64,000 nt of DNA, from assembly GCA_964016885.1 (NCBI GenBank), contig OZ024743.1, positions 9,238,001-9,302,000 of the forward strand. Direction: 5' to 3'. The notes under the pieces are model-generated. The model made no database searches, had not been told where the DNA came from, and saw only the letters and a program-made list of their open reading frames with translations. Position numbers and translations under genes: made by a program. Of this stretch, positions 1 through 64,000 are shown piece by piece. Within the stretch, counting starts at the first letter, position 1; the number at the start of each line of letters is the position of its first letter. Source of the stretch: Eledone cirrhosa. Lineage: Eukaryota.

Positions 1-180
1 AATATGTCATTAGTTATTCTGTTATATTTTCCATTCTTCAAAATCTCCAATAGTGTTTGTATGCAATAAAAAGCAGGTCCTCTGGGTGAGGTTGTGATCG
101 CCATGGAGACGGATGAATTTGTAATTATACAAGTTGGCTGGCAAAATGTTTGAAGAAGAATTCTTGCTTTAGGACATTAA

Positions 181-1520
181 TCTACACACACACATACACA
201 TAAATACATACACACATATATACACACAGACATACACACACATACACACGCATACACACACATACACCCGCACTATAAACGCACACACACGCGTTAGCAG
301 AGCGATAGACTGATAGAGAAAGTGAGAGATAAAGAAAGTGTGAGAGTGTGTATTTTGAGAGCTAGAGGTAGAGATAGATAGATAAAAAACTGAGAGAGAG
401 AGAGAGAGTGAGTGAATGAGTAAGAGAGAGAACGAGAGAGAAAGAAAGAGAGAGTAAGAAAGAAAGGGAGAGAGAGTGAGTGAGTGAGAGAGAAAGAGAG
501 TGAATGAGTAAGAGAGTGAATGAGTAAGAGAGAGAACGAGAGAGAAAGAAAGAGAGAGAGAGTAAGAAAGAAAGGGAGAGAGAGTGAGTGAGTGAGAGAG
601 AGAGAGAGAGGGAGAGAAGGAGAGAGAGAGACTCGTCCATATACAGAAAGAGGAACACCAAGGTTCAATGGCAAACGTACAAGTTCACACACATATACGC
701 ACGGACATATGCATACATACATAGAAACACAGGCATATACACAGACCCAAACAGATACCTACAAATATACATTTACTCGTACATACGCATACAACCACAA
801 ACATACATACATATGCATCCATACAGAGAAAGACAGAAGCATACGCAGGCACATATACAGATAGGCAAAACACAGATTCATATACAGATATAAGTATATA
901 TATTCAGTCAGAAGCCACACAGTCACAGCTACACACACACACACACACACACACACTATACTGACACACACACACACACAGATACACATAGAAACCACTG
1001 GATGAACGTATTACTCTCCACCTATGGAATAATCATTTCTTTAAGGAAGTGTGTTGTAATATTTTCAAATCTGGATGGCAGATTACAATGTGTGTAATGC
1101 ACACACATTCAGACACAGACACATACACATACGCATGCAAATACATTGATGCAAGCACATACATGCACACATAGAGACACAGACACGCACACTCACACGG
1201 CATAGCAAGCACACACATACAAAGACACAGGCCCACGCACCGACACAGCAGGTACACACATACTCACACACAGATGTATACATATAGTCTTACACACATG
1301 TATACATATAGTGTTACAAACACGCAACAAACAGGCATACACACACGCTCACAACGAGGCAAGGTACAATTTTCACGCAAGCTCTAACAGGAACACACCC
1401 AGACATACAACATAGGCACAGGCGTACGCATACACAAAGATACACACACACAAACACAAACACACGCCGCACATACAACGAAATACACGCATTCACGCAC
1501 ACAGACACAGACATGTACGT
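181..1520. repeat. Degenerate (CA)n/(GA)n low-complexity tract
   Basis: Interrupted CA and GA dinucleotide runs; the overlapping ORFs are translated microsatellite. Confidence 0.9.
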
Positions 1521-1833
1521 GTGTGTTACTGGACTCCACTATGTTTTGAATCATACTAGTTTAAATTAGCATAGCCGATTGGTTAAGAGGTTCGCTTTGC
1601 AATCATAAGATACTGTGTTCGATCCTCCTGCGTGGAATTGTGGGCAAGTGCCATTTACCATGCCGTGGGAATTAAACTGGGTAGACGGGAGCTACTTGGA
1701 AGCCCGTCGGATGAACTGTACCCATAAATCAAGGTGCTAGTCTTATCATACACTGTCCCGCCGAATCGTTCTGAGAATCCTGTTAAAGGTCTCTGGAATG
1801 TCCAGCCACTAACACTATTCCAGTTTAAAGTAC
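1022..1833 (-). other. Candidate spliced exon pair (1833-1722 and 1070-1022) of an unidentified gene or pseudogene
   Basis: Non-repetitive islands bounded by AG/GT on the minus strand. Their phases join in frame: TLNWNSVSGWTFQRPLTGFSERFGGTVYDKTSTLIYG|FENITTHFLKEMIIP*. No recognisable homology. Confidence 0.25.
1568..1710 (+). mobile_element. tRNA-derived SINE, octopus family B (degenerate)
   Basis: A box TAGCCGATTGGTTAAG and B box GTTCGATCC, then gggcaagtg...ggtagacgg...aagcccgtcg. Related copies at ~7975-8130(-), ~16120-16190(-), ~20630-20770(+), ~44760-44900(-). Confidence 0.7.
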
Positions 1834-1957
1834 CTAGAATAGCATGTGCAGGTACACACGTATGATTACATGTGCACATGTGTAGGTTTACATGAATATA
1901 TATATATATATATTTTTATATAATATAAGATCAAAAGATGGTTAAAAGAGTTCCAAG

Positions 1958-2028
1958 TATTTTATTATGCGCATTTCAAAAACAAATATCATCATGGGAT
2001 GATATCTGCGTTTTCATCAGATAAAATA
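1958..2028 (-). ncRNA. Minimal type I hammerhead ribozyme (intact core)
   Basis: tattttat-CTGATGA-stem II-GAAA-TGCGCA-TA-ataaaata: 8-bp stem I, palindromic stem III, AUA site. The sister copy at 3837-3907(+) has a C3U change. Confidence 0.8.
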
Positions 2029-2283
2029 GGGAGACATGATATGAAGCTTAAAAAACACTTGTGAATAGTGAAGTTTTAAATCAACATATGAAAAATAAAT
2101 TAAGATTGATGTATGAGATTGGGAAAAAGTGAATGGGGTTGGAAAAGGTAAGGAAGAGGAAGAGATGAGAGTAAAGGAAGGTGGGGGAGGAGTATAAGAA
2201 GGAAGGATGAGAGAGGTGGAGAGATGGGTGATAGAGAGAGAGAGAGAGAGAGCGAGATAGCCTTTACAACTGAGAAAAAAAAA

Positions 2284-2673
2284 CATTGTCTTGATAAAAA
2301 CTTAGTCTATGAATGTAAGGTTATGACTGATACCAATTCCTTTACCTATTTCGGTTCTACCTCCACTTCCTTCAAAGCTAGATTTTATAATCAATCACAA
2401 TTCGTCTTTTAGATACCAACTTAAAAGAACTAACACGGCACTCTCGGAACTCATATGGTTCTTGAAAGACAAAAATATTAACTATAACATCTCTTGGAGG
2501 AAGGTTTGTTCTGCCTTTCCTTACCTGAATTCTTATCCAGAACATGTAATCTCTGTCTAGCCGAGAAATTTACCATTAGATCTAATTTCAATTCTATAAT
2601 AAATAGACGCACGGATTTATTTTATCTCTGCTTGCATAAATTCCACAGAACATTCCATAAAGTATACAGCTAA
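2284..2673 (+). pseudogene. GIY-YIG endonuclease C-terminal remnant of a PLE (frameshifted)
   Basis: HCLDKNLVYECKV...TYFGST..FKARFYN/H.SSF...NTALSELIWFLK...YNISW...CNLCLAEKF..I.NRR..LF..CLH. The extra CxxC...CxH motif fits Naiad-type PLE endonucleases. Confidence 0.85.
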
Positions 2674-4031
2674 TATCTAATACCTTACTAGTTTAAAATC
2701 CTTTTTCTCAAAGGCTTACAAATATACCCATCTTTCTACCTTATTTCAATATTATTTATTATATATTATATAATGCAATTTACTCATTCTATATCATTCC
2801 TTTTTATCATTTTCCTTTCTTCCTTTTTTCTTTTTAATTTCTAACCTCTAATCTGTACTTTTTCTTCCCAACTACTTCTCTATTCTTATTATTGCTCACC
2901 ACAACATTATCCATTCTTCCATCTTTCCTCATATCTCTGGCCATAAAAATTATTTTTTTAATACATTATAGTATTACCATTAGAAGTCCTTCGTAAACAT
3001 ATCATTTTTTGACGTTAGATTTTTTCTTCCCTAAACATTTTCCTATCTCCTCCATCCTTTCATGCTCGTTTTAAACTACTACTTAATTTGACTTTTACAT
3101 ATTACAATACATAAAAACAAACTTAAACCCTAACTAATTTCTTTTAATATATTATATTATTACCATTAGAAAATATTTCGTAAACATATATACTTTTTGA
3201 TGTTAGATATTTTCTTCCTTAAACATTCTTTTCTTTTTTCCTTCCGCGCTCATTTTTAAACAAACTATTTACGTACACATATTACATTACATAAAAACAA
3301 ACTTAAACCCTAACTAATTCCTCTAAATTCATAACTCATTCATTCTTCTCCTTCTTTTCACATTATATCCTTAATAACATTAATATTTTAATTTTAATAA
3401 TACATATTAATAAATTCTTTTCCTCGCCTATATATAACCTTGTATATTAAACCCTTCAATATACAAACCTTAATTTAATACTATTTTAATTCCTTTTTCT
3501 TCATGCATAAACCTCATTAACTTTTAATTTCAAAATCTTTTAAATTATCTAATATCTTCCAACGCCTGTTTAATTTCTCTCTATGAGATAATATATATTT
3601 CTCAGTTGTAAAGGCTATCTCTCTCTCTCTCTATCACCCATCTCTCCTCCTCTCTCATCCTTCCTTCTTATACTCCTCCCCCACCTTCCTTTACTCTCAT
3701 CTCTTCCTCTTCCTTACCTTTTCCAACCCCATTCACTTTTTCCCAATCTCATACATCAATCTTAATTTATTTTTCATATGTTGATTTAAAACTTCACTAT
3801 TCATAAGTGTTTTTTAAGCTTCATATCATGTCTCCCTATTTTATTTGATGAGAACTCAGATATCATCCCATGATGATATTTGTTTTTGAAATGCGCATAA
3901 TAAAATACTTGGAACTCTTTTAACCATCTTTTGATCTTATATTATTTATACTCCAGTCCTACAAACTGTAGAGTGCTACTTATCCGATATTTGCATTGCT
4001 TTATTGTGCTACAATAAAACTCACCTCCTAC

Positions 4032-4109
<78 letters not shown>

Positions 4110-4115
<6 letters not shown>

Positions 4116-5200
4116 TTCAAATATTAACAAAATAGATATTCTTGTGATCAATTAAATTTTAATATATATATTTCAGAGGTACTTGAATCAAGTTCAACAG
4201 TACGTCCTCATCAGATAAAATAAAATGATACACGAGTTCGGTCTTCCCTACTAATGTACTGATTTAATATAATATATGAACAAATAATAAAAAAATAATT
4301 AATAATTTTTAGTCCTCTTATTATGATCAATGCACATATATATATATATATATATATAGCTGAAAACTCTGACTTCTTTAGGTTTAATTGTTATACTTTA
4401 GGCACTATAACTATTTAACAATAAATCCCTTGATAGTTATAACTGTAAATACTTCATAAACAATACTTATGGAAAATGTTGTCACTGTTACAAGTAATTT
4501 TGTTAAAGATTACCTTTGTGAGAATTTTGAACAGTATATATTTTTCCTTCGCGGGCCTCGTAAATCCTTTAAACTTGTTTTCATAAAACTTTAAATTTTG
4601 AAATTTAACAATTTTATAAAATTTATAAAATTTATAAAATTAATACATATAACCATCAACTTTTAAAACCCAAAATTTTGATTCTTTACCCTAAAATAAC
4701 ATAAATTAAATATTTTGAAATTTAACCGCCAAGGTTATACATGTTTATATGTGACCGAAGAAAATTTGAGCATAAATTACTCCCCTTTATCTCTCCCTCT
4801 CTTTAATTATCTGTAGGTTGCATTCTCAAGCTAAAAACTCAATAAATTATAACTCCAGATACGTCTTACTCTATAGTCCTATAGTAGTATTTCAGATTTT
4901 AAAAACTCTATAACTGTTGCATTAAGGCAATGTTTTTCTAACTCACACTCTCTCTATTGATTCTACTACGTTTTCGCATGTTCTTAATATTAGGGTATGC
5001 ATATTGAGTTTTCTCATAAGTTAATCACTACCTTGATTAAATCTTAACCATCTAACATGTCAGGGTATGTCATGTATCATTTTATTTTATCTGATGAGGA
5101 CGTACTGTTGAACTGGATTCAAGCACCTCTGAAATATATATAATAAAATTAAATTGATCACAAGAATATCTATTTTGTTAATATTTGAATTAATATTAAT
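4110..5200 (+). mobile_element. Non-coding PLE 3' remnant with inverted terminal copy
   Basis: 4110-4232 is the reverse complement of ~5073-5195. Both arms contain an HHR and the element is flanked by (TA)n. Confidence 0.7.
5084..5149 (+). ncRNA. Minimal type I hammerhead ribozyme
   Basis: attttat-CTGATGA-stem II-GAAA-TATATA-TA-ataaaat. Inverted copy at 4156-4221(-). Confidence 0.75.
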
Positions 5201-5278
5201 AACTCTGGAAAATATTTTTCTGTAATATATATATATATATATATATACACGTAAACACACACAAATATATATGTGACT

Positions 5279-6133
5279 GGAAAAAAATGAAACGAAATTT
5301 CATTTCTCACTCTTAGTACGGTTGTTACTTAAATATAAGTATGTATACGTACATACATATATGTATACAGACGTACAGTAGTATGTATATATATACATAC
5401 ATGCACACATATATATATGTACGTATGGTTTTACCGAGCATTTATTATAATGCTCGGTTTGTTTGTAAACAAACATCCCGAATTAAGCCGTACAGTGTCT
5501 AGCAACCATCGTTGCCCTTTTGTCCAACACTGACAAAGGAACGCTGTACTAGCTTCAAGCTTATCAGCTATCGTCAACAACGTATACCCTCCTGCCAGAT
5601 GATTGAACGTCTGAAAGTATATACTTTCCTTATGCATATTAACGGCTGAGCAGCCTAATTTGCATATCGAGTGAGTTAATTGGCCGGGCGTCTGTATACA
5701 TATATGTATGTACGTATACATACTTATATTTAAGTAACAGCCGTACTAAGAGTGAGAAATAAAATTTCGTTTCATTTTTTTCCATTTATCGATTTCGGTA
5801 CGCCCGGCCGATTAACTCACTCGGTATGCAAATTAGGCTGCTCAGCCGTTAATATGCATAAGGAAAGTATATACTTTCAGACCTTCAAGCATCTGGCAGG
5901 AAGGTATACGGTGCTGACGATAGCTAATAAGCTTGAAACTAGTACAGCGTTCCTTTGTCAGTGTTGAACAAATGAGCAACGATGGTTGCTAGACACTGTA
6001 CGGTTTACAAACAAACCGAGCATTATAATAAATGTTCGGTGAATTCATACGTACATATATATATGTGTGCATGTATGTATATATATACATATTACTGTAC
6101 GTCTGTATACATATACGTATGTACGTATACATA

Positions 6134-6140
<7 letters not shown>
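5279..6140. mobile_element. Non-coding HHR-bearing mini-element 'alpha': one minus unit (5279-5690) plus a permuted plus unit (5689-6140)
   Basis: The two halves are reverse complements in circularly permuted order. The ~411-bp unit has no real ORF. The same family recurs at 26557-27226. Confidence 0.8.
5908..5950 (+). ncRNA. Minimal type I hammerhead ribozyme (intact core, GUA site)
   Basis: acggtg-CTGACGA-tagct aata agctt-GAAA-CTAG-TA-cagcgt. Degenerate copies at 5541-5583(-) and 26919-26969(+). Confidence 0.8.
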
Positions 6141-6186
<46 letters not shown>

Positions 6187-6589
6187 TTACATATATGAAC
6201 ATATGTGTTTACATGTGTACATGTATGTGCTTACATGAACATATATATGTGTTTACATGTGTATGCTTACATGAGCATATATCTGTGTTTACATATATAC
6301 ATGTATACATGTATATATACATATACATGTATACATGTATGTGCTTACATGCATACATGAATGTAAGCACATTCATCTTGTTCTAGCTGGACGAGGCCGG
6401 AGTCATCCTAAGCCAGCGATCCCAAGGCATCCACGTGTTTAGAGGCGACCAGGTCACATATGACTGACTAAACATGCACATATATGTACTTCATATATGT
6501 GTCTGCATGGCTACTTGTGCATACATGTATACATTTGTATGTTCATGTATACATGTTGCATGCATGTGCAGTAAATTATGCATGTGCAT

Positions 6590-6777
6590 ATTTCTACTTT
6601 TGGCACAAGGCCAGCAATTATCCCAGTGCATTACTGGTACACTATTTTATCGATCCCGTAAGGATGAAAGGTAAAGCTAACCTTGGCAGGATTTGAACTC
6701 AGAACATAAAGGGCCATAACTCTATGCCGAAAAGCATGGTCTCTGACGCTCTACCGATTCTGCCAATCCATCGCCCT
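6590..6777 (-). mobile_element. tRNA-derived SINE, octopus family A
   Basis: Reverse complement of ggcggtg..tggcag..tcggtagag..gagttcaaatcc..gcctttcatccttacggggtcgataaaa..gtaccagtaatg..ggccttgtgccaaaagtagaaa. Confidence 0.85.
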
Positions 6778-7039
6778 ATATACGTATATATATATATAAT
6801 GTACATGCATGTGCCCTCGTATGTGCATTCATGTATAAATTTGCGTGCAAGTAAACATGCATGTGTACATGCATTCATCTATATGTCTACACGTCTACAT
6901 ATACGTGTGTGCATATGTACATAACTATGTGCATATATACGTATGTATACGAGTGAAACGGAGTACTTATGCTTTGTCTGCATATTTATGTGTGATGATT
7001 GTAATGAATATATAGGAATTCTTACAAGTGACATAGCAG

Positions 7040-7306
7040 GCAAGCATTCAGGGGTATGTCAGATAAGGAAGTAACGGCTCCGTAACGCATCACGAATTAA
7101 TTATATTTTAGTCAGAAGAGAGAGGGTTGTGCTCACCGTCTCGAAAGTCGTTCTGTCGCAGACTTTTGAGTTCGTTAGTTATCTCAATTATACTCATTTT
7201 TATACTGTTGCCAACAAATAGTAAAACACTCACTGTTTGGTTTGGTTTTCGCTTCAGTATATTTATATAATTTACTATTTTTTTGGTAATATTAGGACAA
7301 CATGAC
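7040..7306 (+). mobile_element. PLE 3'-end remnant (Nematis-like terminus) with a degenerate HHR
   Basis: CAGAAGA...GAAA-gtc..gac-TT at ~7110-7170. Ends in catgacctaccccaaatataacaata, which matches the termini at 58651(-) and 61236(+). Confidence 0.5.
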
Positions 7307-9270
7307 CTACCCCAAATATAACAATATCTGTTTCAACACACGATTTCAAATAAAAAAAACTTTGCAAAACAAATACATTTAATTTTATAATTTCATCTTT
7401 GTGTTTGGATTTCAGTTGTTTAATATATCTTCTTTGTCAGTGTGACAGTTTCTAGAATATGGAGATGAGAATGTAATATTTTATATATTCATATTTTGGA
7501 ATTGTATATTATATTTCATTCAATACTGTTCGATTCAGTCTAGAGACTTTTTCACTATGATCTACCAGTCATATATTTGAATCGCTTCAATCCACTCGAC
7601 GAGTGCTTTGCAGTATTACTCCCAGCCCACCGCATTCTGAATTAAAATCCCACCTTCTGTCACAAGAAAAGCAGTGATGCTTCTGTTGGGAATTACGTCG
7701 GTATTCAGTTTCCTTGATCCTGTCTGACAATTGGCGTTTTTGTTTTCTTTCCCCTTTCCCCGTTTCAAAGGTTTTCTAATGATTTGGTAAAAGAAGGATT
7801 TTCAGTGCCACTGAGACCAGTGGGAGGAAGTACTCCTCTGACACTTCACCTTTACCTATGTTCCACTGTTTGCATTAAAATGAACCTCGCAAAGACACAC
7901 AAGTGTCAGGTGGTGGTTTTGAACATTGATAACCTTCTACGTCTAACACAAACAAACAAACAAACAAAACAAGAGCGGTCCTGCTTCTACTGGGTTTCCG
8001 TCTGTTAGATTTCATTTACATGGCTTTGGTCAACACATGCCTATAGTAGAAAATAGGTGCTGTGAAATGGAATCGAAACTGAAACCATGTATATTGTGAA
8101 ACAAGATTCTCAAGACTGAAGCATTGTATATTTAGATTCTTATCCTTTTCTGACATTTCATGTACAATATGTATTTTTATAGTTATCAAAATACTTTCTT
8201 ACAGATTAGTTGTCTGATTCATCCCACTCAAACATGTTTCATTATCAAACGTCTTTGACTGTTGTTTACTTGCTATAAATGAGACGATAAGCGCTTTCTT
8301 TCGTACGTATTGACTACACTTAACCACTACCTAGCTAGATCATCCCTCGAATTTACCGTTGGTTGACATTATGTTAATATTGGTCATGTATTTTATTTCT
8401 TGAAGAAGAGGAATATAGATTTATAGTCTGATACGGTGAAGTTTTAAAGTACACTGAAATAGTAGTATTTATATATAGAGATATACATTTAAAATCTGGT
8501 AATCAGAACAAAAGATAGCGAATGCACACAAAGGTCTTCACAATATATTTGGAAACAAATAAAGATAACGGAAGAAGCAATAGCAAACGTAGATTGAAAG
8601 AAGATATTCTAAAAATAAAGTTACTGTAATTCAGAGATTTTGACAAGTATTCAATTTGTTGACTTTGCAAGACTACAAGGTCGGGACAAACATGTGTAGA
8701 AGATCGTATTGGGACAGAAGAGAAAAGGAAGGGTGGATGACCGGTGATAAACGGAGAAAGGAACAAAGAGAGAGATGAAGACGTGATACGTATAGAAACT
8801 ATTGGGAATGGAAAGGAAACCAAGAATTGGCTTAGAAGAACAGAGAAAGAATGAGAATAGAAGGAAAGTAAAAGGAAGATGTATGGAAGGAGAAACAGCA
8901 GGAGATTGGACAAGGCATCATAATGGATAGGCATGAGATAGAAATGATAAAAGTGGTCTGGAGACATGGATAGATTTTAGAGCGGCCGGGAAGAAATTAG
9001 ACGCAATGAAGATTAGAGACAAATGGATATTAGAAGGAACTAAGTAAACAATAGAGGCTAAAGGTGAATAATGAAGTTGATAAAGACGTAAATAGAATGG
9101 CCACTAAATAAATCTAACAAGCTCAATCAATGCACAATTTACAGACACTAAACACACACACACGCACACATATATATATATTCACAGATTCACACATTCA
9201 TACACACATACCTGTGGTTATATATGAGACTGAGAATAAGAGAACAAGAGTAAGTGTGTACGTATGTATG

Positions 9271-9934
9271 TTATCTCTTTCTCTTAATTTCGAGTATATT
9301 TTTTTTGACCGGCCACCTTCCTGGAGGCAAGGTTGTAAAAGAAAAGAAATTGTCATCCCTTGAATCGCAAGAATGTTTTGCAAATTTTGAAGGTGCCAGC
9401 TATCGCAACCATTTGTAGATTATGAATTAGGGAGCTGCGCTCTTTGTCCGCAAATCCAAGTTCAGTCATACTTTGGTCCAAGCGGGTTGGTATATAACCC
9501 ATAGCTCCAATAATGATGGGTATGAAGCTAAAGGTGTATCTTGGATACTGGATTTGTAAACTCCTCATCAATGGTCCGTAGATGTCCTCCTTCTCCTGTA
9601 TTTTTCTGACAACGTTTACATCAAGTGAGCAGCTGATCTCCACAACAGAACACGTTTTCAATGTGTGGTCCCAAACAACAATATCAGGCCGGCTGTGCTT
9701 TAATTTGGTGGCAGTTTTTATTTTCAGGTTCCACCAGTATTGCTTAGTGCCATCTGTCTCAATATATTCTTCCTCGTTTGTTGTTAATTTTATTTTCCGA
9801 AGTGCGTTCCAGATGGTTCTAGCTATCCCATCGTGTCTCATGGGGAGGTAGTAGCGAGATGACATTCTTTCGCAGCTGGCAACAATGTGGATTACATCCT
9901 CGATCTTTGTTTTACATAGCCTACATTTATTGTC
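9271..9934 (-). mobile_element. 5'-truncated R4/Dong-like non-LTR retrotransposon (CCHC knuckle plus restriction-like endonuclease)
   Basis: ORF 9353-9934: CRLC..EDVIHIVASC, RHD, WW....RPDIVVWD...VEISC...EKEDIY...PIIIGAMG. A short 3' UTR follows, and both junctions are (TACA)n. Confidence 0.9.
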
Positions 9935-10029
9935 ATGTATGTATGTATGTATGTATGTATGTATGTATGTATGTATGTATGTATGTATGTGCTTGTGTAT
10001 GTACGTACGCATGTATGCATGTTCTGTTT

Positions 10030-10212
10030 CTTTGGCAGTATCGGTAGAGAGTTAGACATCATGCTTTGAAGCATAGAGTTACGTCCCTTTATGATCTGAG
10101 TTCAAATTCCGCCGAGGTTAACTTTGCCTTTCATCCTTACGGGGTCGATAAAATAAAGTACCAGTAATGTACTGGGTAATTGCTGGCCTTGTGCCAAAAG
10201 TAGAAACAATTA
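10030..10212 (+). mobile_element. tRNA-derived SINE family A
   Basis: Near-consensus copy with B box GAGTTCAAATTCC and tail ..gtagaaacaatta. Confidence 0.9.
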
Positions 10213-10239
10213 TATTTTTTAAATTTTCACCAACAGAGA

Positions 10240-10441
10240 GGGAGTAAGGAAGTGAGTGAGGAGAGAGAAAAAAAGAGAGAAAGAGAGAGAGAAAGGGAGA
10301 GAAAAGGAAGGAAGAGAGAGAAAGAGAGAGAAAGAGAGAGAAAGAGAGAGAAAGAGAGAGAAAGAGAGAGAAAGAGAAAGGGAGAGAAAGAGGGAGAAAG
10401 TGAGAGAGAGAGAAAGAGAGGGAGAGAGAAAGAGAGAGAAA

Positions 10442-10480
<39 letters not shown>

Positions 10481-10482
10481 GG
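10240..10482. repeat. (GA)n/(GAGAGAGAAA)n purine-rich tract
   Basis: Seen directly. Confidence 0.9.
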
Positions 10483-10706
10483 TGTGTGGAGAGATTTTCA
10501 GTGGGATACTTGACTATGTTAGTTGTCCTTATGAGTAATCTCTCTGCAAAAATAGTTACAATTTTTAAGAGAGCCAAGAGTAGGTAAATCCATTAAGAGA
10601 TTCCTTGGTGCAGTCGATAACGCAGCTGCTCGGTATGAAAGGGATTCGTGGTTCAACTCTGGTAGATGGTATTTTTTTCCATTTTTTTTTTATTTAACTC
10701 TCTTGA

Positions 10707-10866
10707 TAACAAATTGCCTGAAACCACTCTCGATTCTTCAATATGTAACAGATTGCCTGAAACCACTCTCGATTCTTCAATATGTAACAGATTGCCTGAA
10801 ACTACTCTCGATTCTTCAATATGTAACAGATTGCTTGAAACCACACTCGATTCTTCAATATGTAAC
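10707..10866. repeat. 39-bp tandem repeat, ~4 copies, possibly inside a decayed MITE (~10694-11058)
   Basis: Unit aacagattgcctgaaaccactctcgattcttcaatatgt with no spacers. Confidence 0.9.
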
Positions 10867-11071
10867 TACTTGATTTAAATGATTTTTTTTATCTATAATA
10901 CTTTATGTAAGAAACTTTGCTTGATTATGTTCCAGACACCAGCTTAATGGTGTGAAAGTTAACAATAGTACGAAATATTTCCAAATTCTTTATTATTTTC
11001 CAAATGACTTGAAAATCATAGAGTGTTTCATTAGAAGCATGGTAAGGAAAGTGCTAATGACGTAATCGAAT

Positions 11072-12881
11072 ATATATATATATATATATATTAATTTCAA
11101 CAATGTCGGTATTCCGTGTGTCATAATTCTCGATTATCATTGGTTCGTAGGTTTCAAACGATTCTGCCCACCTCAACGACACCAAACTTAAATTAATATG
11201 CATAATGCCAATGAGGGAGTGAGAAGGGAGAGTAAGAAACAGAGAGGCAAAGTGAACGCTGTATATGTATATGTGTCAGTGTAGAGACATGTGTGTGATG
11301 TGTGTGGAAATAAGATGGGAAGGAAAGCAATAACTATTAATATGTGTGCGTGTGTATGTACGTGCGCATATGTTTATGTGTGTGTGCGTGCGTGCAGCGT
11401 TCCACAGAAAGTAAAAACTATCAACATGTGTGCGTGTGTGTAAGTGCACGGGTGGATGTGTAAGTTTGCGTGCGTGTGCGCGTTTCCATGCGTGTATGTG
11501 TGTGTACGTGCGGCGTTCCACAATGGCCACGCAGTTTATCTGTCTGTGTGCCTGTCTGTCAGTCTAACATACACAGAGTTGTGAAGGGAGTAAATAGGGA
11601 CCTTTTTTTTTACATTGACGGACATCTTTTATATCTATTATTGTGTCATTTTTTGACAATTGCTCGAAATGAATACTGATAATAAAAGCAATTCGACTTT
11701 ATCAAACAGTGAACTACAGCGGCGACGGCGTGTAGCCAGGAATGAAGAAAAACGGGCCGAACAGCGCCATCGGAACGCCGAACTTCAGAGGCGAAGACGG
11801 GCCGCCATGAATGAAGAGGAGCTGGCTGAACAACGCCAACGAAACACTGGAGCCAAGCAGCGACGGCGTGCTGCGATGGTTGAAGAGGAGCTGGCTGAGC
11901 ATCATCAGCAGAGGGACGGAATTCAGCAGCAACGGCGTGCTGCGATGGATGAAGAGGAGCTGGCTGAACAGCGTCAGCGCAATACAGAAGTTCAGAGAAT
12001 ATATCGCCAAAGTGCTCCTCATTCCAGTAAAGAAGCTAGAAGGCGAACGGATTATATTAAAAATGGATCATGGCAACCGTGTCATTTTCAGATTGGTGGA
12101 CGAGCAGAGTATCCACATTGTGGAGCATTGCTTTGGAGGCACGAAAAGACGTGGACCACAATGTGCTGTCATAAAGGAGCAGTTCAACTAGAACCCTTGC
12201 GAATGCCGGATGATGAGGAGTCACCAGAGTTTAAAATACTAAGTATGTGGGGGTGATCAAGGAGACTGAGGTAGATTACTGCGCAAATATTCGCGGCAAA
12301 TTAACAATTCATTAGCTTTAGCATCGCAGAGAGTTAGTGAGATGCTTGAGAGTGGAGCATGGCAACCGAATGTAGTCATTCAAGGCCGTTTGTATCATTG
12401 TATCGGTAATTTAGAAGTTACCCCAGGAGAGAGGCCTCGATTCGCTCAAATTTACGTTAACGATCCAGATTATAGTGAATAGGGACCTTTTTTTACATTG
12501 ACGGACATCTTTTATATTAATTATCTATATATACATCTACATATAATCTAAAAGATTGAAACTTCCATCATCCTTTTAAGAAACGTGGAACAACCACGTC
12601 TATCCAATGATTCACGTTTTACAGTCAGGCAGAAGATGAACCATCTCCTAGAGGTCACTATTCTAGGTGGGAGCACCTAGAATTGTTCATATACTATGCA
12701 CAAACGGTACAACGAAGAATTTGGTATATCTGGAAGATTTTTTTACTGTCTTTTGTATCACACAGACACCACGGACTCGCCTCATACTGTAACCAGACAA
12801 ACATCCAATACAGTCATTTTCTCTTTTAACTGTCTTCTCTTATAATCTGTTTACCCGGGCGAAGCTGGGTACGTCGGCTAG
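11072..12881 (+). mobile_element. Internally deleted Helitron (RepHel N-terminal and helicase C-terminal fragments)
   Basis: 11660-12480 encodes coiled-coil repeats, PHCGALLWRHEK..MCCHKGAVQL, then after a frameshift YSRQINNSLALAS..IQGRLYHCIGNL..PRFAQIYVNDP. 12545-12740 encodes IILLRN..PRLSNDSRF..ILGG...TKNLVY. The 3' hairpin cccgggcgaagctggg precedes CTAG|T at 12878-12881. The 5' end is approximate. Confidence 0.88.
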
Positions 12882-12885
12882 TATA

Positions 12886-13628
12886 TAGGGTGTCCCAAAA
12901 AATTTGACATCATTTCGCAGGCCAATAATTTTGTCAATTCTTGTTGAAATAACCTCAAATTTTCACAGAATGTATAGAAACAGATCAAGATTTTATATTT
13001 AATGTTTTATATTTTTCTCTTTTCAGGTTGAAAAATGCTGTTCACTTCCAAAGAAAAGTCAATTTTGCGTCTTGGAATATGCTCGAACACAGTCACCCAA
13101 GACTGTGCAGCGTGCCTTCAATGAAAATTTTGGAAAAAAGTCACCAACTGGCTAACAAATTTGGACCTGGTACCAAAAAGTTAAAGAGGAAGGCTGCTTA
13201 TGCAGGGCTAAAGGATCTGGAAGACCATCATCAACATCAGAAGAGAAGGTCCAGCAAGTTCGTGAAAAACTCTTGCGAAGCCCCAAGAAGTCCGTAAGGA
13301 GAACAAGTTTGGAAACCCAGATTCCTCGAATGACGGTTTGGCGTATCCTGAGGATACTGTTAGCCAGTTGGTGACTTTTTACCAAATTTTGCATTGAAGG
13401 CACGCTGCACAATCTTGGGTGACTGTGTTCGAGCATATTCCAAGACGCAAAATGACTTTTCTTTGGAAGTGAACGGCATTTCTCAACCTGAAAAGAGAAA
13501 AATATAAAACATTAAATATAAAATCTTGATCTGTTTCTATACATTCTGGGAAAATTTGAGGTTATTTCAATAAGAATTGACAAAATTATTGGCCTGCGAA
13601 ATGATGTCAATTATTTTGGGACACCCTG
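12886..13628 (+). mobile_element. Tc1/mariner-type DNA transposon, fold-back deletion derivative
   Basis: TA-flanked ends (c/t)agggtgtccc...gggacaccctg. 12886-13156 is inverted at 13358-13628. Frameshifted N-terminal HTH: F.SKEK..CVLEYARTQSPKTVQRAF...IWTWY..K.EGCLCRAKGSGRPS...SPKKSVRRTSLETQIPRMTVWRILR. Confidence 0.9.
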
Positions 13629-14366
13629 TATATATATATTTATCTTTATCTTTCTGTGTTCGTTTGACATTGTGCATGTATTAGTTGACCCACTCGTTTT
13701 TATTCATATTTCAAATCTACTGTAATCGTTTCAGCGTATTACTGAGCTGAACGGGAAATCAATTGAAAACCCTATATTCACTTTTAGACTTTCTGTCTAG
13801 TGAATATTTCCTAGAAGTAGATTTAAATTCTCCCAGACTAACTTTTCCAAAATATTTTTATTGATGTTTTACCTCTCTCACTTTCAAAATAATGCAAATG
13901 CTGGAATGAACATTAAAACAACATTAACTTAGAATATTTCCCTGAAAATTAACATATGAATTTTTGGATCAATAATCGGCATATTAGCTTTCATTTTAAA
14001 GGGTATGTCTTTGTAACTCAGGGACCAGAAATAACAAAATACCCGATGAACAAAAGGCATAGAACACTTTCACATAACAACAAGGGTGAAGTATTATATG
14101 CTTTGTCTTAGAAATGTTTTGCATATATATATTGTTTCGCTTACAGATTGTATTTCTAAAAATTGTATATTACCTATTTCAAATTTTTAAACTTCAGTTT
14201 TTTGTTAAATCATTACTTAAATATTTAATAACGTAATCCTGTGTAATGTTGAATGGGTTGACTGATGTATTATATGTATGATCTGGTTCTTTTAAAAAAA
14301 AAAGATTCTTACAATAGAGAATGATACGGCTTACTTCATTGGAATTTAAACATCAACAAAGAAGTC

Positions 14367-14449
14367 ATGTATGTATGTATGTATGTATGTATGTATGTAT
14401 GTATGTATGTATGTATGTATGTATGTATGTATGTATGTATGTATGTATG
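14367..14449. repeat. (ATGT)n microsatellite
   Basis: Seen directly. Confidence 0.95.
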
Positions 14450-15553
14450 TCAGGTCACCAGTTGGTACTACTGGTAACATGTATCCCAGTACAACCTGTC
14501 CCATGGTCGGGTCGTTGGCGACTAAACTGGCAACCCCACCAAGGTTTCTTGGTGAGGCGGGTGACTTTGGACATCCTGCAGGTCTAAAAACAAAACCTGT
14601 CAAAGGGCAAAGGAGCTCTTAAGAGTCAATGGCCATCCAAAATCACCGGGAGAGATGACCCCTTAGCCTTTGTCAAGGCAGAATTCTAGAAGGAAAACTC
14701 TGATATAACACCTGCAACCCTGATGGTATCCAATGATGTTGACTTGTTCTTCTTGACGGCACAGGCATTGATTTATATATGGAGATCTCTCTGCACTTGT
14801 CATCACAGGGTACAATGGGCCCAGCACTATGTGTCAGTAATTGTCACAAGTGTAGTGTTTGTGCCAGAGTTTTCAAGTCGCTGGCTGGACTAAAAAGTCA
14901 CACTCGTTCAGCGCATCAGTAGGGGTTCTCCTACATGGATATAAAGTAGTGGCCGTACTCGAAAACGAGTTGGCAGCCACCATGTATGTATGTAAAAAGC
15001 CTTCAAATTAGAGGCTGGCCGTAGCCTAAAAGTGCACCAAACTCTATAATCTGACAAGCGATTGCAATACTCTTAGAAGAGTTTGCAGCTATCATGTATG
15101 TATGTATGTGCGGAAGAACTCATAAGAGTCAACGGCCATCCAAAAGTGTGTAAATATGTATATATACATGTACATAGGAATGTATATGCAGGGGGACATA
15201 GAAATAGTCGGGCTGGATACCCGATCGCGCGGTTAAACCACTGGGAGTGAATAACCCCTAGCCTTTGTCAGGGCATTCTTCTAGGAGAAGGCAACTCAGG
15301 AGACTGGAATAACTACGATATAAAACCTGCGGCTCTGTAGCTACCGATGATGTTGATCTTTTCTTCTTTTCGGGTTATAGCTACTGTCACTCAGAGAGTG
15401 GGATTGGCTCAGTGCACAGTCTTTCCTCACTTTAACAAATATCTTCTTCACGCACAGGCATTGCTCGATAGAATTAGTTAATAATTATTAATAATGGTAT
15501 ATCGTGCAATGGTCATACTCGATAACGAGGGGTCAGCCATCATGTATGTATGT
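14450..15553 (+). mobile_element. Three tandem RTE-derived non-autonomous elements (14450-14993, 14994-15109, 15110-15553)
   Basis: RTE-like 5'UTR motifs (actaaactggcaaccc, ctag(g)agaagg.aaactc) and a terminal C2H2 finger HKCSVCARVFKSLAGLKSHTRSAH*. All three share a 3' end: tactc..gag..cagc.a.catgtatgtatgt. Confidence 0.7.
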
Positions 15554-16417
15554 AGAATAACATAAACGTACTGAGAGCTTATTACTCTCACATATGTAGA
15601 CACACACATAAACACAAGAAAATATGTAAAGATTCAGCTGTCAGATTTGACGATAAGTTTTCCAGCATCATAACACTTTACAAAATAACATTTTTTACGA
15701 CAAAAACAGTCAATTGAGAAATCAAGTAATGGAATGGAAAATAATAAAATATAAAAAAAAACCCGAAAAAGGAAGGGAAAGGCAAGGGCTCTAGTGTCAC
15801 AGAAAAATGGGGAGGGTGAGGGTGGAGGTCATTGAGCTCTAGCCCTAGGGCGTGGTGGTAATGGGGCTGCGCCCCATGGACAGGACCGCAAAAGCATTCC
15901 CGCGAACAATTGCCAACGACACCCTCTATTTATTCAGAGAGTTATAGTGTATCATTAATGTAATTAACAAGTAGAATCAGAGTGACACAGTGTCTAACAA
16001 GGCTTGGCTTTTGAATTACTTTACAGTCAACTCGGGGTTTTATCATAGTCTTATTCTACTTTAGCGAATTGAGCTTCACCAGCTTGCGTTTTAGTAAACA
16101 CACACCACACGTACCTAAGGTACCATGCAGTGGGATAGAACCCAGGAACTCGCAAATGTATAGTGAATTTGTGAACCACTAAGTCTTGCTTGACTGTGCG
16201 TAAACTTATACAGACACACTCACAACCACACGCTTATATATTAAGCGGGAAACTAATGATATTTTTCTCAATTGTACTGTGTCGTTTGCTTTGTTATTTC
16301 TGTTTGCCTTTTGCACATACACACACATGTACACACACACACATACATATACACACACATATTTATATATATATACACATATACATACATACATACATAC
16401 ATACATACATACATACA

Positions 16418-16504
<87 letters not shown>

Positions 16505-17071
16505 ATAATACACCCTAGAATCTATAGTATTTCTCCTAAATGTAGGCAAAGAGTTTGCTGATCAGAAAATCTTCCCAAACAAACTTGACTGTTAGATTAA
16601 TAACACAGATAAGATTTGTTACTCTTTCAGTCAACCGAATTATGGAGTTTTACGCAATGAAAGAATGCTTATATAGAAGATGCAAATGAATCGATCAATC
16701 AATTCCCTCCTCGCTTTCAGTGTTTAAGACATGTAATTTACATCAATACCAGACTTCTCCGGTTTTTTATTTATTCACTTCCTCCTTTGCCTTTCACTGA
16801 TGTCTTTAATTTTCATTTCACTGAAATTATTTCCCCACTCTTTCTCCTGACCTCTTGTAAATATTTCGACTATGTTCAGGAAGAAATCGTTTCGAAGTAC
16901 ACTCCATTCGATATTTCCTATTCTTGGGGATGTTGAAGCAGTGCAGACTCATAGCTGGTTATAAATAGATGGAAGAATTGTGATATATTGATAAAGAAAA
17001 ACAAAGAGGGAAAAGATAATATATATACGCATGTGTGTCTATGTCTGTGTGTGTGTATGTATATATGTATG

Positions 17072-17159
<88 letters not shown>

Positions 17160-18299
17160 TTTATACATATATATATATAATGAGAGAGAGAGAGAAAGAG
17201 AGAGGAGTGTGAGAGAGAAAGGGGGAGTGAGGGAGAGAGATAGAAGGAAAGGTGGAGAGAAAGAGAAGGGGAAAAGTGGGAGATAGAGAAGGGGAATATA
17301 GAATGTAAGTAAGAAATAGAACAAGTAATTACACAGTTTAATTAGAGAAAATCGTCCGAACAAAGGCATTGGAAATGTAAAAGTTTTCCACTAATATTTC
17401 TATTCTTATAAGATTAATTCAATATATGTTAGAAGTGCATCACCAGAGACTGGATTAGATAAAGTTATAAACATGGTGATGTTAATTGTCCAATGTCTTA
17501 CGATAATGTAGTAATAGAAATGATTACGAATGTTGTCGAATCACTAATAAATGCAATGAGGTTGGGCTTTAAGACCATAGATGTAAATGCATTAATTCTG
17601 AAAGGCTTTATAAAAGTGAACAATTCTCATATAGTGAATCATTTTCATTTTCAATATTTATTAAGATGCTTAAATTCTATAGACTTAGCAACAAGGTTAG
17701 TAGGTTTATATTCCATCACTAGTGCTGTGCTGGTCTTGTTACAAAGAGAACTGTCACCGATTAGTTTATTATCTGGTACATAAAGACTTAAGAACTACCT
17801 TTGTTGTTTTTGTTCTTAATTGAGCCACCTCTATGATCAAAAGCATTCTAGCTTTGATAATCAGTTTTTTGTTTGTTTGTACTTGGCTAGATTAACCAAT
17901 GCATCATTCCCTCTCTAAGACGTTAGAATGTGAACTGGGGAAAATTTGGTTGCTATGTCCAACAAGTGGAGTGATTGAACGCCTGGAAGCGGGAACCATA
18001 GCCGGTTGTTGGTCAAAATTGCCCGAAACTTAAGACAATCATCAGCCCCATAAAGACGAGGCATATGTCAGCTTTCAGTGGGAAGAACGTAGGTAGAGAT
18101 ATGCTTGCATAGCCAAGATATATTTCCAAAAAAACTGATCAATTATAAATTATGAGACGTAGTGTGGCTGTCTGTCAATCTGACGATGATACTATCTCTC
18201 TCAGTTCTACTGTGGCCTTCATTGAATTTGCAGATCTGATACAAGGTTAATATGAAATAGATAGATCCGAGAAAAAACCCGACATTAATGAAGAACTGC

Positions 18300-19845
18300 A
18301 TTTTTGATGTTCTGTGATTAAATCTTTCAATGGTGACGGGCTGTTCTCCACCACCTCTATGGCCTGGTATTGCAGGCAGCAAAAAGCGGTTGCACACAAT
18401 TGTAAATGACCTTTCTCCACACCTTCCGATCTGCAGCAAGTCTCTCAAAGTCTTTGATAGGAATTGCACAGGCAGTGAAGATGTGCTTTAGTTGCTCTTT
18501 CTGAAGCTCATTAGCGCTACTACATTGGCGAGAGCTCTCTGTTAATTCACCATATAAAATTCTCCTGAGCAGCCGGTCTAGCGAAAATGATTATTGCTTC
18601 CACACTGATAGATTGTGCACACCTGGGAATTTAAGTATTAAAACGTTATTTCTTCCAACTGATTCCAAAGATACATTACAGTCAGAGAACGTAAAGGTCT
18701 TTCAATGTTCAGATTCGTTTCCAATAGAGGATCTATGCTTTGAATTTTTATAATAGTCAATATAAAAGCACTTGGTAAACAGTACCTTCGTAGAATAGTG
18801 GTGGCTCCTGTTCAAAAAGACACATTTACATCGGAGCTCAAACGCTGCAGAGGCTTCTTTGATTTTTTTTTTATTAAGCTCCACAGTCAACATTGTGTCA
18901 CCAAAGATACACAAAAGAAGTCTGGTCTAGGGCTTGTTTTTATTTATAGAAATATCGGTGAGAAGTGCAGGATTTGGCTCAACAGAAGTTTACTGCGTCA
19001 AAATCTTCCGAGCGCTCAACTCCAATCCCATCCACTGATTGGCTGAAATTAGGAATACAACCATTCTTTGTAAACTGTCTGAATACCATTGACAAAAAAC
19101 TAGATCGGGCAGAAAATCTACGGAAATTGAGAAAATGTCCGTCTAAGCAACATCTCCCACTGGTTACCTGACAGAAAGAGAATAATCTATGAAGGTGCAA
19201 ACATTCTATACACAAAAACAATTTTTTTGTTTTGATTGTGCTTTTTAGATTTCCAATCACTAGTTGTGGTGTCCTGGCCGATCACGAGATGAAGCAAGCT
19301 CCTTTTAGGACACCCTTTTTTCGTCGACTACCAAATCCCAGTAGGAGTTAAATAAAGCCACTTAGCCAGCTCACCAGGAGACAACTGAAGTATTTATCCG
19401 AAGATATATTTAGAAACGACTATTATACCAAAACAGACACATGTAACTCCTTAACGTAAGGCTTGAGATATGAGATAGAGGAGAAAGATAATGCTTATAA
19501 TGGTTATAGATTTGATCATTTGTCGGTTATTCACGTTGTAAGCAAGTATGCAAAATGACAGCGAAGACTGGAACTTGCAGAAAGATGTGGAGTCTCAGGT
19601 TTATATTAACACACCTAACTTATGCCATCAATAATTTAAATACCCCTTTACTCGCAAACCACCCTAGGAGTTTTGCAGAATGCTTTAAATTCAGTTTATC
19701 AGCCTTGTTGGTTTCATTACTCATTATGGCTCATTCGACTGGTGCTTCAACCTATATTTCAATTGTTATATATATCTACAAGACATTCCCCAACCCGCCA
19801 CGCAGAAGACGCTCCAAGGACATTGGAGCTTTCATATCACCAACT
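18300..19845 (-). mobile_element. Highly decayed RTE-clade LINE
   Basis: Minus-strand fragments DRLLRRILYGELTE.../KEQLKHIFTACAI..DFERLAADRKVWRKVI, plus weaker RT-like traces (KGVLKGAC; KAP..LE.LLRGG). Confidence 0.6.
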
Positions 19846-21079
19846 CATTGAATTGAACATTGTCAAACATAAATAAATGGTGTCAGCTTTCTTTACAATG
19901 ACTAGAAATAAATATCACCATCATTCCTGAAACCATTATTCGATTGCGTTGTTCTTTAGCCATAGGTAAGTTCTGATTACGCTAATCATTGATCAATATA
20001 TATCTATTTAAAGGAAATATTGAGATTAGAGGAGATTGTATTGCTATTTCTAGCATGTTGAGTAATTGTATAGAAGCTTCTTTATTGTTATATCACTTTC
20101 AAGATGTGAGACCATATTTCTTTCTTTCTTTTTTCTTTCTTTCTTTCATTCCTGCTTTCTTTCTTTTTTTCTTTCTTTACAATGCAAATTCAGTTCGCTA
20201 TGTCTTTATCTCCTTTTTTCCGTATTTTCCTTTCCACTTACTGCATCTTTCTCTTCTCACTAACAAACATAGGAATAACTTAAATTTCACATTATGCTTC
20301 AATGCTTTGAAGCTTTGGAAAACTTTTTTCAGCAAAGATTTATGGCGTTGTGGATAAGCTGCACAGGCTCAGGGTCAGTCACATATTTTTAGAAGTGAGA
20401 AAAGAGATCCACATGTCGTACATAGCCCTGCAGGAACATTACTAAAGAATACATTAAAAAAAATTGTTACATTTGGGAGTCAAAATTAATTGACAGAATC
20501 AGCTAATTTATTTTCTATAAGAATCAGTTTTCAAAATACTTTGTTTCTTTTTAGATCTAACTAAAACGTTATCTTCTGAATTTACAGCATTTCTTTTACA
20601 GATTACTCTCAAATGTTACAATATAGACACAGACGTGGTTGCATAGTTAAGGAGTTAAGTTCGTAACCACATGGTTTTGGGTTAAGTCCTACAGTGTAGC
20701 AGTTTAGGTAAGGGATTTTCTTTTATACACGTGGGTTATCGACGTCTTGTCAGTAAAATATGGCAGATACATACTTAAAGTATGACAAATACAGATCTAT
20801 AGAATAAGCATTAGACGTGAAAAATATGTATTGATGTCAATAGGATCGACTAAAATCCTTTCAAGATTGTGGCCTATGATGAACAGTGAAATATAAAATA
20901 TTTACACATTTCATCACTCTACACAATGCTTGGTCACTGTGAAAGAAGAAATGTTTTAAGAGTGAAAATATGAGAAATAAAATATTTAGTATTGTCACCA
21001 TTCCAATGATGCAGACCTGGACGATGTGGGAGACCGTTCTTTGGTGTGTGGGAGTACATGCAGTGGCTGTCTCGTAGTT

Positions 21080-21571
21080 CCAGAAAACAGAATGGAGAAA
21101 AGGTTGACTCTGAGGATGGTGAGATAGAAGCGTTGGAATAATAACTTCCATCGTACAGGCTCGCTCTTGCGGGGTGGTGGTGGTGGGGTGGGGGGTAATT
21201 TCTCCAGTCCCGATAATAGTGTGTAGGGAGCTGGTCCAAGGACTAAGAGCGCCGGATATCTCCACTGCTAGAGTTTCGACGATAAATTATCGCAGAGCAA
21301 CCGATACTTCGAGAGCTAGACGAGCAGAGAAGTGTGGCTTAGTCGCCGAATGCATGGGGTTGCGACTGGAGAATGTGTCTTTGCAAATAGCATCTCATAC
21401 GTGAGGCTTATCACCAAGGAGAGCGACGATAGTTATGCTAGCTGGCTTTTTGCCGTCTCTCGGTCCAACCCAGCTTGGTCAAGCTGACAGGGGGCGCTTG
21501 CGGCGTCCAAGCCATTTTTTATGATCTCGTTGAGAGCAGCATGGTTTGGGAGGTGACCGAATCTGTAACGA
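21080..21571 (-). mobile_element. CRE-clade non-LTR retrotransposon 3' remnant (restriction-like endonuclease)
   Basis: CRYRFGHLPNHAALNEIIKNGLDAASAPCQLDQAGLDR/DGKKPASIT...DAICKDTF...LAVEISGALSP...QRFYLTILRVN resembles the CRE consensus HAALNDII...EP.GL.R.DGKRPDG...WD.TC.DT...AVET.G...QRLS.AIQRGN. Confidence 0.75.
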
Positions 21572-21582
21572 CATGATGAATT

Positions 21583-21700
21583 CATATGGGACCATGACCA
21601 TTGTAAACTGTATAGATCTATTGCTGTGTTGGACTCACAACATATGGGACCATGACCATTGTAAACTGTATCGATCTATTGCTGTGTTGGCCTCACAACA
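21583..21700. repeat. 58-bp tandem duplication
   Basis: catatgggaccatgaccattgtaaactgtat.gatctattgctgtgttgg.ctcacaa, two copies. Confidence 0.9.
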
Positions 21701-23010
21701 ATCACATCTCTTGATTGAAATAACTATAGTTTAACTTGGACAAATATATTTTACTACTGGTACCGACTAGTTTTAGTGATTGGGGCATTGAAGAATCTAA
21801 TGAGATATGTACTCCTAGCACCTCAGCCGGTTCTTCAATCCACAAATCACTAAAACTAATGCGATTGGTAGTCGGTGTTAGTACAAATTATAGTGTCGGT
21901 GTGATAGATAATCAATCATACACGTTTTGCATCATGGGTTATCATCTTTAGTGGTGTTTTCTAAGAAAATATATAAACTATAGACAAGAAACCTTCATTA
22001 ACGCAACATATCTAAAGATTCTTCACTAGATAACAAACAAAATAATTTGCAGAGGCTTGGAACAACAAATCAAGAGTTGATTATCTAATAGTTTAATCAT
22101 AGCACGATGTGTACTTTTGGAACATGTAAGAGTTGCTGTTAAAAATATACTATATATACCTGTAATAGGAAATAGATTTTATCATAAATATTCAAAATAT
22201 GATGAGGATAATTCCTTTTCTATCGAACTTTTATTTTTTCTAGTTTAGAGTTTGCTACAAACCAGCAAGTAGAATCACTGAAGCTGTTAAAATGTACACA
22301 TTCGTAAAATGTTATATATGCACTGAGGCAATGAAGTAAACTGCCAAGAAAAGACGTTATAAATTGCTATATTATTAAATTAAAAGCTTTCTTATGAGGA
22401 CGATATCAAAATCGATATTATTTCATTAAAGTAGAGTTAAGGTCGATTATGACAAAATTATTCAGTATAGAAAATCAAACAGTAAAAAACTGTCAAACAT
22501 TGATCAAGGCATCTTAACGGAAGATTAGCTCAAAGCAGGAAAACCTCCATTGAAGTTGAAAGCAATTGAGAAAACATACTATCTCACTATCAGAAAAATG
22601 ATTCCAGAACACGAGGGCGTTAGTGTTAATGAAAAGGCGATATTTTAAACGAAAAGGTGATAAAAAGCTGATATATTAAACCAAGAATAGAATTCTGCTA
22701 GTGAAGTTGATGTTGCTTATGATTAGCTTTAATGAAGCTAATAAAGATACTTATTTCCTCTTTTCACAAGCAGTTCAATTCCAAGTGTTTAATAATGTAT
22801 ATGGTCCATTAGAATCATGAACGTTTTTTTTTCTGTTTAAAGATATTAAAATAAAACATTTATATTAGAAACATTGTTTAAACTTTAATTACTTTTATAA
22901 TTAACAATAAAGAGTTATATGTATAAAAATACGTTACAGATTATATAGAATGTATACTTATTTTGATAATATATTTTCCATGAATTAGCCCATTTAAACT
23001 GTATATATAT

Positions 23011-23045
<35 letters not shown>

Positions 23046-23125
23046 AATATATATATATATATTGGTTGTAGATTTGTTGTTCGTAGAATCCCATGACTAA
23101 ATAATTTTCTTCTGTGAAAAGACAC

Positions 23126-23150
23126 ACCTACCACCACCACCACCACCACC

Positions 23151-23241
<91 letters not shown>

Positions 23242-23270
23242 TTACTACTACTACTAATACTAATACTACC
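23126..23270. repeat. Compound (CAC)n(TAC)n microsatellite
   Basis: Seen directly. Confidence 0.95.
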
Positions 23271-23549
23271 AGTCTTCTTCTCAACAAGAAAGATGAACAG
23301 ACTTTCTTCAACATATTTTTAATTCTTTTTAATTGTAATATTCAACATTTGATAAGATGGATTACACTAATACATCGAAATCCGTTATATTTTATATATT
23401 TTATAGACATTATAAAAGTCCTTTTTTGGGGAAAAAAATTGTTCCTCTAATTTTTTCAATAATGTCACTTTGACGAATCAAAGGAGAAAAAGAAAAAAAA
23501 AAAAGAAAAACATCCTTTAAATATATTTTTCATGTTATTTCCAATTCTA

Positions 23550-23590
<41 letters not shown>

Positions 23591-23598
23591 ATATATAT

Positions 23599-23792
23599 AA
23601 GTTGATACTAGTTCCACAGTTCGCGTGTTGATAGTCAAAGTTGGTACTAGTTCCACAGTTCGTATGTTGATAGTGAAAGTTGATACTAGTTCCACAGTTC
23701 ACGTGTTGATAGTCAAAGTTGGTATTAGTTCCACAGTTCGTGTGTTGATAGTCAAAGTTGGTACTAGTTCCACAGTTCGTATGTTGAAAGTC
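23599..23792. repeat. 39-bp minisatellite, ~5 copies
   Basis: Unit aagttg(a/g)tactagttccacagttcg(t/c)(a/g)tgttgatagtca. Confidence 0.9.
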
Positions 23793-24195
23793 GAAGCTGG
23801 AGTTCAAGTTCACAATTCGAGTTAGCGTATTGGATTGTTGGTTCTTAAAAAATTGTTGTTCCGTTACGTGTGGTTATTGCCGTTGGTTACGATTATATTG
23901 TTATTACACTATTGCAGTGTATTCGTTTACCCATAAGGACATAACATATAGAAATGCGAAGTCACCATCAACGGGCAGAGACATTCAGCAGGATTAAGCC
24001 CCACTCTACACACATGCCCAAGCACCGGCACCTCTTTCAAGAACCCACCTGTAGAGATCCCAGACCCACACACTACTCTCTCTCTGACACCTAATATATA
24101 CACCTATCACCAACCTACCACTATTCACCTGTAAGTTTAAGTGTTTTACTTCCCTTATATATGTGTGCAGATAGATTTAAACCTCATCTTCCCTA

Positions 24196-24612
24196 ATTAT
24201 TGTTTGGGCGGTGGTTTGGCAGTATCGGTAGAGGGTCGGACGCCATGCTTTGACGCATAGAGTTACTGACCTTGCCATTCTGAGTTCAAATCCCGCCGAG
24301 GTTAACTTTGCCTTTCATCCTTACTAGGTCGATAAAATAAAGTACCAGTAATGTACTGGGTTATTGCTGGCCTTGTGCCAAAAGTAGAAACAATTATTGT
24401 TTGGGTATATTAGGGCGGTGAATTGGCACTATCGGTTGAGGGTCGGACGCCATGATTCCAGCATAGTTACGTCCCTTTACGGTCTGAGTTCAAATGCCGT
24501 CGAGGTTAACTTTGCCTTTCATCCTTACGGGGTCGATAAAATAAAGCACCAGTAATGTACTGGGTAATTGCTGGCCTTGTGCCAAACGTAGAAACAATTA
24601 TTGTTTGGGTAT
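24196..24612 (+). mobile_element. Two tandem SINE family A copies
   Basis: Copies at ~24205-24398 and ~24412-24602; aattattgtttggg occurs three times at the junctions. Confidence 0.9.
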
Positions 24613-24930
24613 ATGAATGTAGTATGTACATGTGTGCGTGCATGTTTATGAAACATGTAAGTGCGTGTTTTCAGACAATCTTACCCATCTCCTTATTTGG
24701 ACATACCGTACATGAGCCTATGTAAGAGCATGTGCGCAAACAACTACACCACTTCCCTCCCCATGGGGACATGCATGGACCTGTGTGTGCGAATATGTCA
24801 CGGTGTAAAGATGTGCATGTGTGTAGTTATATATGTATATATATATATATATAACAAAGGAATTGTGGTAAGGAACCAGATGGACCATAACGCACCAGAG
24901 TACTCACTACTTAGGGTAGTAGAGTGGGAA

Positions 24931-25031
24931 ATAGGAAAAAGTATGACCCCGACGGCAGACCTCAAGCCGTTTCGACGGTCTAGAAATAGCCGTCGAAACG
25001 GCTTGAGCTCTGCCGTCGGGGTCATACTTTT

Positions 25032-25037
<6 letters not shown>
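24931..25037. repeat. Near-perfect hairpin, probable inverted PLE terminus
   Basis: ~48-bp arms around tctagaaatag; the right arm starts ccgtc-GAAAC. Confidence 0.8.
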
Positions 25038-25075
<38 letters not shown>

Positions 25076-25106
25076 CGTAAAATAAGAAAATTATAAAATT
25101 AACTTA

Positions 25107-25143
<37 letters not shown>

Positions 25144-25369
25144 GTAATTTCGATTCGAATATTAATAATAATATTCGATTCGTTTGCAATTATGCAAACA
25201 GCCGCTTTAAAACCATGTCAATAGAATTACCACATCACTCTTGCTCTTGGGTTGGCATGTAAACAGAATTGCAGACACTATACAGTATACTGCTTACCTG
25301 CCAACTGTCAAAGCTTGTGAAAATATATAATATATCATAGAATATATATTGACGGATAAACTATTTGTT

Positions 25370-25430
<61 letters not shown>

Positions 25431-25433
<3 letters not shown>

Positions 25434-25761
25434 AAAAAAGATGAAATTGAAAATGCAACTCGAGTCTTTTTAAAAAGAAATATATTTATTTGGTTCCTTT
25501 ACCCGTTTCGCAGTTCTTGCGCTTTTCAAAAGTAGAAATGAGATGGAGGGTTTGTGTTTTTTCTCACATGTGAGAAAAACCACAAACCCTCCATCTCAAT
25601 TCTACTCTTGAAAAGCACAAGAACTGCGAAACGGGTAAAGGAACCAAATAAATATATAAAAAAAAAAATACTCCAGTTGCATTTTTGATTTCATCTTCTT
25701 TCCTTATACTTTCCCTAGTGTAGGACACCTCGTTTTTTTTCATTTTGTAAAAACACCTCAC

Positions 25762-25770
<9 letters not shown>
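25431..25770. mobile_element. Head-to-head pair of solo 3' modules of the Neptune-like PLE family (HHR-bearing)
   Basis: Both arms match 55740-55950, with a palindromic centre ttctcacatgtgagaa. Flanked by (TA)n. Confidence 0.85.
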
Positions 25771-25805
<35 letters not shown>

Positions 25806-25844
25806 GAGGAGGTTATAGTTCACTTGAAGCATTGTGTAATGAGG

Positions 25845-26214
25845 TATAAACGTTTGAATATGTGTAATAAAGCCAAAACAATGCAGGTATGGACATAGAA
25901 AAAAGAATGCAATTGTAAAAGATATTGTTGACAATTCGTCCTTTACCTTGAATTTATTTAAATGTCCTTAATTTTCGAGATAATATCTCTTCTTCGGAGG
26001 GAAATAAAGGTCTCAAACCAGCGCTTTAAATATCATTTAAAGCGCTGGTTTGAGACCTTTATTTCCCTCCGAAGAAGAGATATTATCTCGAAAATTAAGG
26101 ACATTTAAATAAATTCAAGGTAAAGGACGAATTGTCAACAATATCTTTTACAATTCCATTCTTTTTTCTATGTCCATACCTGCATTGTTTTGGCTTTATT
26201 ACACATATCCAAAC

Positions 26215-26221
<7 letters not shown>
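25845..26221. repeat. ~187-bp-arm palindrome with a 3-nt spacer carrying an HHR-like motif
   Basis: Centre tttaaat-atc-atttaaa; about 2 mismatches seen. cct-CCGAAGA-agagat att atctc-GAAA-AT-TA-agg at 26066-26100. Confidence 0.85.
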
Positions 26222-26273
<52 letters not shown>

Positions 26274-26277
<4 letters not shown>

Positions 26278-26359
26278 AGAAAAACCACAGACCCTCCATC
26301 TCAACTCTACTTTTGAAAAGCAGAAGAACTGCGAAATCGGTAAAGGAATCAAATAAATA

Positions 26360-26390
<31 letters not shown>

Positions 26391-26488
26391 TAAGACTCCA
26401 GTTGCATTTTCGATTTCATCTTTTTTCTTTATACTTTCACTCGTGTAGGAGACCTCGGTTATTTTTCATTTTGTAAAAATAACCTCAC

Positions 26489-26496
<8 letters not shown>
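26274..26496 (+). mobile_element. Solo 3' module of the Neptune-like PLE family
   Basis: Matches 55740-55950 including the TTGAAAA..GAAA HHR core; sits between (TA)n runs. Confidence 0.85.
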
Positions 26497-26556
<60 letters not shown>

Positions 26557-26559
<3 letters not shown>

Positions 26560-27224
26560 CAAACGAGCAACGATGGTTGCTGGACATTACAGGTTAATAC
26601 GGGATGTTTGTTTACAAACACACCGAGCATTATAATAAATGTTCGGTGAATCCATACGTACATATATATATGTGTGCATGTATGTATATATATATACATA
26701 CTACTGTACGTCTGTATACATATATGTCTATACATGTACATACTTATATTTAAGTAACAGCCGTACTAAGAGTGGGAAATGAAATTTCGTTTCATTTTTT
26801 CCGTTTATCGTTTTCGGTGCACCCGGCCGATTAACCCACTCGATATGCAAATTGGGCTACTCAGCCGTTAATATGCATAAGGTAAGTATATACGTTCAAC
26901 AATCTGGCAGGAAGGTATACGTTGATGACGATAGCTAATAAGCTTGAAAGCTTGAAACTAGTACAGCGTTCCTTTATCAGTGTTGAACAAACGAGCAACG
27001 ATGGTTGCTGGACACTACGGCTTAATATGGGATGTTTGTTTACAAACACACCCAGCATTATAATAAATGTTCGGTGAATCCATACGTACATATATATATG
27101 TATATATATATACATACTACTGTACGTCTGTATACATATATGTATGTACGTGTACATACTTATATTTAAGTAACAGCCGTACTAAGAGTGGGAAATGAAA
27201 TTTCGTTTCATTTTTTTTCCGTTT

Positions 27225-27226
<2 letters not shown>
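26557..27226 (+). mobile_element. Mini-element 'alpha', ~1.55 head-to-tail units (428-bp period)
   Basis: gaacaaacgagcaacgatgg occurs at 26557 and 26985. HHR at 26919-26969; (TA)n on both sides. Confidence 0.85.
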
Positions 27227-27312
<86 letters not shown>

Positions 27313-27529
27313 TATATAATGAAATATTTACTTCTGCGTCGACATATTGATTTTTTTTTTAGTTTCAGAAGATCCCGCTAAGGATGAAAGCAGCGATTCT
27401 TTGCTTAAGCTTTAATCTGTTATTTTAATAAATATTTGCTCTATGGTTTTTAAAATATATTTTTATATATATATATTATCCTTATCGAGCTCTCTTCGGA
27501 TTTTAGTCTTCACATTTATTATTATTAGT

Positions 27530-27690
27530 GGATTGGCAGTATCGGTAGTGAGCTTTCCACCATAGTTACGTCCCTTAACGATCTGAGGTTGACTTTGCCT
27601 TTCATCCTTACGGGGTCGATAAAATAAAGTACCAGTAATGCACTGGGTAATTTCTGGTCTTGTGCCAAAAAGTAGAAACAATTATTATTA
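27530..27690 (+). mobile_element. SINE family A (internally deleted)
   Basis: Matches the 10030-10212 copy. Confidence 0.85.
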
Positions 27691-29006
27691 GTATATATAT
27701 ATATACATAAAGATGTATATGTATATTTCCTCACACGACTGTACATGTATGCACACTTGCGGGTAGGTGAATGCGGGTGTGCGGATGTGTGGATGTTTGT
27801 ATGTGCACGGGTATATATGTATGCATATACATTCCTGTTTGTGTATACTTTACTCACTCTTTTCACCTATTCTTTTATTTGTGTATTCTCATGCAAAACC
27901 TTCTATAACTACCCAGTATACTGTTATGCCTGCTTCTATGTATGCAGTATGCATATATATATATATATAGCATATATACTTCCCCACTGGTTACCAACCC
28001 ATATAATCCACTCGACTTATTTTTAACCCCCTATATTTACCTGATCTTATTTATTCCTATTTACTATTATTTTATTTAATAATCGGTTAATTTACTTCTA
28101 TATAACCCACATTTTATTGTTAATTCTTCACTTTAAAATACCCTTTCAGCCAATAAGCCCCATTTATAAATATCCCTGCACCCCCACCCTCTTGTTCTAA
28201 AACCATTATGCACCTTCTATTCCACTCCTACACCACCAACCACCTCCACCCACCCATACTACATCCTTCTCCTGATCCCTTGCATGTCTGGATAAATCTA
28301 CCACTGTCTGTCTCCCACACTTCTTCCATTTGACCAGTTTGCTACTATGAGAAACTAAACCGAAGCACTACTAAGATTAGTGACCTATTTTTTCACACCC
28401 TACAAATATAACTACACCATTGAAAAGACTTGGCGCCGCGGTCGGGATTTTACATCTTTCTCTCTTTCTCTCTCTCTATATATACAGTACCTGTATACGT
28501 GTGTGATCACGTTTGCGTTGTGCATGTATTCCAATGTTTATAGTCAATAGTATTTCCAAACTTTAGTCAAACAATTTGTATAAATCATAAGACGCAAAGC
28601 ATTCAGAGAAAAAATTAATACCTTTGTGTTTTTATCTAAGACATATTTCTGAATAATACTCTGACGTGTGAGAATACAGAGTCTTTCATTAATTATGTAC
28701 ACTTATCTGACAGGGTCATTATTTTTTTATAACTTTATTTGAACGTCTTTTTCTTATTCATTACTAAGAAACCTAACAGGTGATTTGTTCGTTCTAATGT
28801 CAATCTACTTGATGTTGTAAAAATCAGTTTTTTTTTAAAATTGTCAGACGAATTACACACACACTCTGCGCATATTTATTCTTTTATCATATAATTACTC
28901 CACATCTATATCTGCAATTTGAATAAATTTCCTCATCGCTACACACACACACATACACACACATACACACACATATATATATATATATATATACATACAT
29001 ATATAT

Positions 29007-29110
<104 letters not shown>

Positions 29111-29174
29111 TTATATATACATATATATATATATATGTATATATAAATGTATATATACATATATATATATATGT

Positions 29175-29228
<54 letters not shown>

Positions 29229-29269
29229 AACTCGCATATTACCGAGTCTTCATATGGCAGATAGAAGAA

Positions 29270-31420
29270 CGACCCTCAAATATAAAGGTTAGACGTGAAT
29301 ATATTAAATAAGCAATCCTGGACCAAATCACAGGACGATCTTTGGCAGCCATATGTGCGGGACTATGATGTCAAGATCGATTTGGAAAGTAGAAATGGGG
29401 ATTGTGCTGAAAAGTGAACACCAATAAACAGTTGTCTCAGTTTTCAGTGGTTGTTCGCCTAGCGGAGGAACTGATGATCAGGCCAACGGTAGGGGATCTC
29501 TACCTACACTGTGGGGTACTATACCTTTGAGAATCCTGGTAAGTCATCACAGTATTTTAACTCGTAGAAAACATGAGTGGTAGGTACTCCATGGTTAGAG
29601 CCCGTGAGTTTCTGTCCCTGTATGGTCCTGATGAAGCCTCCACTTCTCCCTTTAAAGACAATGTTCTAAATCATACTGGACAAGCATTCTCCCATGTCAG
29701 AGCCAAGAGGGGAGAATCTCGACCAGAGACCATACAACTTCGGCTCTCATAAGGAGCTCCACAAGCATGTCAACACCTATAACATTCGATTGTATATGTT
29801 CAAGAACACCGATTTATCCATGAAGTAAACGATATAAACATAATCAGCCATAACATCTGCAAGAGCACTCTGTTTAGTGCATCAGTATAAAATAAAATGA
29901 CATCGGTGTTGTAATTGGGGTAGTTGGTTTGACAGTAGAAACATACACCCTTCTACTTACAAATGTAAATCACAAAGGTATTGTCACAGCAGTATTCAAG
30001 GGAAATTCCCAAACGTTTGTTATAAGCTGCTATTCACCCCATGGAAGAGGAAAAGAACAGGTTTAGATCAACTGTGTGCCACTGTTTCTGAAGTATCCCC
30101 ACATGCCATAGTAATTATTGGAGGAGACTTCAACGAGCAAATCAGTCAACATTTCATACCACCATAGTACTAACAGAAGCGGCATATTTCTGGAAGAGTT
30201 TCTCTATCAACATAATCTCCTAACCGGCAATACCACTTTCCAGAAACCGAAACCGAAATTGTTGATTTGGAGACACCCAGCTGGGTATCTTTCCCAAATT
30301 GGTTTCATCATTTAAGGAAACAATGGAGAAACAGCATTCATGATTGTCAGGCATATACTTCCTCGGCGGTCGTAGGGAGAGATCATAACAACATTACGGT
30401 CAAAGCTAAACAGCCTTCACTCAAACAGGAGAAACCATAAAAAACAGCTAGCTTTACTGGAGGGCGCTAGGGGAAGATATCAACCTTGCAAGAACAATTG
30501 ACGATTCACATGCTGATACATTTTAATCCTTGCCAGCTGAAGAAAAAATTTGTACTTCATTTGTATGCATCTGTAATGAAGTCGGTAAGAAAATCCTACT
30601 ATGATACCCCCATCAAGTCACATTCACTGTGGAAAGTGCAACAATTGCTACAGTCAGAAGCGACACCATCAAATCTACAGTTTCAGATGTACAACATGCA
30701 CCAACTATAGAGGCATTATTCTTACACAAATAGCAGCAATGGCTTAATATAGGATGATCCTAAATAGGATCAGATCATGAATCGACAACATTCTACGTTA
30801 CACCAAAATGGATTTCTGCCATTTCCTCTGGCCCATTTCCTTTTTGTGATATGCCTTGATAATGTACTGCGTAATGCCTTTGCCCTATCAGACGGAATAA
30901 TTCTGAAAGGTCGACATTGTACCCAACATCCGGAGCTTGTTCTACTGAAATGGCTTACGCAGATGACATAGCTCACCTGTAAAACACCTGCAAAGAATCT
31001 GCATACACCAGGCGTTTTGAAAATCAAGAAAGTGGCAGTTTTACGAACACATAGCACAATATAGACACCAGGATAGTCAAGGCTTGGGGGGCTCTCAGCT
31101 CCCTATCAAAGGCATGGCTATCTCTAATCAAGAAAACTACGAAAATGAAGCTATTCAAAACAACGGGTGAGTCCATTCATGGACACTAACAAAATCACTC
31201 ACAAAGAGTGAATGGTGAGAAAGGGCCTGATGGCAGAGTTCCTTTCTGGAAATTTGATGTGTGCAGACGAGTTGGGAAAACAACTACCATGCTGAAGGAT
31301 ATTCTTGAAGCTGACACCTGGCTGGAAGTAGGTGAAATTTAGACGGCAATGATGAACAGGGTGACTTGGAGAAGAAACTTCATCATGGCACCGGTAACGG
31401 ATGTATAACAGTAACAGAAT
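29270..31420 (+). mobile_element. Decayed, internally deleted RTE-clade LINE (APE and RT fragments)
   Basis: SCYSP; VIIGGDFN; NRSGIFLEEFL.QHNLLTGNTTFQKPKPKL.IWRHP.G..SQI; LAHFLFVICLDNVLR; YADDI at ~30956; DTRIVKAWGAL..LSKAW; (AACAGT)-type tail. Confidence 0.85.
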
Positions 31421-31494
31421 ACATAAATACATACATGCACACACACACATATATATATGGGTATATATATATATATGTATATGTATATATATAA

Positions 31495-31536
<42 letters not shown>

Positions 31537-32702
31537 TCACACACACGCACACACACACACATACACACACACACACACACACACATACACACACACAAAT
31601 ATATATATATATATATATATATATTCCGTATATAGACTCTTTATACTTTTATTTCATATGACTTATTCAATTAAGAATATTAGATTATTTCCTGCAAAAT
31701 TGAAAACTTACTCCGTTGCTACGTTTGACATGACCACCTGACCAGCGGATATATTTAACGGACTTTACTCTATTACAAAGATTTGAACAAAGAATTCGCT
31801 TTGAGAACAAATAGTAATTGCTTTGATAATCTCCTTTGATCAAAGTTTTTAAACACACTATTATGATGAGTTATCTGTCGATTTCTTCGATGAGCACTCA
31901 GTGTTCGAGCAATTGAACGTCCAACTCGTGAATTACGGCGCAAAGAATTGAATAGTCTACAGAAACGTGTACCTTTAATACAATAACAAAGCCGAATCAG
32001 TGTAACAATATTTGTAGGATAAATTTATTCCTTCAACCACTACTTCCACTGATGTTAAAAGCAACCATCCATTTCTGGGAATAAGTTAATGGTTCAATCA
32101 TGGATTTATCATAGCTGCTTACAAGAATAGTGACTTTGTTCCTCTCTGATAATTACTCAGCTTCACTAATATTAAGTCTATTGTTAACACCTTTCATACC
32201 CCAGAGAAGATATAATTCGCTGGTGTAGTAACGGTGTACGCATTAGAACACATTTGTTTGTACGTTCAATATAACAGATTTCTTTCGCAACAGGACTTTA
32301 TTTAGTTTATTGTCAAGAACCCCTCCTTCAATAAGATACCAGCATCATCAGGAACGTCTTCATAGTTACTCTGCCAGCATCATCCGAGCCATTACCATTC
32401 CTTAAACGACTTTTGCTCTTTTACTGCCGTAAAGAATGTCACCTTCAACATAACCAGCATCAACACCGGATTTACCATAATTTGCAGCATCACTTCTTTG
32501 TATGCACTTGACATTTAAACATAGAAACATTTTTTAAAGAACCTATGAAAATAGAGTGAAGTCTTCGTATATATCTTTTATATTAGTCTTTTTCCAGCAA
32601 GGTGTGCTCTTTAAGCATCTTACTAAAGTTATTAAATAAATGATAAGAAAGGAATATGGCAGGAGGGCCAATAAACTAAACATACTTGATCTTATAAAAC
32701 TA

Positions 32703-33017
32703 ATAATTGTTTCTACTTTTGGCACAAAGCCAGCAATTACCCAGTACATTACTGGTACTTTATTTTATCGACCCCGTAAGGATGAAAGGCAAAGTTAACC
32801 TCGGCGAGATTTGAACTCAGATCGTAAAGGGACATAACTACGCTGGAAAGCATGTCTGACCCTCTACTAATACTGCCAATTCACCGCCCTGATAAAACTA
32901 ATAATTGTTTCTACTTTTGGCACAAGGCCAGCAATTACCCAGTGTATTACTGGTACTTTATTTTATCAACCCCATAAGGATGAAAGGCAAAGTTAACCTC
33001 GGCGGGATTTGAACTAA
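32703..33017 (-). mobile_element. SINE family A full copy plus partial tandem copy
   Basis: Reverse complement of the family consensus; the flank ataaaactaataattg is duplicated. Confidence 0.9.
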
Positions 33018-34459
33018 TAATGTTACAAAACAAAATTATTTCATTATGACTAGCTTTCTACGCGACACACACATACAAGAACACGCATAGACACGTTTAC
33101 ACAAACACGCATGCATACTCATATACATGTACATGTGGTGGGATTAAACTTTTTTAGTAGATGTCAGGTATTCAATTTCAATGTACCATGAAGAAAATTA
33201 ATGCTGGCGATATGAGCTAAGGTTTTTTAGTAATAGAACATTAAGTATTCACGAGGAGTACATATATGTTCACATTAGTGTACAAATGCATATATACTTT
33301 TATTTTCACATTTTAGTGAGGATATATACCAGAGGAGTTACACAATCAGATAGAGCACTACATAAACAACGTCTTATAGATAGAGTATAGACGAAAATGT
33401 TGGTGTAAAAATTGTAAACATGGAAAGAGTGCAGACCTGATGTATTAAGTCATGCTTATATATTATCCTTTTAATTTCATGGAATTAACTTTGAAAGGAG
33501 ATACGGTTGTAAGGATACTGACGCAATAAAAGGATATTGCTGCACTAAAATGATTTTGCTGCAATAAAGTGGCATTGTTGCCATAAAAGTGATATCGTCT
33601 TGTATTTGCTGATACCAATATCATAAAAATGGCATTACGGTAGAAAATAACATTACTGTAATAAAATACTGGTAACGCTTTTCAGTAATTATGGTGGCAG
33701 TAAAATATTGATTGAGGCACTGATAAAGCTTTGGAGAGATATTAGCTATGGATCTAATGGACAAAAAGGCTTTCAATGTGGTTATTAGTTATTTTATGAA
33801 GGCTTTAATGAAACAGGTGGATATTTGGATATTTTATATTCGTAGCTCGGAAACAGAGTAAATGTTCAGATGAAATTAGAGACTATGATTGGAAATTCAT
33901 TCTCTTTTCTGCATAGAAAGGCAAACCTTCTGAATGAGATTCAGAAATATATTTTAGCTATCATGCCAGTCATAATGAATTCTTACCAAAGCACAAAACA
34001 ATATAATATATAGATAAACGAGAATTGTAGATTAATTCTATCATAATATATCACGGGTACTTGGTCTACAGTCTCTTGAAAGAATGGCCGACATGATTTT
34101 AGTAAACCATTCGTTTTGTGTAGTATTTACAATTAACATAACTAGTTTGAACCTCTCTTTCATATGGTAACGTTTCGAAGTAATAATCGTTTCTAATAGA
34201 AGAATTTGGTGTGAGAGGAATAGTCGATTAGTTAATGAAAAATGAAAAGAAAAAGAAATTTACAGCGTACTATGCAGGCCCTGTAGGCTTCCGATGTGGT
34301 ATGTCTTATGTGGCTTCCCGCGTGGTTTACCGATAAGGGCCTCTGCTTTACCACGAAAGGCAGCGTAAAAGGAAATATTTTGCTCAAGAACATACTGTGC
34401 CATGCAGTCAAGGAATCGAACCCACAACTACCAGTTCAAACTCCTTCACTGATTATATT

Positions 34460-34820
34460 GAACCTAGTACTTTACTGGTATTTTATTGTCCCGACCTCAC
34501 TCAGAAAAAGGCAAATTCGACCTCAGTGGTATTCGAACTCAGAACGTGAACAGCTGGACTAAATACCGCAAGGAATTTTGTGCGACGCTCTAACAATTCT
34601 GTCTATTATGATCAACTCATTAGTGGTTTCTAATTCAGGCATAGGTCTATCAATTTCGAAGGGAGGGAAAGTATATAATATCGACCTCAGTACTTAACTG
34701 GTACTTTATTTTATCGACCTAGGAAGCATGGAAGACAGTGTTTATATTGACAAGATTCGAAGTCAAGGGGAACAAATACCGCACGACATTTTGTCTGATG
34801 CTTTAAAAGATTCTAACAAT
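34460..34820 (-). mobile_element. Two older SINE family A-related copies
   Basis: Motifs ctggtactttattttatcgacc and cgaactcagaacgt..aataccgca. Confidence 0.6.
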
Positions 34821-35617
34821 CCACTCATCAAGGTAACAATAATATGACATAAAGTATGCTATATTTAGCTCTTTAATATTTCGCATGACGAATTAGGTCT
34901 TTAAGTGATTAAATAACAATAAGGAAATACATTTGTAGATGTTTTTCCTCCAATTTGATAACTGCCAAATGAAACACCACCCTTCAGGTTGTTTACGCCT
35001 ACTTTCTGTAAAACACATATGTACTGTATATTGACTCGTTTTTTTAATATTTTGTATATATATATATTACTACAGTTTAGAAGATGTCCTTCCTTAATTA
35101 AAAAAATTAAGGAAATATGTTCGCTATTTCTAGCAGATTTAGCGCACACAGATTTTGTGTCTCCTTGACTCGATAGTAAAATTTGTTGTTGCTGTTATTG
35201 TTTAGCTTCAAATCATCCCTGATTGAAGAAACCTATGGTAAAAGACATTGCAGTTGAGACTATTCTGTCTTTGTGTGAATCAGGAACTACATTATTCAAT
35301 ATATCTTTCATTAAAGATTGTTGGGTATGATTTGTGAAGAGAAGGGGTGTATTTTGCTGCTATTTCCAGCAAGTCAAGTAAACGTAGACGTTTTCTTGTT
35401 GAACTCACAGACATATATATATTGATGTCACCTTACTACTTAATCGGCGATACAGCGATAAGTCATTCTCTCTCATTCTCTTTCTTACACGCCCTGTTCA
35501 TTGCTTCAGACATGGTCTGGCAAGGAGCAATGTGAGTTATGAGTTACTTAGGCTTGATATGTGGTGAGAGGATGGACTTAAGAGTGAGTTCTGGTATACC
35601 CACACACACACAGACAT

Positions 35618-35685
<68 letters not shown>

Positions 35686-35795
35686 ACATATATATATATA
35701 TGTATATATACATATATACATACACACACACACATATATATATATGTATATATACATATATACATACCCACACACACACAAACATGCACACAAAC

Positions 35796-35873
<78 letters not shown>

Positions 35874-35948
35874 GTATATATACATATATACATACACACA
35901 CACACATATACATACACCCTCATATATATATTTACATTTACATTAGCG

Positions 35949-36270
35949 TCATTATAATAATTGTTTCTACTTTTGGCACAAGGCCAGCAATTACCGAAGT
36001 GCATTACTGGTACTTTAGTGTCATTATAATAATTGTTTCTACTTTTGGCACAAGGCCAGCAATTACCGAAGTGCATTACTGGTACTTTAGTCTCATTATA
36101 ATAATTGTTTCTACTTTTGGCACAAGGCCAGCAATTATCCCACTGGTACTTTATTTTATCGACCCCGTAAGGATGAAAGGCAAAGTTAACCTCGCATCAT
36201 TATAATAAAGTACCAGTAATGTACTGGGTAATTGCTGGCCTTGTGCCTAAAGTAGAAACAATTATAATAA
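35949..36270. mobile_element. Rearranged SINE A tail: ~71-bp unit x3 on the minus strand plus an inverted tail
   Basis: tcattataataattgtttctacttttggcacaaggccagcaatta repeated three times; reverse-complement tail at 36205-36272. Confidence 0.85.
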
Positions 36271-38305
36271 TGATGTATTTTGTTGTATAGACATATATAC
36301 GTTATCATCATTGTAATATATTGCATCATATCGTTAAGAAAAGTAATATTTATATTAGTTAATTACTTTATGTTTTCATTACATCATGTAACTATATATG
36401 TCATAATCACATTATTTGTTATTACGTAACTCAGTTGTTTACAGGAAATTTGTGTACTCAAACTATACACCGTGGCATTGATAATTGTTGTCTTTCCTAC
36501 TTTCAGAAAGAAAGAAAAAATGAATATTGTTGAGATATTTAGATTTGCAAGAATAATTATGCTATTTCTTTGTTAGAATTTACTGTCATTCTGAAATACA
36601 GTATTCGATTTACTGTCAATTTGTGTCTACAATATTTTGTTTTACAGATGTATTATATAAAAAGTATATTTTTTGACGCACCATTATATCGTATTTATCA
36701 GAAATACTTCTTTGTAATGATTTCTGCCTTTTAAAGTAGTGAACTAAACAGTATAGAGTTAATCAATGATGCTGCACTAGAACACCACAGTATACTACAA
36801 TACGAGATATTTCATTCCTGAACGAATAACTTGAGTTCTCTTCAGTTGTTCTATTGAAAAACAAAGTTGAACAGGTCAGAATGACATTTTCTAAATCATC
36901 CAAGAGAGACACGGATTAAAGAAATGAATTATGAATGTCAATTGAAACTTCTCATTCAAACTTTAGATTTTAGAAGAATTTAATTCGCATACTATAGTGG
37001 TTTTAGAAAGGGGAAGAGGAGAAATATTGTTGCTTTTAGATCTCCCTAGATAAAGAATGGAATAATTGAATACAAATTAGGTCAATCGAATTAAGGCAGT
37101 AGGAGTACGCTTTAAAGGAACATTTTAGTTTTATTCGTACTTTGTCTCAACTCAGGTCGACCTAGTTTTTTTTTTACCCCGATGGAATTGATAAAATAAA
37201 TTCTAGTAATATATTGAAATTGAATTAATTAACTGTATATTGGTTTGTGATCTTTGTGCAGTATAAACAACTAACTAAATAAAATAAATATTGGAATAAT
37301 ATTTATATTTTTTCTGCTGGGAATCATGATGATTAATGAATGCATAAAATTTAAGTTGTTCTATGTATGGCGTCCGAAAAACATGGAGAAGGAAAGGTTA
37401 TCTGAAAGCAGTCTTCGGGAGATAATTCGATACATTTATATAATAACAGAATATAGAAATAGTTGCCCAAGATTTAGGTCATCGCTTGCTAAAGCTATTA
37501 TCGTATTCTATATTTTTCTGTCCAAACTTGCTTTCTTTTTATTTCTAAATTTGAACATCAATTATTTTCTTTATTGGCATGCGGGATACAAGTACAATAC
37601 TCTGCTTCTAGAATCGTTTTCAACATCCATATTTGATATCGACATTTTTTTTTCAAAATCAAATCTAAGCACAGGCACTTAGTAATTATATCAAATGAAA
37701 TTTATATATTGTTTTAGAGTTCGTCTATCAGAATAATGGTGGTTGCTTAACTGGTAGTTGATAACTCAGTCCTAATGTAATACAAATATCTAATCTAAAG
37801 CATCTAAACGTAGAATGGTACATGCAGTTAATGCCCAAAGAAATAGAACATTTGAGAACAAAATGCGAAATTATGAATATGGGTTTCACCTCAGATACAA
37901 AAATGACATGAGAAGATACTTTTTAATATAAATTAATAATTATTTAATAAGATTGACATAACTAGTCGAAACCGGTAACATTTGATCAAACTTAAATTCA
38001 TTTAATGTAATAAATATAAAAATAATTATTTTGTCGGATCAAAGAAAAAAAGAAAAGAGTATCTATAAATATACTTCAGTGTTTTTCTATTTTTACTTGT
38101 TACCTATAATCTTCGATTTATATGGAACTTTACCCCCTTTTTAATTAAGAATAATATATATGTACTCGAAGTAGCTGCTACATAACTAGAGCATTATGGC
38201 CATGATAATCAAGCACAAACGTTGTGTATTGCTGAAAATCAGATGCCAGGTGAAAACAAGTGCAGCAGTTTTGAATAAACTATATACGCACTCAAAATAT
38301 GAATC

Positions 38306-39449
38306 GGACCAATTTAGCTAACCCAATGTGTGGTCCAATTTAGCTAACCCAATGTGTGGTCCAATTTAGCTAACCCAATGTGTGGTCCAATTTAGCTAAC
38401 CCAGTGTGTGGTCCAATTTAGCTAACCCAGTGTGTGGTCCAATTTAGCTAACCCAGTGTGTGGTCCAATTTAGCTAACCCAATGTGTGGTCCAATTTAGC
38501 TAACCCAGTGTGTGGTCCAATTTAGCTAACCCAATGTGTGGTCCAAATTAGCTAACCCAATGTGTGGTCCAATTTAGCTAACCCAGTGTGTGGTCCAATT
38601 TAGCTAACCCAATGTGTGGTCCAAATTAGCTAACCCAATGTGTGGTCCAAATTAGCTAACCCAGTGTGTGGTCCAATTTAGCTAACCCAATGTGTGGTCC
38701 AAATTAGCTAACCCAATGTGTGGTCCAATTTAGCTAACCCAATGTGTGGTCCAATTTAGCTAACCCAATGTGTGGTCCAATTTAGCTAACCCAGTGTGTG
38801 GTCCAATTTAGCTAACCCAATGTGTGGTCCAATTTAGCTAACCCAATGTGTGGTCCAAATTAGCTAACCCAGTGTGTGGTCCAATTTAGCTAACCCAATG
38901 TGTGGTCCAATTTAGCTAACCCAATGTGTGGTCCAAATTAGCTAACCCAGTGTGTGGTCCAATTTAGCTAACCCAGTGTGTGGTCCAATTTAGCTAACCC
39001 AATGTGTGGTCCAAATTAGCTAACCCAGTGTGTGGTCCAATTTAGCTAACCCAGTGTGTGGTCCAATTTAGCTAACCCAATGTGTGGTCCAAATTAGCTA
39101 ACCCAGTGTGTGGTCCAATTTAGCTAACCCAATGTGTGGTCCAAATTAGCTAACCCAATGTGTGGTCCAATTTAGCTAACCCAATGTGTGGTCCAAATTA
39201 GCTAACCCAATGTGTGGTCCAATTTAGCTAACCCAATGTGTGGTCCAATTTAGCTAACCCAGTGTGTGGTCCAATTTAGCTAACCCAATGTGTAGTCCAA
39301 TTTAGCTAACCCAGTGTGTGGTCCAATTTAGCTAACCCAGTGTGTGGTCCAATTTAGCTAACCCAGTGTGTGGTCCAATTTAGCTAACCCAGTGTGTGGT
39401 CCAATTTAGCTAACCCAGTGTGTGGTCCAATTTAGCTAACCGAATATGT
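38306..39449. repeat. 26-bp minisatellite, ~44 copies
   Basis: Unit ggtccaa(t/a)ttagctaaccca(a/g)tgtgt with no spacers. Confidence 0.97.
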
Positions 39450-41399
39450 GCTTGGCTATGAGGGAACTTATAAATACTATTACATTTACACATACAACTT
39501 AACAAATATTTAAAGTGTGTGTTATATGCAAGAAATTCGTAATTTTATATAAAGCAAACAGAGATCATATAATATACAGCAAAGGTTGACATGAAGCTTT
39601 GTGAAATTCGAAATACACTGATATAAGATATAATTTTCCCTTTTCCAGAAATAATGATAAAAAAGACCGGCGGTTTATAAATATAAAATTTCTGATACCG
39701 ATAGGAGAAACTACATTCAGCTTACCGACCGGGAAACAAATTAGCCGAATTGGTTTAGTGAAAAGAAAGCAAATATTTCCGTGGGTAAATTGACTATTAA
39801 GCATGCCTCGTTATCTACTTCAGAAATATATGAGATAACGTTAACCTATTTATAAACTATATAATTGCAACTATTCTTATATTCTACTATTAGGTGGTAC
39901 GGAACGATTTAAACCGAAATTATGAACACAAATTATGTACTTGCATCTGTACTTATGTCTGTATTATAAATTAATACATAATGACTAGATATTTTATTAA
40001 CAGCCAATAATGTCATCATTTATATTGAATACTTGAATGATTCTGAAATACTTGAGCAATAACCTCTTTCATTTAGCCAACTGGAACGGTAGAACAGAAA
40101 TAGATGCAGAACCAGCAACTAATCAATAACACCACTATCTATCAGAAAAAATACAACCGTCAGTCTCAATAGAATTCTAAAGTAATGAATATCATTGAAA
40201 ATTATTGAAGCCAAACAGGCATATATAAGGTAAACAAAACTTTTAAAATGTTAAATTCCCTTTGAAATTATATAACTTTATATCAAACAAGTTGTTAGGA
40301 ACGTTGTCATGGTATAGACGATAGTTTGTTTCTGAAATCTTAAGTGTACTGTCAAATAGAATTTAAAGAATGGTAGGTCACGTTACTAAGGCTAATACAC
40401 GTTTCAGAGAAGGATCATTTGAATGAAATCCACAGGCTCACAGCAGCACAGCAAACACATGTTTACTTGTCACAAAATACTTGAGCGAATAATACTGTTG
40501 CAGTTTGAAACTTCATGCCGATTTGTGATTACTGGAAGAAGGGCCTACATAATAGAATAATGCACTTGACTAAGGCAGTGATAGTACTGAGTCCGTACAA
40601 GATGGAAGTGAGTTGACTTCCTGGGCGAAATGAAATGAACTAACGTTTCAGATATTATCTCTTCTTGGGAGAGAGAATATATATGTATTATCACTAAGGT
40701 TACAGATCTCCGAGTGAGAAATTGAATAAAGGAGTGGTAGGGAGAAGTTGATGTGAAGAAAGGAGGGGAAAGCCAGTGGGAGTTGGTGTAAGTAGTGTAC
40801 GAGCTGTACGTAGGAAGAGGAAGTATGAGTTGAAGGTTTCGTTTTTTTGTAAGGGGCGGGGAGGTGTTTGCATAATGATCCAAGTCAGTCAATATGGGAG
40901 AGATGTGTTTAGAGATAAGCCATGTGAGTTTGGAAATAAATGATAATGCAAGGCAAAGACAAAGGGTGGACAAAAGGACGAATATACAATAACATTGACG
41001 CGTATGCCCCCAAAATGGGGAGTTGGGAATGGAAATGGTTGAAGCAGCTAGTAAAGAACTGAGATCAACAAGGAGTGGCCAGTTGTAAATTATGAAAAAT
41101 ATTAGGATTCTGAGGAAGTGATCATGATTACGACAACAAAAACGTATATTAGGGTATGTAAAAAGATGGGGTGATGCGTGGAGTATGAAAATAGTAAATA
41201 GAGAAGTCAAACAACGCGCTATCTCATTGTACACATGTAAAAATTAGTATATGCAATAATATACACCTCAATCCAACCAAATCTCGCCATATGGCGGTGC
41301 CCCAGTATGGCCTCAGCCTGACGGCGGGAACACGTAATACAATAATAGAGTAATAAGAAAAATAACTTTTGAGAGAGCGGGGAATAGAAGGTAGAATCA

Positions 41400-42650
41400 G
41401 AGCAAGTTGAGAGAGAGTGTCAGCTAAAACGTTACTTGTGATTATAAGTCTCATTAGAGCCAAAATGCTGAATACCACATACCGAGATGTCATAAGAACA
41501 TTGACTAGGAGGAATTAGGTGTCGGGTTTTGAGGACTCTCTAAACGTAGTTACCAATGTTCAGTATATGCTAAAGAAATCTGTTTGCTGAACGGCGACCC
41601 GTTCTACCTAATTGTAATGCACTACAGAACTCGCAAGTTACGCAGCACACCAGATTAGAAGTGGGACCTAGTGGAGTAGTTCTATGGAATGTAAAGCAAC
41701 AAATAAAGAATTGATGTTGGAAGTACATCAATGTACCGAGTTAGATGTATCTAAGAATCAGCTAGAAAATAGTGTATAATTTTTTTGTTATAAAATAGAG
41801 ATGGCAGCTCTGGAAAAGTATGACCAATGCGGGGCCGAATAATAGAAAGAGATAGTTGTAGTGTAAGGGGATCTAATGTCTTTGTGTGGAATATGAAGAC
41901 CAATGAAATTCTGAGTACAGGAGGATGACAGCGTGGAATGAATAAAGCAGTGAGACTGGTGGACTGTGGTCAGTGGAGACTAGTGTTTACGTCAAGTTAG
42001 TTGTACTAGTGTGAGAAGAAATAAGGCATTTGCTTCGACTTATGGCTTTTTGGCAGAGGTGACGAAGAAAAGAATAGTTGGTGTGAATGAAATATGAGGA
42101 TCTACAGGTTTGTGATTAACTAATGGGAAGGGAGATGTGAAACCGATTGAGATAGATAGATCGAGGAAATTGATGAAAGAAATGCCAGAGCTGAGTTCAA
42201 GTGTTGGGTGGAAACTATTGCTGATGAGGGATATGAAAAGATTGAGCTTCTCTTTGGTGAGTGAAATCTGACCAATACAGTTATCGATGTAATAACCGCA
42301 GAGCTTATTGATCGGTCCAACAATCTGAGTGAAATTTTGAGATTCAATGTAGCTAAAATATATTTTGACGTAACCACTGCTTCTTTCCTTCTCAATTTGA
42401 CAGCAGAAAAATATCTAGTCAGATTTAGGACAGGTTTAGTGAGAAGGAAAAGTGCAGATGTTATAGGTTCACGTGTGCATGACAGTTAAAATGATTTTTA
42501 GGTTGAGTGGTTGACGTGGTGTTGGGCAAAGGTAAATAGAGAATTTACGTCTGATTGGAATATGAGTTTCGAGAGTCTAAATAGGAAGAAAAAGGAGTTG
42601 AAAAGATGGCGGGTATAACTGGTGCCCTTGATATAAGATGAAGGGGCAGT
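41400..42650 (-). mobile_element. Old decayed Penelope-like element (RT and GIY-YIG traces)
   Basis: YVKIYFSYIESQ...LCGYYIDNCIG (YIDD-like); SFHPTLEL..INFLDLSI...HKPVDPH; SNLVCCVTCEFC..LQLGRTGRRSANRFL*H. Confidence 0.7.
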
Positions 42651-42687
42651 AGCCAAAACGATCTCTCTCTCTCTCTCTTTCTCCCCC

Positions 42688-42740
<53 letters not shown>

Positions 42741-42879
42741 TATGTGTGTGTGTGTGAGTGTGTGAGTGTGTGTGTGTGTGTGTGCATGTGTGTATTTTTA
42801 AAAAAGCAAGAAAAATTTAAACATATTCACAAATGGACAGTGTGAGTACTCCTCACTTTGTTAAATAAAATAAGAATAT

Positions 42880-43050
42880 AGTTGTTTCTACACATGGCTC
42901 AAAGCCAGTAATTCGAAGAGAAGGCAAAGTCGATTATGTCGACCGTAGTCCATTACTGGTCGACCCCGAAAGGATGAAAGGCAAAGCTAACCTCTGCGGG
43001 ATTTTAACTCAGAACGTAAAGAACCAGCGATACTGCCAATCCATCACCCT
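42880..43050 (-). mobile_element. SINE family A-related copy
   Basis: cgaccccgaaaggatgaaaggcaaagctaacc..actcagaacgtaaa..tactgccaat. Confidence 0.75.
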
Positions 43051-43942
43051 AGTCAATACGAAGATAGTGAGAAATAAATAAGGGAAAATAACACCAAGAA
43101 GCAAAAGCAGAAAGAAAAATAGAAGAAAATGAAAGACAAAATCTTAAATACAAACTCATAAGCACACTTATAGAATTGTTCAAAATATGAACTCATGATA
43201 ATTTGTGTATATTAAAAATAGAAATGTCGATAATCATAAGCTTATAAAGTCATTTGGTATATTCACAAAAGTCAGTGGACCATAGCAGTGTTTAAGAAGT
43301 CAATGATTCTAGTAGAGCAGCTTACTATTAATAGTAACTGTCGTGTAACTGTGCAATTAACACACACATATGTTTAGTTACATCCCAATAGGACAATTAT
43401 CACATTTTGGGGACTATTTATTTACATCATCACCAGACACACTCAGCTTCTGTCTGCAGGATATCCTGGCAATAGGAATACACTTAACCTTTTTTCTGTC
43501 TTTTATTTTTGTTTTTGACATCCGTTGCCTCCCTTTAAGACATCTGTTTATTAAATAGTACAGCACTTCGGCTGTATCATTTAATAAACAGATGCATCGT
43601 CGTCATCATTCTCATCTTCCTCTATTCATTTTACCTCTTCTCTCTCATCATCATAATCTTAACCATCATCCCTATCAACTCGATCATTGTTATCAACATC
43701 ATCATCATTATCAACATGATCCCCATAATTATCACAATCATTAACAATAACAAGAACAACAACAGCAGTACGAATAATAAACAATGGCAGTACGAATAAT
43801 AAATAATATTTTTTGTAGATACTAGAATAATGGTTTGAACTCAGGTCATATGTATTGTAAAGTGTATTACATTGATATAAATACAAAACTATATTCTTCG
43901 GTACTCTATCTTTTCTACCACACCACTATCTAGAACTAACAA

Positions 43943-44124
43943 ATAATTGTTTCTACTATTGGCACAAGGCCAGAAATGACCCAGTACATTACTGGTACTT
44001 TATTTTATCGACCCCGTAAGGATGAAAGGCAAAGCTAACTTCGACGGGATTTGAACTCAGAATGGCAAGGGCCGTAACTCTATGCGTCAAAGCATGGCGT
44101 CCGACCCTCTACCGATACTGCCAA
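43943..44124 (-). mobile_element. SINE family A
   Basis: Near-consensus reverse complement. Confidence 0.9.
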
Positions 44125-45856
44125 TGTTTGTTTCTTACATTAAAAGTAGTTTACGTATTCAGTTTACAATAGTGAGATATAGAAGAATATATACCTTAAT
44201 TTTCGTCTTGACCTTTTGTTATCAATGGTATCCATAAATGGGTATACACTGCTACAGACCTTATGTAAAAATAGAAAGGACAGTTACAAGAGTGAATGAA
44301 GTAAACGACGACGTGTTTCGTACAATATATATGGAAATATTTAATCATACGTATAGGAATAGTAATCCACTGAATACATTTCCACAAAAGATCGGCGCTT
44401 GACACAGAATTGCGTAGAGAAAATTAGAATGTATTAATGTTATACAGTGATATGATTTCAATCGTGTATCAAAATAAGACTGCTTGTTCATTCGCCCGAA
44501 ATTGGCAGCACCTAGTAACCATCAACCAACAAGTAAAATATATTATGAAACAAATGAAAACAAAAAACGTCGTCGAAATATCAAAAGCAATAAAAGTGTA
44601 AAGCTCTTCGTGGAAAGTATCTCGAGACGAAAATAAATTTACGACCAACTGGTTGAGCATCCAAAGACATATGTATCCTTGATGTAATTTTTAAGAAGAT
44701 TCAGTGACAGTATGTGGCAAAGCTGGCCCTTTCAATTACAGAATGTACAGTCAATCTGACTAGCTTCGAAACAGTTTCCGTTTAGCCAATTTCATTTATT
44801 AAGGGTTTGGTCGACCCGAGGATATGGTAAATGATACGTGCTAAAGATATGATGCAATGGGATCGAACCAGGTACCTCATGATTGTGAATCAAAAGTGTC
44901 CTCACACTTTAATTACGGGCAAGTAATAAACCAAGATTGATACACAAGAAACCCCATTAATTGTAAGCAATAGTGGAGTATGAGGTGACAACTGACCCTT
45001 TTGATGTCCATTAACCGTTACACAGATCAATTGGCTACATACATTGTAGACTCACTAATCCCAAGTAGAATGCTAGCTGAAATCTAGTGCGTGGAAAAAT
45101 GAAGATGCCACTGGACGTCTCCCGATTTTAGAGCCAAGAGGCCAAAGGTGGACTGGGACTGTGGAGCAGGAAACCAGTTCGGAAGGAGCCTTCCAGATAT
45201 CCTTCGAACAATAAAAGTATCATTGGGCTTAGTGTGTGGCAGTACAGGAAGCTTAGTAATTAATTCCAGTTTTTTTCGACAGAGCTCGTATGGAAAGTCA
45301 CTATAGTGAATTTACAAATAGCTTAGAAACAAGCAAAAGTAGATTGATTTTTATAAGTGAAAACTAATAACAAAAGTATAAACTTTTCTATCTGAAGGAC
45401 ACAAGTACAAACTAGAAGCTAATTATACCAAGGGAAAAAGCTTTAGATAATTACAAAACAACAGAAAAATTAAAGCAAAAATGATAGTATCAAAGCAGAA
45501 CTAAAAAAAAAAAATCACAATGTAAAAAATATCTCCATGGTCAATATCCGGCAAACTGGACAGTGATGAAGTGAGTCAGTATGAAAGACAACACCAGTTT
45601 AAAGGTTTTGTTGTAGATGTTATTATTATGGTTGTTACCGCTACGGTTAGAGTTTACGTCGTTGTAACTGGTAGAGTTTTGTTAGCAGTGAGGTAAAGAT
45701 TCTCTCTAAGCTAGTTTTCTCTCTCATAAAAAGAAAATTTAGAGGTGAGTTTTTTAACACTTCAGTAGCATTTGGGTTATCTCCCTTTTACTACTGCACG
45801 TATTTTGTTGTAAATCAAGCAGACCCAAAATCTCATCTTTTTTTGCTTGATTAACA

Positions 45857-45940
45857 AGTCTGATGAGCAGATTGGGCTGCAGTCGCGTCTCTAGCATTTA
45901 CATAGATCTTGAGCCACCCATTTGTGAAATGGTCGTAACT
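45857..45940 (+). ncRNA. Type I hammerhead motif with a long stem II
   Basis: agt-CTGATGA-gcagattggg...cccatttgt-GAAA-tggtcg-TA-act. A second, weaker motif lies at ~46165-46201. Confidence 0.6.
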
Positions 45941-46371
45941 GTGCATAATCAATAAAGACTTTAATGTGAAACCTTGTTTTGTTCTTAGTATATACATGCT
46001 GCCATAGCATAGTGCTGATTTTTGGTACCTTGCTCAGTAAACCACGAATCTACAGAACTAATTTGACTGAATACGCATGTGTAGTTTTTACACGCGCCTT
46101 TTTTCTTATTTTTCCTTTCCTTTTCATTCTTTATCTTTCTATTTATCTTCTATTTCTAACTTTATCTTCTGATGAAGGACTAGTGCCCGAAACATTACGA
46201 CTATTTTCCTGCTATTTCAAGCGGTAAACTAATATATTTCTTCAATGTACTGTATGGTTTGCTTTTTTATTTCTGTTTACATTTTACACACACACACACA
46301 CACACACAGACACAGACAGACAGACAGACAGACACACACACACACATACACCCACACACACATACACACAG

Positions 46372-46405
<34 letters not shown>

Positions 46406-46744
46406 CATATTGGACAGAAAGTTCTCACCGATTTTCAAATTTTTATTGACTTTGGCATTTTTTAACATTAGGAAAAGTTTGAGTCAAATTAATCGCTATC
46501 ATTTGCAATTATCGTCTGCCATCGTTTAGGAAGGCATATGCTTCCACCTCTGTAGAATTCTTCTGGCTCTGATGCCAAGAATTCCGTCAGCAACTGATAT
46601 AACTAGTCTTCTTTGGCGAAGGTCTTTGACTGCATTGCATATAGTGCTTACCAACGCCACTTAATATATATGTGTGCGCATGCACAAACTTCAACATTTC
46701 CAGAAAACTCCTTTTGAAAAATGATGGGAGCTTTCTGTCCAATT

Positions 46745-46810
<66 letters not shown>

Positions 46811-46827
46811 AGAAAATATTAAAAAAT

Positions 46828-47691
<864 letters not shown>

Positions 47692-47956
47692 AAAAGTATA
47701 TATTGAGTTAGAAACTCAAAGTAGTCCCTTACAATTAAATAGCTCAAGGAAAAAAAATTTCCGGCCCGTGTAATATAATTCAATATAATAAAGAGAGATA
47801 AACGCAGATATATACATATATGTGTTCAAATCGTAAGGGACCAGATTCACTAGGGTGAATAGGATACTAACTATGAACAATACGGTTTGCCAGACTCAAT
47901 TTAAAAGAATAAATTAAGAAAAAGTACAAACCGACATTGTGACAATTATCAAGTGT

Positions 47957-48034
47957 ACATCCAGATAGTTCTTGGCAAAACTGTTTCGCATTAAGTGAAG
48001 GGAATTACCAATTCTATTGCTCGTCAGTGGATGT
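47957..48034 (-). ncRNA. Type I hammerhead motif with a full stem III
   Basis: acatcca-CTGACGA-gc...gc-GAAA-cagtttt gcca agaacta-TC-tggatgt: 7-bp stem I, AUC site, C.A mismatch at the base of stem III. Confidence 0.7.
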
Positions 48035-48529
48035 GTGAATCAGTAAACCTTTCACTTCTAGGTTTCTTAGAATGTACACTTGTAAATATATATATATATA
48101 TATTTATGTGTGAGTGTGTGTGTTTGTGGGTGTGTTTGCGTGCCCGCGAGCGCGTGTGTGTGTGCGTGCATGCGTGTGTTTAAATATAGCCAGTCACTGC
48201 ATTTGTGCGTAGTTGTGTGATTTCTGAGCTTGCGTTGATCAATGTACACATAGCATACTTAGAAATACAAATATCTTGAAAAAAATTAAATAATACACAC
48301 TCACACACTCCTATACATTTATATAACAATGAAGTAACTCATTTTTCTATTGTTTATACATTTCTTACGATATGTTTTTAAACAATGGTTATAATAGATT
48401 TATCTCCAATTAATCAATGTTCGTTTATTTTGAAAGATTACCAATTTCAGATTGTTGACGTTTTATGTGTCTATAGCTCTAATAGATCTGTAGTAATACA
48501 CATTTATTTCCTATCAGTTCTGTCATATT

Positions 48530-48634
<105 letters not shown>

Positions 48635-48704
48635 TCTGTGGTGCTGAAACCGAGGAGACCACAAATCATCTGATTACTCGATACACGGGGAGATGTAGAG
48701 TGGG

Positions 48705-48823
48705 TATAGGGATGTGTAAAATCCCGACCGCTGCGCCAAGCGGTTTCGGTCTCTGTATTAAGCAAACTGTAAAACACAAACCGAAACCGCTTGGCGCCGC
48801 CGCGGTCGGGTTTTTACCCATCT
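48705..48823. repeat. GC-rich inverted repeat, probable PLE terminal remnant
   Basis: aaatcccgaccgc..gcgccaagcggtttcggt / accgaaaccgcttggcgc..gcggtcggg. A related sequence lies at ~28428-28460. Confidence 0.7.
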
Positions 48824-48852
48824 TTCTCTGTCTCTCTCTCCCGCTCTCTCCC

Positions 48853-48895
<43 letters not shown>

Positions 48896-49153
48896 CTTGG
48901 AAAAGTCTTTTTCCTAGAGCTAATTTACTGTGATGAGTCTATTTTGAGTTTCTCATTCAATACAAGCTTTTGATATATTCGGCTCCGTTAATTCGTAGAG
49001 CTATTTCAAATGTCATGTAGACCCGGCTGTTATTTCTAGTGGCGTAAGTCTACGCGACACGCTAAGTTCGGGAACCATGTGCGTTATATATACACACACT
49101 TTCCAGTTTTCTATTTGATTTAGAAGTAGAAGTGAGGAGTATACTAATTTCAA

Positions 49154-49234
49154 CACCCACTGATGAGCCTGGAATTCGGTATTTCTCTTCGCAAATAATA
49201 TTGCGAAGCGGTTATATCAAAAGCCGTCTGGGTG
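49154..49234 (+). ncRNA. Hammerhead-like motif with a full stem III (GAAA mutated to GAAG)
   Basis: caccca-CTGATGA-gc...gc-GAAG-cggtt..agccg-TC-tgggtg (GUC site). Confidence 0.55.
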
Positions 49235-49414
49235 ATGGTAGTTACCACAATATTGGTTTGTATTTATTTTTCTTAATTTGTTCTTAAATTGAGACCACCA
49301 AACCCTATTGTCTGTAGTTAGTATTTTTTTCACCTGAGCGATTTTGGTCCATTATGATTTGAACACACATATATATATATATATGCCTGCGTTCGTTTTT
49401 TCCTTTTTGCTCAG

Positions 49415-49495
<81 letters not shown>

Positions 49496-49626
49496 GTAAG
49501 TATTTCCGTGGAAAAGGTAAAGGGAAGAAGAGTGCTCTATGTATTCTACAGAGCTTTTTAATTACATAATAAATAACACAATATAATTATTCAATTACCA
49601 AAGGTTTCAGGAGACTATTATGTAAT

Positions 49627-49718
<92 letters not shown>

Positions 49719-49848
49719 GAAAAAGAGATGAAATCGAAAATGCAACTGGCGTCTTATTTTTTTTAAAAATATATATATTTATTTGTTATAATAAATAACA
49801 CAATATAATTATTCAATTACCAAAGGTTTCAGGAGACTATTATGTAAT

Positions 49849-49924
<76 letters not shown>

Positions 49925-50807
49925 GAAAAAGAGATGAAATCGAAAATGCAACTGGCGTCTTATTTTTTTTAAAAATATATATATTTACCGGTTTCGCAGT
50001 TCTTCTGCTTTTCAAAAGGTGAGTTGAGATGGAGGGTCTGTGGTTTTTCTAGAAGTAATTTGATTGGTTTGTCAATAATTATAATAAATTTCGCGCCAGT
50101 TCGCGTTACAATAGTTCTTCAAATAAGAGGGGGGGGGGGGGTTGTCACAGGTTGATTTTTTCATATATGAGTGTTTGAATTTCTTTTTACTTGAAAAAAG
50201 GGGCTCACGAAGGCTTTTTTTTGGTTGGTTATAAATGAAATTATGGTTGTCACGTGAACAAGTTTTCATTAAATTTTCGTGCCCTTATTTGGAAATCCAG
50301 TCTGTAGCCTTTTTAGAGAATTTTATGATAAGTGAAAGATAATGGTCAAGAGAAAGGGATGGGAGAATTGTTCTGGTTCAGTGAATATGGTTAGTTCGCT
50401 GGGGTGTCAGAATTCAAATTTTCTATTGAATAAAGACAGTAAAGATATGTATGTTTATTTGTGTGCTTGTGTGTGTGTGCGTGTGTGTGTGTGTTGTGTG
50501 TGTGTGTGTTTGAATTTCTTTACTTAAAAAAAGGTGGCTCACGAAGGCTTTTTTTTAATAAACGTGATTTGATTGGTTATAAATGAAATTTGGCTGTCAC
50601 GTGAACAAGTTTTCATTACATTTTTGCGCCCTTATTTGGAAATCTATTCTGTAACCTTTATAGAGAATGTTATGACAAGGGAAAGATAGTGGTCAAGAGA
50701 AATGGGATTGGGAGAATTGTTCTGGTTCAGTGAATATGGTTAGATCGCTGGGGTGTCAGAGTTCAGATTTTCTATTGAAGTAAAGATATGTATGTTTATT
50801 TGTGTGC

Positions 50808-50857
<50 letters not shown>

Positions 50858-52128
50858 GTGTATTGGAAGATCATTCTATTAGTAGAAATGGGGGAGGGAG
50901 TTGTGTGTGTGTGTATATGGGTGTTATGTGTGTGTGCGAGTATGTTAAGATGGAGCGAATATATATTTTGTGTGTGTGTATATATGTGTGTAGGAAAGTG
51001 GTTCTATTAGTAGAAATGGGGAGGTAGTTGTGGGTGTGGGGGTTGTTATGTGTGTGTGTGGGAGTATGGTTAGCATTTAAGATGAAGAGAATATATATAT
51101 ATATATATTGTGTGTGTGTGGGTGTGTGTGTAGGAAAATGATTCCTTTAGTAGGAATATTTTTGAATGAACATATTTTCCTTACTTATTCGTATTTGTTC
51201 TGTTGTATTGTCAGTGCAAACGTATGTTAACGTTTATTTAGTTCGGGTTTTTATTTTCTAAAGTAGAATGTGTTATGTGTGTGTGTGTATGTCATATTAT
51301 GGTGTTGACATAATGTATATTAAACCATATTTAATGCTGGTCTATATTTTTGAATAAACATATTTTCCTTATTTATTCGTATTTGTTCTGTTGTATTGTT
51401 AGCGCAAAGGTAAAATGGGAAAACTTGGAATTTGGGTGTCTTATTACTTGCGCAAATGTCTAGATGTGCACTTAGTGGTATCTGTCTTGTGGTTGGATCT
51501 CGTAATTGTTGGCGATGAACTGTCATTCTGTTTCTGAGTATGAGTTTAGTTTCTCCTATATAATCTTCATTGCATCCTTTACATTTAATGGCATAAATTA
51601 GATTTTTTGATGAGCAAGTGAAGTGATTTTTTACAGTAAAATTTTGTCCTGATTTAAATGATTACGTGTTGGAATAGGTTTTGTGTGGGTTGTGATCTGC
51701 GGATCAGGTCCTGCCTTGTGTTCGGGATCTTTGGTTTTTGTTAGTAGGGTTATAGTTTTGTCTATGATTTTGGGGATTATCGTTATAGTTTTGCTGGGGG
51801 AATGTTTGACGTTTTGATACTTTTTCCCAGAAACCATAGACAAAACTATTCATAGATAAACCTATTCCAAAACCGTAGACCCCTGCCCACACAGAGCCTG
51901 TTCCAAAACCGTAGATCCCAACCCACAGAAAGGAACAAAATCTACAACCGGGACTATCAACAAACCGAACCTCAATACGTCCGAAACTTCTATACAAGAC
52001 CACACAACAACAGGGGAAATACCATTAGATATAATAATACCATTGAAAAAACAAACATTCCAGAAAAATCATTTTTTAGACCAAGGCTACAGGACTCACA
52101 ACACCCGGTGGCACAAACCGATTTTGAA

Positions 52129-54391
52129 AAACCGAAAATAATCAACCTTTCAAATACAAACCTCTCAGCCCAACAAGTAAAAATTCTCTCCAAAGGACTG
52201 TAATTCACGCCAACTTCACAATACTCGAACCCCAATGAGATAAATGACGATATCTCACACTTCTGTAGAAAATTACGTCTCACAGAGGAATTCTTTGACA
52301 AGTAGAATAACGACGAATCAATTGCACGGAATAAAAGCAGCTACAACCCAACAAAAGGTAGAAACAGAGTTCTGGACAAATTTTGTGACCACATAGCTAC
52401 CTTCCCATACCATGAACTACCGCAACCTAAACCCAAACCCAACACGAGTCGAAGGGAATGGGAGATTATCCATGAACTAAAAAACAATACGGACATTATA
52501 ATTAAGGAAGCGGACAAGGGAAGTACTGTTGTCATTATGGAGGCTGAAAAATATAAAAATTCTATGTTCTCTCTCTTACAAAATACTAATTACTATGAAA
52601 GAGTAAAAAACTACCAGCAATCAAAAATAATGACCAGATTAAACACACTGATTTATCGATACCAGGAAGACCTAACTAAAAAGGAACGCGATTATTTAAC
52701 AAATTTTGAATACAAAACCAGCAACCTTTACGGACTTCCGAAGATCCACAAGTGTAAAATAATCAACGATGCCTGTAAACAATCCACCTCAGCCTGCGTG
52801 AACACACAATACCCCACAGACCTTAAATTAAGACCAATTGTAGCGGGCCCACAATGTGAAACACACAGACTGAGCAACTTTATAGACATACTACTGAAAC
52901 CAATGCTCAAACACATACCAAGCCTTGTAAGAGACGATCTGAACTTCTTAAACCACCTCCCCACATGTCAACAACGACACTATTATTGTGTCTTTCGATG
53001 TAGTGAATCTCTACACAACGATCCCACACCAATACGGACTAGAAGCAATAGGATTCTGGCTAGAGAAATATCCCAATGAGATACCTGACAGAATAGAAAA
53101 AAGCTTCATCACCGAGGGATTAAAATTCATCTTACAGAACAACTTTTTTGATTTCGATGGCAATACTTACAAGCAAATATGGGGGACTGCGATGGATACA
53201 AAAGCCGCTCCAACTTATGCCAACTTAGTCATGGCATACTTAGAAGTCCAGATATATGAACAGTCCAAATCAAAATACGGATTGAACTTCCACAAATATT
53301 TATCAGAGAATTGGAAACGCTACTTGGATGATTGTCTCATTCTTTGGTCCCACACACTCGCCCAACTGAAGGATTTCAAAAACTTAATAAACGGCATCAA
53401 TAACCACATCCAATTCACAATGGAATACAGCCAAGATCAACTCCCATTTCTGGACATCTCTATCTTAAAAAAAGACACAAATATCGAAACTGACATACAC
53501 TACAAACCAACAGATTCCAAACAATATCTGCTATTCACCTCCAACCATCCAAAGCACACGAAGACGAACATTCCTTTTAACCTAGCAAGAAGAATTTGCA
53601 CAATTATGAAACGCGAAATAAAAGACTTCAAGAATTAAAGGAAATTCTACTCGAGAGAGAGTACCCACTATTACTAATAAATAATGGAATAGAAAGGGCT
53701 AAAGCAATAGGCATTGATGAATTACGGAAACAGAAACAAATTCAAGGTACTTCCAATATTCTATCATATATCTCAACACACAACCCAAGAAATGCGGAAG
53801 CTTACAACACTATTCACAAGAACATCTATTCACAAGAACATCCCACTACTAAAACAAAACCCAAGAAAAAAGCCCTTGAAAAAAGCCCTTGAAACACACA
53901 AAATAATCAAAAGCAAAAGACAACCAAAATCACTGAAAACATTACACACCAATGCCAAGTTACCTACCACAAACCCACAACCAAGTATAACAAAATGTGG
54001 TCGCTCTAATTGTGGAACCTGCACTCACCTCATTGAAGGCAACACGTATACATTTAAATCAGGACAAAATTTTACTGTAAAAAATCACTTCACTTGCTCA
54101 TCAAAAAATCTAATTTATGCCATTAAATATAAAGGATGCAATGAAGATTATATAGGAGAAACTAAACTCATACTCAGAAACAGAATGACAGTTCATCGCC
54201 AACAATTACGAGATCCAACCACAAGACAGATACCACTAAGTGCACATCTAGACATTTGCGCAAGTAATAAGACACCCAAATTCCAAGTTTTCCCATTTTA
54301 CCTTTGCACTAACAATACAACAGAACAAATACGAATAAATAAGGAAAATATGTTTATTCAAAAATATAGACCAGCATTAAATATGGTTTAA
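52129..54391 (+). pseudogene. PLE RT-GIY-YIG ORF, disrupted by stops and frameshifts
   Basis: IINLS..LSKGL*FTPT; IIIKEADKGSTVVIM; LYGLPKIHK; LRPIVAGP; SFDVVNLYTTIP; GTAMDTKAAPTYANL; RYLDD; FLDISI..YKPTD; Cys linker KCGRSNCGTC..C; NLIYAI..GCNEDYIGET..LRNRMTVHR. Stops at 52201 and 52302. Confidence 0.95.
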
Positions 54392-54849
54392 TATACATTA
54401 TGTCAACACAATAATATGACATACACACACACACATAACACATTCTACTTTAGAAAATAAAAACCCGAACTAAATAAACGTTAACATACGTTTGCACTGA
54501 CAATACAACAGAACAAATACGAATAAGTAAGGAAAATATGTTCATTCAAAAATATTCCTACTAAAGGAATCATTTTCCTACACACACACCCACACACACA
54601 CAATATATATATATATTCTCTTCATCTTAAATGCTAACCATACTCCCACACACACACATAACAACCCCCACACCCACAACTACCTCCCCCATTTCTACTA
54701 ATAGAACCACTTTCCTACACACATATATACACACACACAAAATATATATTCTCTCCATCTTAACATACTCGCACACACACACATAACACCCATATACACA
54801 CACACAGAACTCCTTCCCCCATTTTTACTAATAGAATCATCTTCCAATA

Positions 54850-54894
<45 letters not shown>

Positions 54895-55773
54895 GCACAC
54901 AAATAAACATACATATCTTTACTTCAATAGAAAATTTGAATTCTGACACCCCAGCGAACTAACCATATTCATTGAACCAGAACAATTCTCCCAATCCCAT
55001 TTCTCTTGACCACTATCTTTCCCTTGTCATAACATTCTCTATAAAGGCTACAGAATAGATTTCCAAATAAGGGCGCAAAATGTAATGAAAACTTGTTCAC
55101 GTGACAGCCAAATTTCATTTATAACCAATCAAATCACGTTTATTAAAAAAAGCCTTCGTGAGCCACCTTTTTTTAAAGTAAAGAAATTCAAACACACACA
55201 CCCACAACACACACACACACACACACGCACACACACACACACACACATACACACACACAAGCACACAAATAAACATACATATCTTTACTGTCTTTATTCA
55301 ATAGAAAATTTGAATTCTGACACCCCAGCGAACTAACCATATTCACTGAACCAGAACAATTCTCCCATCCCTTTCCCTTGACCATTATCTTTCACTTATC
55401 ATAAAATTCTCTAAAAAGGCTACAGAATGGATTTCCAAATAAGGGCACGAAAATTTAATGAAAACTTGTTCACGTGACAGCCATAATTTCATTTATAACC
55501 AACCAAAAAAAAGCCTTCGTGAGCCCCTTTTTTTCAAGTAAAAAGAAATTCAAACACTCATATATGAAAAAAACAACCTGTGACAACCTCCCCCTCTTAT
55601 TTGAAGAACTATTGTAACGCGAACTGGCGCGAAATTTATTATAATTATTGACAAACCAATCAAATTACTTCTCGAAAAACCTGGCATTTCGAGCCACTTT
55701 TTCCATATAAAACAAGTAACATTCAGAGACCAACCAGATGTGAGAAAACCCACAGACCCTCCATCTCAACTCA

Positions 55774-55811
55774 CCTTTTGAAAAGCAGAAGAACTGCGAA
55801 ACCGTTAAAGG
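55774..55811 (+). ncRNA. Minimal hammerhead with the U3:A8 variant core
   Basis: cctt-TTGAAAA-gcag aagaa ctgc-GAAA-CCG(T/G)-TA-aagg. Copies at ~25496(-), ~25604(+), ~26309(+), ~49985(-). Confidence 0.7.
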
Positions 55812-55968
55812 AACCAAATAAATATATATATTTAAAAAAAAAATAAGACTCCAGTTGCATTTTCGATTTCATCTCTTTTTCTTTATACTTTCACTCGTGT
55901 AGGACACCTCGGTTATTTTACAATTTGTAAAAAAAACCTCACTTTCTAATATATATATATATATATAT

Positions 55969-56508
55969 ATAATGAAATGACAGGAGGCTGGATTTGTGTA
56001 AATCCTTGAAAGGTTTATGATACTATGATCATTTCAATGACCGGGTTCCGTATGAAAACGGTGATATCATCAGGTATTCGAAATATAATACGTGAATTTA
56101 ATAGATAAAATCCATGGGCTGAAAATCGAGGACCCGAGGGCGATCGCTATCCTGTACCTTCTACCTTAGCCGGTCGCCCTCGAGTGACGTGGCCAAAACT
56201 TACAATGTGTTACTACCGGTCAGATAAAGGAAAACAGAAAGGGATGGGAACATAAGTTAGCGGTAGTAGTACACTGTAAGCTTTGGCCACGTCACTCGAG
56301 GGCGACCGGCTAAGGTAGAAGGTACAGGATAGCGATCGCCCTCGGGTCCTCGATTTTCAGCCCCATGGATTTTATCTATTACATTCACGTATTATATTTC
56401 GAATACCTGATATCACCGGATTCATACGGAACCCGGTCATTGAAATGATCATAGTATCATAAACCTTTCAAGGATTTACATAAATCCAGCCTCCTGTCAT
56501 TTCATTAT
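55969..56508. mobile_element. Fold-back PLE-type non-coding remnant with ~250-bp arms
   Basis: 55969-56219 is inverted at ~56261-56508. Intact HHR on the minus strand at 56021-56076: tac-CTGATGA-...-GAAA-TGATCA-TA-gta. Confidence 0.85.
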
Positions 56509-56655
56509 AATATTTAACTCCGTAATAGCACCACCAACTACAAAAACAAAGACAGTTGAACTGCTTTACGTTGAGTACTCTCTATATTATTACATTACGA
56601 TTGACCATACGGAATAGACCAGCTCTATCAAGTGGTGAACCCCAAACCTGAATAA

Positions 56656-56728
<73 letters not shown>

Positions 56729-56731
<3 letters not shown>

Positions 56732-57440
56732 ACTAGAAATTGATTGACATATATATATATCTAAAATAAACATATGAAACAATCACAGGGGATAATCTGT
56801 AAAAGTGTGTCAGCACACACAGCTATGTGGGTAACTAATTAAAGTTTAACTAGAACTTCAAAAATAGATACCTTATAAATTGATTAATCTTCCTTGTATA
56901 TATTTCATTAAAGAAATATATTTCACCAATTAATTGATTGGTAAACGAAAGTACCCAAATCCTGGATTTTCAACAAGGAAGAAGACTTAACTATCTGGTT
57001 TACGCATCAAATTCAAATCTGGACTAACTATTAGCACGTGTTACATTTAATACAAGTGCGCACATCGCGCCAGCTTCGTCCCAGTGGCGTGAATAGTGTT
57101 ATCGACAACTAGAAATAGCAGTCAAATCCTTTCAACTAAGTTAGCTCTACAAGGGGCCGAATTTATATATATCCAAAATTTAAATTAAATTAGGGGTGTC
57201 ATGTCATAGAGACATGCGCCATATCCACTGTAAAATATGCTCCAATATTCCATTGAATAGATCCGAGCATTTTATATCAACTAGAAATTGATTGACATAT
57301 ATAGATATCTAGAAATTGATTGACATATATATATATCTAAAATAAACATATCAACTAGAAATTGATTGACATATATATATATCTAAATAAAAGTGTGTCA
57401 GCACACACAGCTATGTGGGTAACTAATTAAAGTTTAACTA
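56729..57440 (-). mobile_element. Non-coding HHR-bearing mini-element 'gamma', ~1.2 units (~548-bp period)
   Basis: tcaactagaaattgattgac at 56729 and 57277; aaaagtgtgtcagc..aacta at 56801 and 57389. HHR at 56889-56981(-): cttccttg-TTGAAAA-...-GAAA-TATA-TA-caaggaag. Confidence 0.7.
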
Positions 57441-57559
57441 ATTTGTTGGAAATACAACAAATATAAATGTTTATAACTGATCCAGAGCACTCGACAATTT
57501 TCTGGAGTAAATATTCAATGATATTAAATAAATGGAAACTATATTTATAAAACCATATT

Positions 57560-57620
57560 TATTCAATTATATATATTTCAAGGGTACCAAAATTTTGGTA
57601 CGTTATCATCAGATAAAATA
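57560..57620 (-). ncRNA. Minimal type I hammerhead ribozyme
   Basis: tattttat-CTGATGA-taac gtaccaa aatt ttggtac cctt-GAAA-TATATA-TA-attgaata. Confidence 0.65.
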
Positions 57621-57645
57621 CAAAAAGTTTTATAAATATTTGACA

Positions 57646-58230
57646 CTAGCAGTGGTACCCGGCGTTGCACGGGATAAGTTATTTTGGAACGCGGGCCGCC
57701 AACCGACCTAATCGTGGAAACACTGCATGTCTGGACAATATGTAAAGAAAATAAACCGAATACTCTGATGGCTGGATAATCTTTAAGATTTTCCTCGATA
57801 AAGCAGGAAAAATGCAGGTTTTCACCTAATGCGGGCCCTAGGGGATCAAGAAAATAATTTTTTTATGCGCATAATATGCCTTGAAATATCGAGAAAAGCG
57901 GCTAGACGTAACGCCTCCAAAAAGCCCTAAAAAGCTGAAAAAAAGGAAATTTTTCACCTAATGCGGGCCCTAGGCCATAAAAAAGTTGGATTTTCTTTGT
58001 TCACGGTATGAAGAAGAGACTGACTAATAGATAATTACAATTTCAAGGAAATAGGTCGGACGTAACGCCTCAAATAATCCCTAAAAACCTGAAAACACGC
58101 AGTTTTTCACCTAATGGATATAAAAAAATTGAATTTCCTTATATGCCTAACACTCCCTAAAACATAAGTAATACACATGTAAAGTTTGAAAAGAATCGGT
58201 TGGGGACTTCTCGAGGTTTAGGGATTCAAA

Positions 58231-58271
<41 letters not shown>

Positions 58272-58569
58272 CCTCAGGGAAGTGACGTAATGCAGACAGC
58301 TAGACATACAGACAGATATTATAAGGGCGCGACGTTATATGTATGTATCTATCTAAAGAGAGAAAGACTAAGAATTATAGAGAGAGATCGTTAAATCGCC
58401 TAATGCGGTCCCTAGGGCATTGAAAATTAGAAATTCATTTTGCTCAGAATATTCCATGAAACATAAGTATTACATGTGTAAAGTCTGAAAACAGTCGGTT
58501 GGGTGCTTCTCTAGTTTTAGGGATTCAAACTCACACACACACAGACATCCTCAGTTTTATATATAGAGA
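57646..58569 (-). mobile_element. Non-autonomous Helitron
   Basis: The minus strand reads A|TCTCTATATATAAAACTGAG ... cccgtgcaacgccggg hairpin ... CTAG|T, an AT target with no TSD. Internal repeats cacctaatgcgggccctagg. Confidence 0.9.
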
Positions 58570-58614
58570 TAACCAAGGATAATATACCTTAACGGTTCAA
58601 GTTATCCCTGGAAA

Positions 58615-58650
<36 letters not shown>

Positions 58651-58654
<4 letters not shown>

Positions 58655-60562
58655 ATACTTGGGGAGGGTCATATTTGCGTAATATTGCCAGAATTAATAA
58701 CGGAACACACTCACTGTTTGGTTGGTTTTCGCTTCTCGCTGTCTTTTATATCTGCGATCTAACTTACTCGGTCCTCAATGTTGCCATTGACTGACCGACG
58801 GTCAAAAATAATACAGATACAATATAGACACAAACACATATATATAGTTTACATAATTTACATAAATCTTTCGTTGCACATCTGCAACATCGTCAGGGGT
58901 GTTATATTATTTGTTCCTCCTGTTGTGTTGTATGTCTACACCATTTTTTATTCAGTCTGTCTATATATTTATTTATTTATTTGCTTGTTTGTTTATCTTA
59001 TTTTATTTTGTCTTTTTTGCGCATGCGTTTGCGTGTGTGTATAGTGTTATGTGTGCTGTGTGACTAGTGTGTATAGTGTTGTGTCTGCTGGGTGACTAGT
59101 GTGTGTTTATGTGCTTGTTGTTATTGTGCTTGTGTATGTATTTATTTATCTTATTTTATTTTATTTTATTTTATTTACTTATTTATACTTCTCTTAGTCA
59201 GTGTTGTTTGTTTGGGTGTTGTTGTTGTTCCACTCATTCTTTCTGTTTAGCTTTGGTCTTCTAATTTCTATTTCAGCGGCCTCTCTGATTTGCCTATCTG
59301 CTGGGTCATTCCTATGTTTAGATATTATTCTAATTTCTATGTTGTCTATGTTACCGTCATGTTGTTGTCTAGCATGTTCGTATAGTACTGACCCGTTTTT
59401 TCGTCCTTTTAGTTCCCCCCAGTGTTGGTCTATCCTTTCACCTATGCTACGAGCTGTCTCACCTATGTATGTTGTTGTCATGTTTCTGCAAGTACCCTCT
59501 GTACATCTTATGCTATAAACTACGTTTCTAGTTTTACAGTTTATCCGGGGGTTCACCTTACATATGATACATTTCCTATTGGTACAGTGGGGTTTCTTAA
59601 AAGGGTAGGTTTTGCTGATCAGGGATTTTATGGTGGTTCCTGGCTTTTCTACCACCTTTATTTTTAAGTGGGTCTTTCTCAGGGCCTTTCTACACTGGTT
59701 AGCTAATTTCCCTCCAGGGGTGGCGTCCACAAACATGACACTCTGATATCTCTGGTTGTCGCACCATGATGTGGCCTTCCCTATCTTATGTCTAGCCCTA
59801 TCTAAGCTATTCCATGATTTGCTCCTGTATAGTGGGCAAATTCCTTTCATGTCCAGTTCTATGAGGGTCTTATACTTTTCCATGGCTCCTTCGTATACTC
59901 TGACTCTGTCTCTTTGGTTGTAGCCAGAGAACTGCATGCGGTTGATGAAGTGTTGGATGTGTCTTTCCATTTCTGTTGGGTCGCACATGCTGGACACATT
60001 CTTCATCACTCGTACCAAATCTGCGATCAGAATATTAAACTTAGCACTACTGGAGATTGCTGAGTTTTTGAGTATCAGGTATTTGGAGGCCATGGGTTTA
60101 GCATAGTGTGAGTGGAGAATTTGGGCTCTCTCGTCTATAGTGTTAATCCAGAGTTCTGTGTCTAATACAGGTAGTCTATTGTTAGGGTGTTTGGAAGGGA
60201 AGTCGATAGTTACAGTTATACTCTGGTGTATGGAATTAGCTATCTGCTGGATGCTTTCCATCGTGCTACGTTCTAAATCAAACTTGTTAGTGGTCTCTAG
60301 TGGGGGTGTTCTTATAACTATATTGATATCGTCTACATAACGAGAGTACATGATGAGGTCTATGGAGCTTTCATCAAGGAGATCTTTAAGTCTCCTTTCC
60401 CACCATACCATGAAAAGGTTGGCAACATCACCAGCTATGCTGACGCCGATGGCTGCTCCCTCATTTTGGGTGTAGATTTTCTCATTGAACTTAAATATGT
60501 GGCCCTTTAGGCTAGTTTTGATACTATCCCCTATTGCATGTGCGACCATTTTTCTTACCTGA
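58651..60562 (-). mobile_element. 5'-truncated Penelope-like element (Nematis-like)
   Basis: Open RT-EN frame plus a 3' UTR. HHR-like CTGACGA-gttgca..tgcaac-GAAA at ~58869-58899; ends at (TA)n. Confidence 0.92.
59194..60562 (-). CDS. PLE RT (C-terminal half) plus GIY-YIG endonuclease; uninterrupted but 5'-truncated
   Basis: GAAIGVSIAGDVANLFM; YSRYVDDINI; LPVLDTELWI; HYAKPMAS; PLYRSKSW; KVVEKPG; CxxxxCxxC..C; NVVYSIRC..C..YIGETARS..ERIDQH; RQIREA..LNRKNEW. Confidence 0.9.
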
Positions 60563-61236
60563 TCAGTGTTTATATATATATATTGTTTACATGTTACTGG
60601 TTGGTTGTTTGTTCTATGTGTGTGTGTTTTCATTTTGTCCTTAATTGTAAGTAGTGATGTTGCTATTCCATTCATCTTTTATATTTAATTTTGGTTGGAG
60701 TTCATTTATGTTTATTGCCTCTGTGATTTGTCTAAAAGACGCAATGTTTAGACAAATCACAGAGGCAATAAACATAAATGAACTCCAACCAAAATTAAAT
60801 AGAAAAGATGAATGGAATAGCAACATCACTACTTACAATTAAGGACAAAATGAAAACACACACACACACATAGAACAAACAATCAACCAGTAACATGTAA
60901 ACAAACAAATAAATATACAAATATAAACACACACAGACACCCGGATGTAACACATGCGCAAACTAAGCACACAACACACACAAAAACAAGATCGCGAAGG
61001 ACAGAACAAAGGAGAGGCACAAAACAAAGAAAAGAATCCCCAGTCACTGAAGAGGTCACAGAATGTGTGAGGAAAGAACTTTGACAATATATGAACAACC
61101 GTCCGGTTATGGAACCAACCAACCGGAAATTTATAAATTCTTAAATTTATAAATTTAATTCATAATAAATTGGAGTGAAAGCAACTGGTGCGTGTGTTTC
61201 TTATTGGCAACATGACCCTCCCAAAGCATATCAATA
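60563..61236 (+). mobile_element. Second Nematis-like PLE 3' end with an inverted copy
   Basis: 60563-60735 is inverted at 60745-60925. Encodes the EN end FRQITEAININELQPKLNRKDEW*. HHR gtca-CTGAAGA..GAAA..TT-tgac at 61043-61085. Confidence 0.85.
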
Positions 61237-61244
61237 TATACATA

Positions 61245-61339
<95 letters not shown>

Positions 61340-61350
61340 ATATATGTACC

Positions 61351-61923
61351 CACAAACATAGTTTTAAAAATGCAGCACTAGCTAATACAACATCTCTAGC
61401 TGAAATAATTAATAGTTATAGAAAGAGGAATATAGATTATGACCTGACCTGGAGTGTGCTCAAAAGGGCCACCCCTTATCAAAATAGTAGATATGAATGT
61501 AGATTATGTTCCCAAGAACATTTTGAAATAATGAAATCTAAGGATATCCTATAAAATAAGCGACAGGAATTAATAATATCGTGTAATCATAAACTGAGAA
61601 AAACCTTTAAATATTATAAACCTAATTAATATACACTTTAGAAATTAATATATAAACTGTTTTTAATTTAGTTAACCTATAATTAATATTCTACTACTGA
61701 TGAACTACATAATTTTGCTTTCCTTCTTACAACTATCGTTTCCTAAAACTGATACCATTAAGTAAACATATATAATGCTCTAACTTCAGGTTATGACTCT
61801 ATGTTCCTTGAAATCTATATATATTTATTATTTCTCACTAATAAATTTAATTCCCCCACCCCTAATTATATGTATATGTAAATGTGTATGTGTGTGTATA
61901 TATATGTATGTATGTGTATTTGC

Positions 61924-61987
<64 letters not shown>

Positions 61988-62028
61988 ATATATATATATA
62001 TGTGTGTATGTGTGTGTGTGTATGTGTA

Positions 62029-62065
<37 letters not shown>

Positions 62066-63020
62066 ATATATATATATTATTTTTATATTCTCTTAATTTC
62101 CCCTCATCTTTAACAGCACTTTTCAACTGCATCTAACTCTTATTTATCATATCTATATGTATTAGTATAATTTTATCAATATAAAAATTTATATTCTTTT
62201 CATAGATGTATTTTTTTCACTAACACTCTTATCGTAAAACTTTAGTCTACTTAGATATTTACATTGGCATTACTATTTATAACAGCAACTGCTTGTATAC
62301 CTTTTACTGACCACCTGACCTATTTTCACCCCTAAAATAATCTTCAATTACTACTATTTTACCATTTGGCCAATTATTAACTTTCTATTGGTTAATTCTA
62401 AATCTCTTACCAAACAGACAGAATATATTAGATCTTTGTTGGTTTTATTCAATGAACAAATATAATTATTTCTGAGGTCAGCATATGACCTATTTTCTTC
62501 CCTAAAATAATCCTTCATTCATAATATTCTTTTCCATCCAAAACTGAAATCTACCTTCCTCTACCCATAATTTAAGGTTCTTCTACTACTATATTACTAT
62601 CTTGACCCTCACTATCTCTCTATTGGTCAATTCAAAACCTGTTCCCAAACAGACCTATTGTATTGAATCTTTGTTTTTTTCAATAAACAAATATCATTAT
62701 TTCTGAAGACAGCATATATATGTGTAGGTATGTATATTTCCTCTGATAGTTTGTATAAATATTGTACATAGATCTATAGAATATGCATACCAACTCTAAC
62801 ACATATATATCCTAGAAACGATCGTAAAATGATGAATTTTTTTTAATATAAGGAACTGTTTCTTTGTTTATTCATTATTTTATTAATTTATCTTGACTCT
62901 GTTTTCCGTTTATTTTTCACCGAAAATAGTTTTTGAATGCATCTTCTCTTTTCATGATATCCGGATTACATTGAGTTCTTCATACGGATTGGACACTACC
63001 GTAAACTTTTGGTAGATTTA
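61351..63020 (+). mobile_element. 5'-truncated Naiad-like PLE (EN tail at 61351-61625 plus a long 3' UTR)
   Basis: [17 protein letters not shown]...YDLTWSVLKRATPY...CRLCSQEHFEIM...NKRQELIISCNHK. Degenerate HHR at ~62740-62830 (GAAA-CGATCG-TA). Confidence 0.8.
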
Positions 63021-63023
63021 TCT

Positions 63024-63055
<32 letters not shown>

Positions 63056-63084
63056 TAGATCTATCTTTGCAAATATAAGCTCGT

Positions 63085-63168
63085 TTATCTGATGAGATGT
63101 CGAAAAAGAGTCGGGCTTCGTCATCTTGATTGTATCCTGAACTGATCGATATCGAAACAATTGTAATA
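63085..63168 (+). ncRNA. Minimal type I hammerhead motif
   Basis: ttat-CTGATGA-gatgtcga...tcgatatc-GAAA-CAATTG-TA-ata; lies in a short segment between (TA)n and (TC)n(TA)n. Confidence 0.7.
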
Positions 63169-63233
63169 TGAAAATAGAGTTTGTACAAATGCTGTAATAC
63201 TGATTTCGACTCTTTAAAATCCGCCAACTCCCT

Positions 63234-63304
<71 letters not shown>

Positions 63305-64000
63305 TTATACTGGTTAACGAAACTGATCAGATCGAATCCTTACAGCTCCGGCTGCTATGTACTCACTCACTGATTTTATAAGAACCATATTTTAGAAATA
63401 CCAACTTATGATTGAGAGTGCACACAAAAACTTCTATCACAGGAATGTATCCTACTTTTGTACCTGTTTGTTAGAGTTGTGTTTATTTGAGCAAAATATC
63501 AACTCGTCTACTTGTAATGTAACTTTCATAATTCAAGTTTATTACAGCTTTGAATAGACCAGTTTTTGAATCAGTGTATACCTATTCTTGGTAGGTATTG
63601 CAATATACTAATTTTATATTATGTCAATCCTCAATCCGAAGATGAAAATATATCAGCACTATCCACAGAGATATTCGAAATTGCTTTTATTCTTTAATAA
63701 TGAAGCAATACCTCTATATTTGTTGTATGAAAAGAAATTTGAAAATGAGGCAATACCACCTTGCGGGAATGGATTCCGATGAAAATACAAAATCCCTCTT
63801 TAAGAAAACGTACAGCCATAATGTCATTTCTAATGTCGACATCTTATGCTTGTATTCAATGAGGAATGTCGGCCTCTTACAATAAATTCTTTAACACAAA
63901 AAGAAAAGAAATTCCACATACGAAATGAGAGAAATTTACAGAAACCGCTATGAAGAACACTGATCCTATTCTTAAGGTTTATCATCTAACGAACAATACA

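What the first reader, a model, noticed from the sequence alone, without database searches (positions are those of the whole stretch)
5279..6140. Alpha unit appears in different circular permutations and is densely self-structured
The plus copy starts and ends at gtctgtatacat..catacttatat (5689-6140), whereas the 26.5-kb copy starts at gaacaaacgagc and ends at ttttccgtttat. All copies read as the same ~411-428 nt circle. Besides the HHR, the unit has several hairpins: accgagcatt..aatgttcggt, agcaac..gttgct, gaaagtatatactttc and atgcaaatt..aatatgcat. Permutation plus terminal redundancy is what reverse transcription around a circular RNA would leave.
Basis: partly seen in the sequence, partly recalled or inferred. 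Interest (0 to 1): 0.75.

Follow-up and report, generated by a model that had tools for sequence, protein, structure and literature searches.

The report
Hammerhead retrozyme with two fixed ends
This is one of thousands of copies of a protein-free 428-base repeat carrying a predicted self-cutting RNA motif; its copies start anywhere but end at two fixed points, one per arm in back-to-back pairs, which likely records a borrowed Penelope-type enzyme copying the RNA, probably a circle, from both sides of a DNA break.

Summary
The sequences, periods (411/428 nt) and four hairpins are as described, and the unit folds better than shuffles (z -4 to -9). The permutation is not free. In the hammerhead sense, 5' ends are spread evenly, but 117 of 142 arms end at two sites 62 nt apart, mostly followed by (TA)n. 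The locus 5279-6140 is a head-to-head pair, and 47 of 49 such pairs join one short-ended and one long-ended arm. This is the one-sided 'tail' of Penelope-like elements, matching their two internal reverse-transcription start sites. No ORF is attached, 18 arms exceed two units, and there is no pile-up at the ribozyme cut. It is a non-LTR retrozyme, likely moved by Penelope-type target-primed copying. The short overlap in the window does not prove a circle. Better support comes from young relatives with 8+8 and 7+13 identical units across both arms. Long linear templates are not excluded, and old arrays also grew after insertion. No RNA data and no partner element were found. The scan had already reported this layout on other DNA of this genome.

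The parts
5279..5688 (-). Inverted arm of the two-armed insertion, 0.95 unit; 5' end at unit phase 288, 3' end at phase 267-269, about 6 nt short of the long end (site B, phase 275). Phase 1 is the base after the predicted ribozyme cut.
5689..6140 (+). Plus arm, 1.05 units (period 411); 5' end at phase 176, 3' end at the short end (site A, phase 213-216); joined head to head to the minus arm with 0-3 nt overlap
5908..5950 (+). Type I minimal hammerhead motif: core 5914-5944, 4-bp stem II, 2-bp stem III inside the palindrome ACTAGT, predicted cut after 5944; stem I has one mismatch in this copy
   Evidence: activity not tested
5547..5577 (-). Hammerhead motif of the inverted arm, with two core positions mutated
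5826..5859 (+). Hairpin ATGCAAATT..AATATGCAT; its 5' arm holds the octamer ATGCAAAT, kept in 10 of 12 aligned units
5863..5878 (+). Palindromic hairpin, lost by an 8-nt deletion in the subfamily of the 26.5-kb copy
5975..5990 (+). Hairpin AGCAAC..GTTGCT, 2 of 6 pairs changed on both sides in relatives
6015..6040 (+). Hairpin ACCGAGCATT..AATGTTCGGT, 5 of 8 pairs changed on both sides in relatives
5225..5278 (.). Left flank with a (TA)n run
6136..6182 (.). Right flank (TA)23; likely the target microsatellite
26556..27226 (+). Single-armed copy, 1.57 units, 5' end at phase 21, 3' end at site B; (TA)n on both sides; hammerhead core damaged
27163..27226 (+). The roughly 62-nt 'tail' between site A and site B, with a hairpin

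Best explanation
This is a two-armed insertion of a protein-free, hammerhead-bearing tandem repeat (a non-LTR retrozyme) whose copies end at two fixed sites 62 nt apart, likely because a borrowed Penelope-type enzyme nicks a (TA)n target and starts reverse transcription at those two internal sites, one per DNA end, on an RNA that is probably a circle. Shown: the fixed 3' ends, evenly spread 5' ends, one-short-one-long pairing, no attached ORF, copying across the ribozyme site, and long identical two-armed arrays in young relatives. Inferred: transcription, self-cleavage (probably as a dimer through the ACTAGT palindrome), ligation to a circle, the identity of the enzyme, simultaneous priming of both DNA ends (perhaps by a dimeric enzyme), and joining of the two cDNA 3' ends by end joining. 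Penelope-type two-site priming alone I put at about 0.9; a circular template, given that, at about 0.6-0.65.
For: 3' ends: 54 at phase 208-217 and 63 at 266-276 of 142 arms, windows that cover 21 of 428 phases; 94 of these 117 are followed by (AT)4; 5' ends are uniform, chi-square p 0.57. Pairs: 32 of 33 and 15 of 16 with both ends canonical are short+long; pooled p 4e-12. The same holds in 11 of 11 pairs of the 492-nt sister subfamily (3 of them read just outside the script's window) and 10 of 10 of the 468-nt sister family (read by eye). Penelope-like elements in the window show the same one-sided tail. Two internal start sites that define the tail were shown in vitro for an Anolis element, which extends both strands and is predicted to be a dimer (PMC11167929). 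Arms of a pair match at subfamily sites (33 mismatches of 440, against 41% for random pairs) and share rare variants about 8 times more often than random pairs. 5' ends exactly at the cut: 8 true of 12 hits, like a control phase (6 of 7), against 5,713 exact hits spanning the cut. For a circle: 8.3+7.9 units with 0 differences in 40,110 comparisons outside the TA tract; 63 units of one sister variant at 6 loci without a substitution, in arms up to 18 units; locus-specific variants fixed in all units of both arms.
Against: The enzyme's element was not found: none of 50 GIY-YIG loci carries the unit as its end repeat. 6 of 31 short arms mix subfamily markers between successive units, and pair arms differ in 4 of 54 marker comparisons, which one monomer circle cannot give without template switching or later conversion. 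The 25- and 50-unit arrays and a 10-unit arm show 8-, 4- and 2-unit higher-order patterns, so they grew after insertion. The marker of the 8+8 array also lies in arrays of 18 and 13 units elsewhere, which could serve as linear sources. One young arm has a variant in 6 of 10 units that the other arm lacks. Array length against age: rho -0.33, p 0.12, n 24. Identical units could be partly an effect of assembly. Target-site duplications were seen in only 1 of 96 insertions (control 2 of 300).
Confidence: 0.58

Rival explanations
1. Same two-site Penelope-type priming, but on long uncleaved linear transcripts read through genomic tandem arrays; no circle is needed, and arrays are extended or homogenised at the DNA level.
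For: [quoted passage not shown]
Against: Linear copying would hand on the differences between a source's units, yet several young insertions are uniform over both arms and carry their own fixed variants; in-register pair arms are no closer (3.9%) than adjacent units (3.7%) or offset units (3.9%); the ribozyme stems are kept by compensating changes.
Confidence: 0.32
2. The unit is only the end repeat (pLTR) of an autonomous Penelope-like element, and the copies are truncated stubs of it.
For: The ends, tail, inversion and (TA)n targets are those of autonomous elements; earlier scan notes found this for other genomes; only 50 loci from 10,596 GIY-YIG candidates were examined.
Against: 85 of 142 arms exceed one unit and run on into more unit, not into an ORF; 49 single-arm 5' flanks share no common upstream body; the longest ATG frame in a trimer is 49 aa (sense) or 64 aa (antisense); three lineages of 428, 492 and 468 nt all spread as tandem units.
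Confidence: 0.05
3. A satellite spread at the DNA level (extrachromosomal circles, rolling-circle replication, fold-back repair), with the hammerhead a relic.
For: Higher-order structure in long arrays.
Against: It does not explain strand-specific fixed 3' ends, the short+long pairing, or the compensated RNA stems.
Confidence: 0.05

Closest known systems
Metazoan non-LTR retrozymes (coral, mussel, axolotl; PMC7229834, passages read; bioRxiv 10.64898/2026.07.22.740005, parts 1-3 of 5 read)
   Same: ORF-less, low-GC (36-37%), self-paired tandem unit with one type I hammerhead per unit, from dimers to long multimers, thousands of copies, living beside Penelope-like elements; those papers propose circular RNA copied by a Penelope enzyme.
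   Different: Slightly longer than the 170-400 nt RNAs described in 2020; here the insertion ends are mapped to two fixed sites with strict short+long pairing, which I did not see in the parts read; circular RNA and cleavage are untested here; no homology to a named pLTR was found.
Endonuclease-bearing Penelope-like elements: inverted 5'-truncated copy, one-sided 30-40 bp tail, (TA)n targets (PMC8557442 and PMC3846280, passages; PMC11167929, parts 1-2 of 4)
   Same: 5' truncation, head-to-head inversion, tail at one end only, microsatellite targets, minimal hammerhead upstream of two internal start sites.
   Different: No RT/GIY-YIG frame; the tail is about 62 nt; the template is a tandem or circle of the unit itself; 3-5 nt of TTAT identity with the target lie at both sites, whereas the Anolis start site is not homologous to the target.
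Non-autonomous Chlamys elements such as MRC1 (PMC8557442 passage)
   Same: ORF-less Penelope derivatives with multicopy head-to-tail insertions.
   Different: That clade lacks canonical hammerheads, and those elements share 3' sequence with an autonomous family; no such match was found here.
L1 twin priming (recalled, no call)
   Same: Two primers on the target give two head-to-head arms.
   Different: In L1 the second site is variable and the arms do not overlap; here both sites are fixed and the arms cover the same template sequence.

Membership tests
Non-LTR retrozyme | [quoted passage not shown] | tested here: met
   428-nt period, motif in successive units, arrays of 25 and 50 units; pattern match only, Rfam 0 hits
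Non-LTR retrozyme | No protein-coding frame | tested here: met
   Longest ATG frame 49/64 aa; no shared upstream body in 49 flanks
Non-LTR retrozyme | Low GC and strongly self-paired monomer | tested here: met
   GC 0.36-0.37, circular z -4.7 to -8.9; 14 of 56 pairs changed on both sides across three lineages
Non-LTR retrozyme | Dispersed, mobile copies | tested here: met
   5,713 exact core hits on both strands; unrelated flanks
Non-LTR retrozyme | Self-cleavage of the RNA | not testable with these tools
   Core and palindromic stem III predicted; needs in vitro transcription
Non-LTR retrozyme | Expressed as linear and circular monomer RNA | not testable with these tools
   Needs RNA of this species; genomic evidence is indirect
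Non-LTR retrozyme | Target-site duplications longer than 4 bp, when present | tested here: inconclusive
   1 of 96 against 2 of 300 controls; (TA)n targets would hide them; one of about 17 bp seen by eye in a sister copy
Penelope-like element insertion (works like) | Two fixed 3' ends (tail) and 5' truncation | tested here: met
   117 of 142 3' ends at two sites; 5' ends uniform
Penelope-like element insertion (works like) | Inverted 5' copy with the tail at one end only | tested here: met
   47 of 49 pairs
Penelope-like element insertion (works like) | Microsatellite or AT-rich target | tested here: met
   (TA)n on both sides in 33 of 46 pairs and 16 of 50 single arms
Autonomous Penelope-like element (member) | RT plus GIY-YIG reading frame | tested here: not met
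   not filed as a member
Non-autonomous derivative of a named Penelope family | Homology to the pLTR of an autonomous partner | tested here: inconclusive
   No match among 50 GIY-YIG loci; the list of weak hits was cut at 5,000 characters; most candidates not examined

The most novel reading that the evidence does not exclude
A dimeric Penelope reverse transcriptase grips one small ribozyme-made RNA circle at two fixed sites flanking a hairpin, primes one on each end of a cut (TA)n, and both active sites roll round the same circle by strand displacement for up to 18 turns, writing back-to-back arrays into the genome. Young insertions would then be direct records of rolling-circle reverse transcription in an animal.
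Probability: 0.4. Interest if true: 0.7.

Novelty: new member of a known kind. Interest (0 to 1): 0.45.

Why it matters
The retrozyme papers propose, but in the parts I read do not show, that Penelope enzymes copy these RNAs and that circles are the templates. This family supplies a countable footprint: the Penelope tail on an ORF-less hammerhead repeat, a near-absolute one-short-one-long rule in two-armed insertions, and young relatives with long identical arms. That gives exact start sites and a substrate for an in vitro test with a purified Penelope protein, and an explanation for the head-to-head inversions of Penelope elements that differs from the published self-priming on an antisense template (PMC3846280 passage). 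Five paper searches listed no report of this family or of the strict pairing; I read only parts of seven papers and no supplements, which may hold cephalopod examples. Within this scan the layout was already reported several times for this genome.

Tried and rejected
Free circular permutation: rejected, 3' ends are fixed. Run-off at the ribozyme cut: rejected, 8 true 5' ends at the cut against 6 at a control phase whose flank filter was about twice as strict. Pile-up of 5' ends just before the hammerhead (a cluster at phase 392-399 in my sample, and a lead from earlier notes on other genomes): 24 hits, 12 true of 20 mapped, about equal to the control after allowing for the flank filters, so not supported. 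Two unrelated RNAs per pair: arms mostly agree, although subfamilies that were active at different times would also make them agree. A-to-I editing marks repeated unit after unit (lead e1-8668073): in this family fixed rare variants were A>G 5 and T>C 5; pooled over three lineages 20 and 15, p 0.5; not supported here, though three of the four variants fixed over both arms in two young sister arrays listed together are the A>G cluster of one variant. 'Born long, then shrink': p 0.12. A unique source for the 8+8 array: the marker has 195 hits, including other long arrays. Partner search: Pfam GIY-YIG gave 150 scored matches, 50 loci read, several families with their own hammerheads and tails, none homologous; a relaxed hammerhead pattern returned mainly the sister family. 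Target-site duplications: not above control. RNA: no RNA holder listed; contigs of four coded runs hold the unit or pieces of relatives but cannot show circles or expression. snRNA-type promoter by analogy with newt satellite 2 (recalled): one search gave only listings, not followed. A motif match at 62.9 kb is chance. Rows left out before counts: L001, L029, L030 and 11 overlapping pattern loci; 3 duplicates; the long and dimer-periodic arrays. Both main samples were chosen for spanning the hammerhead, so 123 of 142 arms crossing the cut is inflated.

Full report
Observation. The region 5279-6140 is two arms head to head: a minus arm 5279-5688 and a plus arm 5689-6140, between (TA)n runs. The window lies in a 3.0-Gb assembly rich in microsatellites; that it is a cephalopod is my inference and the wording of earlier scan notes, not a tool result.

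The unit. A tandem array on contig C3 gives a period of 427-428. Each unit holds a type I minimal hammerhead pattern: CTGACGA, a 4-bp stem II, GAAA, a 2-bp stem III inside the palindrome ACTAGT, and a predicted cut after GTA. PMC4209133 (passages) describes such short, palindromic helix III motifs as working as dimers. Rfam does not reach threshold. Five natural monomers fold as circles with z -4.7 to -8.9; without the TA tract z is -4.0 to -5.4 against -3.4 to +2.1 for 12 controls. Two related lineages, of about 492 nt (80-88% identical) and 466-468 nt (about 65%), align over the whole unit. On 12 aligned units, 14 of 56 named pairs change on both sides, including 3 of 6 in stem I and 3 of 5 in stem II; 87.6% of cells pair against 35-42% for slid controls. 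These changes come from only three or four lineages, so independent events are few. The exact 35-nt core occurs 5,713 times.

Mapping the ends. I numbered phases from the predicted cut and mapped 142 arms in 86 records: 27 best DNA hits, 57 records covering the pattern hits listed for the first 53 Mb of contig C1, the C3 array and the window. 3' ends fall at phase 208-217 (54 arms, site A) or 266-276 (63 arms, site B); 25 fall elsewhere. 94 of the 117 are followed by (AT)4. 5' ends are even over eight bins (p 0.57). So the permutation is fixed at one end. 85 arms exceed one unit and 18 exceed two.

The pairing rule. 46 head-to-head pairs and no tail-to-tail pair were found; of 33 with both ends canonical, 32 join A with B. 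A second set of 36 loci gave 27 pairs, 16 with both ends canonical, 15 of them A+B; pooled 47 of 49, p 4e-12. The 492-nt subfamily gave 16 pairs, 11 with both ends canonical, all A+B, three of them with the short end 2-3 nt outside the window my script used. The 468-nt family gave 10 of 10, four read from short inverted stubs in the flanks, with 2 further pairs having an odd end. Junctions are 12 overlapping, 8 blunt and 26 with filler. A Penelope-like element in the window (GIY-YIG above the Pfam cut-off) has a short left end near 49,920 and a right end about 68 nt longer near 55,950, and two stub pairs at 25.4-26.2 kb do the same.

What this matches. PMC8557442 and PMC3846280 (passages) describe 5' truncation, an inverted 5' copy, a tail often at one end only, and (TA)n targets. 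PMC11167929 (parts 1-2 of 4) shows that a purified Anolis protein cuts and extends both strands, starts at two internal sites that define the tail, is predicted to be a dimer, and does not need ribozyme cleavage. PMC7229834 (passages) and bioRxiv 10.64898/2026.07.22.740005 (parts 1-3 of 5) define non-LTR retrozymes and name Penelope elements as likely mobilisers. PMC6962438 (passages) only counts 235 hammerheads in giant squid. No supplements were read.

Not a stub of a full element. 49 single-arm 5' flanks share no upstream body, the unit has no frame above 64 aa, and none of 50 GIY-YIG loci has the unit as its end repeat. Several of those families carry a CX4CXXC motif before the nuclease, which PMC8557442 ties to Neptune and Nematis clades, and have hammerheads of similar build and (TA)n ends. 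They are candidate partners; no tree was built and no partner is shown.

Circle or linear multimer. A cleaved linear monomer is not the usual template: only 8 true 5' ends lie at the cut, like a control phase. In the family of the finding, copies are about 3% from the majority; adjacent units differ by 3.7%, pair arms by 3.9%, random pairs by 5.8%, and pair arms agree at subfamily sites. This fits one source per insertion but does not decide its shape. For a circle: one insertion of the 492-nt subfamily has 8.3 and 7.9 units, ends at A and B, and no difference outside the TA tract; one sister variant has 63 full units at 6 loci with no substitution and 5 small indels, in arms of up to 18 units; and many insertions carry their own variants in all units of both arms. 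Against, or limiting: 6 of 31 short arms mix subfamily markers; old long arrays have higher-order periods and so grew in place; long arrays with the same marker exist and could be read through; length does not fall significantly with age; assembly effects were not checked.

Earlier scan notes were consulted after the end mapping was done. Several report the same two-armed layout for 310-, 422-, 424-, 466- and about 500-nt families of this genome. They are unchecked AI notes and are not counted as support. Two leads from them were tested here and not supported for this family: a 5' pile-up before the hammerhead, and repeated A-to-I marks.

Verdict. The feature is real and is a new member of the animal non-LTR retrozymes that works like a Penelope insertion unit.

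Noticed in passing
window 49,920-55,970: Decayed Penelope-like element (RT-like frames 52306-53638, GIY-YIG in 53711-54391, + strand) with an inverted 5' arm; short end on the left, about 68-nt longer end on the right.
   Followed up: partly
window 25,430-25,770 and 25,800-26,220: Two adjacent head-to-head stub pairs from two different Penelope-like families, each with one short and one long end, piled in (TA)n next to the 26.5-kb copy.
   Followed up: partly
window 59,194-60,919: 494-aa frame on the minus strand with a weak RVT_1 match and a GIY-YIG-like end, next to an inverted repeat 60567-60919; hammerhead-like motifs at 58896 (-) and 61047 (+).
   Followed up: partly
window 4035-4235 / 5070-5272 and 55,960-56,516: Further inverted pairs with CTGATGA motifs (4214 -, 5091 +; 56073 -), likely ends of other Penelope-type families.
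   Followed up: no
G000 C1:84.357-84.366 Mb (L283): 8+8 identical units of the 492-nt subfamily in one two-armed insertion.
   Followed up: yes
G000 C1:30.83 Mb, C18:30.95 Mb, C1:56.39 Mb (L284-L287, L307, L308): Very young sister-family insertions of 7+13, 18+8 and 11+11 units; one variant has three A>G changes that destroy the octamer yet was copied to 7 loci.
   Followed up: partly
family-wide: Private G>A changes exceed C>T in the hammerhead sense (87 against 41 singletons), mainly outside CpG; unexplained, possibly deamination of single-stranded cDNA.
   Followed up: partly
window 5826-5833: Octamer ATGCAAAT kept across three lineages; an snRNA-type promoter role, as recalled for newt satellite 2, is untested.
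   Followed up: no
window 38,309-39,450: Young minisatellite, 44 copies of a 26-nt unit at 96% match.
   Followed up: no
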